DNA of 64,000 bases, from contig CAXXFF010000002.1 in the NCBI GenBank assembly GCA_963676835.2, forward strand, positions 320,001 through 384,000, given 5' to 3'. The DNA is from Marispirochaeta sp. Lineage in GTDB: Bacteria > Spirochaetota > Spirochaetia > JC444 > Marispirochaetaceae. This document shows, one piece after another, positions 1-64,000 of this stretch (position 1 is its first letter; every line of letters begins with the position of its first letter). Under the pieces are notes generated by a model. That model did not search any database. It saw only the letters and a program-made list of their open reading frames with translations, and was not told the origin of the DNA. The position numbers and the translations under genes were made by a program.

Positions 1-208
1 TGGCGGAAGAGGGAGGATGGATTGGAGAGGAAGGGATCCTCAGACCGGAAGATGCGGTAGACCCGGAAGACTCCACCGCTACCAGGTCGATCTGCAGAAG
101 CTCTGCATCGTCAGATACAGGCAGCAGTGCCGACTGGCACATTGTACCAACCAGCACTGCCAGCTTTGGAGAAATTAACAGTGATGAAGTGTATAGCCCA
201 TAAGGGCA

Positions 209-532
209 TTAGAGAAAGGGTGTAAAAAGATCTACAATAGCCTGTTTAGAACCCGCACCAACCTGCTGCTTAACAACTTCTCCGCCATTGAATATCATCA
301 AAGTCGGAATGCTTATAATGTTATACTGCTGAGCAAGGTCACCCACTTCGTCAACGTTAACCTTGGCAACCTTGACCTTGCCTGCATACTCTGTAGATAT
401 TTCTTCAAGCACCGGAGCTATCATCCGGCAGGGCACACACCACTCCGCCCAGAAATCTACGATGACAGGGATATCTGATTTGAGGACCTCCGCCTCAAAA
501 TTAGCTGCAGTAATTGTTACTTCGTTGCTCAT
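209..532 (-). CDS. trxA: Thioredoxin
   Basis: 107 aa; DFWAEWCVPC active site and ISIPT cis-Pro motif. Confidence 0.95.
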   Translation of the reverse strand: MSNEVTITAANFEAEVLKSDIPVIVDFWAEWCVPCRMIAPVLEEISTEYAGKVKVAKVNVDEVGDLAQQYNIISIPTLMIFNGGEVVKQQVGAGSKQAIVDLFTPFL

Positions 533-550
533 GGTTCCTCCCGATAAGGA

Positions 551-1333
551 TTATTTCTGAATCTTGAAATCATTCAAGCGAAAATCGTTGATAACAGTAT
601 GCACATATTGGATCATCTTTTCCAGATAATTACGGTCTTTCACCGAGAGAATCTCGTTGCCATGCATTTTTTTTATTTCGTCCAGAAGCTCATGCAGCAG
701 ATGGCCGGAATCCACCAGAAATCGCTGCTCCTCCCGTTCTATCTCCCGGACATTGCGGGGAAAACGGTCAAACATTCCGGAATAAACTGCCAGACGGGGA
801 GAAACGCCGCCTTTGGCATCGCTCCAGAGATCAAAAATACGGGATTCAAGCACCACCCGGGGGCCGGAATAGAGGGTAGGGGATACTTCCCGCATACAGC
901 GTTCAACATCCGGCCAGTGAAGACGCTCAAACTCGTTCATTGCCCCGAAAAGCTTTGTCACCTCATAGGATGCTTCAGCGTGGATCTTCCGCTCAGGATA
1001 TCCGGCAATCTTTTCCCTGTTCTGCAGAATAATACGGTCAGCAAAACTCTGAGTCGGCCTGGCTTTCTTCGCTGCGGTTCGGTCAATAGCTTTATTTGTC
1101 TCCCTGCCTGCCTTTTCCTCTTCCTTTTTGCGGAGCTGCTGAATTGTTACCATCTCCGCGTGCAGAAAAGAGGCCATATCAAAGCGGGCTTTCATTGCAC
1201 CGAAATAACGATCTTCAAAATCATTTTTCAATTTTCCCGACTTCATGAACTGTACAATGTAATGGTCGTATTCCTTGAGAATACGATCCCGTGCCTGTTC
1301 TATTTCATCAAAACTTAGCTTACTCTTCTTCAT
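551..1333 (-). CDS. Hypothetical helical protein
   Basis: 260-aa ORF overlapping the trpA stop and co-oriented with it; no family recognised. Confidence 0.75.
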   Translation of the reverse strand: MKKSKLSFDEIEQARDRILKEYDHYIVQFMKSGKLKNDFEDRYFGAMKARFDMASFLHAEMVTIQQLRKKEEEKAGRETNKAIDRTAAKKARPTQSFADRIILQNREKIAGYPERKIHAEASYEVTKLFGAMNEFERLHWPDVERCMREVSPTLYSGPRVVLESRIFDLWSDAKGGVSPRLAVYSGMFDRFPRNVREIEREEQRFLVDSGHLLHELLDEIKKMHGNEILSVKDRNYLEKMIQYVHTVINDFRLNDFKIQK

Positions 1334-2081
1334 TCTTACATAACCGTCTGGTAAAGTCTCTTATCTCTTTATAGACTCTATCGGCATTACCATCAACGGT
1401 TTGAGCAATAAGATTCACCAGAGCGGACCCCACAACCGGGGCATGAACATGAGCTTCCAGAAGGGCAATTTGTTCCTCTGTGCGGATTCCAAATCCTGCA
1501 AAGATATCCATTTCGGTTTTTTTCAGCTTCTCCAGAAAAGCAATCAGCTCTTCCGAGATTTCTGTCTGCCTTCCGGTTATCCCCTGTCGGAGAGCAGTAT
1601 AGACCCATGGTTCACCCAGGGCGGATATTTCATTCAGCCGCTGTTCTGATACAGTAGGGACCACAACAGGAACGATAGGCATATCGAGCTTCTTTCCTGC
1701 AGCATACAGTCCATCATCACTGCCGGCCACAAGGTCCGGAACAATCAGCCCCCGAACCCCGGCATCCTTTGCCCGCTGAATAAAGGCCTCAATGCCAATT
1801 ACCACCACAGGGTTGGCATAGGTCATAATAAAAACCGGGACGTCCGATAGGGCTGAAATCTTTGCTGCAAGCTCAAAACCGCCGTTAAGGGTAAAACCTG
1901 CTTCCAGTGCTTTACTGCAGGCGGCCTGTATAACCGGCCCGTCGGCGGTGGGATCGGAAAATGGAAACTGAAGCTCTATGTAGGAAGCTCCACCATCGAC
2001 AAGACCTTTTGCAACATTCAGACTGGTCTCGCTATCCGGGTACCAGGCTATCATGTGGGTCATTACTCTGTGCTTACTCAT
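1320..2081 (-). CDS. trpA: Tryptophan synthase alpha subunit
   Basis: ELQFPFSDPTADGPVIQ and GFGI motifs; start moved to ATG 2081 (MSKHRVM), overlapping the trpB end. Confidence 0.95.
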   Translation of the reverse strand: MSKHRVMTHMIAWYPDSETSLNVAKGLVDGGASYIELQFPFSDPTADGPVIQAACSKALEAGFTLNGGFELAAKISALSDVPVFIMTYANPVVVIGIEAFIQRAKDAGVRGLIVPDLVAGSDDGLYAAGKKLDMPIVPVVVPTVSEQRLNEISALGEPWVYTALRQGITGRQTEISEELIAFLEKLKKTEMDIFAGFGIRTEEQIALLEAHVHAPVVGSALVNLIAQTVDGNADRVYKEIRDFTRRLCKNEEE

Positions 2082-3297
2082 TTCCTTCTGCCTCCATGGC
2101 AAGAAATTCTCTCCACTTGTCTCCATCCAGTGCCTGGGCGGAGATAAACAGATCTTTATCTCCCCGGCCGGACATATTTACGATTACTGCTTTTTCAGGC
2201 GGCAGCTTTGCCGCCTGCTTCATAACCTCCGCCCCGGCATGGGCTGATTCAAGAGCAAAGATAACCCCTTCATTGCGGGCGAATGCCCTTACCGCATCAA
2301 GGGCTTCGCTGTCTGTGGCTGAGGTAAATTCAACCCTTCCACTTTGTCCAAGATGAGCCAGTTCAGGACCAATACCAGGGTAATCCAGCCCGGCAGATAT
2401 GGAATGGGTATGCAGAACCTGTCCGTCGGCATCAGTCAGAAACAGACTTTTATACCCCTGAATAATCCCCTCTCTGGAACCGGTACCGTTCATTCTGGCA
2501 GCATGTTCTCCGCTTTCAAGGCCCCGGCCTCCGGCTTCAACACCGACCAATCTGGGGTGCTTTTCTTCGATAAACGGAGCAAAAAATCCTATTGAGTTTG
2601 AACCGCCGCCGACACAGGCAACCAGAGCATCAACGTCAAGATCACGCGCTTCTATCTGTTCCAGGGTTTCAGTACCAATAACGGACTGAAATTCCTTCAC
2701 CATCTGAGGATAGGGATGCGGTCCGAGGGCACTGCCGATCAGGTAATGGGTGTCCTGAAAGTTTTCCGCCCAGTCCCGCAATGCCTCATTTACCGCATCC
2801 TTCAACGTTCTGGAACCGGAAGAGACAGGGACAACCTTTGCACCGAAGAGTTCCATCCAGAAGACATTGGGCCTCTGACGGCGGATATCCACCTCACCCA
2901 TATAGACGGTACATTCAAAACCCAGTTTTGCGCATACTGCAGCGGTAGCCACACCATGCTGCCCGGCTCCTGTTTCCGCAATAATCCGCGTTTTACCCAT
3001 CTTCCGGGTGAGCAGAGCCTGACCAAGTGCATTGTTTATCTTGTGAGCTCCGGTATGAGCCAGCCCTTCCATTTTCACATAGATCTGGGCTCCGCCGATC
3101 TCCCGGCTCAGGTTGGCTGCATGCATCATAGGTGTCGGCCGGCCGATAAATTCGGCGGCATAGCGGTCAAATTCCTGCCGGAATCCGGGATCATCCTTCC
3201 AGCGATTGAAAGCTGCTTCAAGCTCTTCCACAGGCTGTTTCAGGACCTCAGCCACGTAGCGGCCGCCGAAACCTCCGTAGTACCCTTTATTCGACAT
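2074..3297 (-). CDS. trpB: Tryptophan synthase beta subunit
   Basis: HTGAHKINN PLP lysine, ETGAGQHG, SISAGLDYPG and SGRGDKD motifs. Confidence 0.97.
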   Translation of the reverse strand: MSNKGYYGGFGGRYVAEVLKQPVEELEAAFNRWKDDPGFRQEFDRYAAEFIGRPTPMMHAANLSREIGGAQIYVKMEGLAHTGAHKINNALGQALLTRKMGKTRIIAETGAGQHGVATAAVCAKLGFECTVYMGEVDIRRQRPNVFWMELFGAKVVPVSSGSRTLKDAVNEALRDWAENFQDTHYLIGSALGPHPYPQMVKEFQSVIGTETLEQIEARDLDVDALVACVGGGSNSIGFFAPFIEEKHPRLVGVEAGGRGLESGEHAARMNGTGSREGIIQGYKSLFLTDADGQVLHTHSISAGLDYPGIGPELAHLGQSGRVEFTSATDSEALDAVRAFARNEGVIFALESAHAGAEVMKQAAKLPPEKAVIVNMSGRGDKDLFISAQALDGDKWREFLAMEAEGNE

Positions 3298-3309
3298 ATC
3301 TATACTCCG

Positions 3310-4746
3310 TTACTGATTATCAAGAGCCTCAAACAGGCTCTTCAGCTTATGATGATCTTTTTTACCAGGGGATTTCTCAACACCCGAGGAGAGATCGATT
3401 AACTCCGGATGGAGATCTTTCACAATTTCTGCCGCATTTTCCGCATCTATTCCGCCGGCAAGCCAGAGAGGTTTCGTTTCGGAAGCTTTCCGGGCCAGTT
3501 GCCGGTCTACCTGCTGCCCCGACCCTCCCCGAACTCCGGGCACCCGGGCATCAAGCAGAACCCGGGGAGAGCGGAACTTTCCAGCCTCCTCCAGATCAGC
3601 CTCAGTTCCGGCCCGTACCGCCTTATAGTAGGGAAAGGCCAGGCGGCTGCAGGCATCAGGTAATTCATCACCATGAAACTGCACCGCATCGAGAAGGCCG
3701 TCACCAAGGAGAGATTTCACCTCTTCAGGAAAGCTCCCTCCCTGCTCGTCTGTTACGACTACAGCGACTTTCAATGCTTTAATATCTTTCAGGCCTCGAA
3801 GAAGCTCAATGCTGGCCCTGCGGGGGGATTCAGCAAAAACAAAACCCAGAATATCCGCCCCGAGACTTTCGGCATAGAGAGCATCCTCTGCACAGGTAAT
3901 CCCGCAGATCTTTACCAGGGGCCGCCCTGGATGACCGCTCCGCTTTTCCACCAGTCGGCGCCAGAATGCAAGGTCTGAACTTTCTGCATCTGCCGCAGAA
4001 ACCAGTTCATCCAGGCGCTCAGGATAACGGACCACCGTCTCTCCAATGAGAGCTCCGGAAAAGCCGGATGAGAGTACAAGACGGATATCTTCCCCGAAAG
4101 AAATGCCGGATTCAAACACAAGCCGGGTCTTCCACCTTATCATCCCCGCAATGCCCAACGGCAGAAGCAGGTCGGTTTTGAATGTTGTGAGATCCCTGCA
4201 GTTTATTCCGGTGAGCTCCGGCTTAAACCGCTCCGCCTTTTCTACATCCTCTCGTGTATGCACCTCAACCAATGGCTGCAGTCCAAGTTCCTTACAGCGT
4301 CCATACAGTTTCTCCAGGGTAATAGCATCCAGAAGAGCTGCAATCAGCAGAACAGCGTCCGCCCCGGCCCGGTAGCTAATTTCCAGATCCTCTTCATCGA
4401 GGATAAACTCTTTGCGCAGGATTGCCGCCTGAGGATATGCGGCCTTGATCTGCATAAGATCATTCAGTGAACCATGAAAATGATCCTCTTCTGTCAGGAC
4501 AGAGATCGACCGCACTCCTGCATCGATATATCTTCCCGCCTGTTCAACCGGATCAAGTCCGCCGCTGATAATCCCCTTTGAGGGGGATCCCCGTTTTATT
4601 TCGCAGATCAGGGGAGGATCAGGCAGGAAAGGCACCAGGGGCGCAATTCGTTTTTCAGGAATATTTACCCCCAGAGCATGTCCTTCTGAGTCGATTCTTT
4701 TTTTCCGCTGTTCTGCAATCTGCTGCAGAATATTTCCGCTTTTCAT
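3310..4746 (-). CDS. trpCF: Bifunctional indole-3-glycerol phosphate synthase / phosphoribosylanthranilate isomerase (TrpC-TrpF fusion)
   Basis: N-half EIKRGSPSKG and SVLTE; C-half VKICGIT, LAGG and DLSSGVE..PGKKD. Confidence 0.93.
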   Translation of the reverse strand: MKSGNILQQIAEQRKKRIDSEGHALGVNIPEKRIAPLVPFLPDPPLICEIKRGSPSKGIISGGLDPVEQAGRYIDAGVRSISVLTEEDHFHGSLNDLMQIKAAYPQAAILRKEFILDEEDLEISYRAGADAVLLIAALLDAITLEKLYGRCKELGLQPLVEVHTREDVEKAERFKPELTGINCRDLTTFKTDLLLPLGIAGMIRWKTRLVFESGISFGEDIRLVLSSGFSGALIGETVVRYPERLDELVSAADAESSDLAFWRRLVEKRSGHPGRPLVKICGITCAEDALYAESLGADILGFVFAESPRRASIELLRGLKDIKALKVAVVVTDEQGGSFPEEVKSLLGDGLLDAVQFHGDELPDACSRLAFPYYKAVRAGTEADLEEAGKFRSPRVLLDARVPGVRGGSGQQVDRQLARKASETKPLWLAGGIDAENAAEIVKDLHPELIDLSSGVEKSPGKKDHHKLKSLFEALDNQ

Positions 4747-6335
4747 GCCTGAGAAGCCGTCCTGACTGCATCAAGTTTGCTCTGCACCAGTCCGTCATCC
4801 AGAGCCTTTACCGCAAGTTCATACCCATCTGCCAGGGTTTTCACTTTACCGGCAACAACGAGGGCAGCGCCGGCATTAAGGCAGACAGCAGCCTTTATGG
4901 CAGGATTTCCACCTCCGGAAAGTATCTCCCGGGCCATGGCTGCATTCTCTTCTCCTTCACCGCCCTTCAGATCATCAAGACTGTATTTTGGAATACCCAG
5001 TGTTGCAGGATCAAACTCTTCACTTACAAGATCCTCACCCTCGGCAAAATGAACAATTCTGGAAGGTCCGGTGACGGTAATCTCATCAAGTCCGTCGGAA
5101 CCGTGAACAATCATTCCCCGCTTTATTCCCAGCAGCATGGCCGCCCGGGCCATGAGCTCACATTTTTCAGCATCAAAGACCCCGATAAGCTGATACTCTG
5201 CTCCGGCAGGATTAGCCAGAGGCCCAAGCATGTTCATAATAGTTTTAAAGCCCAGCTCCCTGCGCACAGGCGCTGCATGCCGCATTGCTCCATGGAATTT
5301 CGGAGCAAAGAGAAAAGCAAACTCCTGTTCGTTGATCATGCGTTCCGCAACGGCTGCATCTATATCGATATTGATGCCCAGAGCTTTGTAGAAGTCGGCG
5401 CTGCCGCTTTTTGAACTGATAGCCCGGTTACCATGTTTGGCTACTGCAGCACCGCAGGAAGAGGCAATAAGAGCCGCCATGGAGCTGATATTAAAGGTTC
5501 CATGCCCGTCCCCTCCGGTACCGCAGGTGTCCAGTACCGGCTGGTCTGTTTTTACCGGAACCCGTTTCTCCTGCAGAACCCGGGCACATCCGGCGACCTC
5601 TTCAGGGGTAATACCCTTTGCATTGAGGGCAGTTAAAAACGCAGCAAGCTTGGCAGGAGGCACACTTCCTTCCGTAACTTCACGCATAAAGCCTGAAGCC
5701 TCGTTTAAAGATAGATCCTCTCCGTCAATCACCCGCAGTAGATTTTTCTGCAGCGGATAGGGTTCCCGCCGGTATTCAAGAAAGTTGGCAAGCAGCTTTT
5801 TACCCTCTTCCGAAGCAATGGATTCCGGATGAAACTGAACACCCTCGATATCATATTCCTTATGCCTTATTCCCATAATCTCACCATCATCCGTCCTTGC
5901 ACTTACCTCAAGGACATCCGGAAGGGAGCTCTCTTCAACCGCCAGGGAGTGGTACCGGGTAAATACCGAGCGGGGCTGCAGATTTCTAAACAAGCCGCGG
6001 CCGTCATTACTGACCTCCTGGGTTTTACCGTGAACAATATGCCCGGCCTGTACGATATTGGCTCCGAATGCTTCCCCGATAGCCTGATGACCAAGGCATA
6101 TTCCCAGAATCGGCACCTTGCCGGCAAAACGCCGGATGGCTTCGATACTTATACCCGCATCACCAGGCTTTCCGGGGCCTGGTGAAATTATCAGGCCCTT
6201 CATCGGAAGATTCTCGAGTTCATCTACTGTAATCTTGTCATTGCGGATGACCTTGACCGGAAGATGGGTCATTTCCAGAAGATACTGGTATATATTGAAG
6301 GTAAAAGAATCGTAATTATCTATCAGAACATACAT
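4743..6335 (-). CDS. trpGD: Anthranilate synthase component II / anthranilate phosphoribosyltransferase (TrpG-TrpD fusion)
   Basis: IDNYDSFT, GICLGHQ and QFHPES glutaminase motifs, then DTCGTGGDG and KHGNR. Confidence 0.95.
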   Translation of the reverse strand: MYVLIDNYDSFTFNIYQYLLEMTHLPVKVIRNDKITVDELENLPMKGLIISPGPGKPGDAGISIEAIRRFAGKVPILGICLGHQAIGEAFGANIVQAGHIVHGKTQEVSNDGRGLFRNLQPRSVFTRYHSLAVEESSLPDVLEVSARTDDGEIMGIRHKEYDIEGVQFHPESIASEEGKKLLANFLEYRREPYPLQKNLLRVIDGEDLSLNEASGFMREVTEGSVPPAKLAAFLTALNAKGITPEEVAGCARVLQEKRVPVKTDQPVLDTCGTGGDGHGTFNISSMAALIASSCGAAVAKHGNRAISSKSGSADFYKALGINIDIDAAVAERMINEQEFAFLFAPKFHGAMRHAAPVRRELGFKTIMNMLGPLANPAGAEYQLIGVFDAEKCELMARAAMLLGIKRGMIVHGSDGLDEITVTGPSRIVHFAEGEDLVSEEFDPATLGIPKYSLDDLKGGEGEENAAMAREILSGGGNPAIKAAVCLNAGAALVVAGKVKTLADGYELAVKALDDGLVQSKLDAVRTASQA

Positions 6336-6384
6336 GGCAGTCTCCTTTAAATCGTGCTGTCGGGTTCGCGTTTTACCGGAAAGA

Positions 6385-7782
6385 TCAATCTTCCATGGCT
6401 GCCATCAGGGCACCCAGTTTCTCGATAGTTTCCTGATACTCCCTTTCGGGGGTGGAATCATACACAATACCTGCTCCTGCCTGGAGAGTGATTGTATCCC
6501 CTTTCTGCAGCGCGCTCCTTATGGTGATGCAGGTATCCATCTGTCCATCTGGCTCAAAGTAACCAACCAGCCCGGCATAAAATCCCCGCTTCTTAGGCTC
6601 CAGGGAATCAATAATCTCCATAGCCCTGATCTTGGGAGCGCCCGAAACAGTTCCTGCAGGAAAAGTGGCCCGTACGACTGCGGCAGATTTCTTTCCTTCA
6701 AGCTTTCCCCGTACCCTGGACACCAGATGCATAACATGGGAATAGCGTTCAACATCCATAAACTCCACAACTTCCACTGAGCCGGCCTCACAAACCCGCC
6801 CGAGGTCGTTCCGGGCAAGATCGACCAGCATCAGATGTTCCGCCCGTTCTTTTTCATCGTTCTTAAGCTCATCTTCAAGCCGGCGGTCCTCTTCTTCGGT
6901 TTTTCCCCTTCGCCGGGTACCAGCAATGGGGTGAATCTCCGCGTATCCGTCTTTTACCTTTACATGGACCTCAGGAGACGATCCAAATATGGTGTAGTCA
7001 CCGAAATTCAGATAAAAAAGATAAGGAGAAGGATTCGCTCCCCTAAGGTGCCTGTAAGCCTCCAGGGGACTTATGGTGGTACGCAGGTTTATTCTTCTGG
7101 AAAGAACTCCCTGGACAATATCACCGGCAATAATATGCTGGCGCACCTTTTCAACCCCGTCCATATAGACCTGCCGATCTTCCTCAGAATCGCTGATCTC
7201 TGCGGCATAGCCTTTTTCCGGCTCCTCCATATAGGTGAAATCCAGGTTACCGATCTGTTTCTCCGCATTACTGATAAGTGATTCAAGATCGGCGGGGGAC
7301 TCGGCATAATCAAGGGCAATTAAATAGATCAGATCTGTATAATGATCAAAGACAACAAACAGGTTTCCGAAGATGAAACAGGCGTCAGGAAAATCACTGC
7401 TCTCTTTTGCTGAAAAATTGATATCATCGCAGAAGCGGGCAAACTCATAGGAGAGATACCCGACCCCGCCTGCAGGAAAAGGAAGCCCCATTGCCAGAGG
7501 CTTATGCTGGTCTGCAAAATAGTTCAACACGTCTAGAATATCCCTGGCACTGCTTTTAATACGCTTCTGCTGCGTCCCTTTCTGCAGAATTATATCCGCA
7601 TCCTGCTGCAAAACTCTAAATGCCTCTTTTATCAGGAGAATGGAAAAACGTTCTTTCCCCTTTTCAAAAGATGAAGACTCAAGCAGCACCGAAGCACCAA
7701 GTTTTCGTGCAAGAGAGTATGGAGTAAATTTATCACCGGGAACAGCTTTAATCAGAACCCGATCCGTATGTGGCTTCTGCAT
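6385..7782 (-). CDS. trpE: Anthranilate synthase component I
   Basis: LLESS, NPSPY, PIAGT, EHLMLVDLARND and FPAGTVSGAPK motifs; first gene of the trp operon. Confidence 0.95.
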   Translation of the reverse strand: MQKPHTDRVLIKAVPGDKFTPYSLARKLGASVLLESSSFEKGKERFSILLIKEAFRVLQQDADIILQKGTQQKRIKSSARDILDVLNYFADQHKPLAMGLPFPAGGVGYLSYEFARFCDDINFSAKESSDFPDACFIFGNLFVVFDHYTDLIYLIALDYAESPADLESLISNAEKQIGNLDFTYMEEPEKGYAAEISDSEEDRQVYMDGVEKVRQHIIAGDIVQGVLSRRINLRTTISPLEAYRHLRGANPSPYLFYLNFGDYTIFGSSPEVHVKVKDGYAEIHPIAGTRRRGKTEEEDRRLEDELKNDEKERAEHLMLVDLARNDLGRVCEAGSVEVVEFMDVERYSHVMHLVSRVRGKLEGKKSAAVVRATFPAGTVSGAPKIRAMEIIDSLEPKKRGFYAGLVGYFEPDGQMDTCITIRSALQKGDTITLQAGAGIVYDSTPEREYQETIEKLGALMAAMED

Positions 7783-7836
7783 ATATATATCCTCACCATT
7801 ACGTTTCTACATATAGTATCGTTACTACAAAAAGAA

Positions 7837-7864
7837 ACTATACTGAAAACTGATGTACTGTCAA
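7837..7864 (-). promoter_or_regulatory. sigma70-type promoter of the trp operon
   Basis: Minus strand TTGACA-16 nt-TATAGT, about 55 nt upstream of trpE. Confidence 0.7.
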
Positions 7865-7942
7865 GTAGAAACACTGTTTTTGCTTTTATGTTCTAATATT
7901 CATATATTGAATTTGGAGAGTTATTTTAAACGGGGGATAAAA

Positions 7943-8686
7943 ATGAAAAGAGTTTCTATTCTACTGCTGCTTGTTTTTATAACCGCAGTATGGGCCATGT
8001 TTCTTATCGCAGAGGATGCAACTGTCCAGAGTTCTTCCTTCAATGTAGACGGATGGAAGGTCCGCTATGCATCACCAAGTTACGGGATATCGATGCTGCT
8101 CCTCAATGTTACCGCAAACGGACTCGATGAAACGGTAGCCGTTCCAGGATTTGATTTCCGCATACTCAACGGCATGAATGTCTCTAAACGGGGAGGCTTC
8201 TACACCGGTTATGAGGTAGGAGCGACTATTTATGTAATGAGCGAGTCCGATTCATTTTATGTTGACGACTTAAATAGCGGTTCCGGGGGTAATATTTATC
8301 TGTCTGATTTCTTTGCAGGCTCCGTCTACATAATGCAGAAATACGGTTACAGACTTGACCTGGGCATGAAGGCAGGAGGTTTGAGCATAGGCACCGAAAT
8401 CGGCATCGGACTGGTTGTAGGCGGCGGATCCTACGATATAATCGATGAAACAGATTCTGCCGAGGACGGCAGCGGCAGTACGGATAACCCCTTTGGTATG
8501 CTTATGGAACTGTCTCTGGAGGGGACTTTGCGTTTGGGTCAGAATACACGATTGTTCGCCGGCCTGGGCGCTGATCTCAGCAATCCTATGTTTGAGTCTG
8601 TTGAAGGATCAAGTTCTGCGAATCTGGATATAGAACAGGCACCGATCCGGCCCTTTCTTCGTGCCGGCTTCAGCATGAACTACTGA
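7943..8686 (+). CDS. Exported protein, probable outer-membrane beta-barrel
   Basis: Start at MKRVSILL after a GGGG RBS; signal peptide; alternating beta-strand pattern; C-terminus FLRAGFSMNY. Confidence 0.65.
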   Translation: MKRVSILLLLVFITAVWAMFLIAEDATVQSSSFNVDGWKVRYASPSYGISMLLLNVTANGLDETVAVPGFDFRILNGMNVSKRGGFYTGYEVGATIYVMSESDSFYVDDLNSGSGGNIYLSDFFAGSVYIMQKYGYRLDLGMKAGGLSIGTEIGIGLVVGGGSYDIIDETDSAEDGSGSTDNPFGMLMELSLEGTLRLGQNTRLFAGLGADLSNPMFESVEGSSSANLDIEQAPIRPFLRAGFSMNY

Positions 8687-8696
8687 AAACTAATAA

Positions 8697-8726
8697 GCAG
8701 GAGCGCAGAAAAGACTGCACTCCTGC
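8697..8726. terminator. Hairpin between convergent genes
   Basis: GCAGGAG-C-GCAG..CTGC-A-CTCCTGC inverted repeat. Confidence 0.65.
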
Positions 8727-8742
8727 ATATTTATAGTTTACT

Positions 8743-9144
8743 TCAAAAAACCTCAGCCATATCCTGCTGATTATCTTCTGCACCTTCAGGCTGATCCTCT
8801 TCCTTATCATTGCTGCTGAACTGAGGTTTAAACTCAACCTTATCGGCAACAATCTTCACCTTATTCTGAACCTTACCGTCCTTATCCTCCCAGCGATCCT
8901 GCTTCAGCCGCCCTTTAATGCGTACACCCCTTCCCTTCTTGAGGTTTTCCGCACACCTTTTGGCCGTGTCGGACCAGGTCTCGATGTCGAAAAAAGATAC
9001 TTCCTGTTTGTTTTCATCCTCCTGACGGTAATACCTGTTTGAGGCAACAGAAAATGAGCAGACCGGGGTGCCCTTCGGGGTCTCTTTAAGCTGGGGATCA
9101 CGGACCAGATTCCCATCAATCATGATGTCGTTTAATGGATTCAT
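8743..9144 (-). CDS. ssb: Single-stranded DNA-binding protein
   Basis: GNLVRDP..TPKG and LKKG..V.IKGRLKQDRW OB-fold motifs; acidic tail ending in F. Confidence 0.95.
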   Translation of the reverse strand: MNPLNDIMIDGNLVRDPQLKETPKGTPVCSFSVASNRYYRQEDENKQEVSFFDIETWSDTAKRCAENLKKGRGVRIKGRLKQDRWEDKDGKVQNKVKIVADKVEFKPQFSSNDKEEDQPEGAEDNQQDMAEVF

Positions 9145-9309
9145 GTTTTTCCTCCTGGAAATTTTGATTTTTTGCGCGTCGCGTATAAGGAGAAACCGTG
9201 GAATTGAAGGTTTGATTCTGGTTTTTAGAATTTTTTTGAAAAAAAATGTGATTTTTTCTGAGGAATCTAAGAAAACTTTTTTAATTGGTTGTTTAAACCC
9301 CAGCTTAAG

Positions 9310-9384
9310 CCCCCTCGCCTGTTTGGGAGAGGGGGTTTGGGGGTGAGGGTCGGCTTCTAACAGTTTTAAAACATCTCCTCACCC
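9310..9384. repeat. GC-rich REP-like palindrome
   Basis: CCCCCTCGCCT-GTTT-GGGAGAGGGGG then TTTGGGGGTGAGGG; CCTCACCC at 9377-9384 is complementary to GGGTGAGG at 9341-9348. Confidence 0.6.
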
Positions 9385-9511
9385 TCTGAGGCCAAGCTTG
9401 ATAGTTGATTTAAAGATAACTGTATTTATTCAACATTCAGTTTCTTGAAGCAGGAAACCATATGTGCGGTATCTTTCTATAGAGAACAACCCTGTTTAGG
9501 AGGTATACAAT

Positions 9512-9832
9512 ATGGGAGAGACACATATGGAACTTGGTTCTAAAGAATTATAGTATATTGGCGATTATATTCGCCTGCATATCCCCGAATGGTTTCCAGC
9601 GGTTAAGACTGACCGGCAGATTAACCTGGTGGAACGAATCGTTCGCGTTGAGGAAGAGCTTAAGTCTCAGCGTGAACTGATGATTCAGGGCTTTAATTCG
9701 ATAGATAAACGCCTGGAAAGCAATGAAAAACGGTATGAAGATATGAACAGCCGTTTTAACAGCCTTCAATGGACAATCGGCCTTGGTTTTACCCTCATGG
9801 CCGGATTGATGGCGGTTTTTAATCTCTTTTAA
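9512..9832 (+). pseudogene. Coiled-coil/TM heptad-repeat family gene, copy P1, interrupted by TAG at codon 14 (9551-9553)
   Basis: Reads MGETHMELGSKEL*YIGDYIRLHIPEW...QWTIGLGFTLMAGLMAVFNLF; clearly homologous to the array at 15851-18136; AGGAGG RBS present. Confidence 0.85.
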
Positions 9833-9928
9833 ATTGGAATACCTTCTTTTTCCATATTACCAACCCTATTTTTAGCGATCCTTGAAGCAGCAGCTCAGTT
9901 TCCCGGTTACTAGTACCGGAGGCTGCCA

Positions 9929-10900
9929 ATGGCGCGAAACTATAAAGATACGGGACTTACTGAACTCTTCCGGCACCCGGCGTTTATTAACTCATTGCTT
10001 ACCGAAATAGTTGCCGAACCATGGGTAAACCTTATTGACTTCAGTACCATGAAAATAGAAGACGGAGTTCACAAAGATATTGCAGAGCCTGCCCTGTTCA
10101 GCGACCTTATTGTCAGCTTTTCCTGTACAAAAAAGTCTGAGAACATAGGACTTTCCATTTATCTGCTGATAGAATTCCAGAGCAGCCCGGAACCGATGTC
10201 CTTGCGGCTTTTAGAATATCTTGCCCGGGTATACAGGAAACAAACCCATGGGAAAAATCGTTACAGCCCTCTTCACCCCGTGGTACCGATTGTAATCTAT
10301 AACGGAGAAAGACCATGGAAAGAGGATCCCTGCTTTATTAAGCGGTTTACCAATCTTCCAATGAGTCTTGTCCCATACATTCCGGATTTCCGCTATTTTC
10401 TGCTTGATGAAGGCAGATTTGATCCGATCCTGCTTTCACAGCTTAAAGGGGCGGCTGCCGCTTTTATTCAACTTGATACAATTTCTGAACCTGAAAAAGT
10501 GGATGAGGCATCAGCAACAATTATTTCCATATTACATCAGCTGTGGAAAAGAGAACCCGAAGCAGCCACACTACTGTCAAAATACATAGAAGGACTGCTT
10601 GCCCACCGAGGAATTGATAGCCCCGCTGTGACTGAGTATATTAATGGACGGAGGAGACCGATGTTTGCAGAAAGACTTGACCGTGCCCTAGATAATAAAT
10701 GGAAGGAAGGCGTTCTTGAGGGCGCTATCCAAGAGAAGCAGATGGTCTTACTGAGACTTCTCTCCCGCAAGTTTGAGATAAGCGATGCTGATCGGATTAT
10801 AGTTAATTCCTGTAAAAATCCGGATAAGCTGGATGCGGCGCTGGATGTTATTCTGTTTGCGTCTGAGAAAAGTGATGTAATAAACGAGATCGATCAGTAG
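9929..10900 (+). CDS. Rpn-family recombination-promoting nuclease / putative transposase (PD-(D/E)XK), copy 1
   Basis: SDLIV..YLLIEFQS, MSLRLLEY, PVVPIVIYNGERPW and YIPDFRY motifs; helical C-terminus LLRLLSRKF (DUF4351-like). Confidence 0.9.
   Translation: MARNYKDTGLTELFRHPAFINSLLTEIVAEPWVNLIDFSTMKIEDGVHKDIAEPALFSDLIVSFSCTKKSENIGLSIYLLIEFQSSPEPMSLRLLEYLARVYRKQTHGKNRYSPLHPVVPIVIYNGERPWKEDPCFIKRFTNLPMSLVPYIPDFRYFLLDEGRFDPILLSQLKGAAAAFIQLDTISEPEKVDEASATIISILHQLWKREPEAATLLSKYIEGLLAHRGIDSPAVTEYINGRRRPMFAERLDRALDNKWKEGVLEGAIQEKQMVLLRLLSRKFEISDADRIIVNSCKNPDKLDAALDVILFASEKSDVINEIDQ
10661..10900 (+). CDS. Putative in-frame internal product (RpnS-like, 79 aa) of Rpn copy 1
   Basis: GGAGG at 10650-10654, 6 nt before an in-frame ATG (codon 245, MFAERLD). 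Confidence 0.65.
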   Translation: MFAERLDRALDNKWKEGVLEGAIQEKQMVLLRLLSRKFEISDADRIIVNSCKNPDKLDAALDVILFASEKSDVINEIDQ

Positions 10901-10975
10901 TCCTTTCCAACCCCTTTTTCAAAATTCCTTGAAGCAGCAGCTCAGTTTCCCGGTTACTATTACCGGAGGCTGCCA

Positions 10976-11971
10976 ATGGCGCGAAACTATAAAGATACGG
11001 GACTTACTGAACTCTTCCGGCACCCGGCGTTTATAAACTCATTACTTACCGAGATAGTTGCTGAACCATGGGTAAACCTTATTGACTTCAGTACCATGAA
11101 GGTAGAAGACGGAGTCCATAAAGATATTGGCCAACCAGCACTCTTCAGCGACCTTATTGTAAGCTTTTCCTGTACAAAAAAGTCTGAGAACATAGGACTT
11201 TCCATTTATCTGCTGATAGAATTCCAGAGCAACCCGGAACCGATGTCCTTGCGACTGCTGGAATATCTAGCCCGGGTATACAGGAAACAAACCCAGGGGA
11301 AAAAGCACTATAATCCTCTGCATCCTGTGGTTCCGATTGTAATCTATAACGGTGAAAGGCCATGGAAAGAGGATCCCTGCTTTATTATGCGATTTACCAA
11401 TCTTCCAATGAGTCTTGTCCCATACATCCCGGATTTCCGCTATTTTCTGCTTGATGAAGGCAGGTTCGACCCGATACTGCTTTCACAGCTTAAAGGTGCA
11501 ACAGCAGCCTTTATTCAACTGGATACTCTCACTGAACCTGAAAAAGCTGACAAGGTATCAGCAAAAATTATAACTATATTACATCAGCTGTGGACAAGAG
11601 AACCCGACGCAGCCAGGCTGCTGTCCAAATACATAGAAGGTCTGCTGGCCCACAGGGGAATTGATAACCCTGCTGTCACTGAGTATATTAATGAACGGAG
11701 GAGACCGATGTTTGCAGAAAGACTTGACCGTGCCCTGGATAATAAATGGAAGGAAGGCCGTAAACAAGGAAAAGAGGAAGGAGTCCTCGAGGGTGCCATT
11801 CAAGACAAACAGACTATCTTAATGAGACAACTCTCCCGCAAGTTTGAGGTAAATAACGCCGATCAGGAACTGGTTAACTCCTGCAAAGATCCGGATAAGC
11901 TGGATGCAGCGCTGGATGTTATTCTGTTTGCGTCTGATAAAGGCGATGTTTTGAGGGAGCTGGAAAATTAG
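10976..11971 (+). CDS. Rpn-family nuclease, copy 2 (tandem paralog)
   Basis: Near-identical N-terminal domain to copy 1; extra RKQGKEEG and a more divergent C-terminus. Confidence 0.9.
   Translation: MARNYKDTGLTELFRHPAFINSLLTEIVAEPWVNLIDFSTMKVEDGVHKDIGQPALFSDLIVSFSCTKKSENIGLSIYLLIEFQSNPEPMSLRLLEYLARVYRKQTQGKKHYNPLHPVVPIVIYNGERPWKEDPCFIMRFTNLPMSLVPYIPDFRYFLLDEGRFDPILLSQLKGATAAFIQLDTLTEPEKADKVSAKIITILHQLWTREPDAARLLSKYIEGLLAHRGIDNPAVTEYINERRRPMFAERLDRALDNKWKEGRKQGKEEGVLEGAIQDKQTILMRQLSRKFEVNNADQELVNSCKDPDKLDAALDVILFASDKGDVLRELEN
11708..11971 (+). CDS. Putative in-frame internal product (RpnS-like, 87 aa) of Rpn copy 2
   Basis: GGAGG at 11697-11701 before in-frame ATG 11708. Confidence 0.65.
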   Translation: MFAERLDRALDNKWKEGRKQGKEEGVLEGAIQDKQTILMRQLSRKFEVNNADQELVNSCKDPDKLDAALDVILFASDKGDVLRELEN

Positions 11972-12141
11972 TAGCTGGATTTTCCAAAATCCATAAATTT
12001 TCAAATTTTGTTCGTTATCTTAGATTATACTTTTGTTTAAAAATTTTTTTCTACCTCCTTCCGGCATCTTGAGACCATTTACATAGAATCATTCCATCTA
12101 AGACTACCCATGTTTGGAGTTAGACTATTGAAGAGATACAT

Positions 12142-12447
12142 ATGGAACTTGGTTCTAAAGAATTACAGTAAATTGGCGATTATATTCGTCTGCATATCCC
12201 CGAATGGTTTCCAGCGGTTAATACCGACCGGCAGATTAACCTGGTGGAACGAATCGTTCGCGTTGAGGAAGAGCTTAAGTCTCAGTGTGAGCTGATGATT
12301 CAGGGCTTTAATTCGATAGACAAACGCCTGGCAAGTAATGAAAAGCGATTCACGGATATGAATAACCGTTTTAACAGCCTTCAATGGACTATAGGTCTTG
12401 GTTTTACCCTCATGGCAGGGTTGATGGCGGTTTTTAATTTCTTTTGA
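12142..12447 (+). pseudogene. Coiled-coil/TM heptad-repeat family gene, copy P2, interrupted by TAA at 12169-12171
   Basis: Reads MELGSKELQ*IGDYIRLH...MAVFNFF; the first ATG seen in P1 is ATT here and the RBS is eroded. Confidence 0.85.
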
Positions 12448-12529
12448 GACAATCAGATCTTTTTATCCAACAATCTATTGAAGATTTAAAGCAAACGAAT
12501 TAATAGAATTAAAGAATTCATTCACTTTT

Positions 12530-12565
12530 TCTATTCTCCCTCCTTTTCCGGGAAAGGAGAATAGA
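12530..12565. terminator. Hairpin between convergent genes
   Basis: TCTATTCTCC...GGAGAATAGA inverted repeat. Confidence 0.55.
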
Positions 12566-12582
12566 CGGAGACATAGAATTGA

Positions 12583-13167
12583 TTAAAGCTTTGTAAAAGG
12601 AAATTTAAACTCGTAGACGTCTGGTTTGAACTCCCCGCCGAAAAGAGGAAGATACAAAGTCATCTCTCCATATTTTGGAACATTTGCAAAAAATACAGCA
12701 TAACCACGTTTAAGCCCCCCTGCTGGGATTAAGACATCCCGGGGAAGAGTATACTTGTCTATAATGTCTTCCATACGAGCTCGTTCTGCACTCTTAATAT
12801 CACCAGGATTATTGCGCCAGTAATTTTTAATCTGAAAAGCATTCTTTGTAGAACTAAAACTTGCACCCATATGCAACTCAAGATCTGGAAGCTCAAAAGT
12901 CGCAGCCTTATCGGTCTTATTCTTGATAATTATTTCAAATACAACATACTCGCGAGGTTCAAGAAAACTGGAATCCACAACAAAAGGGCTGGATACACGA
13001 CCACTCTGGCGTTCTAAATCCGCCTCAGTAACGACACTCACCTGGATATTATATTTTTCATCCTGAGCTATCTGTTTTGGTGTCTCATACACTGGAGGAA
13101 CGGATGTGACACATCCGAATAGAAGAGTTACAACAAGTATTGTTATAGAAAAAATACGCATCGTCAT
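12583..13167 (-). CDS. Putative lipoprotein
   Basis: Hydrophobic leader ending in an LLFGC lipobox. Confidence 0.75.
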   Translation of the reverse strand: MTMRIFSITILVVTLLFGCVTSVPPVYETPKQIAQDEKYNIQVSVVTEADLERQSGRVSSPFVVDSSFLEPREYVVFEIIIKNKTDKAATFELPDLELHMGASFSSTKNAFQIKNYWRNNPGDIKSAERARMEDIIDKYTLPRDVLIPAGGLKRGYAVFFANVPKYGEMTLYLPLFGGEFKPDVYEFKFPFTKL

Positions 13168-13194
13168 GCCCTTACTTTAACTAGTATTAGACTA

Positions 13195-13230
13195 AAAGAA
13201 AAGGGCTACCCGAAAAAACGGATAGCCCTT
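13195..13230 (-). terminator. Rho-independent terminator of the porin-like gene
   Basis: Minus strand AAGGGCTATCCG-loop-CGGGTAGCCCTT followed by TTCTTTT. Confidence 0.8.
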
Positions 13231-13258
13231 ATAAATGTGTTGTTAAGTACTCAGCAAC

Positions 13259-14320
13259 TTAGAAGTCGCAGGTAACAACCATGTAGATACCGCCTTCCAT
13301 GGCACCAGCAGCACCATTAGCGTTGCTTGACCAGCCAGCGTCGGTCATGTAACCGAGGCGGTACTGAGCAGCACCGATATTTACATAGGCAGAAGCATCA
13401 AGTCCTTCGGAAGAAGATGAATCCATGTTGTATTTGAAATCGATGTCTGCACCGAAATCGCCATAACCGAGGCTTACACCACCACCAAGGATGTTCATTG
13501 TAACATCATCATTTCCGGAGAAAGATACAGATGCATCAACAGAAGTCATGTCATCGATATCCATGGCATAAAGTGCACCCGCACCAAAAGCCATCTTGTC
13601 ACCATCAGTATCAGCTTCGGTGTCAGTAGAGAAAGAACCACCTACAGTAAGACCAGCCATTGTATAAGAGGCATCTGCCGCGATTATAGTAGACTTTGCA
13701 ACATCGTTAGCAGTACCAGTAGGAGCAAGGTTTTCATTTGTCAGCTTTGCGCCTGCCTCAAAAGAGAGACCTTCAACCAGAGAAGTAGATCCAACAAGGA
13801 AAAGCATCTGAGGAGTATGCATAGCAACAGAACCAGTTGAATCAGTAAGATCATCAACCATGAAGTTCATATTAGACGCTACAGAAGCCCATATGGAACC
13901 GAAATCAAGGTTTACATCCAGAACTGCATCAGACGTCATAGCACCGATGTAACCGGCAGAAGCCTGATTTGCATTTCCGAAGTCAGAGTATTCCTCACCT
14001 TCGGGTCCCTGAATACCAGAAACAAGCTCAACACCTACACCAGACAGTCCAAGGTACGCACCAAGGTCGGTAGTAAGCTTGAAGCCATCCCAAGCAATAT
14101 CATTAGCGGCTGTAGCTTTGTAATCAAACTCAGTTGACATGCTGTTGTATTCATCGATATCTACAGCAATACCAAGTTCCAGCTCATCAAACCCTGCTGA
14201 ATAGTTGTCATCAAAATTGCTGGTCCAACCGAAGTCAGTGTCCCAAGAGAAGCTCCAGTCTGCCGCGAAAGCGGTAGTTGCAAGAGCAAGTGCAACAAAA
14301 AGGACGATAAGTTTTTTCAT
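13259..14320 (-). CDS. Probable major outer-membrane beta-barrel/porin-like protein
   Basis: SPI signal peptide (AFA), acidic Gly/aromatic strands, terminal Phe (YMVVTCDF), strong promoter/RBS and its own terminator. Confidence 0.7.
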   Translation of the reverse strand: MKKLIVLFVALALATTAFAADWSFSWDTDFGWTSNFDDNYSAGFDELELGIAVDIDEYNSMSTEFDYKATAANDIAWDGFKLTTDLGAYLGLSGVGVELVSGIQGPEGEEYSDFGNANQASAGYIGAMTSDAVLDVNLDFGSIWASVASNMNFMVDDLTDSTGSVAMHTPQMLFLVGSTSLVEGLSFEAGAKLTNENLAPTGTANDVAKSTIIAADASYTMAGLTVGGSFSTDTEADTDGDKMAFGAGALYAMDIDDMTSVDASVSFSGNDDVTMNILGGGVSLGYGDFGADIDFKYNMDSSSSEGLDASAYVNIGAAQYRLGYMTDAGWSSNANGAAGAMEGGIYMVVTCDF

Positions 14321-14398
14321 AATTGTCCTTCCTCCATCGTGTTTTAGGGCGCTATGTACACGACATAACGGTTATCCCTTAAGTTAATTATTGGAGTT

Positions 14399-14427
14399 AG
14401 TATAGCAACCGCCATATTGGCTGTCAA
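14399..14427 (-). promoter_or_regulatory. Near-consensus sigma70 promoter of the porin-like gene
   Basis: Minus strand TTGACA-17 nt-TATACT. Confidence 0.8.
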
Positions 14428-14679
14428 GAAAAATTACGTTTTTACAGAAAATGCACGGTTAGAAATAAATTAAATAAATATCCTTCTAGTAACTATTTAT
14501 ATATTCTTTTTTGACCGCTCAACCGGTACTTACCGGGGTAAAAGTGCGCAAAAAGGTAAAAAACACATTAACAAAATAAAGTAATTAGACATTTAAAATA
14601 TATTAGACCTGATTATTTTTCTTTATTTATTCAGTATTAATTGCGAAAAAAAAATAAGTACTATACATTTATAGACTGC

Positions 14680-15633
14680 ATGAATAATTCCGGGGTCGAA
14701 AAAAAAATAATCGGTGACTGGTCATTAATCACTTCTCAGGCCGGAGATTTATATTCCGCCCAGGATTTTTTCGCCTTTAAAGCGGAATTTTTAAAAAAGG
14801 AACTGGACGAATTAAAGTCCGATGTTGAGTTTGGAATAATAGAATTCAAGCAGTCGGTCCTGCAGGATACCTTCTCTTTTATAGAGTCACTAAAATACGA
14901 TTCAAAAGATTTTTCCCGGATCGGCCACCAGGCATTACGGCTAAGTTATCTTGTATATTTAAATTTAATTCAGAAATATATCTGCACCGGCTCTATACGA
15001 ATTCGCAAAAATGCAGCCATAAAAGAGACTGTTAAAGAAGAACCAAATTCCCATGCAGCAGTTGACCTGAAAACGGTTATTGCCGAGGTTTCACGGCTTA
15101 TAGGAGAAAAACCCGAATTAAAGGGCAACACCTATATAAAGAACATATTAATGCAGGTTCAGATCTATAAAAAAGAACTAGCCGAAACCCAGCGGATTGC
15201 AGCCAAAATGCCCAGAGAAAAAGCTGTAGGCCTTATAAATAACTTTAAAACCCGAATTGCAGAAATAAGCGATAGTGTTTCCGATAACTTCAACAAACTT
15301 CAGCAGGAAATAAACCCTGCCCCGGAAAAAGCCGCCGAAGGCCTTATTTCCTATAACCTTAGACCTCTTGCACCTCTATTTGATGCTCAGGCAAAAAGTG
15401 CCTCCATGCTGGCAAGCCGCTTCCACCTGGTAAGCGACGAACACTACGGAGCCAGGGATGTACTGCTGCCCATGCTGGAGAAAAAAGATGCTTTTTTGGG
15501 GCAGATAGACAAGGAAATGGCAGCCTATGCCCAGCTGGAACCCTTTGACGGGGGAAAGCGCAAAGCCTCCATGGAATTTACCCGGGAAATTATCCGCATA
15601 TTGAGCCGTGAAGCTGAGGATGCTTACCGGTAG
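14680..15633 (+). CDS. Hypothetical helical protein
   Basis: Long ORF (330 aa from TTG 14641; ATG at 14680 preferred); no family recognised. Confidence 0.7.
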   Translation: MNNSGVEKKIIGDWSLITSQAGDLYSAQDFFAFKAEFLKKELDELKSDVEFGIIEFKQSVLQDTFSFIESLKYDSKDFSRIGHQALRLSYLVYLNLIQKYICTGSIRIRKNAAIKETVKEEPNSHAAVDLKTVIAEVSRLIGEKPELKGNTYIKNILMQVQIYKKELAETQRIAAKMPREKAVGLINNFKTRIAEISDSVSDNFNKLQQEINPAPEKAAEGLISYNLRPLAPLFDAQAKSASMLASRFHLVSDEHYGARDVLLPMLEKKDAFLGQIDKEMAAYAQLEPFDGGKRKASMEFTREIIRILSREAEDAYR

Positions 15634-15656
15634 AGCCGGATTTACCGCATATTTAT

Positions 15657-15745
15657 TCTCACAGAGCTCACGGAGAGCACAGAGAATAGGTAATTATTAT
15701 CTTATAACCTTAATACACTCAGTTTCAAACTCTGTGCCCTCCGAG
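15657..15745. repeat. CACAGAG/CTCTGTG inverted repeat (REP/MITE-like)
   Basis: TCTCACAGAGCTCACGGAGAGCACAGAG (15657-15684) pairs with CTCTGTGCCCTCCG (15730-15743) and matches 25/28 the reverse complement of 17718-17745. Confidence 0.7.
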
Positions 15746-15850
15746 TCCCTGAAAGCGGTTTTCTTGTTACCATATGAAGCAAACCGCCTGATTCAGGGTT
15801 TCTCTTTATAGAGAGTATAGAGATCCATACAAAAAAGAGGTATTATAAAA

Positions 15851-16216
15851 ATGGGAGATGCACAAATGAACCTTGGCCCGGAGGAATTGCAAAAAATCGG
15901 CGATTATGTACGCCTTCATCTAAGCGAATGGCTTCCACGCCCTACAACAACTGAGAGGGAAATCAACCTTGTCGAACGAATAGTTCGGGTAGAAGAAGAG
16001 TTGAAATCCCAGCGGGATCTGATGATTCAGGGCTTTAAAGCTGTGGATAAGCGCTTTGAAGACGTAAATAAGCGATTTGAGGACGTGGACAAGCGCTTTG
16101 CGAGTATAGACAAACGCTTCGAGGACATGAACTCCCGCTTTACCAGCCTCCAGTGGACCATCGGCCTCGGGTTTACCCTCATTGTCGGCCTTATGGCTGT
16201 TTTCAACTTTTACTGA
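15851..16216 (+). CDS. Coiled-coil, C-terminally membrane-anchored protein, copy A (5 heptads)
   Basis: 121 aa; DKRFEDV-type heptads and hydrophobic tail WTIGLGFTLIVGLMAVFNFY; GAGG RBS. Confidence 0.9.
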   Translation: MGDAQMNLGPEELQKIGDYVRLHLSEWLPRPTTTEREINLVERIVRVEEELKSQRDLMIQGFKAVDKRFEDVNKRFEDVDKRFASIDKRFEDMNSRFTSLQWTIGLGFTLIVGLMAVFNFY

Positions 16217-16360
16217 AAACGTTCCTGCCAAACTCTATCTTCAATCTCTGTGGTGCCCTCTGTAAGTATTTTTCTTACTGCCCATGAAGCAAACTGCCTC
16301 ATCCACAGTTTCAGCTTATAGAGAGTATAGAGATCCATACAAAAAAGAGGTATTATTAAA

Positions 16361-16702
16361 ATGGGAGATGCACAAATGAATCTTGGGCCGGAAGAGCTGC
16401 AGAAAATTGGGGATTATGTCCGCCTTCACTTAATCGAATGGATACCAAGAACCAGTACAGAACGGGAATTAAACCTGGTTGAGCGCATTGTCCGGGTGGA
16501 GGAAGAGCTCAAATCCCAGCGGGAACTGATGATTCAGGGGTTTCAGGCTGTGGATAAGCGCTTTGAAGATGTAAATAAGCGTTTCGAAAGCATAGACAAA
16601 CGCTTCGAGGACATGAACTCCCGTTTTACCAGTCTCCAATGGACAATCGGCCTCGGGTTTACCCTCATTGTCGGCCTTATGGCGGTTTTCAACTTTTACT
16701 GA
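16361..16702 (+). CDS. Coiled-coil/TM protein, copy B (4 heptads)
   Basis: 113-aa paralog of copy A. Confidence 0.9.
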   Translation: MGDAQMNLGPEELQKIGDYVRLHLIEWIPRTSTERELNLVERIVRVEEELKSQRELMIQGFQAVDKRFEDVNKRFESIDKRFEDMNSRFTSLQWTIGLGFTLIVGLMAVFNFY

Positions 16703-16843
16703 AAACGTTCCTGCCAAACTCTATCCTCAATTTCCGTGCCCTCTGTAAGTTATTTTCTTACTGCAGATGAAGCAAACTACCTCATCCACAGTTTCTCTCT
16801 ATATATGGTATAGAGATCCATACAAAAAAGAGGTATTATAAAA

Positions 16844-17125
16844 ATGGGAGATGTACAAATGAACCTTGGCCCGGAGGAACTGCAGAAAATCGGCGATTAT
16901 GTCCGCCTTCATCTTACCGAATGGCTTCCACGCCCTACAACAACCGAGAGGGAAATTAATCTGGTTGAACGCATAGTCCGGGTAGAAGAAGAGCTGAAAT
17001 CCCAGCGGGAGCTTATGAAACAGGGCTTTGAAGCTGTGGACAAGCGCTTTGTGAGCCAACAATGGATGATGGGTCTGGGATTCACTATCATCGCAGCATT
17101 AATGGCAGTTTTCAACTTCTACTAA
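16844..17125 (+). CDS. Coiled-coil/TM protein, copy C (1 heptad)
   Basis: 93-aa paralog of copy A. Confidence 0.9.
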   Translation: MGDVQMNLGPEELQKIGDYVRLHLTEWLPRPTTTEREINLVERIVRVEEELKSQRELMKQGFEAVDKRFVSQQWMMGLGFTIIAALMAVFNFY

Positions 17126-17284
17126 AAACTCACCAGCCAAACTCTATCCTCAATCTCTGTGCCCTAAGCTTACCGTGTTCTTCGTGAGAGAATTTCCTTA
17201 CTGCCGATGAAGCAAACCGCCTGATTCAGGGTTTCTCCTTATAGAGAAGTATAGAGATCAATACAAAAAAGAGGTATTATAAAC

Positions 17285-17689
17285 ATGGGAGATCTTCAAA
17301 TGAATCTTGGACCGGAAGAACTGCAGAAAATAGGTGACTATGTACGGCTCCACCTGGCGGACTGGCTTCCCAGAACAACTACCGAGCGGGAAATCAACCT
17401 TGTCGAACGCATTGTCAGAGTAGAGGAAGAGCTCAAATCCCAGCGGGAACTGATGATTCAGGGTTTTCAGTCTATGGAAAAGCGTTTTGAGGACATTGAT
17501 AAGCGTTTCGAAGATGTTAATAAACGCTTTGAAGATGTAGACAAACGTTTTCAGAGTGTGGACAAGCGTTTCGAAAGTATTGATAAACGCTTTGAAGATA
17601 TGAACTCCCGCTTTACCAGCCTCCAATGGACAATCGGTCTTGGTTTTACCCTCATTGTTGGCCTGATGGCGGTCTTCAACTTCTACTAA
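17285..17689 (+). CDS. Coiled-coil/TM protein, copy D (7 heptads)
   Basis: 134-aa paralog of copy A. Confidence 0.9.
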   Translation: MGDLQMNLGPEELQKIGDYVRLHLADWLPRTTTEREINLVERIVRVEEELKSQRELMIQGFQSMEKRFEDIDKRFEDVNKRFEDVDKRFQSVDKRFESIDKRFEDMNSRFTSLQWTIGLGFTLIVGLMAVFNFY

Positions 17690-17836
17690 AAACTTTCCCC
17701 TAAGCTCACTCCTCAAACTCTGTGCCCTCCGTGGACTCTGTGAGAGATTTTTTACTGCTATGAAGCAAACAGCCTCATCCACAGTTTCCCGGTATAGAGA
17801 GTATAGAGATCAATACAAAAAAGAGGTATTATAATC

Positions 17837-18136
17837 ATGGGAGATGTTCAAATGAATCTTGGACCGGAAGAACTGCAGAAAATAGGTGACTATGTACGGC
17901 TCCACCTGGCGGACTGGCTTCCCAAAACAACTACCGAGCGGGAAATCAACTTAGTCGAGCGCATTGTCAGAGTAGAGGAAGAGCTCAAATCCCAGCGGGA
18001 ACTGATGAAACAGGGCTTTGATTCTATTGATAAGCGGTTTGAGGCCGTAGACAGACGTTACAGCAGCCAGCAATGGATGATCGGCCTCAGTTTTACCCTC
18101 ATTGCCGGGTTGATGGCTGTCTTTAATTTTGTCTGA
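17837..18136 (+). CDS. Coiled-coil/TM protein, copy E (2 heptads)
   Basis: 99-aa paralog of copy A. Confidence 0.9.
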   Translation: MGDVQMNLGPEELQKIGDYVRLHLADWLPKTTTEREINLVERIVRVEEELKSQRELMKQGFDSIDKRFEAVDRRYSSQQWMIGLSFTLIAGLMAVFNFV

Positions 18137-18190
18137 ACCGGTCAATTCCGGGTTCTTTTTCGCCAGTAGAAGGGCAGCAATGCGGCTCTT

Positions 18191-19306
18191 CTACAGCCAT
18201 TCCGGAGGGAGCTGATCAAGGTAATCCTTTACCCCCTGGCTCATGCCTTTTTTGCAGATAAGGGCCCGACCGTTTTTAATAACCACAATTAAATCGTCCG
18301 CCCCGATTACTGAAACTGGAATATCCGACAGGATGTAGTTTTCAGCACCTTCAGGGTTGGCGGCTGCGGGAAAGTCCTGGGGAAAGAGCCTTGAAAACTC
18401 GTCCCAGCTGCCCACATCGTTCCATTCAAACTCAGCTGCCACCACCGCCGCCCGGGAGGTTTTCTCCATTACAGCGTAATCGACAGAGATTTTCGGGGCA
18501 TTCCGGTAGAGTTCCGCTACCCGGGACGATTCAAACACCCTGCTCACCGCTTCTCCGGTGCCAGATATTCCCGGAGGAATCTTTTTAAGTGAATTGTACA
18601 GCGAAGCAACTTCGGGGGCGTTCACTTCAAGTTCTTCTGCAAACTTGCGGACGGTAAACAGAAACATGCCGGAGTTCCAGGTGAAATTCCCCGCCGCAAC
18701 AAACTTTTCGGCAGTCTCAAGATCCGGCTTCTCACGGAAGCGGGCAACATGTCTGCCGAATGCCGACTGGCCGGGAAGATCCTCCCCTGCTTCAATATAA
18801 CCATAGCCGGTTTCGGGTCTGGTCGGAGTAATTCCGAAGGTTACAATGTAGCCCGCCCGGGCAATTTCTTCGGCAGCGGCAACGTCTCCGATGAAAGACT
18901 GTACCGGCTGAATTAAATGGTCCGCAGGCAGAACCAGTACCGACTCGTTTTCGGAACCAAGAGAGGCACAGCAGGCAGCACCGGAAGCGATAGCCGGTGC
19001 AGTATTTCTTCCTGCCGGTTCCCCCAGAACCAGAAGCTCCGGAAGATTCCCTCCATCTGCAGAAGCAGATTCAGAAAATTTCTGCATTTCCGCAGCGGCC
19101 TGATCAGCCTGATCGGCAAGGGTTACCACCATAATTCGCCGCGGCTTCAGGGCAGCCGCCCGTTCTATAGTAAGCAGGAGCAGGGTTTTCCTCTCTTTTA
19201 CCGGCATATATTGCTTCGGTACCTGCTTTATCGAGGCAGGCCAGAGCCGGGTCCCCGAACCGCCTGCAAGAATAAGCACATTATCTACAATTGGGTTTCC
19301 AGTCAT
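18191..19306 (-). CDS. manC: Mannose-1-phosphate guanylyltransferase
   Basis: ILAGGSGTRLWPAS..PKQ, EPAGRNTAPA, PETGYGYI and WNDVGSW; no PMI domain. Confidence 0.9.
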   Translation of the reverse strand: MTGNPIVDNVLILAGGSGTRLWPASIKQVPKQYMPVKERKTLLLLTIERAAALKPRRIMVVTLADQADQAAAEMQKFSESASADGGNLPELLVLGEPAGRNTAPAIASGAACCASLGSENESVLVLPADHLIQPVQSFIGDVAAAEEIARAGYIVTFGITPTRPETGYGYIEAGEDLPGQSAFGRHVARFREKPDLETAEKFVAAGNFTWNSGMFLFTVRKFAEELEVNAPEVASLYNSLKKIPPGISGTGEAVSRVFESSRVAELYRNAPKISVDYAVMEKTSRAAVVAAEFEWNDVGSWDEFSRLFPQDFPAAANPEGAENYILSDIPVSVIGADDLIVVIKNGRALICKKGMSQGVKDYLDQLPPEWL

Positions 19307-19442
19307 GGCCAGATACTAACGTGTTCTGCAGGAAGAAGACAAGCTTTAGGGCTGTTCTAAAAATAAAGATGAATTGACCACCTTCCGGGATGAGGTTTAT
19401 TATGAGCCATACATCGCACACCCTTATCGGAGGTTCCACATC

Positions 19443-20534
19443 ATGGCTAAAACGGGTTTCACTTTATCTATCTATCCCTGGGTATACATCGCCCAGTCCG
19501 AAGACACAGGCTGGAAGGAAGAGTTCCAGGAGAAACCCCACATGACTCCCGCAAAGGAGGCTTCTCTGGATGAAAACGCCAGGGCTGAACTTCTTGCAAA
19601 ACGGAACTCCTTTCCCGATCTTCCCCTGGTAAATTATACCTCACAGTACGGCATGGGCTGCTTCGAAGGCCTTAAGGCTTTTCCCCAGAAAGACGGGGGA
19701 TTAAAGATTTTCCGCCCTGACGAGAACGCTAAACGCTTCCGGAATTCCATGGAAGGGCTAATGATGCCTGGATTTCCTGAGGAAAAGTTCGTAGAAGGTG
19801 TAAGGGAAATCGTAAAACGAAATAAAGAGATGGGCTTTGCCCCGGTTTACGACCCTGCCTGGGAAGCCGGTGATTTTGCCGAAGGCCATGCAGTATATAT
19901 CCGGCCATTCAGCTACTCAGAACCGGCCATAGGCCTCGGTTTGAGCAGCAAACCCTGGGTTATAGCCATAACCACTCCCGTTGGCTCCTATTTCCGTCCC
20001 GGTAACTGCAAGGCGGTAACCACCGACAAGGTCCGGGCATTTCCCGGCGGTACGGGCTGGATTAAATGTGATGCAAACTACGTTGTGCCCACTCTGGTTA
20101 AAAAGCGCTCTGAAGCCGAAGGCTACATGGAGGCTATTTTCCTTGATGCCGCAAGCCAGAAATATATAGAAGAAGGATCATCCTGCAATATCTTCTTTGT
20201 TATGAAGAACGGAAGTCTGGTAACCCCGGAACTGGGAGACACCATCCTTCCCGGCATTACCCGGGCAAGTACCATTCGGATTGCCAGCGATCTTGGCATT
20301 CATGTGGAAGAACGTAAAGTAACCATCGATGAGGTACTGGATAACGGTACAGAATGTTTCGTTACCGGAACAGCCGCCGGAGTCAGCTACCTGGAATCAA
20401 TTACCCACAACGGCCGAACCAAGGTATTCAATGGGAGTGCCATCGGTGAAACCACCAGAACACTGCAGACCACTCTAAAAGGCATTCAGTACGGTGCGGT
20501 TGAGGACAAGCACGGCTGGATGTTTTCCGTTTAA
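19443..20534 (+). CDS. ilvE: Branched-chain amino acid aminotransferase
   Basis: YGMGCFEGLKAF, IFRPDEN, ILPGITR and TGTAA; ATG 19443 follows GGAGG. Confidence 0.88.
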   Translation: MAKTGFTLSIYPWVYIAQSEDTGWKEEFQEKPHMTPAKEASLDENARAELLAKRNSFPDLPLVNYTSQYGMGCFEGLKAFPQKDGGLKIFRPDENAKRFRNSMEGLMMPGFPEEKFVEGVREIVKRNKEMGFAPVYDPAWEAGDFAEGHAVYIRPFSYSEPAIGLGLSSKPWVIAITTPVGSYFRPGNCKAVTTDKVRAFPGGTGWIKCDANYVVPTLVKKRSEAEGYMEAIFLDAASQKYIEEGSSCNIFFVMKNGSLVTPELGDTILPGITRASTIRIASDLGIHVEERKVTIDEVLDNGTECFVTGTAAGVSYLESITHNGRTKVFNGSAIGETTRTLQTTLKGIQYGAVEDKHGWMFSV

Positions 20535-20565
20535 AGGGCTGAACCCGGAATAATACCTGCTGCCC

Positions 20566-23500
20566 TTATTGCAGCTTTAGAGTCTCCATATCCAATGGGA
20601 TATCTGTATAGATCTGAAGGTCGTAGTTCTCCACCGGATAAAGCATGGCCCGCTGGTTCAGGTATCCCAGGTTCACCGCACTTCCCCGCTGCATACTCTC
20701 CGGCTCCCTGCGAAGCAGGTCAAAATTTTCAGCAGAATCAGTGAAATGCCCAAGGGCCCGGGAAAACTTTTCACGATCCCCCGAGGCAAGAGAAAGCCGC
20801 TGAAGAGTCACCCCGAGGTTGTTATGGGTACGGATCAGCCTTTCAATGAGTGAATAGTCCTCTTCCCGCTCGTTGGGAAGGAGCACGCTGATATTTCTGC
20901 GCTCCTGCTGCAGTTCATCAAGGAGATGAGTATAGTACCCCTGGGCGGCGTAGTAGTCTGACCGGTTAAACAGGGCATTTCCGGTGGCAAGAAGCAGGTT
21001 TTCGTTATCCGAATAATCATCCGCAGCCAGGTAGAACTCGGCAAGGGCATCCTGATATTCAGTGTTATTGTAATAGATATAGCCTTTCTTGTAGTTGATT
21101 TCCGGGGCTTTGTACCCGGTTTTCTCCGCCTGGGTAAACATTTCAAAGGCACTGCCGAACTCAGCGGCGATGTAATAGTAGAGATCGCCCAGATTTTTAT
21201 AGATCCGTCCGAACATCGGCTCAGGTTCGAGCACCCGGCGTTCAAGACCATCCTCATACTGGTCACGGGCTGTAAGAAAGTACTCTTCTGCAGTCAGATA
21301 GAGTCCATCCTGATAATCAACCTCCCCCTGCCGGTTATAGGTATCGATAAGCAGCTTCTGCTGCCGTTTTCCCAGCGGGGTGGTCTGCTCAAAATAGTGC
21401 TCCGCATAATCCAGAGCCTTGCGTTCCTCAACAGGATTATCCACACGCCTGAAATAACGGGAAAGATTATAGTGCCCCTCCGGCAGCTCAGGTTCTTCCT
21501 CCAGCGCCCTGGAGAGAATCCCCCGAACATCATCAAGGTCGTTTTTCCCGATCAGGTAACCTCCAAGTTCAGCGTAGGCATCGGGTTCAACCTTCAGTTT
21601 TTCCGCTGCCTCAAACTGATCCTTAAGGCGGGTTACCTCCTTGTAATTATCGGTGCGGATAAAATAGCGGAGCATGCGGAAAAGGTATTCATACTTCTGA
21701 CCGTAGTACTGCATAAGCACGGAATAGGAATGCCGGGCATCCTCATAGCGCTGATAGTCGTACTCTCCCCAGGCAAGGTAATTATCCCCCTCGGCAAGCA
21801 GGGCATCCCGGTCGTGCCGTTCCTGGGCAAGGAGAACATCAAGAAGTTCTTCGGCATGTTCAAAATTCTCGGTCTTTTCTGTCTCCATGGCAGCGTAATC
21901 CAGCAGAGCCTGCCGTTCAGATCCCCGGATTTTATCCACCTCCGGGTGTTTCTCGAGCCTGCCGTTTCTCCGGATAAGCACCGGTGCGGCCAGCGCCTCA
22001 TATTTTGCCCCTGCGAGACTGTACTGCCTGCGGTCAGCAAACCCTTCTGCATAACGGAAATACTGATTCTTGTATCTCCACTCTTCCGTTGCGTTATCAA
22101 AGAAGAGATTCGCTTCCCGGTATGCATCCTGCTCCAGCTGCCTGTATCCGGCATTGTAAAGAATAAGAGCATGGATGGGACGGTAGACGAAGGTATAGCT
22201 TAAAAAGCCCAGAAGCCCCACGGCGACCAGAACCAGTGCGGCAACCCTGAGAATGGGAAGAATTGTGTGCCTGAAGGCATAGGCAAAGGTTCCTTTTTCT
22301 TCTTCAAAGGCCGCACCGGTACTCTTCTCATACCGGGTTGGAATTTTTATCTTTTTGCCCGTAATGGTGCCGACCAGGGCTGCAATTTCTTTGGAGCTTT
22401 TGCCGTCGACCAGGGCACGAACAAGCTTCTGCAGGTGCGGCCCGGAAAGGTTTTTCTCGCCGATCAGTTCTTCGACGGCAATCTTCAGATTCAGCGGCTG
22501 GAGATTCAGGGTCTCCTGAAGGGCCTCAAATTCATCATCCTCAAGATCCAGAACTTCATCACTCTGAGGCAGTTCACCGCTGACGTCCAGTGCCGGGTTC
22601 AGCTGCTCTTCCGTCCCGACATCAAAGGTCTCTTCGAGTTCCCCGAACTGCTCGCCCAGATCACCCAGGCTGAACTCATCTACCTCAAAGTTGTTTTCAT
22701 CAATATCTTCGATATCGCCGGCGGAGGGAATTTCAAATTCATCAAATTCTCCACCTTCATCAGCGGCTGCGCCGGGGATCGATGGTTCATCGAAGGGAAA
22801 ATCTTCCGAAATCGAGAAATCCGCTTCATCCCCGCCGGAATCCGAACTGAACTCATCATCGAAGAATGAGAGTTCTTCATCCGCACCGTCCGCAGGGCCT
22901 TCCTCCGGCGCGGCAATTGAATCATCATCAAAGGAAAACTCTTCGTCGAGCCCGGGCAGGCTGAAATCCTCTTCCACGGCCTCTCCGGTTGATTCTTCCA
23001 TCTCACCATCGGAAAAAGAAATTTCATCGCCAACTGGAGTCTCTTCCATGTCCTCCATGGAAAAATCATCGGGGAGAGAAAATTCATCCTCTCCTTCTAT
23101 GGCATCCCCGAGGGCTTCTTCCTCAAGCCCTGCAGGGATATCGAAACTCTCCTCTGCCTCATCAGATGCAGACTGATCAGCATCACCATCAAGTTCAAGC
23201 AGGTCCGCGGCATCGGCAAACTCTTCGGGAATTTCAAACTCGTCCGCTCCTGCCGCTGAATCTTCAGTAAAATCCATGCCTTCAGGGGTGGAAAAATCAT
23301 CTTCCTCAGGTATATCTGCACTTTCGGATTCTTCCGGGAAATCAAAACCGTCGGGCAATCCGAACTCATCATCCCCTTCTTCGGCTGGCTCTCCTTCCTC
23401 AATAGGGGCAACAGGTTCATCGACTGACTCATCGCCAAAGTCCATCCCCGCGGGCAGCCCGAACTCATCTTCCGACTCTATTTCCGCAGCTTCAACCGGC

Positions 23501-24291
23501 TCTTCTTCCGCATCGGAAAAATCAAAGCCCTCGGGGAGACCGAAATCGTCCTCCCCTTCGGAGGAAGACTCCTCAAGGGCTTCCTCGGAAATGTCCATAT
23601 CATCGGGCAGACTGAAATCACCTTCAGAGTCAACGGCGGGAATGTCTGCAGTTTCATCAGTGAAATCCATACCTTCCGGCAGGCTGAAATCATCTTCTGC
23701 TGACGGTAAAGGCTCTTCTTCACCGTCAGCGATTGTCTCTTCAAGAAAGTCCATACCTTCCGGCAGGGAAAAATCATCTTCCGCGTCAGCGGCAGACTCA
23801 TTTGAGAAATCCGCTTCTTCAGATAGCTCGCCTTCGTCGGACTCTTCCAACGAAGGCTCGTCGGAAGCAAAATCAGCAGGAATATCGAGCCCGTCGGGAA
23901 GAGAAAATTCATCCTCCGGTTCGCCCATATCCGAAGCAGCATCACCCTCTTCAGATGTTTCATCTTCATCATCAAGACTGAACCCGGAAAGCAGGTCTTC
24001 GGGGATGGAAAAATCATCTTCTTCATCCTGGGTTGATGGCGGAAGCTGGTCTTCCCCTTCATCCACACCGAAGATTGATTCTTCCGGCTCCTCCGCCACA
24101 GAGGCAGGAACGCTCTCATTTCCGAAGTCATCGCCGGCTGTTCCCAGCAGGGCATCCAGGTCGGCATCGAGGCCTGATTCGGGTACGGGAACATCCTCCA
24201 GCCGTTCTCCCCGCTGGGCGAGAATCGACGGTTCATGTCCGAGAGCATTGAGATCTGACTTAAACTGTTCTATGTCTTCGAGCCTGGGCAC
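20566..24291 (-). CDS. flcA: Large acidic-N-terminus/TM/TPR protein, probable periplasmic flagellar collar protein FlcA
   Basis: GTG start (MPRLEDIEQFK..LGHEP..LAQRGE) after AAGGA; long acidic region, single TM and TPR-like C-terminal half; family name from recall. Confidence 0.65.
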   Translation of the reverse strand: MPRLEDIEQFKSDLNALGHEPSILAQRGERLEDVPVPESGLDADLDALLGTAGDDFGNESVPASVAEEPEESIFGVDEGEDQLPPSTQDEEDDFSIPEDLLSGFSLDDEDETSEEGDAASDMGEPEDEFSLPDGLDIPADFASDEPSLEESDEGELSEEADFSNESAADAEDDFSLPEGMDFLEETIADGEEEPLPSAEDDFSLPEGMDFTDETADIPAVDSEGDFSLPDDMDISEEALEESSSEGEDDFGLPEGFDFSDAEEEPVEAAEIESEDEFGLPAGMDFGDESVDEPVAPIEEGEPAEEGDDEFGLPDGFDFPEESESADIPEEDDFSTPEGMDFTEDSAAGADEFEIPEEFADAADLLELDGDADQSASDEAEESFDIPAGLEEEALGDAIEGEDEFSLPDDFSMEDMEETPVGDEISFSDGEMEESTGEAVEEDFSLPGLDEEFSFDDDSIAAPEEGPADGADEELSFFDDEFSSDSGGDEADFSISEDFPFDEPSIPGAAADEGGEFDEFEIPSAGDIEDIDENNFEVDEFSLGDLGEQFGELEETFDVGTEEQLNPALDVSGELPQSDEVLDLEDDEFEALQETLNLQPLNLKIAVEELIGEKNLSGPHLQKLVRALVDGKSSKEIAALVGTITGKKIKIPTRYEKSTGAAFEEEKGTFAYAFRHTILPILRVAALVLVAVGLLGFLSYTFVYRPIHALILYNAGYRQLEQDAYREANLFFDNATEEWRYKNQYFRYAEGFADRRQYSLAGAKYEALAAPVLIRRNGRLEKHPEVDKIRGSERQALLDYAAMETEKTENFEHAEELLDVLLAQERHDRDALLAEGDNYLAWGEYDYQRYEDARHSYSVLMQYYGQKYEYLFRMLRYFIRTDNYKEVTRLKDQFEAAEKLKVEPDAYAELGGYLIGKNDLDDVRGILSRALEEEPELPEGHYNLSRYFRRVDNPVEERKALDYAEHYFEQTTPLGKRQQKLLIDTYNRQGEVDYQDGLYLTAEEYFLTARDQYEDGLERRVLEPEPMFGRIYKNLGDLYYYIAAEFGSAFEMFTQAEKTGYKAPEINYKKGYIYYNNTEYQDALAEFYLAADDYSDNENLLLATGNALFNRSDYYAAQGYYTHLLDELQQERRNISVLLPNEREEDYSLIERLIRTHNNLGVTLQRLSLASGDREKFSRALGHFTDSAENFDLLRREPESMQRGSAVNLGYLNQRAMLYPVENYDLQIYTDIPLDMETLKLQ

Positions 24292-24460
24292 AGTTATTCC
24301 TTCTCTTATGAGAGTTTCGGCCAATTTCTGATTCTGTTCAAGCAGAGTTTTCCACAGGAACCGCGGTATATGGAAAAAACTGCAGCAAACGCCGGATATG
24401 GTCCGGTGAAACTAGCTTTAATAAAGGAAAAAGCCTTTTGTACCGAAAATTGGGACTAAG

Positions 24461-25192
24461 ATGAAGAGAATTTTCCTCACCACTCAACTTGCGATAATTC
24501 TTATCGTTTTTTCTGCCGCCGCCCCGCAGGAAGCAGCCGCAGAAAGCGGGTACAGTCCCCAGTTGAGATCCTATATGCACTCAATGACAGCAGCAGAACA
24601 GCCGCGGATAATCTCCGGGCAGGTGGTTCTCTCATATTTTTCAACTCATCCGGTCCGCTACGTGGCAGCCGCATTCGGCCATGAGGATTTCGCACAATTT
24701 CATATATACCAGAAGAACCAGAACGGGGTATTTCTGTTTACCATGCCCCTTCCGGAAAAGGTGGAGAATCTTACTTACCGGATCATTGTAGACGGACTGT
24801 GGATGAAAGACCCGGTAAACCGGAACATCGTCCATGACAGCCGGGGAATCCCCATATCCATGGTGCAGCTTCCGATCCGCCTGCCCGAAAAAGGCGAAAG
24901 CCCGATTATCCACAGCGATGGTACTGTAGAGTTTGTACACTACGGAACACCGGGAAAAACAGTCACCCTGGCGGGGGACTTCAACCGCTGGAGCCCTTTC
25001 AGCCATGAGCTGAATGAGACCACCCCCGGGGTATATCGTCTGCGTATCCGCCTCTATGAAGGCCCTCACCGCTATACCTACTATGTAAACGGCACCGCAG
25101 TTACTGATTCGCTGAACTCCCAGGTGGCTTATGATGTATTCGGAAATCAGGTTTCAGGCCTGACAGTACCCAGAACACCTGCCGGCAGCTGA
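24461..25192 (+). CDS. Exported protein with two glycogen-binding (CBM48/AMPK-beta-like) modules
   Basis: Signal peptide; YRIIVDGLW..DP.N and VTLAGDFNRW..YTYYVNG motifs. Confidence 0.8.
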   Translation: MKRIFLTTQLAIILIVFSAAAPQEAAAESGYSPQLRSYMHSMTAAEQPRIISGQVVLSYFSTHPVRYVAAAFGHEDFAQFHIYQKNQNGVFLFTMPLPEKVENLTYRIIVDGLWMKDPVNRNIVHDSRGIPISMVQLPIRLPEKGESPIIHSDGTVEFVHYGTPGKTVTLAGDFNRWSPFSHELNETTPGVYRLRIRLYEGPHRYTYYVNGTAVTDSLNSQVAYDVFGNQVSGLTVPRTPAGS

Positions 25193-25261
25193 ATGTCGTT
25201 ACTTCTTTTTATATTTTTCCAGCCTTCTTTCGTAAAGGATCCGTTTCAGACAGTCTAAGCT

Positions 25262-26113
25262 TTAATGACCAAGGGCTTCTCCGGCCCGGTAGGAAGATCT
25301 GACAAAAGGCGCAGAGGCAACGAAACGGAAGCCCCTGGCCTCCGCTTCCCGGCGGTAAAAATCAAAAACCTCCGGCGGCACATATCCAACCACAGGGAAA
25401 TGCTCTTTTGACGGAGCAAGATACTGCCCGATGGTAAGAAAGTCGCAGCCTGCAGCCCTGAGATCATCAAACAGCGAAAGCACCTCTTCCTTTGTTTCAC
25501 CAAGTCCAACCATCAGCCCGGTTTTCGCAGCCACCGGAGCTTCCGCTGCAGCCACCCTGCGCAGAAGTTCAACAGACTGTTGGTAATCCGCCTGGGGACG
25601 CACATCTGCATAGAGCCTGGGAACGGTCTCTACATTGTGATTAATAATCTCCGGACCGGCATCAATTACCGTCTGAAGGGCAGCTTCATCCCCTTTAAAA
25701 TCCGGAATCAGCACCTCCACACTAGCTTCGGGAACATGATCGCGAAGAGCCTTGATTACCGCGGCAAAATGGCCGGAACCGCCGTCGGGAAGATCATCTC
25801 TGGTCACAGATGTAACCACCACATGACGCAATCCCAGTTCGGCAGCCGCTTTTGCCAGACGTTCCGGCTCATCCGGATCGACCAGTTCCGGCGCACCGGG
25901 GGTAACATTGCAGAATCGGCAGTTTCTGGTACAGACACTGCCGAGGATCATGAATGTTGCAGTTCTGGAAGAGAAACACTCCATCCTGTTGGGGCAGTTT
26001 GCCTCAACACAGACAGTATTCAGGTGCATTTTCTTTAAAATTGCTTTAACAGCGTTCAGGTCTCTTCCACCCCGCACAGGGATCTTCAGCCAGTCAGGTT
26101 TCCTCATACTCAT
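25262..26113 (-). CDS. lipA: Lipoyl synthase
   Basis: [27 protein letters not shown] and VRSSY; ATGA overlap with lipB. Confidence 0.96.
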
Positions 26114-26793
26114 ATTATCAGTTTCTCCGGGTAATCCCATGATATCTCTTCAATCTCATCATAGCCGTATATTTCTCGAAAGCAGGCGGCATATTCGTGC
26201 CGGGCTTTTGTCATATCTGTTTCCGTCCCGGTTAAGCGGGCGACGGAGGTAACTCCCCGGTCGAGAATTCCGCAGGGGACAATCCAGCTGAACGGAGTAA
26301 GGTCACAGTTAATATTAAGGGCGAACCCGTGCATGGTTACCCCCCGGCTGATACTTATCCCCAGGGCGGCAATCTTTTCATCACCAGTCCAGACCCCGAC
26401 ATGTTCATCACTCAAACCGGAATCAATATCATGAGCCCGTTTAAGATAAAGAATTACCGACTCTTCCAGCCGGTTTACAAAAAGCTTCAGCTTGCGCTGA
26501 TGATGATACAGATTGGCGATAATATAGCCGACAAGCTGTCCCGGACCGTGATAAGTAACCTGGCCTCCCCGGTCAATCTCTGCAACATCTACTCCCCGTT
26601 TATGAAACAGCTCGGGAGAGAGGAGGAGATCGTTGTTTTTTCCTCTTTTTCCCAGGGTAACCACCGGAGGATGTTCCAGCAGAAGCAGGGTATCCGGTAT
26701 TTCCTCATCAATCCTGCGGCGACGCAGCTCCTTCTGCAGCTCCAGCGCCTCTTCATAGGGTACCGCCGGGGCGTAAATAATCCTCAGTTTCAT
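26110..26793 (-). CDS. lipB: Octanoyltransferase
   Basis: [29 protein letters not shown] and IVPCG. Confidence 0.95.
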
Positions 26794-26881
26794 ACAGTGG
26801 TCCAATTTACCGCCTCTTGCGTCTTTACGGCAAGTGCAGAGACTATTCCATTCAGGATTTTAGAGATATTATTCCCGAAAG

Positions 26882-28243
26882 ATGGAACAAAAACCTGCCC
26901 GCAGCTATGTAAGCTACAGATCTATTTTCACCATTGCTCTGCCCATGGTGGTTTCCCAGGCCTCGGAGACAATCAATCTCTTTGTGGACCGTCTTTTTCT
27001 CAGTTCACTGGGAGAAGCAAGCCTTGCAGGTTCCATGAGCGGCGGACTGACAGCCTTCACCGCCTTTTCCCTGTTTGCTGCAGCCGTAGGTTACGTCAAC
27101 GCAATTGTTGCCCAGTACTATGGGGCAGGAAAATACCGCCGCTGTGCCCGTACAGCTGTGCAGGGAATCTACGCATCCCTGCTTATGGCCCCGCTGATTC
27201 TGCTGTTCCTGCCTCTTGGACACCTGCTGTTTACCGTTGTAGGCCACAGCGCTGAACAGATTTCCCTTGAATATACCTATTTCCGCATTATTATCAGCGG
27301 ATCATTCCTTATTTTGATTCGAAACGTTTTTACCGGCTTTTTTCTGGGCCAGGGTAAAAGCGGAGTTGTCATGCTGGCCAACCTTGCGGGGATGATAGTA
27401 AATGTGCCTGCCAATTATCTGCTGATCTTCGGAAAGGCCGGGCTTCCTGCCATGGGTATTGCCGGCGCCGCAACAGGAACCCTGATCGGCAGCGGAACCT
27501 CAGCTCTGGTGTTCTTTCTGTATTATATCAGCAAAACCACTAATGACCGCTTTTTAACCAGGACAGTATTCCGTCCGGATAAAGAACTTTTTCTCAGACT
27601 GCTCCGCTTCGGCATGCCTGCCGGCGTTGAAACCTTCCTTAATGTAACCGCCTTTAACCTCTTTCTGCAGCTTATGCTCTCCTACGGGTCAGAAGTAGCG
27701 GCGGCAGTAACTATTACCATGAACTATGACCTGGTTGCCTTTGTCCCGATGATCGGACTCAGTTTTGCCGCCACTGCTGTTGTGGGTCAGAAGATCGGTG
27801 CAGCAGATTATCCGGGAGCAATCCGGTCATCCTATATGATCATGCGCATCTCCTTTGTGTATGCAGGCAGCATGATACTTCTGTTTCTTCTGCTTCCACG
27901 CCCGCTGGTAACCATCTTCACCTCGGGACTCAGCAATCCGGAGACTGTCATACCCTTAAGCATCCTTCTTCTGCGTATGGCGGCGCTCTATATTCTTGCA
28001 GATGCCGTACAGCTGGTATTCGCCGGAGCTCTCCGCGGTGCCGGGGATACCCGTTTTGTGATGCAGTCCTCGGTGATTATTCACTGGCTTTTTGCGGGCT
28101 GCGCCTTTCTTCTGGTAAAAATTATAAAGATTTCTCCCCAGGCAATGTGGGCTCTTTTCATTCTGTTTGTAATGTCCTTGGGCTTGATTATGTTCCTCCG
28201 CTTCCGCAGCAATCGCTGGCAGTCAATCAAATTGATTGAATAG
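26882..28243 (+). CDS. MATE family efflux transporter
   Basis: About 12 TM segments; IALP, AQYYGAG and GALRGAGDT. Confidence 0.92.
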   Translation: MEQKPARSYVSYRSIFTIALPMVVSQASETINLFVDRLFLSSLGEASLAGSMSGGLTAFTAFSLFAAAVGYVNAIVAQYYGAGKYRRCARTAVQGIYASLLMAPLILLFLPLGHLLFTVVGHSAEQISLEYTYFRIIISGSFLILIRNVFTGFFLGQGKSGVVMLANLAGMIVNVPANYLLIFGKAGLPAMGIAGAATGTLIGSGTSALVFFLYYISKTTNDRFLTRTVFRPDKELFLRLLRFGMPAGVETFLNVTAFNLFLQLMLSYGSEVAAAVTITMNYDLVAFVPMIGLSFAATAVVGQKIGAADYPGAIRSSYMIMRISFVYAGSMILLFLLLPRPLVTIFTSGLSNPETVIPLSILLLRMAALYILADAVQLVFAGALRGAGDTRFVMQSSVIIHWLFAGCAFLLVKIIKISPQAMWALFILFVMSLGLIMFLRFRSNRWQSIKLIE

Positions 28244-28252
28244 CAGCCCCGG

Positions 28253-28299
28253 TGGACGAAGTATTCGTTTGTGTGTATGATTCATGTAAACGCTTACAT
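28253..28299 (+). promoter_or_regulatory. Promoter plus LacI-type operator
   Basis: TGGACG-17-TATGAT followed by the palindrome ATGTAAACGCTTACAT (28284-28299). Confidence 0.75.
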
Positions 28300-28329
28300 A
28301 AGCCGGACCGGATACCAGCGGAGTAGAAA

Positions 28330-29331
28330 TTGAATATTTATGATATTGCCAGAGAAGCAGGAGTCTCAATTGCAACCGTCTCCCGGGTTGTGAACGGCAG
28401 TAACAAGGTAAAAGCCTCCACCCGGACAAAAGTTGAAGAAATCCTGCATAAACACAGTTATGCACCCAGCGCATTCGCCAGGGGAATGGTATCCGGCAGT
28501 ATGCGGACCATTGGTGTCATGACTGTCGATATCCGTGATATCTACTTCGGCAGCCTTACACATGCGGTAGAACAGGAATTTTCCTCCATAGGGTATAACA
28601 CCTTTCTCTGCAACACCGGAGGACTGCCGGAACAGCAGCTGCACTATCTGGATGTTCTTACCAGCAAAAAAGTAGACGGAATTATTCTTGTCGGCTCCAA
28701 CTATGACGATATAAGCCTTGAAAAAGCGGTTCAGGACACCGCCAGAAATATTCCTGTGGTTATGGTCAATCGCGACTTCACCGGCCCTAATATATGGTCG
28801 GTAATCTGCGACGAAAAGCAGGGCATGCGGGAGTGCGTAACCCATATTGTCGATAGAGGACACCGCGAGATCCTCTACATAAAAGACACCAATACATACA
28901 GTGCAGCAAGAAAGCTCTCCGGTTTCAAACAAGGAATGGCAGATGCGGGCTATCCATGCGGGGATGAATGTATTATCGAAACCGGCAAAGGCATCGAAGG
29001 CGGAATTGCGGCGGTAGAAAAAATTCTGCACAAAGACAGAGCATTTACAGCTTTGATAACCGGTGACGATGTTACCGCCGCAGGAGTTATAAAGGGACTT
29101 CACAGGGCAGGGAAGGTTCCCGGCAGAGAGATTGCCGTCAGCGGATTTAACGACTCAATTATAGCCCGAAGCACCGATCCTGAACTGACCTCCGTCAACA
29201 GCATGTCCAGCGAGATGGGCCGTACGGCGGTGGCAATCCTTACACAGGTGCTTGAAAACGGGCAGCCGCCGCAGAAAACAGTGCTTAATCCGGTACTTAC
29301 CGTACGTGCAAGTACATTGTTACCGGAATAA
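28330..29331 (+). CDS. LacI-family transcriptional regulator
   Basis: IYDIAREAGVSIATVSRVVN HTH; TTG start. Confidence 0.95.
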   Translation: MNIYDIAREAGVSIATVSRVVNGSNKVKASTRTKVEEILHKHSYAPSAFARGMVSGSMRTIGVMTVDIRDIYFGSLTHAVEQEFSSIGYNTFLCNTGGLPEQQLHYLDVLTSKKVDGIILVGSNYDDISLEKAVQDTARNIPVVMVNRDFTGPNIWSVICDEKQGMRECVTHIVDRGHREILYIKDTNTYSAARKLSGFKQGMADAGYPCGDECIIETGKGIEGGIAAVEKILHKDRAFTALITGDDVTAAGVIKGLHRAGKVPGREIAVSGFNDSIIARSTDPELTSVNSMSSEMGRTAVAILTQVLENGQPPQKTVLNPVLTVRASTLLPE

Positions 29332-29368
29332 AAAATAGAGACACAGATTTACAAGAGGGAGTTTTAGT

Positions 29369-30907
29369 ATGCAGCAGTTGTCGAAGCAGTACGCCGAAAA
29401 CGGGAGTTTTCCCCAGAGTGTTGAAGCACCGAAGGTTGCGGATTATCCGGTAAAGGTTATCCAGTTCGGGGAAGGGAATTTCCTGCGGGGGTTTGTCGAC
29501 TGGATGGTGGACAGAATGAACCGGCAGGGCCTTTTCAACGGAAGTGTGAGAATTGTTCAGCCTATCGAGCGGGGAATGACAGACGTACTGAATCAGCAGG
29601 ACGGACTGTACACCCTGTACCTTCGGGGCCTGAAAAACGGCGAAGTAACCGAAGAAAAGTCCGTCATCGCTTCGGTCAAAGACGGGATGAATCCCTATGC
29701 CGATTTTGAGAAATTCCTGAAAGAAGCGGAAAACCCGGACTTGAGATTCATCGTCTCAAATACTACCGAAGCGGGCATCGCCTATACCGGACAGGACAAG
29801 CCTGAGGATACTCCCCCGGCAACCTTCCCCGGCAAGGTTACCCTTTTTCTCCACCGCCGCTTTAAGGCCTTCAACGGTGCCGCCGACAAAGGACTGGTTC
29901 TGCTGCCCTGTGAACTGATCAACCGCAACGGCGACAACCTCAAACGCATTGTTTTTCAGCTGGCCGAGGAGTGGAATCTGGGCGGAGATTTTAAAACCTG
30001 GCTGGAAACCGCAAATACCTTTACCAACACCCTGGTTGACAGAATCATCACCGGTTATCCGGTGGATACAATTAAAGAAATAACCGAAGAACTGGGATAT
30101 GAAGACAAGATTGTCGATGCCGGAGAAATATTCCATCTATGGGTAATTGAAGGTCCCGAGGCCATCAAGGAGGAGTTCCCTCTCCACAAAGCCGGTCTGG
30201 AAGTTGTCTGGACCGATGACATGACTCCCTACAGAACACGAAAAGTACGTATCCTTAACGGTGCCCATACAATGACAGTTCTTGCTGCCTATATGGCTGG
30301 ACTGGAAACAGTGGGTGAATCACTGAAGGATGAAACTGTTGCAGCCTATATTAAAAGAGGACTTTTCGAGGAAGTTATTCCCACCATGGATATGCCCAGG
30401 GAAGAACTTGAGGCCTATGCTGCGGAGACACTGGAGCGTTTCGCCAACCCCTTTATAACCCACTACCTGCTGAGCATTGCCCTCAACTCGGTATCCAAAT
30501 ATAAAGCCCGGGTGCTTCCAACCCTTAAAGACTCTCTGGCAGCAAAGAATACCCCCCCGTCAGTGCTTTCATTCGGACTGGCAGCCCTTATAGCTTTCTA
30601 CCGGGGAACTGAGTTTGCCGACGGCGCACTGGTGGGTCACCGGGGCAATGCGACCTACAGTATCAAGGACGACCAGGCGGTTCTTGAGTTTTTCTCAAGC
30701 CTCTGGAAGGACATTCCCGAAGCGCCCTCAAAAGCAGAGTGCGCCAAAATCGCCGAAACAGTTCTCGGCAGCGAACTGCTCTGGGCGGAAGATCTTAACA
30801 TGCAGCCCGGCCTTACATCCCTGATAAGCAGCTATCTCCAGGATATATATGCCCTGGGAATGAAAGGCGCCATGGAAAAAATGGTTACAGCAGGAGTAAC
30901 AGTATAA
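29369..30907 (+). CDS. uxaB: Tagaturonate reductase (altronate oxidoreductase)
   Basis: QFGEGNFLRGF, SNTTEAGI, LVDRI and KVRILNGAHT. Confidence 0.95.
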   Translation: MQQLSKQYAENGSFPQSVEAPKVADYPVKVIQFGEGNFLRGFVDWMVDRMNRQGLFNGSVRIVQPIERGMTDVLNQQDGLYTLYLRGLKNGEVTEEKSVIASVKDGMNPYADFEKFLKEAENPDLRFIVSNTTEAGIAYTGQDKPEDTPPATFPGKVTLFLHRRFKAFNGAADKGLVLLPCELINRNGDNLKRIVFQLAEEWNLGGDFKTWLETANTFTNTLVDRIITGYPVDTIKEITEELGYEDKIVDAGEIFHLWVIEGPEAIKEEFPLHKAGLEVVWTDDMTPYRTRKVRILNGAHTMTVLAAYMAGLETVGESLKDETVAAYIKRGLFEEVIPTMDMPREELEAYAAETLERFANPFITHYLLSIALNSVSKYKARVLPTLKDSLAAKNTPPSVLSFGLAALIAFYRGTEFADGALVGHRGNATYSIKDDQAVLEFFSSLWKDIPEAPSKAECAKIAETVLGSELLWAEDLNMQPGLTSLISSYLQDIYALGMKGAMEKMVTAGVTV

Positions 30908-32397
30908 TGAAAGCACTTCAGGTTCATCCCCGGGATGATGTTGCAGTAGCCATTACCGACCTCAAGGCTGGAGAAACAGTAGAGGCGGGGAATAAAGAAG
31001 TTACCCTTACCGCAGATATCCCCAGGGGGCACAAATTCGCTCTGCGTGATATTGCCCTTCAGGAAGGGGTTATAAAGTACGGGTATGCCATTGGAAAAGC
31101 TGTTGCAGACATTTCCGCTGGAGACCATGTCCATGTACATAACATCAAAACAGGACTTACCGGGGTTGAAGAGTACACCTACACCCCGAAGGCCAGGGAA
31201 CTTCAGGCAAAGCCGACCCGGAGCTTTCAGGGCTACCGCCGTACAAACGGCAAAGCCGGAGTTCGCAACGAAGTATGGATAATACCTCTGTCAGGCTGTG
31301 CAAATCACACCTCCAAAAGTCTGGCCGATCAGGTAAAGAACCTTCCGGACAATGTTGATGGTGTTTTTGCCTTTCCCCACCCATACGGCTGTTCACAGCT
31401 TGGGGACGACCATGAATGGACCCGGGTGATTCTTGCGGCTCTCGCAGACCACCCCAACGCAGGGGCGGTTCTGATGATCAGTCTCGGATGCGAAAACAAC
31501 CAGATGGATACCTTTATTGAGCTGCTTAAAGAGCGGGGCGTATACGATGAGAAGCGCATGCGCTTTATGATTACCCAGGATGTGGACAATGAGATGGAAA
31601 CCGGCGAAGTTCTGCTGAAAGAGTGCATCGATTACGCAGCCGATTTTCACCGGGAAGAGATCCCCGCAAGTGAGCTTGTGGTAGGCCTTAAATGCGGCGG
31701 TTCAGATGGATTTTCCGGGCTTACGGCAAATCCCCTGCTTGGGGCTTTTTCCGACGACCTCATCGCCCAGGGAGGTTCAACCATCCTGACAGAGGTGCCT
31801 GAAATGTTCGGTGCAGAGACGATTCTCATGAACAGGGCCGTCGATGAGAAGATCTATAATAAAACTGTCGACCTCATTAACAATTTCAAGGAATATTTCC
31901 TGAGGCACAATCAGGTTGTATATGAAAATCCAAGCCCGGGAAACAAGAAAGGGGGGATTACCACCCTGGAGGACAAATCCCTGGGCTGTACCCAGAAGGG
32001 CGGCGATGCACCGGTAGTGGATGTAATAAACTACGGTGAACAGGTGAAAACAAAGGGGTTGAATCTTCTTCAGGGGCCGGGAAACGACATAGTTTCCATC
32101 ACCGCCCTGGCGGCTGCCGGGGCTCAGCTGCTGCTTTTTACCACCGGCCGGGGAAACCCCCTGGGGGCACCGGTTCCTTCAATCAAGGTTGCCAGCAACA
32201 ATGAACTGGCAGCCCGCAAAAAACACTGGATCGACTTCAGTGCCGGTGATCTTGTAGAGGTCGAAGGCTGCACCATGGAGGTTCTGGAGGAGCGGTTCAT
32301 GGATAGCATTCTGGAACATGCTTCAGGTAAAAAAGCCAGAAACGAAGAGAACAATAACCGTGAGATCGCAATTTTCAAGGACGGAGTGATCCTCTAA
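30907..32397 (+). CDS. uxaA: Altronate dehydratase
   Basis: N-terminal SAF domain, HPYGCSQLG, KCGGSD and NPSPGNKKGG; TAATG coupling to uxaB. Confidence 0.95.
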   Translation: MKALQVHPRDDVAVAITDLKAGETVEAGNKEVTLTADIPRGHKFALRDIALQEGVIKYGYAIGKAVADISAGDHVHVHNIKTGLTGVEEYTYTPKARELQAKPTRSFQGYRRTNGKAGVRNEVWIIPLSGCANHTSKSLADQVKNLPDNVDGVFAFPHPYGCSQLGDDHEWTRVILAALADHPNAGAVLMISLGCENNQMDTFIELLKERGVYDEKRMRFMITQDVDNEMETGEVLLKECIDYAADFHREEIPASELVVGLKCGGSDGFSGLTANPLLGAFSDDLIAQGGSTILTEVPEMFGAETILMNRAVDEKIYNKTVDLINNFKEYFLRHNQVVYENPSPGNKKGGITTLEDKSLGCTQKGGDAPVVDVINYGEQVKTKGLNLLQGPGNDIVSITALAAAGAQLLLFTTGRGNPLGAPVPSIKVASNNELAARKKHWIDFSAGDLVEVEGCTMEVLEERFMDSILEHASGKKARNEENNNREIAIFKDGVIL

Positions 32398-33338
32398 GCT
32401 TCGAAATCTTCCGGATTATCAATTATCTGCTGGGAGAGGCCGTACCTCTCCCGGTGTTCTCCCCTTCCCAGGGGTTCAATATGTACAATTACATCGTAGA
32501 TATCCGGAATCCGGGCTGTTATGGCCCGTTCCACCTGTCCTGCTATGGCATGACCGGCTGATACTGTTTTATCCCCGTCAACTTCTATATCAAGATCCAC
32601 AACCTGCATTCTCCCAATACGCCGGATTCTGGTCCGGTGGGGGTTGTGGGCACCCTTTACCGTTTCAACGGCATTGAAGATTTCCCGGTAGACATGAGAG
32701 TCTTCCGTGCCGTCCATCAGTTCCGTGGAAGTCTCAAAAAAGATCCCCAGGGCTACCCGCATAATCCAGATACTCAAAAGAAAGGCTATAACAGGGTCGA
32801 TTACCGGCATGTTGAGAACATAGGTGGAAAACAGCCCGATTAAAACCGTGGTAGAGATCAGAATATCATTACGCATATTCTTGGCATCCGCTATCAGCAT
32901 ACTGCTGCCGGTTGCCCGGCCTACCCGGTACTTGAATACCGCCAGAGCGGTTTTTGCCGCAATTGAAACCAGAGTGACACCTACAGCAATATAGCCGGGA
33001 ACACCCATTTCTGTTCCCAGCACAAGCTTTTTAACCGTAACAATGGCAAGCTGGGCACCGGCAAAAAAGATAACAAAACTGAGTGCCTTGGTGGCAATTG
33101 TCTCTGCCCTGGTGTGCCCGTAAGGATGCTGCACGTCCGGGGGTTTTTCACTTATTTTGATGGTTATCAGGGTAATGAGGGAGGTAAGAATATCAGTTGC
33201 GGAATCAATACCATCGGAAACAACCGCATAACTGCCGGAAATAATCCCGAGAATAATCTTGGCGGCAGCCAGCAGTGCATTTGCAATAATACCTATAAGA
33301 GATGCCCTTGCAATAGAACGGGCCCGGGATTCAACCAT
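32394..33338 (-). CDS. Cation diffusion facilitator family transporter
   Basis: SDGIDS..D, KPPD.QHPYGH.RAE and VHIEP motifs. Confidence 0.92.
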   Translation of the reverse strand: MVESRARSIARASLIGIIANALLAAAKIILGIISGSYAVVSDGIDSATDILTSLITLITIKISEKPPDVQHPYGHTRAETIATKALSFVIFFAGAQLAIVTVKKLVLGTEMGVPGYIAVGVTLVSIAAKTALAVFKYRVGRATGSSMLIADAKNMRNDILISTTVLIGLFSTYVLNMPVIDPVIAFLLSIWIMRVALGIFFETSTELMDGTEDSHVYREIFNAVETVKGAHNPHRTRIRRIGRMQVVDLDIEVDGDKTVSAGHAIAGQVERAITARIPDIYDVIVHIEPLGRGEHRERYGLSQQIIDNPEDFEA

Positions 33339-33448
33339 ACTTTGAGCATAACGAAAAGAAGCACCAACAGCAATCCAAACAGTTTTTTTCGTTGCCAAAA
33401 AGAGATTTGATGCATACTCTTTAAACAGAACAAACGAAGGAGTTTTAG

Positions 33449-33823
33449 ATGAAAAAACTGATACTGACCCTGACGATTCTGTTTTTGGCCGCAGGTTTCA
33501 TAACGGCAGAGACATTTGATCTTGGAAAGTTCCCCAACGGAACCTGGATAGATAACAACTTTGATGCAGTATGGGAACTTTCGGTAGATAATATCCGCAT
33601 CCTCGATACCGCCGGCGGAGTCTATTACGATTTCAGTGAAGCCACCGTTCCGGATTTTGATGTTTCAGCAGATCTGAAAGGTGTCACAATAACCTTCTCA
33701 TGTGATGAGACCGGAAAAGCCTACAAACTGTACAAACCGACTTCCACCGGAACCTCCATAACCCTGGAGATTGATCCCCCCTCAGGAGTACATTACAAGG
33801 TGGAAATGCCTTTCAGGAAGTAA
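33449..33823 (+). CDS. Small exported hypothetical protein
   Basis: AGGAG RBS, signal peptide and own terminator. Confidence 0.75.
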   Translation: MKKLILTLTILFLAAGFITAETFDLGKFPNGTWIDNNFDAVWELSVDNIRILDTAGGVYYDFSEATVPDFDVSADLKGVTITFSCDETGKAYKLYKPTSTGTSITLEIDPPSGVHYKVEMPFRK

Positions 33824-33838
33824 CTTCCACTAATCAAT

Positions 33839-33869
33839 AAATCCCCGGCTTTTAAAACCGGGGATTTTT
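33839..33869 (+). terminator. Rho-independent terminator
   Basis: AAATCCCCGG..CCGGGGATTTTT. Confidence 0.8.
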
Positions 33870-33888
33870 CATATATACTGATACAGAA

Positions 33889-34116
33889 ATGAACGAGTGC
33901 GAATTCATCGAGCAGTGTCCCTTTTTCAACGGCCAGCTTCAGGGAGATCTTCGGAAAATAGAAGCAATGAAGCAGAAGTACTGCCGGACAAATAATCTCA
34001 ATTGTGCCCGTTATATGGTCGCGCATGCACTGGGAAAGGATCATATGCCGAAAGACCTGTTTCCCGACCAGAAGACAATCGCCTACTCGGTTATCGCAGA
34101 ATCTTCCCTTTCATAA
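33889..34116 (+). CDS. Small Cys-rich hypothetical protein
   Basis: C-x5-CPFF...KYC-x6-CARY...P.DLFP pattern. Confidence 0.75.
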   Translation: MNECEFIEQCPFFNGQLQGDLRKIEAMKQKYCRTNNLNCARYMVAHALGKDHMPKDLFPDQKTIAYSVIAESSLS

Positions 34117-34515
34117 TCCATAAACACCTTGAGCAGCCGAAACTATTTCGGCTGCCGGAATATCCGCCGGCGCAAGATCGAAGGCAAGCAGATTCGCAGG
34201 AAGCACCCATTGTAACTGCTCATGTTCATGGGGGTGAGGGATTCCCGCGGTAATAGCCGCATAATATACCGCCAGATCAATTTTAACTTCGGGATAGGAA
34301 AAAGGGAAAACACCGATCTTTTCGCCGATTTCCGCCGTAATACCCAACTCTTCCTGAAGCTCCCGCATCAGACAGGCTGAATCACTCTCACCCTGCTCAA
34401 CCTTCCCTCCGGGAAACTCCCAGAGAAGCGGACGGGACTGAGATGTGGACCGCCGGGCAATAAGGATTTTATTTTCTTTAACCAGCACGGCGGCGGTGAC
34501 GCGGACGGGGGTCAT
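34111..34515 (-). CDS. NUDIX hydrolase (MutT/NudG-like)
   Basis: WEFPGGKVEQGE..RELQEELGI Nudix box. Confidence 0.93.
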   Translation of the reverse strand: MTPVRVTAAVLVKENKILIARRSTSQSRPLLWEFPGGKVEQGESDSACLMRELQEELGITAEIGEKIGVFPFSYPEVKIDLAVYYAAITAGIPHPHEHEQLQWVLPANLLAFDLAPADIPAAEIVSAAQGVYGL

Positions 34516-34530
34516 ACCGGGACAAAACTC

Positions 34531-35259
34531 CTAATACTCCTGATTTTCGAAAAAGAAACCATACTCTTTAAAAACATTGACAAGATGACTGCGCATACTG
34601 TCAGCAGCAGCCCTGGGATCTCTTTTTTCAAGACAATCGATAATCTGGTCATGCTCAACCACCGATGCGCGGAGTCGCTCTTCAGTAACACTTCTTTCCC
34701 GTCCCTGATCCATAATTTCCCAAACCCTCAGTAAAGGACGGGCAATAAAAGAATAAAGAGCAATTAAGGTGGAATTCCCGGAATTTCGAACAACTTCCAG
34801 ATGAAAAAAAATATCGTCCTCAACCGCTCGGCTGGTTCCGATATTCCGTAAAAACTCGTTATTGGCATATCTGAGGTTCTGCAGTTCCCTGTCGGTAATC
34901 CTGGATGCTGCCGACTCTACCGCATAAATCTCCAGAATTCCTCTGGTCCTGTACAAGGAAGCCGGGTCCATTGTCTCCTGAATATTCAGGATATTGGTTA
35001 ACAGGCCTTTTAATATTTTTACATTAATATCTGCAAGATAAGTTCCGCTCTGAGGCTTGGTCTCAAGAACACCATAGAGCTCAAGCTTTTTAAAGGCAGC
35101 CTTCAACTGCTGCTTAGCAACGCCAAAGGTTTTCTGAAGCTGAACTTCCGATGGAAGCTGATCTCCCGGAGAAAGTTTCCCCTCCTCCAGAAGATCCAGA
35201 ATTTGCTTTATGATCAGGTCGGGAATATTCGGTAATTCAATTTTATGAAAACCGGGCAT
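34531..35259 (-). CDS. GntR/FadR-family regulator
   Basis: LSPGDQLPSE wHTH and FCD domain (FH..NS, EH..I). Confidence 0.9.
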   Translation of the reverse strand: MPGFHKIELPNIPDLIIKQILDLLEEGKLSPGDQLPSEVQLQKTFGVAKQQLKAAFKKLELYGVLETKPQSGTYLADINVKILKGLLTNILNIQETMDPASLYRTRGILEIYAVESAASRITDRELQNLRYANNEFLRNIGTSRAVEDDIFFHLEVVRNSGNSTLIALYSFIARPLLRVWEIMDQGRERSVTEERLRASVVEHDQIIDCLEKRDPRAAADSMRSHLVNVFKEYGFFFENQEY

Positions 35260-35298
35260 TACGAATATACCTTCTTTACAGGAATTAGAGCCTTAACG

Positions 35299-36267
35299 TC
35301 AGCGTTTTCGGCTTTTCCTATAATAGATCATAATCATTATTAATACTATTAAACCGTTGGCGATTTTCCTTCCTGCTTCGGGAATCTGTATAACTGTCAG
35401 AATTCCTTCAAGCATGATAATAATCAACGCCCCTGCAGCCGTACCCAGGTAACCGCCTTTACCTCCGGTCATGGCGGTACCGCCGACAACAACAGCGGTG
35501 ATTGACCACATGGTGTACTCTTTCCCTGCCTCGATGAACGCACGGGAGGTATTCCCTGCCAGAAGCGCACCGGTAAATGCCGAGAATGCCGCGCTCAGAA
35601 CATATACCAGGGTCCTTATTTCCCTGACTTTTATGCCGCTGAACTTGGCCGCTGTTGCGTTGGTTCCGATATAGTAGATTTTTCTGCCGGTTACCGACTT
35701 CCTTAAAAAGAGGAGAACAAGAACCGCCGTCAGCAACCAGATCCATACAATTACCGGAAGACCCATAAAGGCTCCTGCACCAAGCTTTTCCAGCCAGGGT
35801 GATGCAACACCACGGGGAGCACCGTTTATGGAAATCAGAGTAACACCGCTTACCAGAGAACTTACAGCAAGAGTCATGACCAGAGGGGAAATACCAAGAT
35901 AGGAAACCCCTACTCCGCTTATAAGACCGAATCCCGCACCGATAAGAACTATCAGGATGAGTCCTGAAACGGTATTGCCGTTGCTTCCGTTTATAAATAG
36001 ACAGCCGTAAATCTGCCCCATTGTTATAAGAGCACTGACTGTCAGATCAATACCGCCGGTAAGAATTACAAATGTCTGTCCCACTCCGCATAATCCGACA
36101 AAGGCTGCAGTCCTGAGAATATCCTTTACATGACTGAAGGAGCTGAACCCCGGAGACAGAAGCTCCCCCAGCAGCAGCATTCCAATAACAACAAATGCCA
36201 GCAGTATAATGGTAAAGTTCTGCCGGACACTTTCCATCAGCTCTTTTCGCTTCAACAATGTTACCAT
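35299..36267 (-). CDS. Sugar ABC transporter permease (RbsC-like)
   Basis: TGGIDL, GRKIY.IG.N..AAKFSGI and VVGGTAMTGGKG. Confidence 0.92.
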   Translation of the reverse strand: MVTLLKRKELMESVRQNFTIILLAFVVIGMLLLGELLSPGFSSFSHVKDILRTAAFVGLCGVGQTFVILTGGIDLTVSALITMGQIYGCLFINGSNGNTVSGLILIVLIGAGFGLISGVGVSYLGISPLVMTLAVSSLVSGVTLISINGAPRGVASPWLEKLGAGAFMGLPVIVWIWLLTAVLVLLFLRKSVTGRKIYYIGTNATAAKFSGIKVREIRTLVYVLSAAFSAFTGALLAGNTSRAFIEAGKEYTMWSITAVVVGGTAMTGGKGGYLGTAAGALIIIMLEGILTVIQIPEAGRKIANGLIVLIMIMIYYRKSRKR

Positions 36268-37271
36268 CAGTTCAGCCCTCCTTTTCTGCCTGGAAAAATC
36301 TTTTTCAGGAGAGAACTTTTTCCTTCGGTTCCGGATGCCGCATTCAGGGAGGTAAATGCCAGGGCAATGATAATAACAAGACCTTTTGCCACATACTGAT
36401 AAAAGGTTGAAACACCTACAAGGTTAAGAATATTGTCAATGAGATAGTAAATATATGCTGCACCGAGGATTCCCTGAACTCCACCCTTGCCTCCGGTAAG
36501 AGCAACACCTCCAATTACCGCCACCGCAATGGAGTTCATAATGTATGGTTCGCCTACCAGAGGATCCGCAGAGATCATCATTGCCGAGAGAAAAATACCG
36601 GCAAGCCCGGCATATACACCGGAAACTCCGTATACCATCATTTCAATACGCTGTGCGGGAATTCCGGATTCCTCGGCTATCTGCCTGTTTCCTCCTACCG
36701 CATAAACAGATCGTCCGAAGACTGTTTTTCGCAATACATAAAAAGTTCCAAAAACCGTAACAAGGATAATAATCAGCGGCATGGGAATAATGCCGAGGAA
36801 ATTGCCGGACAGAGTACGGTAGATGCCCATGGCAATGTCTCCGCCGGGCTCTTCCATTATGAGCAGTGTAATACCTGTCCAGATTGTCCCTGTAGAGAGG
36901 GTGACAATAAATGGAGGGAAACCCCAACGGGTTATAATGAATCCGTTGGAAAGCCCTATTGCACCGCCGACAATCACAGGCACAATAATCCATAACAGCA
37001 CATTTACCGGAGTACCGACGAACGGCAGGCTTGCTGCAACTACATTGGTAATGCCTATAATTGCACCGATTGAGAGATCTATTCCCCCGGTGAGAAGAAC
37101 AAACATCTGCGCTATTCCGGCAAGAAGCAGCGGGGCAATCCGGGTAAAAAGGTTTACATTGTTTGCCCAGGATAAAAACCTTGGCTGCAGAATACAGGCA
37201 ATTATGTATATACCGGCCATAATCACATAAACCGGAAGATATAGGAGTAAATCCCGCTTTCGCTCGGTCAT
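36267..37271 (-). CDS. Sugar ABC transporter permease (RbsC-like)
   Basis: TGGIDLSIG, FGRSVYAVGGN and VIGGVALTGGKG. Confidence 0.92.
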   Translation of the reverse strand: MTERKRDLLLYLPVYVIMAGIYIIACILQPRFLSWANNVNLFTRIAPLLLAGIAQMFVLLTGGIDLSIGAIIGITNVVAASLPFVGTPVNVLLWIIVPVIVGGAIGLSNGFIITRWGFPPFIVTLSTGTIWTGITLLIMEEPGGDIAMGIYRTLSGNFLGIIPMPLIIILVTVFGTFYVLRKTVFGRSVYAVGGNRQIAEESGIPAQRIEMMVYGVSGVYAGLAGIFLSAMMISADPLVGEPYIMNSIAVAVIGGVALTGGKGGVQGILGAAYIYYLIDNILNLVGVSTFYQYVAKGLVIIIALAFTSLNAASGTEGKSSLLKKIFPGRKGGLN

Positions 37272-38788
37272 CCACGAACCTCCTGGCCTTGCAAGTCAAT
37301 TGTTGAAACAGCACCCTTCATAATCTTTTCCTCTGTTATATCTTCCCCTGTGAGCTCAGCGGTAAAAGAATGATTATTCATTACCAGAACCCGGTCACTT
37401 AAACCGATCAGCTCCACCATATCGCTGGTATAGAGAACAACCGCAACATCATTATTCGCCAGATCACGGATAATCCGATAAATCTGCTGCTTGGTACCAA
37501 CATCAACGCCTTTTGTAGGCTCCAGCAGAATTACCACCTTCGGATCGGCGATAAGCCATTTGCCGATAACAAGCTTCTGCATATTCCCGCCGCTCAGGGA
37601 ATTGGCAGGCTGCCGGGAAGACGTGTATTTTATCTTCAACTTTTCAGTCACACCCTCAACAGCCTGTCCCTCTTCCCTGGTCTGAATAAAACCAAACTGC
37701 TGATGTGAATCAAGAGTAACAGATGCAAGATTTTCATAGACCGATGAGATAAGAAAAACACCTTCATCTCCCCGGTTTTCGGGTATCAGAGCGATACCGG
37801 CTTTAACGGCATCCTTCTGATTTCGTATCTTCTTTTCTTCGCCGTTTACTGCTATATGAAGAACTTCTGTCAGTTCCAACCCGAAAACAGACTGGAGGAG
37901 CTTTATCTGGCCCTGTCCCTGAAGACCGCCTATTCCTAGAACCTCACCTTTTTGAACAGAAAAATTACTCTTTTTGGGTGAATTACGGTACTGTACCTCA
38001 ACATCGAGAATACTGGATTTGGTTTTAATTTCTGTTTTTTCGGGGAAGATTTCCTTAAGTTCCCTTCCTACCATTGAAGAGATGAGACTATTCTCGGAAA
38101 AATAGCCGATTTTTTCTGTAATTACCTTCTGTCCGTCCTTGATAACAGTAACTCTGTCGGCAAGTTCAAAAACCTCTTCCAGTCGATGAGAAATATAGAT
38201 TATTCCTTTGCCCTTTTCCCGGAGATCCTTGATGATCTCGATCAGGGTCTGAACTTCTTCCTTTGAAAGCGAAGCCGTGGGTTCATCAAAAATAATCAAA
38301 TCGGGTTTCTGGCTGAGAACCTTGCCTATTTCAACCATCTGCCGTACGGCCATTGGAAGTCCGCCGATAAGCTCACTGGGATCAATATTCAAGTTAATAT
38401 CTGCCAGAACCTCTGCCGCCCGGGATTCAATAGTCTTCCAGTCAATCCGGCCGCCCCGGGTATTCCAGCTGCCGAGGGCAATATTCTCAGCTATACTCAG
38501 GTCTGGAAGAAGAGAAAGTTCCTGGTAAACAATACCGATCCCTTCCTGCCGTGCAACGGCATTATTACGCAGAACCGTCTCTTTCCCGCGCAGAAGAATT
38601 TTTCCTTCATTGGGCTGGTGTACTCCGGCAAGCATTTTAATCAGAGTACTTTTGCCTGCTCCGTTTTCACCGACGATACAATGGATTTCCCCTGCATAAC
38701 AGTCAAAGCTGACTGAATCTACTGCCCTTGTTCCGGGAAATTCCTTTACAACATTTTTCATTTCCAATAGAAGCTTATCTGTCTGCAT
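37268..38788 (-). CDS. Sugar ABC transporter ATP-binding protein (RbsA-like, two domains)
   Basis: GENGAGKST, DEPT, ISHRL and LSGGNMQK. Confidence 0.95.
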   Translation of the reverse strand: MQTDKLLLEMKNVVKEFPGTRAVDSVSFDCYAGEIHCIVGENGAGKSTLIKMLAGVHQPNEGKILLRGKETVLRNNAVARQEGIGIVYQELSLLPDLSIAENIALGSWNTRGGRIDWKTIESRAAEVLADINLNIDPSELIGGLPMAVRQMVEIGKVLSQKPDLIIFDEPTASLSKEEVQTLIEIIKDLREKGKGIIYISHRLEEVFELADRVTVIKDGQKVITEKIGYFSENSLISSMVGRELKEIFPEKTEIKTKSSILDVEVQYRNSPKKSNFSVQKGEVLGIGGLQGQGQIKLLQSVFGLELTEVLHIAVNGEEKKIRNQKDAVKAGIALIPENRGDEGVFLISSVYENLASVTLDSHQQFGFIQTREEGQAVEGVTEKLKIKYTSSRQPANSLSGGNMQKLVIGKWLIADPKVVILLEPTKGVDVGTKQQIYRIIRDLANNDVAVVLYTSDMVELIGLSDRVLVMNNHSFTAELTGEDITEEKIMKGAVSTIDLQGQEVRG

Positions 38789-38827
38789 TTACCATCCTCG
38801 GCTTCATCTAAAATCTGAAAACAAAAA

Positions 38828-38852
38828 CAGGGAGCAGTGCTGCTGCTCCCTG
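38828..38852 (-). terminator. Intra-operon hairpin after the binding-protein gene
   Basis: CAGGGAGCAG..CTGCTCCCTG followed by a T-run on the minus strand. Confidence 0.6.
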
Positions 38853-38870
38853 AAAAACCGGAAATTTTAA

Positions 38871-39905
38871 TCAGTTTTCAAATACTTTTTTCACAATCTC
38901 GTCAGGCAGCTGGCTGTTACACCAGAAACTGTCTGAAAGATTTACCCTGACATAATCTTCTACAGTCTCATTTGTGATAGTAGGAATAGGAATAATACTT
39001 TCCTTGGCAACTTCTTTGCCGTCAAGAGCATCAATTGCAACCTGAATAGCCGTTCTGGACATCCAGGTAGGACAGCTGGTAGCAATTGAATCGAAGTCAG
39101 CACCATCATCCTTCAGCTTTTTCCAGATCTTGAGAAAACCATTTCCGTCTTCTCCAGTGATAGGAGGAATAGCCTTGCCGCGCTCAAGATATACCTTGAT
39201 AACTGCTTCACTCATTGCTCCGCCCTGAGACCAGATACCGTCTATCTGTACATTGGAAGCAAGGATGTTTTCCATGGCACGCTTTGCCTTGGCAAAATCC
39301 CAGTCTGCATAGATGGTGTTTACAATCTCAATGTCCGGATACTGATCAAATACATCTGTTGCACCCTTAAAGCGGTCAGCCGAAGTGGATGTTCCCTTCA
39401 TACCGTTGAAAGCGAGAACCTGACCTTTTCCATCCATGGCTTTAACCAGCCATTCCGCCTGAACCCGGCCGAAATCAATCTGGTCTACAATGATGTGGCT
39501 TGTTACATTGTCAGTATCAACCATATTGTCGAAGTCAACCACAACAATCCCGGCAGCCATTGCCTTTTCAACAACAGGAACCAGGGCCTTGGGGTTTGCA
39601 GCAGTTATACAGATAGCATCAACTCCACGGGCCATAAGGTCCTCGATATCAGCAATCTGCTTGGCTGTGTCACCGTTGGCTTCAGTTGTAATCAATTCTG
39701 CAACCCTCGGGTTATTCGCTGCCTCGTGCTTGGCTTCTTCCATCATCTGCACACGCCATGAGTTACCAAGCGAGAAGTTACTCAACCCGATGACATAGGC
39801 ATCCTTGGGTCCCTTTGCTGCAGTTTCACCCTGTCCGGCTGCAAAAATGCTTACAGAGCATATCAGCATAGCCGCAATCATCAGAGCTCCAATTCTTTTA
39901 ACCAT
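38871..39905 (-). CDS. Sugar ABC transporter substrate-binding protein
   Basis: Leader ending FAAGQGE; GNSWR and QIADIEDL..GVDAI (ribose-like periplasmic binding fold). Confidence 0.9.
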   Translation of the reverse strand: MVKRIGALMIAAMLICSVSIFAAGQGETAAKGPKDAYVIGLSNFSLGNSWRVQMMEEAKHEAANNPRVAELITTEANGDTAKQIADIEDLMARGVDAICITAANPKALVPVVEKAMAAGIVVVDFDNMVDTDNVTSHIIVDQIDFGRVQAEWLVKAMDGKGQVLAFNGMKGTSTSADRFKGATDVFDQYPDIEIVNTIYADWDFAKAKRAMENILASNVQIDGIWSQGGAMSEAVIKVYLERGKAIPPITGEDGNGFLKIWKKLKDDGADFDSIATSCPTWMSRTAIQVAIDALDGKEVAKESIIPIPTITNETVEDYVRVNLSDSFWCNSQLPDEIVKKVFEN

Positions 39906-39962
39906 AAAATCCTCCTGATTAAATTTTAACTAACATTACCGTTAGCTGATCACTGTTACTAA

Positions 39963-40610
39963 CTACTCCACAATTGCAATTGCCCTGCATGGAGAGCCTT
40001 CCCGGCCTTCAAGCATCAATGGGAGCGCACACATTTTGAACATATTTTTTGAACCCAGCAGAGCCAGATTGGCCAGATTCTCCACAATAGGAATTCCGGC
40101 ACCAAGTACTTTCTTATGCCTGGGTGACGGCTTGTCCTCTACATAATCAATGCTGGTAGCATCGGTCATATATGCCCGTATTCTTTTTTCGATAAGCAGT
40201 TCGATGAGCTCATAGGAAGGAACCGGAAACAATTTATTATACAGCTCCGACTCAGCATAAACATCAATACCGGTATGAAGTACAAAAATTGTATCTTCAG
40301 GAATCTCATCCTGATCAGAGCAGATGTCGCTGATGAGTATTTCCTGTCCTGCCGGTTCTGCATTTACATGAAAGATTGCTGCATTCCCGTAAAAATGATC
40401 AAGGGGCATGGAATCTATAGTCACACCATCTGCTACATAGTGCAGCGGTGAATCAACATGGGTTCCTGTATGGACCAGCATTGTTGATCGGGTAAGGTTA
40501 TATCCTTCCGAATTCGCCCTGCCGATCCAGCTGAAGGTAGGACGCTCTGTCTCCGGATAAACCAGCATGGAATCCTTAACCGGATAGGTTAAATCAATTA
40601 TTTCTGACAC
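39963..40610 (-). CDS. Cyclase-family metal hydrolase (KynB-like)
   Basis: HTGTHVDSPLH, IVENL and GSPCRAIA motifs; GTG start. Confidence 0.9.
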   Translation of the reverse strand: MSEIIDLTYPVKDSMLVYPETERPTFSWIGRANSEGYNLTRSTMLVHTGTHVDSPLHYVADGVTIDSMPLDHFYGNAAIFHVNAEPAGQEILISDICSDQDEIPEDTIFVLHTGIDVYAESELYNKLFPVPSYELIELLIEKRIRAYMTDATSIDYVEDKPSPRHKKVLGAGIPIVENLANLALLGSKNMFKMCALPLMLEGREGSPCRAIAIVE

Positions 40611-40659
40611 TCTCTAATCAACTCCGTGAATCTAATAGACTAATCGATCAATCTGACCA

Positions 40660-40689
40660 ATGATAAAAGGTGAAACCCGGTATTGTCAA
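40660..40689 (-). promoter_or_regulatory. Promoter of the cyclase/ABC operon
   Basis: Minus strand TTGACA-18-TATCAT, followed by TGGTCAGA (FadR-like half-site). Confidence 0.55.
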
Positions 40690-40721
40690 TATTTTTTTAC
40701 CAATTTAATAAACAGACCATT

Positions 40722-41573
40722 TCATAGCAGGAATCTTTCATTCAGCCAGCTGAACATATACTCAAAAACCTCTTCACGCTCCGGTTCATTAAAAATCTCA
40801 TGATAGAGGCCGGGCCAATGTTTCATGGTTTTATCGCTGCTCCCGCAGTGCTCATATACATATTCAGCTGCCGATGTACTGATAACCTTGTCATCGCCTC
40901 CGTGCATTACCAGTAGAGGAAGAGTAACCTCAGCCATGCGCCGGTTGACTTCAGTCTGTGCTTTTAAGAGCTGGCTCCCGGTACGTGCCCTCACCTTTCC
41001 ATGATACTGCAGGGGATCTTTGTCGTCTTCGGCCCGCATTTCCATATTTCGGGTAACTTCGGACAGATCCACATCCTGCACCGGCAGATTAGGCAGTACT
41101 GCCGCTACAATACCGGCAAGTGCCTTAATGAAGGGACTGATGCCTTCAGGCATTTTGACCATGGGCCCGCTTAAAATAACAGCCGCGTATTCATCCTGAT
41201 GGTCCAGAAGCTGAAACAGGGCGAACATACCGCCCATGCTGTGACCCACAAGAACTGCGGGAACACCCGGGGTGTTCTGTTTCGCCAGCTGGGTAAGAAT
41301 ATGGACATCCTCCCGGATCAGATCACTGCCTTCAATATCCGCAAAGACCTTCTGACTGTGCCCGTGCCCCCGGTGATCCGGAACATAGGCAGCAAATCCG
41401 GCATCCGCGAAGGCCTGGAGAACATGGGCATACCGGCCGGAATGCTCACCATAACCATGAAGAATGATAACGATACCCTTAGCCTCAACGGGCATTACAT
41501 GCCGGTAAAACAGCTCTCGGCCCTTGAACCCCTGATATGTAGATTCATGGATAGTTTTTATATGCGCTTTCAT
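40722..41573 (-). CDS. Alpha/beta hydrolase (monoacylglycerol lipase/lysophospholipase-like)
   Basis: HGYGEHSGRY, GHSMGG, HGGDD and YHEIFNEP. Confidence 0.92.
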   Translation of the reverse strand: MKAHIKTIHESTYQGFKGRELFYRHVMPVEAKGIVIILHGYGEHSGRYAHVLQAFADAGFAAYVPDHRGHGHSQKVFADIEGSDLIREDVHILTQLAKQNTPGVPAVLVGHSMGGMFALFQLLDHQDEYAAVILSGPMVKMPEGISPFIKALAGIVAAVLPNLPVQDVDLSEVTRNMEMRAEDDKDPLQYHGKVRARTGSQLLKAQTEVNRRMAEVTLPLLVMHGGDDKVISTSAAEYVYEHCGSSDKTMKHWPGLYHEIFNEPEREEVFEYMFSWLNERFLL

Positions 41574-41608
41574 GAAATCACTGTACCACAGATTCTTTTG
41601 GCGGGCAT

Positions 41609-41640
41609 AAAAAAAGACCGGCCCCCGAAGGGACCGGCCG
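41609..41640 (-). terminator. Rho-independent terminator of pckG
   Basis: Minus strand GGCCGGTCCC-TTCG-GGGGCCGGTC followed by TTTTTT. Confidence 0.8.
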
Positions 41641-41664
41641 AAAAATGCTTTTCAAGCGCGGATA

Positions 41665-43599
41665 TTAGCCGAGCTTGTCTACAGGAACAACTGCACCGAA
41701 CTTCTCTTTAAGAGCGTTGAGTTCAGCTTTCTGCTGTTCGTAAACCTTGAAGAGCTGGGGAGGAAGGTTGGTTTCCTTGCTGTATGCTTCTTCCTGGATT
41801 GCAATTCTCTTGAGGATGTTGTCCACATAGAGTGCAAACTGCATGTCGTAGAGACTCTTGGGGTACTCTTTGCTGATTCCGTCGAAAAGTTTCTTGAGGT
41901 CCTCATATTTGGGGATAAATCCAATGGGAGTCTCAATAGCTTCAACGTCACCGTTTGCATAAAGCTCAAGCCAGCCGAGCCATACCTTTACGTCTTTCTT
42001 CTCACCGAGAAGACCCTTTCCGGAGCTTCCGCGGTTCTCATGGGTAAGGAAGTAGTTAAGACCTGCCATGATGGGCATGCTCTTGATTTTACCGGAGTTG
42101 AAGAACTTGAACTGTGCATCCATGTAGTCGGAAAGTGCACCGGGTACGAAGGGGGCATTTGCCCAGGGCTGACGGTTAACACCGGTAGCTCCAACCTCGG
42201 TAGCAGTTGCCTTGGAAACTACGGAAGCTCCGATGGCAACACCGGCGTCAGCGCTCTTGGCAACCCAAACGGGAACCATGGTGTCCGCATCACGTCCGGA
42301 GTAGGTAATAACCTGAAGGTGGACACCGTTGGGATCTTCAGCATCTTTCGCATTGTAGTTGTCAATGGCAGTACAAGCGAGGGTACAGCGGCTGTTGGGG
42401 TGCGACATGGGAACATCCTTCATTGCAGGAGTCCATTCGCCCTGAAAGTTGGTTCCCTTTGCAGGAATCTCTTCACCATCACCGATCCAGCGGGGTTTCT
42501 TGTTCTCGTCGATAAGAACGTTGGAGAAGATAACAGTAGTACCTTCGTTGCGGAGACGTTTCATGAGGTAGGGGTCGCCCTCTTCATTTACATCTTCTAC
42601 AATTCCGAAGATACCTGCTTCAGGGTTGATTCCCCGAACAGTTCCGTCATCTGCAATCCAGATCTGTGCAAGGTCGTCACCGATGAAGTCGGTACCAACC
42701 ATTGCGGTGGTAGTCTTTCCACAACCGGAGGGTGCAGCACCTGCGAAGTAGGTCTTACGTCCGCCAGGGCCGGTCATACCGGTAATAAACATGTGCTCGG
42801 AAAGCTCTTCCTCAACCTTGTAGTAGGTTGCCCGGTCTACCGCGAAACGGTGATTACCCTTCTTGAGAAGCAGGGTGTTACCGGCATAGGTACAGTAGGT
42901 TGAGTAACAGGTCTGCCAGGAGCGGTCCATGTAGATCCGTGCATTGGGCACGTCTTCGGGCCGGTTGGGTCCCTGGCTGTGTACGTTGGTAAGGAAAGTT
43001 CCCGCACGTTCTGCTTCTGCGTCGAAGTCAGAGAAAACGTTACGGTAAAGAAGATCACCACTGGTCTGTACATAGGTGGAAGAGGTGATCATAAGAGCAG
43101 GAAGAGAAGCCTTTGCACCGACAGGTCCGCGGTTCAGGAAGGAAACGTACATGGTAAGTCCCTTCATGATTCCCTTCATCTCTTTTTTGATGTACGCGTG
43201 AGACTCAGAGCGGAGCTCTTTTTTAGCCAGTGCGCTGATGTCTTCGTCTTCGTTTACGATGTAGAAAGTCTGCTTTACCAGACGTCCCTGATCCTGGGGA
43301 AGGTCAAAGTGGATAGTGTGATCTTTGATTGCCAGGGGTGCTTCTTCACCGGTTTCAATACTCTTCTGCTTTACATAAGCAGCATCTGCAGCGGAATCAT
43401 CGATAATGAAAACACTGTCGGGCTCACACATGGAAATTGCGTTAGCAATCTTCAGCAGGGCCTCTTCGTTCTTGATTTTGTTGATTTTTGCCAGGTTGGC
43501 TGCATCAAGGTTGGATTCAAATACCTTGCGGGCTTCGTCAATAGACTTTACACCGCCGACGTCTGAAAGGATATCTACCCCTTTCTTCATCTCTAACAT
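41665..43599 (-). CDS. pckG: Phosphoenolpyruvate carboxykinase (GTP)
   Basis: YAGN..KK, EHM, APSGCGKT, GDD, INPEAGIFG and HPNSR. Confidence 0.93.
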   Translation of the reverse strand: MLEMKKGVDILSDVGGVKSIDEARKVFESNLDAANLAKINKIKNEEALLKIANAISMCEPDSVFIIDDSAADAAYVKQKSIETGEEAPLAIKDHTIHFDLPQDQGRLVKQTFYIVNEDEDISALAKKELRSESHAYIKKEMKGIMKGLTMYVSFLNRGPVGAKASLPALMITSSTYVQTSGDLLYRNVFSDFDAEAERAGTFLTNVHSQGPNRPEDVPNARIYMDRSWQTCYSTYCTYAGNTLLLKKGNHRFAVDRATYYKVEEELSEHMFITGMTGPGGRKTYFAGAAPSGCGKTTTAMVGTDFIGDDLAQIWIADDGTVRGINPEAGIFGIVEDVNEEGDPYLMKRLRNEGTTVIFSNVLIDENKKPRWIGDGEEIPAKGTNFQGEWTPAMKDVPMSHPNSRCTLACTAIDNYNAKDAEDPNGVHLQVITYSGRDADTMVPVWVAKSADAGVAIGASVVSKATATEVGATGVNRQPWANAPFVPGALSDYMDAQFKFFNSGKIKSMPIMAGLNYFLTHENRGSSGKGLLGEKKDVKVWLGWLELYANGDVEAIETPIGFIPKYEDLKKLFDGISKEYPKSLYDMQFALYVDNILKRIAIQEEAYSKETNLPPQLFKVYEQQKAELNALKEKFGAVVPVDKLG

Positions 43600-43735
43600 G
43601 ATAAGCTCCTTCCGTTCTTTGTAGGAAATTATATTGGCGTAATCCGGCGTCCCACACCGGAACTACATACATGATACGGGCTATATGATAGTGAATTTTA
43701 AGGGGCAGGGTCAAGATCAACCCCCATTTCAGCTA

Positions 43736-44764
43736 TTATTTCCGACCCTTATACTTATATACATCCTTTACGGACCTGGATATCTGCTTCCATTTCTTCA
43801 GTTCTTCCTGCCTTGCCTGATAATCCGTACGTCTCTCCAGATATTTCAGCTCTTTCCGCAGTTCCAGATAGGCTTCATAGCGGTCTGCAGCAATGGCCCC
43901 CTCTTCCACCGCCTTCAGAACCGCACATCCCGGTTCCGAGATATGGGTGCAGTCCCGAAACCGGCAGTCACCGGCAAAGCTGTCAATCTCACTGAATACC
44001 GTATTGAGAGAATCTTCTCCGCCCCAGAGCTGCAGCTCCCGAAGGCCCGGGGTATCAATCAGAAAACCTCCGGAAGGGAGTGCCACCAGATTACGGGAGG
44101 TTGATGTATGCCTTCCCCGCCGGTCCTGATCCCTCTGAGCTCCCGTATCGAGCAGTTCACTTCCGGCCAGGGCATTTATAAGGGAGGATTTGCCCACTCC
44201 GGAAGGGCCGACAAGCACCGCTGTTGTATCTGCAGTGACCGCTCTCTGCAGCTCAGAAATTCCATCCCCGGTTAAGGTGCTGGTAAGAATCAGCTTTACA
44301 CCGGGGGCGGCTTCTTCTGCTTCAACAAGCACAGTCGCCAGATCTGAACAGAGGTCAAGCTTATTAAGGATCAGAACAGGTTCAGCTCCGCTTTCCACTG
44401 CCAGAGTAAGATAGCGTTCAATACCCCTGCGGGTAAAATTGCGCCCTCCGTCCAGGCCGGCAACAATGCCGACAATATCAACATTGGCTGCAAGAATCTG
44501 TTCTTCGCTCTTTTCCCCGGCGCTCTTTCGGCTTATGGCACTTTTCCGGGGTAGAATCTCATCTATCACTTCCCCCTCATCACGCAGCCGGACCCAGTCT
44601 CCCACTACGGGAAAATCCGACTTCTTCTCCGCGCTATGGCGAAACGATCCGGAAACAGAACAGGTAATATCCTGTTCACCGATACGAACTCTGTAAATAT
44701 GGGTACCTTCTCCGGTAACCCGGCCGATACGGCTGTTTTCACTGTTATTGTGTATATCTGACAT
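43736..44764 (-). CDS. rsgA: Ribosome small subunit-dependent GTPase A
   Basis: Circularly permuted order NKLD, GPSGVGKS, GRHTS, DTPG; Zn motif CRFRDCTH.EPGC. Confidence 0.93.
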   Translation of the reverse strand: MSDIHNNSENSRIGRVTGEGTHIYRVRIGEQDITCSVSGSFRHSAEKKSDFPVVGDWVRLRDEGEVIDEILPRKSAISRKSAGEKSEEQILAANVDIVGIVAGLDGGRNFTRRGIERYLTLAVESGAEPVLILNKLDLCSDLATVLVEAEEAAPGVKLILTSTLTGDGISELQRAVTADTTAVLVGPSGVGKSSLINALAGSELLDTGAQRDQDRRGRHTSTSRNLVALPSGGFLIDTPGLRELQLWGGEDSLNTVFSEIDSFAGDCRFRDCTHISEPGCAVLKAVEEGAIAADRYEAYLELRKELKYLERRTDYQARQEELKKWKQISRSVKDVYKYKGRK

Positions 44765-44946
44765 AGTATTTCCTCACAGCCGGCGGAAATCCCGCAGCTG
44801 CAGTATGGACCTATCTGTACGGCGCAATTTTGTTCGTTATTTGCGGTACAGCCATTGAGATGTTGTATTTACGGATAGGGTGTTCCCGGAAAGAAAAGTC
44901 AGGAAAAGGAGAAAATTTTTAAATTGTGATCCCACGTTCCTGGGTA

Positions 44947-44982
44947 TCAGCCGGGGAAAGACCCTCGAATAACTGCAATCAT
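44947..44982 (-). CDS. Putative leader peptide MIAVIRGSFPG upstream of rsgA
   Basis: GGGAGG 8 nt before the ATG; 11 codons then TGA; lies in the rsgA 5' leader. Confidence 0.55.
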   Translation of the reverse strand: MIAVIRGSFPG

Positions 44983-45045
44983 CAAAACTACCTCCCGAAA
45001 AGAGATTGGATCAGATTCAGTATGAATCCTTGTTATCCTGAGCAT

Positions 45046-45075
45046 ATCCTACATCCTGCTGTCCAGAACCGTCAA
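45046..45075 (-). promoter_or_regulatory. Candidate promoter of leader-rsgA
   Basis: Minus strand TTGACG-18-TAGGAT. Confidence 0.5.
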
Positions 45076-45133
45076 GTAATTGTCTGTTTCTATCTAAAGA
45101 TGAATAAAACAGATGATAACTCGATAAAGCCTT

Positions 45134-45865
45134 TCAGGATTTATACTGAATACTGCAGGCGAAGGATTCACTGCCGTCGGACAGTATTCCCCGCACGGTT
45201 GTAGATCCCTCAGCATCGCTCCGCTGAAGCAGTACCCGGTCATTCCAGGCGGCAGATTTCGCGTAGCTCACAGCAAACCCGGAAGGTTCCACCCGGTTGA
45301 TCTCCTCCGGAGCATAACAGTCGGTTGCCCAGCGGAGGTAACGTATATTGTTTACATGTCCCTGCTGATCAAGATCCGAATAGCGGGCGGTAACCTCGAG
45401 TTCAGAGCGGATATCTCCTGAAGGAGGAATTTTCCCGGCGGTTCCGGGGATCGCTTCTCCGGCAGCAGAGAAATCAAACTTTTCAAACACCGCTTGCGGC
45501 CGAACGGGTCGGAGGGAACTGGTGTCGAGCAGCATCCAGCCGCTGGTGGCTCTGACTATTTCAGCCCCGCTGCTGTCGAGAATACGGTAATCCCTTCTGG
45601 CCAGTGGGCCCTGGGGGACCTTCGGCCAGGTTTCGACAACAATACTTTCCCGGTGTCCGGGAAGGCGGACGATCTCGGTCTGCAGCCGGGAAAGAACCCA
45701 CATACGGCCTTCTTCGCGGCAGTAGCTTTCACCGAAACCGTGGACCTCCGCCTGAAGAAGGGCCGCCTCCTGAAAGAGGGCGGAAATCGCCGGCAGGGTC
45801 ATAAGGCCGCGGATACCGGTTTCACTGTAGATAACGGTATGGTTGAAGGAATACTGCAGATCCAT
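45134..45865 (-). CDS. Acyl-ACP thioesterase
   Basis: WVLSR, VETWP and RYSDLDQQGHVNN.RY; double hotdog fold. Confidence 0.9.
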   Translation of the reverse strand: MDLQYSFNHTVIYSETGIRGLMTLPAISALFQEAALLQAEVHGFGESYCREEGRMWVLSRLQTEIVRLPGHRESIVVETWPKVPQGPLARRDYRILDSSGAEIVRATSGWMLLDTSSLRPVRPQAVFEKFDFSAAGEAIPGTAGKIPPSGDIRSELEVTARYSDLDQQGHVNNIRYLRWATDCYAPEEINRVEPSGFAVSYAKSAAWNDRVLLQRSDAEGSTTVRGILSDGSESFACSIQYKS

Positions 45866-46033
45866 AAACTGCCTCCGGAACTTCGGTAAATCTGGATTAT
45901 GATTCGGTCTATCCTAAAATCATTCACCTTCCTATGGCAAGAGTATGACACGAGCATAGGCACACATGCAGCATGGGCATAAAAAGAGAATTACATGGGT
46001 TTGACAAAAGCATGATATTATATCCAAAGGAGG

Positions 46034-46516
46034 ATGTTTATGGAAAAAGTAGAGGATTGCAAATACTGTGCAAACGATGAACGGGTATCATCGATCATGA
46101 TAAAAGTGCGGGACCTGAACGTATCAACACTGCATCTGTTCAAAGAGCAGACCTACCGGGGACGCTGTATTCTTGTCTTCCGGGGGCATAAAACCGAATT
46201 GTTTCAGCTTGGGCCGGAAGAACGGACAGGATTTATGAACGACCTTGCCGAGGCGGCCGGAGCCATTTCCAGGGCTTTTTCTCCGGATAAAATAAACTAT
46301 GCCCTTTTCGGCGACACCGTGCCTCACATGCATGTACATCTGGTACCGAAATATGCAGGAAAAGATCAGTGGGGCACCGTTTTTACCATGCAGCCCGAAC
46401 CGGGGAGCTATCTGTCCGAGGCGGAATATACTACAATGATATCCGACCTGAACAGGGAGCTTGCAGCATATGGACAAACCGCTAAAAACCCTGCTGGAAA
46501 CAATAGGCAGCAGTAA
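46034..46516 (+). CDS. HIT family protein
   Basis: CKYC and PHMHVHLVP histidine triad. Confidence 0.92.
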   Translation: MFMEKVEDCKYCANDERVSSIMIKVRDLNVSTLHLFKEQTYRGRCILVFRGHKTELFQLGPEERTGFMNDLAEAAGAISRAFSPDKINYALFGDTVPHMHVHLVPKYAGKDQWGTVFTMQPEPGSYLSEAEYTTMISDLNRELAAYGQTAKNPAGNNRQQ

Positions 46517-47426
46517 AACAGTTTACATTCAAAGCCACGACTTTCCCGATCACGATTCCATCGCTTCGGCATATGGACTTTCGGTACTGCTGAAATTTTT
46601 CAGTATCCATACCGGGCTGGTCTATGAAGGAACTGTACAGAGGGACTCCCTCAAACTCCTGATGGAAGAGCTTAAAATTCCCATGCTGCATGTGTCCGAA
46701 CACGATCTTACCGAAAGCGACCAGATTCTTATTGTAGATGGCTGTAAAGGCAACAAAAACGTTACAGACCTGGTGGGAACAGAAATCGGTGTGATAGACC
46801 ATCATAATGTACAGCATCCGGAGGACGTACCCTTTGGAGATATCCGGCCCGACTACGGTGCCTGCAGCACCATCATCTGTGAATACTTCCGCGAAGCGGA
46901 TATCGAAATACCCGGCAGTGTTGCTACCGCCCTTATGGTAGGCCTGCTGGTTGATACAGCCCAGCTTACCCGGGGCGTTTCCCAGGCTGACGTGGATGCC
47001 CACAGCTGGCTCTACCGCATCTGCGATACCGCCTTTGTAAATGCCCTGCTGCGCAATAACATCCAGCAGAAAGACCTTGCCTTCTACCGTCAGGCCCTGG
47101 AGAGAGTTCAGATTGAACAAGCAATCGCCTACTGCTGGTTTCCCGAAGGGTGCAAACAGAATCTGATGGGGATCATCGGGGACTTTTTCCTCTCATTGAA
47201 AGAGGTGGAATTCGTCTGTCTTGCAGCAAAAAACGGCAACCGGGTCAACTTTTCCCTGCGCAGTGAAAACCGGCAGTGGAATGCCGCGGCGGTCATCAAG
47301 GAACTGCTCCGGGGGATCGGCTTCGGCGGCGGCCATACCGATATGGCCGGAGGAATAGTACAGGATCCCTCAAAATTCAATCCCGACAAGGTGCTGCCCT
47401 TTCTGCTGGAGCTGCTCTCCCCCTGA
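46470..47426 (+). CDS. DHH family phosphoesterase
   Basis: HDFPDHD, IDHH, GACST and GGGH..MAGG. Confidence 0.92.
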   Translation: MDKPLKTLLETIGSSKTVYIQSHDFPDHDSIASAYGLSVLLKFFSIHTGLVYEGTVQRDSLKLLMEELKIPMLHVSEHDLTESDQILIVDGCKGNKNVTDLVGTEIGVIDHHNVQHPEDVPFGDIRPDYGACSTIICEYFREADIEIPGSVATALMVGLLVDTAQLTRGVSQADVDAHSWLYRICDTAFVNALLRNNIQQKDLAFYRQALERVQIEQAIAYCWFPEGCKQNLMGIIGDFFLSLKEVEFVCLAAKNGNRVNFSLRSENRQWNAAAVIKELLRGIGFGGGHTDMAGGIVQDPSKFNPDKVLPFLLELLSP

Positions 47427-47471
47427 TACGGGTAGACCGGCAGATCTTTCTTCCGTATCTTTTTTACCAGT

Positions 47472-49031
47472 ATGGCTGAACACCTTATTTACAATGCACA
47501 CATTCTTAAAGTTTCTTCAGATGATACCGCAGAGGCTGTAGCCTTTAAAGACGGCTGCATCACTTTTGTCGGGACAAGCGCGGAAGGACTTTCCCGGGAT
47601 ATCCCCCCACAGAACCGTGTGAACCTCAATGGCGCCGTGCTTATTCCCGGATTCAACGACAACCATCTGCACCTCCATTCAACCGCCGACATTCTTACCC
47701 GGCCTCAGCTCCACGGCCTGAGCCGCACTCAGATTATTGAACTGTTAAAAGAGCAATACAGGGAGATCACTCCAGGACAGGTGATCAGCGGAATGGGCTG
47801 GGACTACCCGGATTGCCCGGACCCAGATAAGTCATTGCTGGATAAGGAGTTTCCGAATCATCCTGTTGTGCTATTTCAGTTTTCCGGCCATGGGGCATGG
47901 GTAAACAGCAGAATGCTGAAACTAATGGGCATTACCTCCTCCACCCCGAATCCTGCGGGTGGAGAGATCGTAAGAGACGGGAGCGGCAACCCAACGGGTA
48001 TCCTGAAAGATGAGGCAGTTACTCCCCTACACAACCTCCGGCTCAAGGAGATACGCAGGCGGAAGGATCTGCGGCGGCAGCTTTTCGATACCGCCCAGGA
48101 TTTTCTGGTAAAAACCGGCATAACCTCTATCCAGGACAACACCTGGCACCCGGCAACAGCCCGGGATATGGCTGCCATGGTTCCATATGATGACCTTAAA
48201 ATGCGTATCAACTGCTGGGCCTACGGCAGTATATTCCGCTGGAATATGGGTATGCGGATGATTCCTTTTTCTGGAGAGTGGGTCCGCAGAGGGCCGGTTA
48301 AATACTTTCTCGACGGCACCTTTTCCACCAGGACCGCCTGGCTCAAGGAGGAATACGCAGACCAGCCGGGTAATTTCGGCACCCCATCATACAAAGCCGC
48401 GGACATTGAAAGGTTTCTGCGGACTAATACAAAAAAGGGCCGGCAGACCGCGTATCATGTTATCGGCGACCAGGCCCTTCATGCTCTTGCCTCAGCGGCC
48501 GAGAAAGTACAAAAAGAGTATCCTGACCTGGTAAAACTCCGCATAAGGGCTGAACATTCCCAGCTTATCGACAGGAAGGACCTGACTCTTATGCAGAAAA
48601 CAGGCATGCTGGCATCCGCCCAGCCTCATGCAATGTGGAACTTCGCTAAAGACAGAGCATTACTAGGAGAAGAGAGAGCTGCCGGAGCATATCCCTACCG
48701 CTCTCTTCTGGATGCAGGCATACCCCTCTCTTTCGGTTCGGATGTACCGGGAGAAGCAACCTACGCACCCCTGTACGGAATCCATCTTGCAGTTAGCCGT
48801 GAATCTCCGGAAGCAATTACTCCCCTGGAAGCACTGCGGGCCTATACCCTGGGATCAGCCTATGCGGAGTTTATGGAAGATAAAAAGGGGAGTATTGATG
48901 TGGGGAAACTTGCAGATTTCACCATTCTTGCAGAGGATCCGACCAGTATTAACCCGGCAAAAATCCGGGACATAGAAGTGCTGGGAACCTACGTGGGCGG
49001 CAGGCAGGTATACTCAGCCGATAAAGCTTAG
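47472..49031 (+). CDS. Amidohydrolase (YtcJ-like)
   Basis: PGFNDNHLH, HVIGD, RAEH, FGSD and GSIDVGKLADF. Confidence 0.9.
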   Translation: MAEHLIYNAHILKVSSDDTAEAVAFKDGCITFVGTSAEGLSRDIPPQNRVNLNGAVLIPGFNDNHLHLHSTADILTRPQLHGLSRTQIIELLKEQYREITPGQVISGMGWDYPDCPDPDKSLLDKEFPNHPVVLFQFSGHGAWVNSRMLKLMGITSSTPNPAGGEIVRDGSGNPTGILKDEAVTPLHNLRLKEIRRRKDLRRQLFDTAQDFLVKTGITSIQDNTWHPATARDMAAMVPYDDLKMRINCWAYGSIFRWNMGMRMIPFSGEWVRRGPVKYFLDGTFSTRTAWLKEEYADQPGNFGTPSYKAADIERFLRTNTKKGRQTAYHVIGDQALHALASAAEKVQKEYPDLVKLRIRAEHSQLIDRKDLTLMQKTGMLASAQPHAMWNFAKDRALLGEERAAGAYPYRSLLDAGIPLSFGSDVPGEATYAPLYGIHLAVSRESPEAITPLEALRAYTLGSAYAEFMEDKKGSIDVGKLADFTILAEDPTSINPAKIRDIEVLGTYVGGRQVYSADKA

Positions 49032-50117
49032 CACTTCGGCAACAACTCTGTTCTTTCCCGACCTTTTCCCTTCATACAGAAATCTGTCAGCCCTGGCAAT
49101 CAGAGAGGAATCATCCTCTCCGGGTTGAAACTCAGCCACGCCTATGGTGGTACTTACGGTAACGCTCTGGCCCTGGTACTCAACAGGGCTCTCGCATATA
49201 TTCTGCCGCAGGCGCTCCGCAACCTCCGCTGCTTCTTCCATCCCCGTTCTGGGAAGCACCAGAAGAAACTCTTCTCCGCCCCAGCGACCCATGGCATCGG
49301 ATTTCCGTAAAACAGTTGCGGAACGTCTGCAGACCTCGCGCAAAACCGCATCTCCGCAATCGTGGCCGTAATTGTCGTTTACCGCCTTGAAATCATCCAG
49401 ATCGGCCAGGGCGACACTGAACCGGCCTCCGGAAAGTTCGGCAGATCGTTTTACCTCTATCAGCATGTCATGAATTGCCCTTCTGTTGGCGGTTCCGGTT
49501 ACCTCATCGGTATTGGCCAGACGCATCAGTCTTGCCTGGGCACGGGAAAGACCATGTTCGACAAATATAAGTGCCCGCCGATACCGTGCCAGACTCACAC
49601 CGATAGCACTGAAGGCCGTCAGCAGGTTAAGGTCGCTGATAAAGCTGACAACAGAAAAGGAAAGGAAATATACAGGTTCAGCATAGAGCAGCAGATGGCG
49701 AAGAGCAAAATAGCAAACAAGAATACATCCATCAATTATCAGGGTAGTTCTGTCGGACACACGGGCAGATGCCGGAACCAGCACACATCCAGCCAGAAGA
49801 TAATAATGGGCTCCCAGTGACCATCCCAGAAGAAAGTCGCACAGCACAGCAATCATGGTGATACTTAACAGGGCAAGGGGCATGGCGATACGGAGCATTT
49901 GCCGTTTAACCAGAACAAGGGAAATATAGAAAAGCAGTGCAGCAAAGGCGCATACCCCGGCAACAACCGGAACACCGAGAATAAGGTAGAGCAGAGTAAA
50001 CAAGAGAGATCCACCGAAACTGAAGGTATATGCTGTTGTCTGAAAGACCTTTAGAGGACGGCCTTCACTTTTAATCTTATTTTTCTGCTTACTTTTTTGC
50101 ATAGATGACAGTATCAC
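49014..50117 (-). CDS. Membrane-bound diguanylate cyclase, copy 2
   Basis: About 6 TM segments; DLDDFKAVND.YGH, RKSD I-site and GGEEF; start uncertain. Confidence 0.92.
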   Translation of the reverse strand: MILSSMQKSKQKNKIKSEGRPLKVFQTTAYTFSFGGSLLFTLLYLILGVPVVAGVCAFAALLFYISLVLVKRQMLRIAMPLALLSITMIAVLCDFLLGWSLGAHYYLLAGCVLVPASARVSDRTTLIIDGCILVCYFALRHLLLYAEPVYFLSFSVVSFISDLNLLTAFSAIGVSLARYRRALIFVEHGLSRAQARLMRLANTDEVTGTANRRAIHDMLIEVKRSAELSGGRFSVALADLDDFKAVNDNYGHDCGDAVLREVCRRSATVLRKSDAMGRWGGEEFLLVLPRTGMEEAAEVAERLRQNICESPVEYQGQSVTVSTTIGVAEFQPGEDDSSLIARADRFLYEGKRSGKNRVVAEVLSFIG

Positions 50118-50160
50118 CTATTTTATGAAATTATTCAAATAATCTTTTTCGTCACCCGCC

Positions 50161-51207
50161 TCATGAGGCCACTACCATATTCTTGCCTGAGCGTTTACCT
50201 TTATAGAGAAGCTTATCAGCCCTGGCGATAAGGGTATCATCCGAGTCCTCCGGTAAAAACACAGAAAGGCCTATGGTTATGCTTATCTGTATCTCTGAAC
50301 CCTTAAAAGAGACCGGCACATCACAGACTGCACGCCGAAGACGTTCGGTAATCTCGTTAACCTCACTATATCCGGCCCCGGGAAGGAGAATCAGAAACTC
50401 TTCTCCACCCCAGCGCCCGATTGAATCGGATTTTCGCAATACTGAACCGAATCGCTGACACACTTCACGCAGGACAGCATCTCCACATTCATGCCCCCAG
50501 GTGTCATTTACATCCTTGAAATTATCCAGATCGGCAAGGGCCACAACAAGGTCACTCCCGGTATCGATTGATTTCTTCATTTCGGCAAGCAGCTGCTCAT
50601 GGACCGCCCGCCTGGAGGATATCCCGGTTACCGTATCCGTATTGGCTATATCAAGAATTCGCTGATTGGCCTGCGTCAGCCCATCCTGCGCCCGTAGGAG
50701 AGCACCCCGATAACGGTAGAGGGTTACGCCGATAGCACTATATGCAGTCAGAAGATTGACATCCCGGACAGCAAGATAAACATTACGCGGAAGATAAAGA
50801 GTCGGAATATGCCGTATAAGAAAAGCGCGAATTACAAGAAACACCAGAAAAAGAACTATAACAAGCACCAGTATCTGCTTCTTTCGCAGCCGGGTTGAGG
50901 CAGGTATAAGCATACAACCGGTAACCAGATAGTAATGTGCCCCGTATGACCAGCCCAGATAATAACCGATCAAGACTGCCATCACAAGCAGAGCGGTAAA
51001 TGCAAGGGTAAGGGCAATACCGATATGGTTTTTTCTCACCTGCAGATAGGACAGGAGAAAAAGTATAGCATTTGCCCCACAAACCTCAGCAACCTCTTCC
51101 ACACCGAGAAACAGATACATAACGACAAACAAAGAGGACCCGATAAAGGAGTAGAGATAGATACTGGTAAGGAAAACCTTGAAGGGCTGGCTGTTCTGAC
51201 CGGTCAT
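50161..51207 (-). CDS. Membrane-bound diguanylate cyclase, copy 1
   Basis: About 6 TM segments; DLDNFKDVND.WGH, RKSD and GGEEF. Confidence 0.92.
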   Translation of the reverse strand: MTGQNSQPFKVFLTSIYLYSFIGSSLFVVMYLFLGVEEVAEVCGANAILFLLSYLQVRKNHIGIALTLAFTALLVMAVLIGYYLGWSYGAHYYLVTGCMLIPASTRLRKKQILVLVIVLFLVFLVIRAFLIRHIPTLYLPRNVYLAVRDVNLLTAYSAIGVTLYRYRGALLRAQDGLTQANQRILDIANTDTVTGISSRRAVHEQLLAEMKKSIDTGSDLVVALADLDNFKDVNDTWGHECGDAVLREVCQRFGSVLRKSDSIGRWGGEEFLILLPGAGYSEVNEITERLRRAVCDVPVSFKGSEIQISITIGLSVFLPEDSDDTLIARADKLLYKGKRSGKNMVVAS

Positions 51208-51377
51208 TTCGCTTAATTATTACGTTTTGGCAAAAAAAGAGCAATCGAATCGGCGCAGAAAAACTCTTTCACGAAAAATAGAGAAAACGGCAATGGTGCG
51301 TATCTGAAACTCGGCGTCCGTTATGTCTTTCTCAGCGAAAACTTTTAGCCCGATGGGGCTCCCCCGGATGCTGCAAT

Positions 51378-51406
51378 AAAAAAGACCGCCCCTTTCGGAG
51401 CGGTCT
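51378..51406 (-). terminator. Rho-independent terminator of oadB
   Basis: Minus strand AGACCGCTCC-GAAA-GGGGCGGTCT followed by TTTTT. Confidence 0.85.
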
Positions 51407-51444
51407 GATTAACTTATCTGAAAGTCTAAAGAGAAAGACAGCTG

Positions 51445-52719
51445 TCAGCCGCCTACCATCTTGGGGATAACACCCAGAAGTACTCCGGCGGCTACGGCAG
51501 AACCGATAACTCCGGCAACGTTGGGTCCCATGGCGTGCATAAGCAGGAAGTTCTGAGGATTCTCCTCTTTTCCTACCTTGTTGGCAACACGGGCCGCCAT
51601 CGGTACCGCGGATACTCCCGCTGCACCGATAAGGGGGTTGATGGGCTTGCTGCTCAGCTTGTTCATCAGCTTGGCCAGAAGCAGTCCTGCAGTGGTACCT
51701 ACCGCAAAGGCAATCAGACCAAGGGCCAGAATTCCCAGGGTGGTAACATTAAGGAAGGCCTGTGCCTGCATCTTTGACCCAACCGCAAGACCGAGCATAA
51801 TGGTTACAATGTTCATCATGGCATTCTGCATGGTATCGGAAAGACGGGTAATAACACCGCACTCCCGTCCCAGGTTTCCGAACATCAGCGCACCGATAAG
51901 GGGCGTTGCAGAGGGCAGCAGGATAATACAGGTTACCAGTACAACCAGCGGGAAGACAATCTTCTCGGTTTTGGTAACATGACGCAGCTGCTCCATCTTG
52001 ATGCCCCGCTCTTCCTTGGTGGTAAGAAGACGCATGATGGGTGGCTGGATAATGGGTACCAGTGCCATGTAGGAATATGCGGCAACAGCAATTGCTCCCA
52101 GGTAGTAGGGTGCCAGTCTGGAAGAGGTATAGATAGCCGTCGGACCGTCGGCACCTCCGATAATTCCGATTGCACCGGCCACGTGAAGGATACTGTCAGC
52201 AAGCTGAGTACCGTCGGCGGCATGCACAAAGGAGAACCCGGGGATCAACTCAAGGGCAACCGTTCCAAGAACAGCAATAAAAATACCGAACTGGGCTGCT
52301 GCACCGAGAAGGAAGGTCTTCGGGTTGGCAAGGAGGGGACCGAAGTCGGTCATGGCTCCAACACCCATGAAGATCAGCAGGGGAAAGAGACCGGAGGCAA
52401 TTCCGAAGTCATAAAACTGACCGATAAAACCGCCGTAAACCTCGATAATCCCGTGAGCCGTATGGTTGTAGAGAACTTCGTGGTTCTCTCCGACAAAATA
52501 GACTGCATGACTGGCAATTTCCGCAAAGGGAATATTGGACAGGATTGCACCGAACCCGATGGGTACCAGCAGGAGCGGTTCAAATCCCTTCTTGATTGCC
52601 AGATAGAGGAGCAGAAAACCTACGGCAATCATTACCGCGTTCTGCCAGCCTCCGGCCTGCATGAAGCCGTAAAGACCGGTGGTTTTCCATAGTTCGTAAA
52701 AAGCGCTTCCGAAATTCAT
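51445..52719 (-). CDS. oadB: Na+-translocating decarboxylase beta subunit
   Basis: [23 protein letters not shown] and [12 protein letters not shown]. Confidence 0.95.
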
Positions 52720-52733
52720 TCGTGGGCCCCCTT

Positions 52734-54530
52734 TTACTGGATCTCAACCAGAGTGTCGCCGGCGGCTACCTGATCGCCCTGTTTTACGGGAATGACTGCA
52801 ACCACACCGGAGGCCGGGGAGTGAATCTCATTCTCCATCTTCATGGATTCCATAACCATGATAACTTCACCTTCGCTTACGGAATCACCCTCTTCCTTAA
52901 CCAGGCGCAGGATAAGTCCGGGAAGCGGTGCAGCTACCTTAACACCCTCTCCGCCGCCTGCGGCAGCTCCGGATGCTGCGGCTTCCATACCTTCGGAAAC
53001 CTCAACGGTGTAGCTCTTGCCGTTAACCACTGCCTTGTCGCCTTCCAGCTTGACTGCGTAGTTTTTACCGTTGAGCTTAACGGTGTAACCGTCTGCGGAA
53101 GGTGCTCCGCCTTCAGATTTCTTATTGGGATCGATTTTCCGAACACCGGTCTTTGCTTCACCCTTGAGGTAGGCAATTCCCTTCTCTTTACAAGCCGCAG
53201 CAATAAAGATGTTCTCATCGGTCTCTTCAATGCCCGCTTCCTTAAGCATAGCCTTTGCAGGTGCAATACCCTTTTTGGGGTCTGCATCATTGATCTCAAG
53301 AACCTTCTTGGTGGTGGGCTCAAGACCAAGCTGCTCGGCAGCAATCTTTACAATTTCGGGATCCGGTGCAACGGGAGTTTTTCCGAAGTAACCGAGAACC
53401 ATCTTGCCGTAACCTTCGGCAATCTTCTTCCAGGGACCCATGAGGGTATTGTTGAAGGCCTGCTGGAAATAGAACTGGCTTACGGGGGTTACAGAAGTAC
53501 CGAATCCACCGCGGCGTACAACTTCGCCCATGTTTGCGGCAATCTCGCCGTACTTGTCCATGAGGCCGTTGTCACGGAGCATCTGGGTATTGGCTGTAAG
53601 CGCACCGCCGGGCATGGGGCTGAAGGGAATCAGGGGCTCTACAGTCTTTGCCTCGGGAGGCATAAAGTAGTCAGCCATACATTCCTTGAAAACCTGTTCT
53701 GCTTTTTCAATCTTGTTGATATCCACACCAAGGTCGAACTCGGTTCCCCGGAGAGCGTGCCACATGGTCATAACGTCGGTCTGACATGTACCGCCGGAAC
53801 AGGGGGCAAGAGAAAGGTCAATCTGGTTTGCACCGGCGTCGAGGGCTGCTTTGTACTGGAGTACACCGATACCGGCAGTTTCGTGGCTGTGGAATACCAG
53901 CTGAACATCATCACCAAGCATCTGACGAGCCTGTTTGATGGTTTCATATACCTTGGAGGGAACAGAAGTACCGGAAGCATCCTTGAAACATACGGAATCA
54001 AAGGGAATACCCGCATCAAGGATTCCCTTCAGGGTATCCATGTAGAATTTGGGATCGTGTGACCCTTCGCATCCGGGAGGAAGCTCCATCATGGTAACAA
54101 CAACTTCGTGCTTCAGTCCGGCGTTAACAATACACTGACCGGAGTAGATCAGGTTGTTAACATCATTGAGAGCATCGAAGTTACGGATGGTAGTCATTCC
54201 GTGCTTTTTGAACATCTTCGCATGAAGATCAATAATGTCAGAGGACTGTGAATCAAGTCCAACAACGTTAACTCCCCGGGCAAGGGTCTGCAGATTTGCA
54301 TCGGGACCGGCTGCCTGGCGGAAAGAATCCATCATATCGAAGGCATTTTCGTTGGTGTAGAAGAAGAGGGACTGGAACCGTGCTCCACCGCCTGCCTCGA
54401 AGTGATTAATTCCTGCTTCAACTGCCGCTTCAACTGCAGGCAGGAAGTCTTTGGTAAATACACGTGCTCCGTATGCGGACTGGAATCCGTCACGGAAAGC
54501 AGTAACCATGAAATCTACGCGCTTTTTCAT
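52734..54530 (-). CDS. oadA: Oxaloacetate decarboxylase alpha subunit (carboxyltransferase plus biotin carrier)
   Basis: RDGFQS, FDALND, PGG and TPVSQ; ESMKMEN biotin site. Confidence 0.9.
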
Positions 54531-54549
54531 GTCAATTCTATTCCTTTGT

Positions 54550-54762
54550 TTAAGATGTAAATGCTTTTACAGCTGCGATCACGGCAGCTACTTCTGCGTC
54601 CCCGGAACCCGAGGTTTTTGCTGGTGCCTGCTCTTCCGGTTTATCCGGGAAGTAGCGAATGACAATAGCGGAGAGGACGTTCATAAGAATGACAAGCAGT
54701 GTCAGAAACGAAAACACTACTGCCATGCCGACAACTGTTAATACTAACCCTTGCGCAAACAC
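54550..54762 (-). CDS. oadG: Na+-translocating decarboxylase gamma subunit
   Basis: GM.VVF.FL.LL TM, linker, VAAVIAAV; GTG start after AGGAG. Confidence 0.9.
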   Translation of the reverse strand: MFAQGLVLTVVGMAVVFSFLTLLVILMNVLSAIVIRYFPDKPEEQAPAKTSGSGDAEVAAVIAAVKAFTS

Positions 54763-54899
54763 GACATGCTCCTGTTGATTTATATTGATAGGACTCAAAA
54801 TACGTAAATGAATCCATCCGTTCGCAAAGATAATAGTCTGTCCAGATAGTGAGTTTCAAGGCCTGAGGGTATCTGAGGCTTCTAAAGGAGGGAAATTGA

Positions 54900-54923
54900 G
54901 GGCTCCGGCGAGTACCGGAGCCC
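54900..54923 (-). terminator. Hairpin ending the hsp20 transcript
   Basis: GGGCTCCGG..CCGGAGCCC; weak U-tract. Confidence 0.55.
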
Positions 54924-54947
54924 GGAAAGGGAGAGTTCCTCTATAAA

Positions 54948-55073
54948 TCAGTAATCAGAATCGTGACGATTCCGGTTATCCTGAATGGTTCTGAGGACTT
55001 TACCGACAAACTGATCAAGCTGGGGTTTGAAAAAATAGCCCAGGGCAACACCGACAATCAGCCAGAAAAGCAT
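54948..55073 (-). CDS. 41-aa single-TM small protein (not in the ORF track)
   Basis: MLFWLIVGVALGYFFKPQLDQFVGKVLRTIQDNRNRHDSDY*; ATG 1 nt after the hsp20 stop; AAGGAGGAGGT RBS. Confidence 0.75.
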   Translation of the reverse strand: MLFWLIVGVALGYFFKPQLDQFVGKVLRTIQDNRNRHDSDY

Positions 55074-55074
55074 A

Positions 55075-55584
55075 TTACACCTCCTCCTTTACAATTTTTA
55101 TCTTTACCCCTTCGGGGGATTCCTGTTCCACCTTTGCAGGTACGGTTACCGTAAGCACACCGTTTGCATAGACTGCCTGTACCGCATCCCGGTCAAATTT
55201 CTCTGCCGGAGCAAAATACTTCTGGTCCACTATTTCCCGGAACTTAAGCCGCCGCTTCAGGAATTTGATCTCATCGTCCTTGACGGTTCTTTCTTTGGGG
55301 ACCGCCGCATTGAGAATCATGTAATCCCCCTTGAATTCAAGCGAAATATCACTCTCGTTGAAGCCCGCCAGGGCGAATTCAAAGACCAGGCTCTTTTCCG
55401 GAGTAACATAGACATTTGACGGGGGATAGGAGTAGGCCGGATAATAATCCGTGTTTTCATCCCAGGCAAAGGGATTGCCCGGCCGTGACTGGAAACCTTC
55501 CTTGAAGGCTCCGCCGAAGTTCTGGGTTGCCTCAAAGATATCATCCATGATCTGGCCCAGGTCGATAATGATTTTGTCTTTCAT
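55075..55584 (-). CDS. Hsp20/alpha-crystallin small heat-shock protein
   Basis: YPPSNV, FEFALAGF, AVYANGVLTVTVP and terminal IKI motif; ATG 55584. Confidence 0.9.
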   Translation of the reverse strand: MKDKIIIDLGQIMDDIFEATQNFGGAFKEGFQSRPGNPFAWDENTDYYPAYSYPPSNVYVTPEKSLVFEFALAGFNESDISLEFKGDYMILNAAVPKERTVKDDEIKFLKRRLKFREIVDQKYFAPAEKFDRDAVQAVYANGVLTVTVPAKVEQESPEGVKIKIVKEEV

Positions 55585-55917
55585 AGCTCCACCTTTTTCG
55601 CAATAAAGCGAGGAGTGTATGATGTTCCGCACCCGTACGGGCCGCGGCTGTTTCCGCCCCGCTCCTGCGGCGGCGGACTGCACTGCATTGCAGTGTCTAT
55701 ATAAAATATAACAACAAATGGCCCGAAAAGTGTTCCTCAAGTCTCCCTTTTTTTCTTCATCATCTTTTATCTCTTCCCCATTCTTCCTTCTTCATTCTTC
55801 CTACTTCCCTTTTTACTCCCTCTGCCCGAGGACTTCACCTGTGGCAAGAAACTGGTGTAAGGTAGAGGTTCTCCGGTATATCGAAACAAGGTCAGTTCCG
55901 GAGAGAAAGGATTCATC

Positions 55918-56736
55918 TTGTCTGTACGTATCTTCTGCATGGGCGAAATAGTCGGCAAAGCGGGTGTTTTCTGCGTTAAATCAATGCTCAATGATCTTCG
56001 CAGCGAAAAGAAGATTGATTTTGTCATTGCCAACGGAGAGGGAACCACCGGCGGTTTCGGTCTGGGAAAAAACCATTCCATTTATCTGCATAAACTCGGC
56101 ATAGACTGCATTACCGGCGGTGAAAAGCTCTACTTCAAGCGGGATATGGTCAGCCATATCCGCAAGGCGCCCTATATTCTGCGGCCCGCCAATTATCCCC
56201 CGGGAAACCCGGGCCGGGGCTACCGCATCTTTGATGTGGGAGAATACAAGATAGGGGTTATCTCCATGCTGGGTCAGTCAGGATTTCAGCGGGTGCACCT
56301 GAGCAACCCCTTCGGCTATCTGCCCCAGATTGTAGAACGCATAAAAGAAGAGACGCCCATAATCATACTGGATTTTCATGCCGCAACCACGGCGGAAAAA
56401 TACTCTATGTTTTATCATGCCGACGGAATGGTTTCCGCCGTTGCGGGAACCCATAACAAGGCCCTGTCTGCCGATGAAGCCATCCTTCCCCGAAAAACCG
56501 GGATAATCTGCGATACCGGCAGAACGGGAAGCATTGATTCCGTGGGAGGCCTGGAGAGCGGAATCGAAATCCAGCAGTTTATCAGCCAGATACCCGAGCG
56601 TTCTCAGGAGACCTGGGAAGGACTTGAAATGCAGGGTGTAATCTTCGAAATTACTCCCGACGGAAAAACAAGCTCAGTGGAACGAATACGCATTCCCTGC
56701 ACGGAGGAACCCCTTGACCGAGCTAGTGAGAATTAA
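55918..56736 (+). CDS. YmdB-family metallophosphoesterase
   Basis: GEIVG, IANGE, LRPANYP..PG.G and DFHA..T.EK; several metal ligands look substituted. Confidence 0.85.
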   Translation: MSVRIFCMGEIVGKAGVFCVKSMLNDLRSEKKIDFVIANGEGTTGGFGLGKNHSIYLHKLGIDCITGGEKLYFKRDMVSHIRKAPYILRPANYPPGNPGRGYRIFDVGEYKIGVISMLGQSGFQRVHLSNPFGYLPQIVERIKEETPIIILDFHAATTAEKYSMFYHADGMVSAVAGTHNKALSADEAILPRKTGIICDTGRTGSIDSVGGLESGIEIQQFISQIPERSQETWEGLEMQGVIFEITPDGKTSSVERIRIPCTEEPLDRASEN

Positions 56737-57124
56737 AGAGATCGACGGCAGCCGGGTGCTCTGCACCTGTTCAACTTCCGCCTGCAAATCATGCAGCGGC
56801 AGCGGCTTCTGCAATATAAAAATCCGCGAAATAGAAGTCCGGAACCCCAGAAATCTGGAGGTACATCCCGGCGACACCATTGAGATCTACCTGCCTCCGG
56901 GAAAAACAATCTTTGCAGGTTTTCTGGTTATGATCTTTCCCCTGCTTCTCTTTGGTCTGTTTTTTATGCTTACAGGCAGGATATTCCCCGGAACAGGTGA
57001 AGGAATCAGGGTTCTGGCAGGAGTAGCCGGAATCACCGCCGGATTCCTGATCAGCTGGGCTTATTCAAAGCTGACCAACAGCCGCAATATTCCGGAAATA
57101 GTAAAAGTAACAGATCAGGAATAG
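56714..57124 (+). CDS. RseC/MucC-family membrane protein
   Basis: SACKSC..C followed by two TM helices. Confidence 0.8.
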   Translation: MTELVRIKEIDGSRVLCTCSTSACKSCSGSGFCNIKIREIEVRNPRNLEVHPGDTIEIYLPPGKTIFAGFLVMIFPLLLFGLFFMLTGRIFPGTGEGIRVLAGVAGITAGFLISWAYSKLTNSRNIPEIVKVTDQE

Positions 57125-58281
57125 GACGGCTTTTTCACCAGCCGGGTAAGGGTATCAGCCATTTCCGGCAGCTTGACTACATGATCAAGGTAGTTGTGGT
57201 CCGCAGCTACCTTGGGCATACCGTAGACAACACAGGAGTCTGCATCCTGTCCCACAGTAACACCGCCGAGACGCTGAATAGTGCCGATCTCTCGAGCACC
57301 ATCCCGCCCCATGCCGGTCATAATAACCGCAACCACCCGGTTGGCAAATTCCCGGGCAACAGATTTGAAGAGCACATCAGCCGACGGGCGGTGCCCGTTG
57401 ACCTGGGGCGCATCAGATAGGTGAACAATACTTGAAAGCCTCATTTTTTCCACTTCCATATGCTTGTCGCCGGGGGTAATCAGAATTCGTCCCGGAACAA
57501 GAACATCTCCCTCTTCCGCTTCCTTAACGTCGAGACGGCAGATACGGTCGAGACTGCGGGCAAACTCAAGGGTAAATCCAGGGGGCATATGCTGGACCAC
57601 TACAATGGGAACCGGGAAATCCCTGTCCAGGGAAGCAAAAACTTTCCGCAGGGCATTCGGTCCCCCGGTGGAGATACCGATTGCCAAAAGATCAATACCC
57701 TCCGGAACGCTTCTCTGTCCCGGAGCAGCAGGAGCCGGAAAATCGGGATAAAGAGAGGCACGGGATACCGGCGCTGCGGGCCTTGGAGGCGGAGTACGTA
57801 CGGGAGGGGCACTCTTATACGCAGCCGGCGTTCCGGGGAACAAAGGCTGATTATTGGTATGCTGCCGGTACTGACTGCCGTAGGCCTTAACGGTTTCTAC
57901 AATATGATCACCGATAACATGGATATCTTCTGAAATGGACCCGGAAGGCTTCATGATGAAATCAGAAGCACCAAGATTCAGGGCTTCCATGGTAACCTGA
58001 GCCCCCCGGCGGGCAAGGGACGAGAGAATTACCACAGGGATATTTATTCCCTGCTTGCGCCGCTCCTTGAGGAATTCAATTCCGTTCATTTCGGGCATTT
58101 CAATATCGAGAAGAATAATATCCGGTTTCAACAGAGGAATCTTCTGCAGGGCAAATTTACCATTCATGGCCTTACCCACAACAGCAAGGCCCTCCGCCCC
58201 GTCAATTATCCGGGATATAAGGTTGCGCATCAGCGCAGAGTCATCACATACAAGTACGCCTAAAGGCATATTTTCACTCAC
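57115..58281 (-). CDS. cheB: Chemotaxis methylesterase response regulator
   Basis: Receiver domain; GISTGGP, VQHMP and MTGMGRDG. Confidence 0.96.
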   Translation of the reverse strand: MSENMPLGVLVCDDSALMRNLISRIIDGAEGLAVVGKAMNGKFALQKIPLLKPDIILLDIEMPEMNGIEFLKERRKQGINIPVVILSSLARRGAQVTMEALNLGASDFIMKPSGSISEDIHVIGDHIVETVKAYGSQYRQHTNNQPLFPGTPAAYKSAPPVRTPPPRPAAPVSRASLYPDFPAPAAPGQRSVPEGIDLLAIGISTGGPNALRKVFASLDRDFPVPIVVVQHMPPGFTLEFARSLDRICRLDVKEAEEGDVLVPGRILITPGDKHMEVEKMRLSSIVHLSDAPQVNGHRPSADVLFKSVAREFANRVVAVIMTGMGRDGAREIGTIQRLGGVTVGQDADSCVVYGMPKVAADHNYLDHVVKLPEMADTLTRLVKKPSYS

Positions 58282-58295
58282 TGAACACCCCGGAC

Positions 58296-59114
58296 TCAGA
58301 TAAATTTGCGATAGATACAGGCCCAGTCGGTCTTAAGAAACTCAAAATCGGTCTTCATGCCAAAGAGTGATTCGGAATGACCGATAAAAAGATAGGAGTG
58401 GTTACCCATGGATTGCCAGAACTTCTGGATAACAGCCTCCTGAGCAGGCTCATCAAAATAGATAATAACATTGCGGCAGAACACCAGATCAAGTCCCCGC
58501 TGTCCGGAATCGAACTTGAGATTGTGATAATCGAACTTTATCAGCTTCTTGATCTCGTCCTTTACCCTGTGCCCGTCGGCGGAGGGCTCAAAGTACTTTT
58601 TCAGATACTTCTCGGGGACACCGTTCAAACGGGATTCCGGATAGTACCCTTCCTGGGCGGTCATCAGGGATTTAAGGCTCAGATCCGAGGCGGTTATCTC
58701 TATACTGAAATCAAGGGGAAGAAGATCCTTGAAAACCATGGCAAGGGAGTAGGGCTCTTCTCCGGTGGAACAGCCGGCACTCCAGATACGGATTTTGTGA
58801 TCCCTGGCCGCCTGTTTGTGCTGAATCAGTTCTGGAATAACATGGTACTCCAATGTCTGAAAGTGGGCGGTATTGCGGAAAAACCGGGTAAGGTTGGTGG
58901 TTACTGAATCGAGAAGGACTTTCAGTTCCCCCTCGTCTTCACGAATCTTCTTAAAATAGAGTGCCGGAGTCTCGATCTTTGTATTGCGGAGCCGCTCTTT
59001 GAGCCTGCTTTCCAGAATCGATCTGTTGGAAGCAGAAAAATGGATGCCGCTCTCGTTGTAGATGAGATCTCTGTATTGATCAAATTCCTGATCAGTTAAA
59101 AACAGTATTGCCAT
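58296..59114 (-). CDS. cheR: Chemotaxis methyltransferase
   Basis: TTNLTRFFR, IWSAGCSTGEEPYS and FCRNVIIYF; start at MAILF 59114. Confidence 0.96.
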   Translation of the reverse strand: MAILFLTDQEFDQYRDLIYNESGIHFSASNRSILESRLKERLRNTKIETPALYFKKIREDEGELKVLLDSVTTNLTRFFRNTAHFQTLEYHVIPELIQHKQAARDHKIRIWSAGCSTGEEPYSLAMVFKDLLPLDFSIEITASDLSLKSLMTAQEGYYPESRLNGVPEKYLKKYFEPSADGHRVKDEIKKLIKFDYHNLKFDSGQRGLDLVFCRNVIIYFDEPAQEAVIQKFWQSMGNHSYLFIGHSESLFGMKTDFEFLKTDWACIYRKFI

Positions 59115-59214
59115 AATCGTCTGAGGTAAAGTGTATGAGGTGAATGAACAGGTGTCAACTTCACATGAGAAATTTCCGAAAAATGAGTATACAGGTGCTA
59201 TACTGAAGAAGGTA

Positions 59215-59697
59215 ATGAAGAAGATGCTGGTGCGTGCGCAAATACACGGAATTGCCCTGGAACAGGAATCACAACTTCCTATTGTTCTGCTGAAAACAAA
59301 ATGTCCTGAAGGAATACTCCCGATGCCCGTAGGGCCTGCGGAAGCAAGCTCCATCATAGTGGAGATTGAAGGGGTGCACCCTCCCCGGCCGCTTCCCCAC
59401 GACCTGATTGCCGATATTTTCCGCCGCCACCGCTTTGTCATGGAATACTGTGAAATCCGGGAGCATCTGGATGATTTTTTCACCGCCTACATTCATTACC
59501 GCCGGGGCTTCAGGAAATTCTCCATGGAAGTCCGGCCCAGCGACGGCATCGCCATGTCCCTGAAGCTTGAAACTCCCATAATGGTCAATCCCGAACTGCT
59601 TGCCCGGGGGGAATCAGATGCCGAAGTCTTCAGCTATCTCCATGGTGAGGATATTCTGCTCCTGGAACCGTCACATCTGAAAAACGAAGCCGTCTGA
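59215..59697 (+). CDS. Bifunctional nuclease (DUF151) family protein
   Basis: PIVLLK, LPM.VG..EA, PRPL.HDL and RPSD.IA. Confidence 0.88.
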   Translation: MKKMLVRAQIHGIALEQESQLPIVLLKTKCPEGILPMPVGPAEASSIIVEIEGVHPPRPLPHDLIADIFRRHRFVMEYCEIREHLDDFFTAYIHYRRGFRKFSMEVRPSDGIAMSLKLETPIMVNPELLARGESDAEVFSYLHGEDILLLEPSHLKNEAV

Positions 59698-59759
59698 CAG
59701 CTCCATCCCGGGGTCTCCAGGTTGACCTCGGCACCCATATTCCGGGATAATCGGTGTAC

Positions 59760-61370
59760 ATGAAGAAATACATATTCGTCACCGGCGGAGTATGCTCCAG
59801 TCTCGGTAAAGGTATAGCCGCTTCCTCCCTGGGAAGCCTTTTGGAATGCCGCGGCCTCAAGGTCCGTATGATCAAGATTGACCCCTACATCAACGTTGAT
59901 GCGGGAACCATGAGCCCCTATCAGCACGGGGAAGTATACGTCACCGATGACGGTGCGGAAACAGACCTGGACCTGGGCAACTACGCCCGCTTTACCAACA
60001 GCCCCTTAAGCCAGGCAAACTCCATTACCACCGGACAGGTATACCAGTCGGTAATTACCAAAGAGCGTGAAGGACGCTACCTGGGACGCACCGTACAGGT
60101 CATTCCCCATATTACAGATGAGATCAAGCAGCGGATTTTCCGCATCGGCGAAGCGCAGGAGGCGGAGGTAACCATCATTGAGGTGGGAGGCACCGTCGGC
60201 GATATTGAAAGTATCCCCTTTCTGGAAGCAGCCCGGCAGTTCAGCCACGATGTGGGCAAAGGGAACGTAATTTTCGTTCACCTCACCCTGGTGCCGGAGG
60301 TAACCGGCGGCGAGATGAAGACAAAACCCACCCAGCACTCGGTAAAACAGCTGCTGGAAATCGGTATTGTCCCGGATATGCTCCTCTGCCGTTCCACCAA
60401 GCCCCTGGAAGAGAGCATGCGCTCAAAAATAGCCCTCTTCACCAACGTTGACGACGAGGCGGTAATTTCAGCCCACGACGCGGCTTCAACCATCTATGAA
60501 ATTCCCATTGCCTACCACAACGAAGGTCTTGATGATATTGCCGTGGCAAAGCTGTGTCTGGAAACACCGCCCATCGACCTGAGTGCCTGGGAAAAGGTTG
60601 TGGCAACCCTGAAAGAAGCGGAACACACCGTAAAAATTGCCCTGGTAGGAAAATACATCGACCTCAACGACACCTATAAATCAGTCCACGAGGCCCTGTA
60701 TCACGGCGGAATCGCCAATAATGTCAAAGTGGATATTATCAAGGTTGATGCGGAGCACCTGGAAAAAACAGACAATCCCGGTGAGTACCTTGAAGGGGCC
60801 CACGGAATACTTATTCCCGGCGGATTCGGCCAGCGGGGAATTAACGGAATGGTGAAAGCCGCCCAGTACGCCCGGCAGCAGGCCGTCCCCTGTTTCGGCA
60901 TCTGTCTGGGACTGCAGGTTATGGTCATAGAGTATGCCCGCAACGTCCTCGGAATAGAAGACGCAGACTCCTCGGAGTTCTCTCCCGACGGGAAGAACTC
61001 CGTTATCAGCCTTCTGGAAGAGCAGGTTGATGTAACCCACTACGGCGGAACCATGAGACTGGGCCGCAGCGAGACCCACCTTAATCCGGATACCATGATC
61101 CGGGAGATCTACGGCAGTGAAACTGTCTTTGAGCGGCATCGTCACCGCTATGAGGTATCCAATAAATACCGGGAACAGCTGGAAGGGGAAGGACTGATTA
61201 TCTGCGGACTCACTCCCGACAAGGCCCTGGTTGAATCCGTACAGTGGCCGGACCATCCCTGGGGAATCGGGGTTCAGTTTCATCCGGAATTTCAGTCAAA
61301 ACCGACAGAGTCACACCCTCTTTTCCGCAGCTTTATCGCAGCCAGCAACGAGGTGCGGGGCCGGAAGTGA
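59760..61370 (+). CDS. pyrG: CTP synthase
   Basis: KYIFVTGGV.SSLGKG, KTKPTQHSV, GICLG and QFHPEF. Confidence 0.98.
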   Translation: MKKYIFVTGGVCSSLGKGIAASSLGSLLECRGLKVRMIKIDPYINVDAGTMSPYQHGEVYVTDDGAETDLDLGNYARFTNSPLSQANSITTGQVYQSVITKEREGRYLGRTVQVIPHITDEIKQRIFRIGEAQEAEVTIIEVGGTVGDIESIPFLEAARQFSHDVGKGNVIFVHLTLVPEVTGGEMKTKPTQHSVKQLLEIGIVPDMLLCRSTKPLEESMRSKIALFTNVDDEAVISAHDAASTIYEIPIAYHNEGLDDIAVAKLCLETPPIDLSAWEKVVATLKEAEHTVKIALVGKYIDLNDTYKSVHEALYHGGIANNVKVDIIKVDAEHLEKTDNPGEYLEGAHGILIPGGFGQRGINGMVKAAQYARQQAVPCFGICLGLQVMVIEYARNVLGIEDADSSEFSPDGKNSVISLLEEQVDVTHYGGTMRLGRSETHLNPDTMIREIYGSETVFERHRHRYEVSNKYREQLEGEGLIICGLTPDKALVESVQWPDHPWGIGVQFHPEFQSKPTESHPLFRSFIAASNEVRGRK

Positions 61371-61957
61371 TCCGGGCCGCCAGAGTCCTCTGCAATCTGC
61401 TGTTTTTCCTGCCCGCTGTTTCTCTGCTGGCAGGAGCCTGCAGCCTGGACTACCAGGAGCTCGCTGAAGATCTGGACGAAAACACCCCGGCAGTTGAAAT
61501 GATGGGGGTCCGTCTGGTGAGCGTGGAAAACGGCAGAGAGCACTCCAGGGTGGAAGCCGAAAGGATTGCGGACTTTGACAAACTCTACAAGAGAACCATA
61601 GAGGGCGGAAAATTCACCGAGTACGATGAGCCGGGAGATATAAGCGCTGAAGGAGAGGCGGTTCTGATAACCATCGACACCAGGACCGACAATGCGGTTC
61701 TTGAAGGACATATCCGCTTCAATTCAGTCCGCGACAAGGCAACGGTCAGTGCAGAATACCTGGAATGGAACGACAGTGACCGCCTTCTCTCCGGAAATCC
61801 CGCCGGAGAGGTTCTGCTGGAGAAAGAAGACGGTACAACTATCCGGGGCACCGGCTTCAGCGCCGATTTTCCTTCCCGGATCTTCCGCTTTGCAGGCAGA
61901 GCCTCCGGTATATGGAAGGGGAGCGATAAAAGCGATACAGAAGCAGGTCTTCCCTGA
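61367..61957 (+). CDS. lptC: LPS export periplasmic protein LptC-like
   Basis: GTG overlapping the pyrG stop; lipoprotein-like leader; beta-rich with I.GTGFSAD; operon position. Confidence 0.7.
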   Translation: MIRAARVLCNLLFFLPAVSLLAGACSLDYQELAEDLDENTPAVEMMGVRLVSVENGREHSRVEAERIADFDKLYKRTIEGGKFTEYDEPGDISAEGEAVLITIDTRTDNAVLEGHIRFNSVRDKATVSAEYLEWNDSDRLLSGNPAGEVLLEKEDGTTIRGTGFSADFPSRIFRFAGRASGIWKGSDKSDTEAGLP

Positions 61958-62652
61958 TGAAAACCGGACTCCTGAATTTGTGCGCCCTTCTATTCTGTAT
62001 ATCAGCCGCATACTCTATCTTCGGCGAGAGCCAGCTTACCTTCTCTGCGGATTCAACCGTCGCCCGCTTTGCAGCCGGAAAGGAAGAGACCGATCTCATC
62101 GGCAACGCCAGGGTTGAGACCGATGAAATTGATATCTCCGCCGATCAGATAGAACTTTTCGGCGAAGATTTCCGCTACCTCCGCTGCAGCGGTTCGGTTG
62201 AACTGAATCACAAGACACGGGACTTTCTCATCTCCTCCTCCCAGCTGTTTGTAGACAGAGATGAGGAGATTTCCCGGATAACCGGCTACGCAGAGATGCA
62301 GGACGGCGCCAACGGGCTGCTGATCCGTGGCGGCTTTTTTGAAGACCGGGGCGGCGAAGAGGGGATCACCCTCATACAGATGGGTGTACGAATAATGAAA
62401 ATCGCCGACGGAGAGGTTATGATCTGCCGCTCCGAGTTCGCCCGCTATTTCCGGGACCGGAAAATTCTGGAACTCTCCGGGCTTCCCCGGGTAGACTGGA
62501 AGGGAGATGTTTACCAGGCATCCCGAATCCTCATAGACCTTGAAACAGATGAAATACGGCTGGAAGGCCAGGTAACCGGAACCGTTGAAACTGAAGAATC
62601 TCCCCAGGCGGCCGGGAATAGCCAAAACAGCGATGGACTGGATGCGGAATGA
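61957..62652 (+). CDS. lptA: LptA/OstA-family protein
   Basis: FSAD, L.GNA.V and ISAD.IEL OstA pattern; lies between lptC and lptB. Confidence 0.75.
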   Translation: MKTGLLNLCALLFCISAAYSIFGESQLTFSADSTVARFAAGKEETDLIGNARVETDEIDISADQIELFGEDFRYLRCSGSVELNHKTRDFLISSSQLFVDRDEEISRITGYAEMQDGANGLLIRGGFFEDRGGEEGITLIQMGVRIMKIADGEVMICRSEFARYFRDRKILELSGLPRVDWKGDVYQASRILIDLETDEIRLEGQVTGTVETEESPQAAGNSQNSDGLDAE

Positions 62653-63374
62653 GTGAACTCTTTGTAGAAGGCCTGAAAAAAAGCTTCGGCAAAAAGACTG
62701 CGGTACGTGATGTAAGTTTCTCGATGAAGAATGGCGAGATTGTCGGACTGCTTGGCCCCAACGGTGCCGGAAAAACCACGGTATTCTATATGATCGTTGG
62801 CTTCATAAAAGCCGGAGGCGGATCAATCCGCATGGATTCTGAGGAGATCACCAGAATGCCCATGTACCAGAGAGCCCGCCGCGGCATTACCTACCTCCCT
62901 CAGGAAGCTTCGGTTTTCCGCAAACTTTCCGTGGAAGACAACATAAGGGCGGTACTCGAAACACGGCAGGATCTTTCCCGGGAGCAGAAAAAGGAGACCC
63001 TGGAGTCGCTGCTGGAAGAACTGGGCATCGCCCATGTTCGGACCCAGAAAGGCTACACCCTCTCAGGCGGAGAACGGCGCAGAACGGAAATTGCACGCAG
63101 CCTGGCCTCATCTCCCCGGTTTCTCCTTTTGGATGAACCCTTTGCCGGCATAGACCCCATTGCGGTTCATGAAATAAAACGTATAGTCCAAGCACTTTCA
63201 GCCAAGGGAATCGGCATCCTGATTACCGACCATAACGTCAGGGATACCCTGGAGATAACCGACCGCTCATATATTATCAACATGGGTGAGATTCTGGTCT
63301 CAGGCGGAAAAACCGAAATACTCGAGTCTGAGACAGCCCGCGAAATCTATCTTGGTGCCGAATTCCGGATGTAA
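62649..63374 (+). CDS. lptB: LPS export ABC transporter ATPase
   Basis: GPNGAGKTT, YLPQEASVFRKL, LSGGERRR and ITDHNVR. Confidence 0.95.
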   Translation: MSELFVEGLKKSFGKKTAVRDVSFSMKNGEIVGLLGPNGAGKTTVFYMIVGFIKAGGGSIRMDSEEITRMPMYQRARRGITYLPQEASVFRKLSVEDNIRAVLETRQDLSREQKKETLESLLEELGIAHVRTQKGYTLSGGERRRTEIARSLASSPRFLLLDEPFAGIDPIAVHEIKRIVQALSAKGIGILITDHNVRDTLEITDRSYIINMGEILVSGGKTEILESETAREIYLGAEFRM

Positions 63375-63392
63375 ACCCGGAAGCAGAATCAA

Positions 63393-63421
63393 TTGACAAA
63401 AGGGCCCGGCACGCCTAGTAT
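63393..63421 (+). promoter_or_regulatory. sigma70 promoter of rpoN
   Basis: TTGACA-17-TAGTAT. Confidence 0.7.
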
Positions 63422-63451
63422 TAATCATAGCAGCTCCCTGGAGGATCTCAG

Positions 63452-64000
63452 GTGCAGTACCAGAAGCCTGTATTAGTTCAGCAGCAGAAGCTCAAAATGA
63501 GCCCTCAGCTTTATCAGTCCATACAACTCATGGCCCTTCCGATACAGGATCTGCGCCTGAAAATACGGGAAGAACTTGAGCGGAATCCCGCCCTGGAAAT
63601 AGTCTCGGAAAAGCAGGCTCTTTCCATCGACGAAAGTAAAGGCAGCGGCGAAGACTACGATGCATTTGAAAACTCTTCCGACCCGGGCTACAGTTCCAGT
63701 TTTGACAGGGATGCCAGCGACCGTAAACAGAAATTTCTGGAAGGCGCCCTCTCCCGGTCGGAATCCCTGCAGGACCATCTGCTCTGGCAGTGGCGGCTGC
63801 AGCCCCTTGATGACGATCTGTTTAAACTGGGAGAACTTCTTATCCAGAACCTTGATCAGGACGGCTTTCATCAGGAAAAACCGGAATCGTTCCTGAAGCC
63901 GGAACAGGCCCTCCGCCTTTCCGAGGCTGCAAACCTGATTCAGGCCCTTGAACCCGTGGGAACCTGTACCGCAGACTACAAGGAGAGCCTGATCGTCCAG
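63452..64000 (+). CDS. rpoN: RNA polymerase sigma-54 factor (5' part; runs off the window)
   Basis: GTG after GGAGG; MQYQKPVLVQQQKLKMSPQLYQSIQLMAL..EELERNPALE..SLQDHLLWQ. Confidence 0.93.
   Translation, partial: MQYQKPVLVQQQKLKMSPQLYQSIQLMALPIQDLRLKIREELERNPALEIVSEKQALSIDESKGSGEDYDAFENSSDPGYSSSFDRDASDRKQKFLEGALSRSESLQDHLLWQWRLQPLDDDLFKLGELLIQNLDQDGFHQEKPESFLKPEQALRLSEAANLIQALEPVGTCTADYKESLIVQ

Follow-up and report, generated by a model that had tools for sequence, protein, structure and literature searches.

Five paralogous genes that stand in tandem in a Marispirochaeta-like genome encode small proteins with a common head, a hydrophobic C-terminus and stalks of differing length, and the question that they raise is what such rods do and why they are arrayed. 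The array is chromosomal, on a 1.94 Mb contig and flanked by syntenic core genes, and lies in a window of 64,000 nucleotides, the whole stretch of DNA analysed here, whose positions are used throughout. What is new is regulation: the putative promoter motif of the array is common to recA, radC, comM, comF, dprA, ssbB and a pilus operon.

The array and its proteins

The locus is a tandem array of five intact ORFs on the + strand (c1 to c5), each built of a head of 61–62 aa, in-frame heptad units of 21 nt (5, 4, 1, 7 and 2 per copy, in order) and a hydrophobic C-terminal segment that peaks at 1.8–2.0 in a 19-residue hydropathy window, with no such peak anywhere in the N-terminal part. ORFs and hydropathy thus agree with an earlier note on this DNA, which had described five genes with a common head, these heptad counts and a C-terminal anchor, and the two broken copies with 3 heptads each that it placed nearby were also found. 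Each intact copy is preceded by the two-box motif TGAAGCA-N12/13-CCGGTT. In the following list, motif ranks come from a model learned from radC and comM only and are set against 3865 upstream regions of this genome.

8743..9144, − strand: neighbouring gene; motif score 14.4, top 0.96%
9512..9832, + strand: broken copy A, in-frame TAG, 3 heptads; strong motif at 9445-9473, score 20.7
9929..10900, + strand: Rpn/YhgA-like nuclease gene 1 (PF04754, E 3e-18); motif at 9882-9910, score 22.2
10976..11971, + strand: Rpn/YhgA-like nuclease gene 2, paralog of gene 1; motif at 10929-10957, score 22.2
about 12133..12447, + strand: broken copy B, start lost, TAA, 3 heptads; without motif (score 2.4)
15671..15743, no strand: inverted repeat at the left edge of the array, which we take to be REP-like; arms 15671-15684 and 15730-15743
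15774..15802, + strand: motif of c1, 77 nt 5' of the start codon; score 14.7, top 0.85%
15851..16216, + strand: copy c1, 121 aa; 5 heptads at 16037-16141; C-terminal membrane anchor
16284..16312, + strand: motif of c2; score 14.1, top 1.14%
16361..16702, + strand: copy c2, 113 aa; 4 heptads at 16544-16627
16767..16795, + strand: motif of c3; score 14.1, top 1.14%
16844..17125, + strand: copy c3, 93 aa; 1 heptad at 17030-17050; of c1 to c5, the head nearest to the single ortholog of the sister species G002
17207..17235, + strand: motif of c4; score 14.7, top 0.85%
17285..17689, + strand: copy c4, 134 aa; 7 heptads at 17468-17614
17760..17788, + strand: motif of c5; score 14.1, top 1.14%
17837..18136, + strand: copy c5, 99 aa; 2 heptads at 18020-18061; of c1 to c5, the tail nearest to the G002 ortholog

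The pattern of the inverted repeat has only 3 matches in the genome, all at the array locus, and remnants of its right arm occur again between the copies. A reading of the units as integron-like cassettes was dropped, no attC-like structure having been seen at the array.

Misassembly, which the earlier note had wished to see checked, is unlikely because Logan contigs of run X1, possibly the source sample, match the copy-specific stretches (15831-16135, 16824-17236, 17434-17829 and 17979 onward) with 0 differences and at a depth of about 14–16 against 16 in the flanks, the whole array being spanned by no single X1 contig. One X1 contig with 5 differing letters at 16138-16198 probably comes from a sister copy. 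Runs X2 to X4 hold small shares only; in X4 a single contig, at depth 3.4 too thin to count, has a joint that jumps over one 502-nt unit.

The monomer is modelled as one unbroken helix over residues 33–120. The trimer prediction that the earlier note had proposed, with three chains as the one oligomer size modelled, scored 0.77 against 0.00 for the best of 3 controls (pLDDT 82; at least 92% contact agreement between runs) and shows a/d contacts with one stutter. Proteins of solved structure calibrate the score mark, which 20 of 30 pairs and 1 of 23 single chains reached; these figures hold only roughly here. On these models the array proteins are putative tail-anchored homotrimeric coiled coils.

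Their family is less easily named. No Pfam model lies above the cut-off for any of the five proteins, the NCBIfam coiled-coil matches are all sub-threshold among those listed, Foldseek gives no match at E ≤ 0.001, and the relatives in the Atlas are unnamed Spirochaetota clusters; PDB sequence-search matches were set aside as chance coiled-coil likeness. No nuclease, recombinase or DNA-binding domain was found in the array proteins, and no fusion either among the 10 matches of 49 candidates (all at most 205 aa) from a search for longer proteins, itself a weak one, or among the best 150 of 481 head-profile clusters (all 47–245 aa); neither search found a partner. One scan of viral contigs gave 33 pattern matches, none of them confirmed, and a literature search for the peptides DKRFE, VDKRF and RVEEELK found no related account.

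The earlier note had likened the head-stalk-anchor build to Borrelia Bdr and DUF1640/CCDC90-like proteins, and the likeness holds for architecture but not for membership. Prokaryotic CCDC90 relatives are reportedly the subject of a 2019 paper in Structure, and the available part of a preprint on MCUR1 yielded no prokaryotic content. The DUF1640 group (PF07798; MCUR1, CCDC90B and prokaryotic relatives) has in common with the array proteins an N-terminal head, a coiled-coil stalk and a C-terminal anchor, and resembles their trimer model; among the homolog clusters, one is named DUF1640 by its source (P0033) and one carries PF07798 (P0064). PF07798 has 0 matches in the whole genome at E ≤ 0.1, however, and, unlike DUF1640, the array proteins are linked to a competence-type promoter. 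All five also lack the DUF1640 beta-layer neck motif, [aliphatic]-A-T-K-[polar]-[DE], which stands at the stalk start according to the available text of PMC4786415.

As for Bdr, the KID repeat (PF02524) and the Bdr N-terminal model (NF040499) were not found in c1, c2, c3 or c5 at E ≤ 1, nor among the 25 of 51 families listed for c4, nor among the 25 of 53 families listed from NCBIfam. Bdr proteins have a C-terminal anchor; their genes lie on Borrelia plasmids and prophages, whereas the array is a chromosomal tandem with a different repeat unit. The available text of PMC3303823 describes Bdr (PFam80) as a multigene family of spirochaetes whose function is not known, with in-frame repeats that vary by strain and alleles reassorted by recombination, and in both families imperfect in-frame repeats vary among paralogs (1–7 heptads in the array).

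The motif at DNA-uptake and recombination genes

At the array the motifs are weaker and farther from the start (77–78 nt) than at radC and comM, where nearly all sites lie 36–58 nt 5' of the start, and conservation does not single out the boxes, since it extends over the full 78-nt leader (60 of 78 positions). There is also a second site, sigma70-like, that overlaps the ribosome-binding site. Within the window no motifs score higher than those of the Rpn pair. The other five intact family genes of the genome rank in the top 0.03–0.67%, as do, within the top 5%, 20 of the 26 family genes examined elsewhere; a good motif is missing in the other 6 (family genes of G043, G015, G041 and G023 and one G004 copy) and in 42 of 61 metagenome copies.

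When the model is trained on nothing but the family's upstream regions in other genomes, 16 of 30 genomes have a score of at least 10 before recA; among shuffled or reversed controls the number is 8 of 180. With family and recA sites together, the same mark is reached before radC in 17 of 28 genomes (2 of 168 controls) and before comM in 16 of 29 (3 of 174), incomplete loci (2 of 30 for radC, 1 of 30 for comM) being left out; in this genome background matches number 217 of 3865. In the reverse test, motif discovery run de novo on 49 regions upstream of radC or comM in other Spirochaetia, with no family genes and neither this genome nor G002 among them, yields the same two-box motif, with box widths and spacer range set from the earlier model and with related genomes that are not independent of one another. 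By its ranks here, recA, the secretin gene, comF and ssbB belong to the top 1% and radC to the top 1.8%. The match of radA is weak, within the top 12%, and rmuC has no motif.

Operon leaders add to this set. Of 28 genomes, 8 have the motif at the xerC/TPR-dprA junction, the leader of the operon having been scored in place of the 260-nt window upstream of dprA, which is mostly coding and uninformative. It also precedes the secretin or prepilin-peptidase leader in 7 of 14 genomes; this operon, which is T2SS-like (PF08334), was found in 14 of 41 genomes, fewer than carry the motif, and a G013 match was dropped as confounded by conserved upstream coding sequence. A count for comEC (11 of 30 at 10 or above) was dropped because most matches encode a conserved peptide of the upstream gene, and comEC of the present genome has no clean intergenic motif, its best matches lying inside the upstream coding region. 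A distant match at groES (11.0) is within noise. In several genomes recA has, by eye, another promoter, of sigma70 type, that lies upstream of the motif, a pair like the double control described in the available text of PMC11708029. Of the uptake machinery, the genome has ComEC, ComF and an operon for secretin, ATPase, platform and pilin; a ComEA-like gene was not found with one model, the only HHH_3 match lying inside an 804-aa frame.

In its genes the set agrees with the core SigX regulon of streptococci as given in the available text of PMC5069739, in which one promoter type likewise stands before recA, radC, comF, dprA, ssbB, pilin genes and lineage-specific accessory genes, and it agrees with the ComM/YraN/DprA/ComFC set in the accessible part of PMC13663708. 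It differs from SigX (ComX) in its two-box promoter sequence and in its host, a diderm with ComM/YraN; in addition, no ComEA was found, comEC and rmuC are not clearly in, and the sigma factor is only a candidate, known from sequence alone. The motif's putative reader is first of all sought in a divergent sigma-like gene present in 34 of 41 genomes (here G000:C3:162600), a candidate still unproven; further candidates are an ECF sigma, in 38 of 41, and an RpoS-like sigma, in 28 of 41. A FliA (sigma28) reading was rejected, flagellin genes being absent from the motif matches and one flagellin site being, by eye, of the type TAAG-N15-CCGAAA, and so was a heat-shock reading, since dnaK and clpB lack the motif.

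Selection, recombination and distribution

The earlier note took frames kept intact despite many third-position differences as a sign of selection. The rates bear this out: third codon positions have strongly diverged among the copies, dN/dS of head plus tail is 0.02–0.23 in 9 of 10 copy pairs (c3/c5 is saturated in dS), and residue changes in the head fall in 9 of 61 codon columns, a conserved and not a diversifying pattern that points to purifying selection on head and anchor. The copies are, by the incongruence of heads and tails, apparent mosaics made by recombination: c4 and c5 differ by 8 nt in the head and 18 nt in the tail, c1 and c2 by 4 nt in the tail and 36 nt in the head.

Across genomes the family is patchy, multi-copy and position-variable (25 of 61). 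The array site holds 1 copy with one heptad in the sister species G002, none in the congeners G003 and G004, and other genes in G001, and broken copies are present at the neighbouring site in this genome, G001 and G002. Family genes often lie amid small accessory genes, and many copies stand alone among housekeeping genes. Similar arrays occur in G004, G043 and 10 of 79 metagenome loci (2–3 copies), and a view of the length series as unique finds no support. Length-variable arrays occur with three different heads, and profile comparison shows no likeness of the third head family (G000:C2:1251026) to the array head.

Rival readings and a putative competence regulon

The reading that we prefer, at about even odds, is that the array supplies a spirochaete competence regulon, one not described before, with accessory rods of the inner membrane, and that its genes were amplified and reshuffled at an insertion hotspot. 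Co-regulation with recA, radC, comM-yraN-dprA, comF, ssbB and the type IV filament operon is very probable on the motif evidence, and that the regulon is one of competence is, with slightly less assurance, probable. The motif could instead mark a general regulon for DNA damage or stress (SOS-like or ECF), with the rods as envelope-stress scaffolds unrelated to DNA uptake. The ECF sigma present in 38 of 41 genomes speaks for this, as do the motifs that in this genome precede operons with uvrD and recN, with a gene for a RecQ-like helicase and with one for a methyladenine glycosylase. A LexA/SOS box would be expected before lexA and uvrA, however, whereas uvrA has a motif of at least 10 in 0 of 30 genomes, both genes rank near the 78% mark in the reverse test, no motif precedes lexA, uvrC, recG, recR, mutS, priA, dnaK or clpB in this genome, and the motif lacks palindromic symmetry; the available text of PMC13663708, moreover, counts dprA, comM, comF and pilin genes among the transformation genes, and we regard the stress reading as very improbable. 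If the rods served as gatekeepers or in defence at the time when DNA enters the cell, they and co-regulated Rpn, DUF559, GxxExxY-type and RhuM-like genes would restrict incoming DNA or phage or protect the induced cell, with extra copies raising dosage. The Rpn pair with its strong motifs, further high-scoring sites before DUF559, PDDEXK_3, Y1 transposase, integrase and HEPN/YefM-YoeB genes, and the frequent accessory-gene surroundings agree with this, and in E. coli the Rpn proteins form toxin-antitoxin systems directed against phage and also vary in repeat number in a helix (available text of PMC10400941). The array proteins, unlike Rpn/YhgA, are membrane anchored and lack a nuclease domain; PADLOC (library of 2023) matched 0 of 7 proteins, the heads are conserved, and many copies stand apart among housekeeping genes, all of which leaves this reading unlikely. 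The suggestion of the earlier note that the array may be defence-related keeps its indirect hint from the Rpn neighbours and finds nothing in PADLOC or in the viral scan.

The other two readings turn on how the array arose. A selfish element, expressed from a competence promoter whenever DNA moves and favouring its own spread or retention with no benefit to the host, would leave arrays as the residue of repeated allele uptake, and the patchy distribution and the broken copies fit this. So does the G002 head, which is at dS 0.29–0.39 from c1 and c3 while flanking genes of the same two species are at 1.2–1.6, and which therefore suggests recent exchange; gene conversion within an ancestral array could also lower dS, and the proteins lack nuclease, recombinase and DNA-binding domains and fusions in the searches above, so that we think the selfish reading rather improbable. 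The earlier note proposed rods that hold one head at different distances from the membrane; a selected series of such rods, with a set distance and a distinct job for every length, is hardly more probable than the stress reading, even though the five copies are intact and constrained, span about 6–12 nm and have counterparts with other heads. No two of c1 to c5 are equal in length, as the earlier note said, but this is not evidence of selection, because chance alone would make all lengths differ in about a third of cases (P = 0.33, on heptad counts from 108 homologs) and the eight-gene array of G043 repeats lengths (152 three times, 151 twice); the sister species, moreover, manages with one copy of one heptad and two congeners with none at the site. 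That the length series was itself selected finds no support.

Under the competence reading, the array would encode small inner-membrane proteins with a C-terminal helix anchor, a homotrimeric coiled-coil stalk as modelled and a short helical head that presumably faces the cytoplasm. An alternative sigma factor reading TGAAGCA-N12/13-CCGGTT, a putative competence promoter, would turn on the rods together with recA, radC, comM-yraN-dprA, comF, ssbB and the type IV filament operon. The rods may then act as a tether or spacer that keeps the conserved head near the handover of incoming DNA to recombination or nuclease proteins, a role that we propose tentatively and put somewhat below an even chance. 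Stalk length would be tolerated over about 6–12 nm and altered by slippage and unequal recombination, and the array would be a dosage expansion at an accessory-gene hotspot, its promoter-plus-gene units reshuffled by homologous recombination.

The motif common to the array and to DNA-uptake and recombination genes indicates an undescribed natural-transformation programme; no description of a spirochaete competence regulon or master regulator was found in the literature covered, which leaves out most subscription journals, and supplementary regulon tables could bear on this novelty. More speculatively still, free-living Spirochaetia may have a competence programme with a sigma54-controlled divergent sigma factor and with 'DKRF-stalk' rods as a dedicated part, amplified and reshuffled through the same DNA uptake that they serve or police. 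Head-stalk-anchor rods make up over a thousand sequence clusters and stand in many tandem arrays, without a known bacterial function, and the regulation proposed here, if true, would for the first time give access to the function of such recurring arrays of variable length. Promoter sharing gives a concrete condition under which to seek rod expression and phenotype, and it predicts a competence regulon with a candidate master regulator in environmental spirochaetes. If this is right, natural transformability would be open to a single induction experiment and would offer a genetic tool for harmless marine and sediment spirochaetes.

The array and its predicted rods

The tandem array of five intact paralogs reported in the earlier note, whose window corresponds to G000:C2:320001-384000, holds up on inspection, with a head, in-frame 21-nt units and a hydrophobic tail in each gene and with 5, 4, 1, 7 and 2 heptads in c1 to c5, as do the two neighbouring broken copies.

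Window 15851-18136 (+): intact paralogs c1-c5, 61-62 residue head, 21-nt heptads, hydrophobic tail
Window 9512-12447: two broken copies, 3 heptads each, flanking a tandem Rpn/YhgA gene pair

Misassembly, a concern raised in the same note, is unlikely because stretches specific to c1, c3, c4 and c5 recur with 0 differences and at single-copy depth in contigs of X1. This sequencing run may itself be the source sample, and no single X1 contig covers the whole array.

No Pfam family scored above cut-off for the array proteins, PADLOC models gave no match to them, and PF07798 had no match anywhere in the G000 genome under study. The suggested likeness to Bdr and DUF1640/CCDC90 proteins survives as a similarity of overall plan, but by profile and by motif the array proteins belong to neither family, and the DUF1640 beta-layer motif, as defined in PMC4786415, is absent from them. 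Homologs numbered 1372 out of 1453 candidates. A head-only profile search returned 481 clusters; in the best 150, all 47-245 aa long, the head lies close to the N-terminus and nothing points to fusion with an enzyme.

The monomer model consists of a short helix (10-27) and a single long helix (33-120; pLDDT 85). The trimer prediction proposed in the earlier note yielded a parallel coiled coil scoring 0.77 versus 0.00 for the best control (pLDDT 82, contact agreement at least 92%). Of proteins with solved structures, 20 of 30 pairs but just 1 of 23 single chains attained the score mark, and these counts apply only approximately to a trimer. The array protein is modelled as a trimeric rod, about 6-12 nm long, whose head should lie toward the cytoplasm because the sole hydrophobic segment is C-terminal and none is N-terminal.

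The array site (window 15634-18190) is an accessory-gene hotspot adjoining a REP-like inverted repeat. It is empty in two other Spirochaetia genomes, G003 and G004, and in G001 holds two small opposite-strand genes (L046:10931-11508) resembling a MazEF/PemIK pair. Close to the 3' end of each Rpn gene (window 9929-11971; about 10650-10665 for gene 1) lies a ribosome-binding site with an ATG, which would fit an internal RpnS antitoxin. Window 13259-14320 (-) encodes a 353-aa protein, syntenic in congeners, with a signal peptide, an aromatic C-terminus and no Pfam match, which is probably an outer-membrane porin; window 20566-24324 (-) encodes a protein of 1252 aa in which a very extended acidic repeat region precedes membrane and TPR-like segments.

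Divergence of the copies and the length series

Selection, argued earlier from the intact frames, is supported by head-plus-tail dN/dS of 0.02-0.23 in nine of the ten c1-c5 pairs, the tenth being saturated. The array genes are intact, constrained and mosaic: heads group c4 with c5 and c1 with c3, whereas tails set c1, c2 and c4 against c3 and c5. Simple recent duplication does not account for the copies, because dS among them (up to 1-3) is as large as in flanking genes between G000 and G002 (1.2-1.6). At the array site G002 has one copy, its head resembling c3/c1 and its tail c5, the remnant that array collapse or allele exchange would leave.

The rod family was detected in 25 of 61 genomes. 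Among metagenome loci, 10 of 79 have 2-3 copies. Two other genomes contain arrays of variable length with different heads.

L034:5143-10983 (G043): tandem array of 8 copies, 130-159 aa, repeated lengths, different head
L033:9616-11462 and L031:6554-9120 (G004): tandem arrays with a second head type, at contig ends

In G043 the DNA is nearly identical between genes, the intergenic gaps contain long stretches of short repeats, and no competence-type motif was found in the eight-gene array. The G004 arrays, from an assembly that is 12% contaminated, have at least 4 copies of variable length, most with the motif described below; the adjoining gene is GxxExxY-like. It is true, as the earlier note observed, that no two intact copies in the window share a length, but chance suffices for this: five all-different lengths have a probability of 0.33 under the length distribution of homologs. 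Because of this probability, and because another array, that of G043, repeats lengths, the series is best read as tolerated, and a selected length series of rods is not demonstrated.

A motif shared with transformation genes

Upstream regions of both head types have in common a two-box motif, TGAAGCA, 12-13 nt, then CCGGTT-like letters. In G000, the first model, built from 20 family upstream sites, all from other genomes, ranked dprA and recA very high, together with the Rpn pair and the other family genes. Sites scoring at least 10, counted as matches, occurred upstream of recA in 16 of 30 genomes versus 8 of 180 controls. A second model added the recA sites, and the held-out genes radC (17/28 genomes versus 2/168 controls) and comM (16/29 versus 3/174) also matched, nearly always 36-58 nt upstream of the start; uvrA did so in 0 of 30 genomes, and the G000 background was 217 of 3865 upstream regions.

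To remove circularity, a de novo run on 49 radC and comM regions, excluding family genes, recA, G000 and G002, inherited the box widths and spacer range alone, and it recovered the same motif. By this model c1-c5 rank in the top 0.85-1.14% of the 3865 regions and the five other intact family genes of G000 within the top 0.7%. The top 1% also includes the secretin gene, recA, comF and ssbB; radC comes within the top 1.8%, radA within the top 12%, and lexA and uvrA lie near 78%. Elsewhere, 20 of 26 family genes of other genomes fall in the top 5%. Genome-wide scores of 10-13 are mostly noise (79 of 2449 versus 51 reversed), and therefore cross-genome or high scores alone were counted. Of the genome copies 6 of 26 lack the motif, as do 42 of 61 copies from metagenomes, many of the latter probably from other phyla; since it is not universal in the family, the link holds for part of the Spirochaetia only. 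A third head-stalk-anchor gene (G000:C2:1251026-1251529, L272) has an unrelated head, ranks in the top 1.5% for the motif and adjoins toxin-antitoxin-like genes; lexA (G000:C2:390077-390682), 6 kb past the window end, overlaps the preceding gene and lacks the motif.

The motif is enriched before transformation genes, among them two operons.

G000:C2:730842-733768 (L158): dprA-comM-yraN operon, strong motif, also in G002
G000:C1:834791-844787 (L271): secretin/ATPase/platform/pilin operon, annotated T2SS-like, motif 35 nt upstream of its first gene

The former differs from the comM type of the other congeners and was probably acquired horizontally; the latter is a candidate DNA-uptake filament. 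In G000 the motif also precedes a TPR-dprA operon, operons containing uvrD and recN, comF, and genes for a RecQ-like helicase, an EEP-family nuclease, DUF559, PDDEXK_3, a Y1 transposase and an integrase. Leaders of TPR-dprA carry it in 8 of 28 other genomes and those of the filament operon in 7 of 14. The genes so marked parallel the streptococcal core SigX regulon (PMC5069739) and the transformation genes of diderms, ComM and YraN included (PMC13663708).

Counted against a working competence system are that ComEA was not found in G000, that rmuC has no motif upstream, that comEC matches are confounded by coding sequence and that a secretin was found in no more than 14 of 41 genomes. In about ten genomes the gene upstream of comEC contains a perfect-looking motif (around G000:C1:665900 in G000, L136), which could serve as an internal promoter or simply follow from the conserved peptide encoded there.

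A candidate reader and a possible role of the rods

By spacing and short distance to the start codon, the motif would fit a -35/-10 promoter. Ten sigma70 region-2 matches were found in G000, including a candidate motif reader and master regulator.

G000:C3:162600-163472 (L259:1501-2370): divergent sigma70-family gene, 290 aa, fast-evolving

This gene, present in 34 of 41 Spirochaetia genomes and single-copy in most, has no name in NCBIfam or Atlas; the best structural neighbours of its modelled protein are sigma factors, none at E<=0.001. A GG-N10-GC sigma54-type element lies upstream in most of 12 copies inspected by eye. All 22 genomes with radC or comM scoring at least 10 carry the gene, and five (G008, G015, G031, G038 and G039) lack both it and the motif at the genes scored, with sigma70-type promoters in place of the motif at the G015 family genes. 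G012 and G017, however, have one motif-like site each yet no such gene, several genomes have the gene and no motif, and the counts suit the ECF and RpoS-like sigmas about equally well.

We propose that the two-box motif acts as a promoter, that the genes bearing it would form a competence regulon, and that the rods may tether their conserved head close to where DNA enters the cell. RmuC is a membrane-anchored coiled coil. Its place in the streptococcal core regulon (PMC5069739) offers a loose precedent. Four rival readings follow in decreasing order of likelihood: the rods could be gatekeepers acting together with the co-regulated nucleases, they could be selfish hitchhikers, they could form a selected length series, or the motif could mark a general stress regulon. 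If the competence reading is right, the spirochaete regulon, known here from sequence, would appear to work in the manner of SigX-type competence; no description of a spirochaete competence regulon or of the present rod family was found in the literature searched. By itself the array is a modest, recurrent finding, but the promoter link makes both the array and spirochaete competence directly testable.
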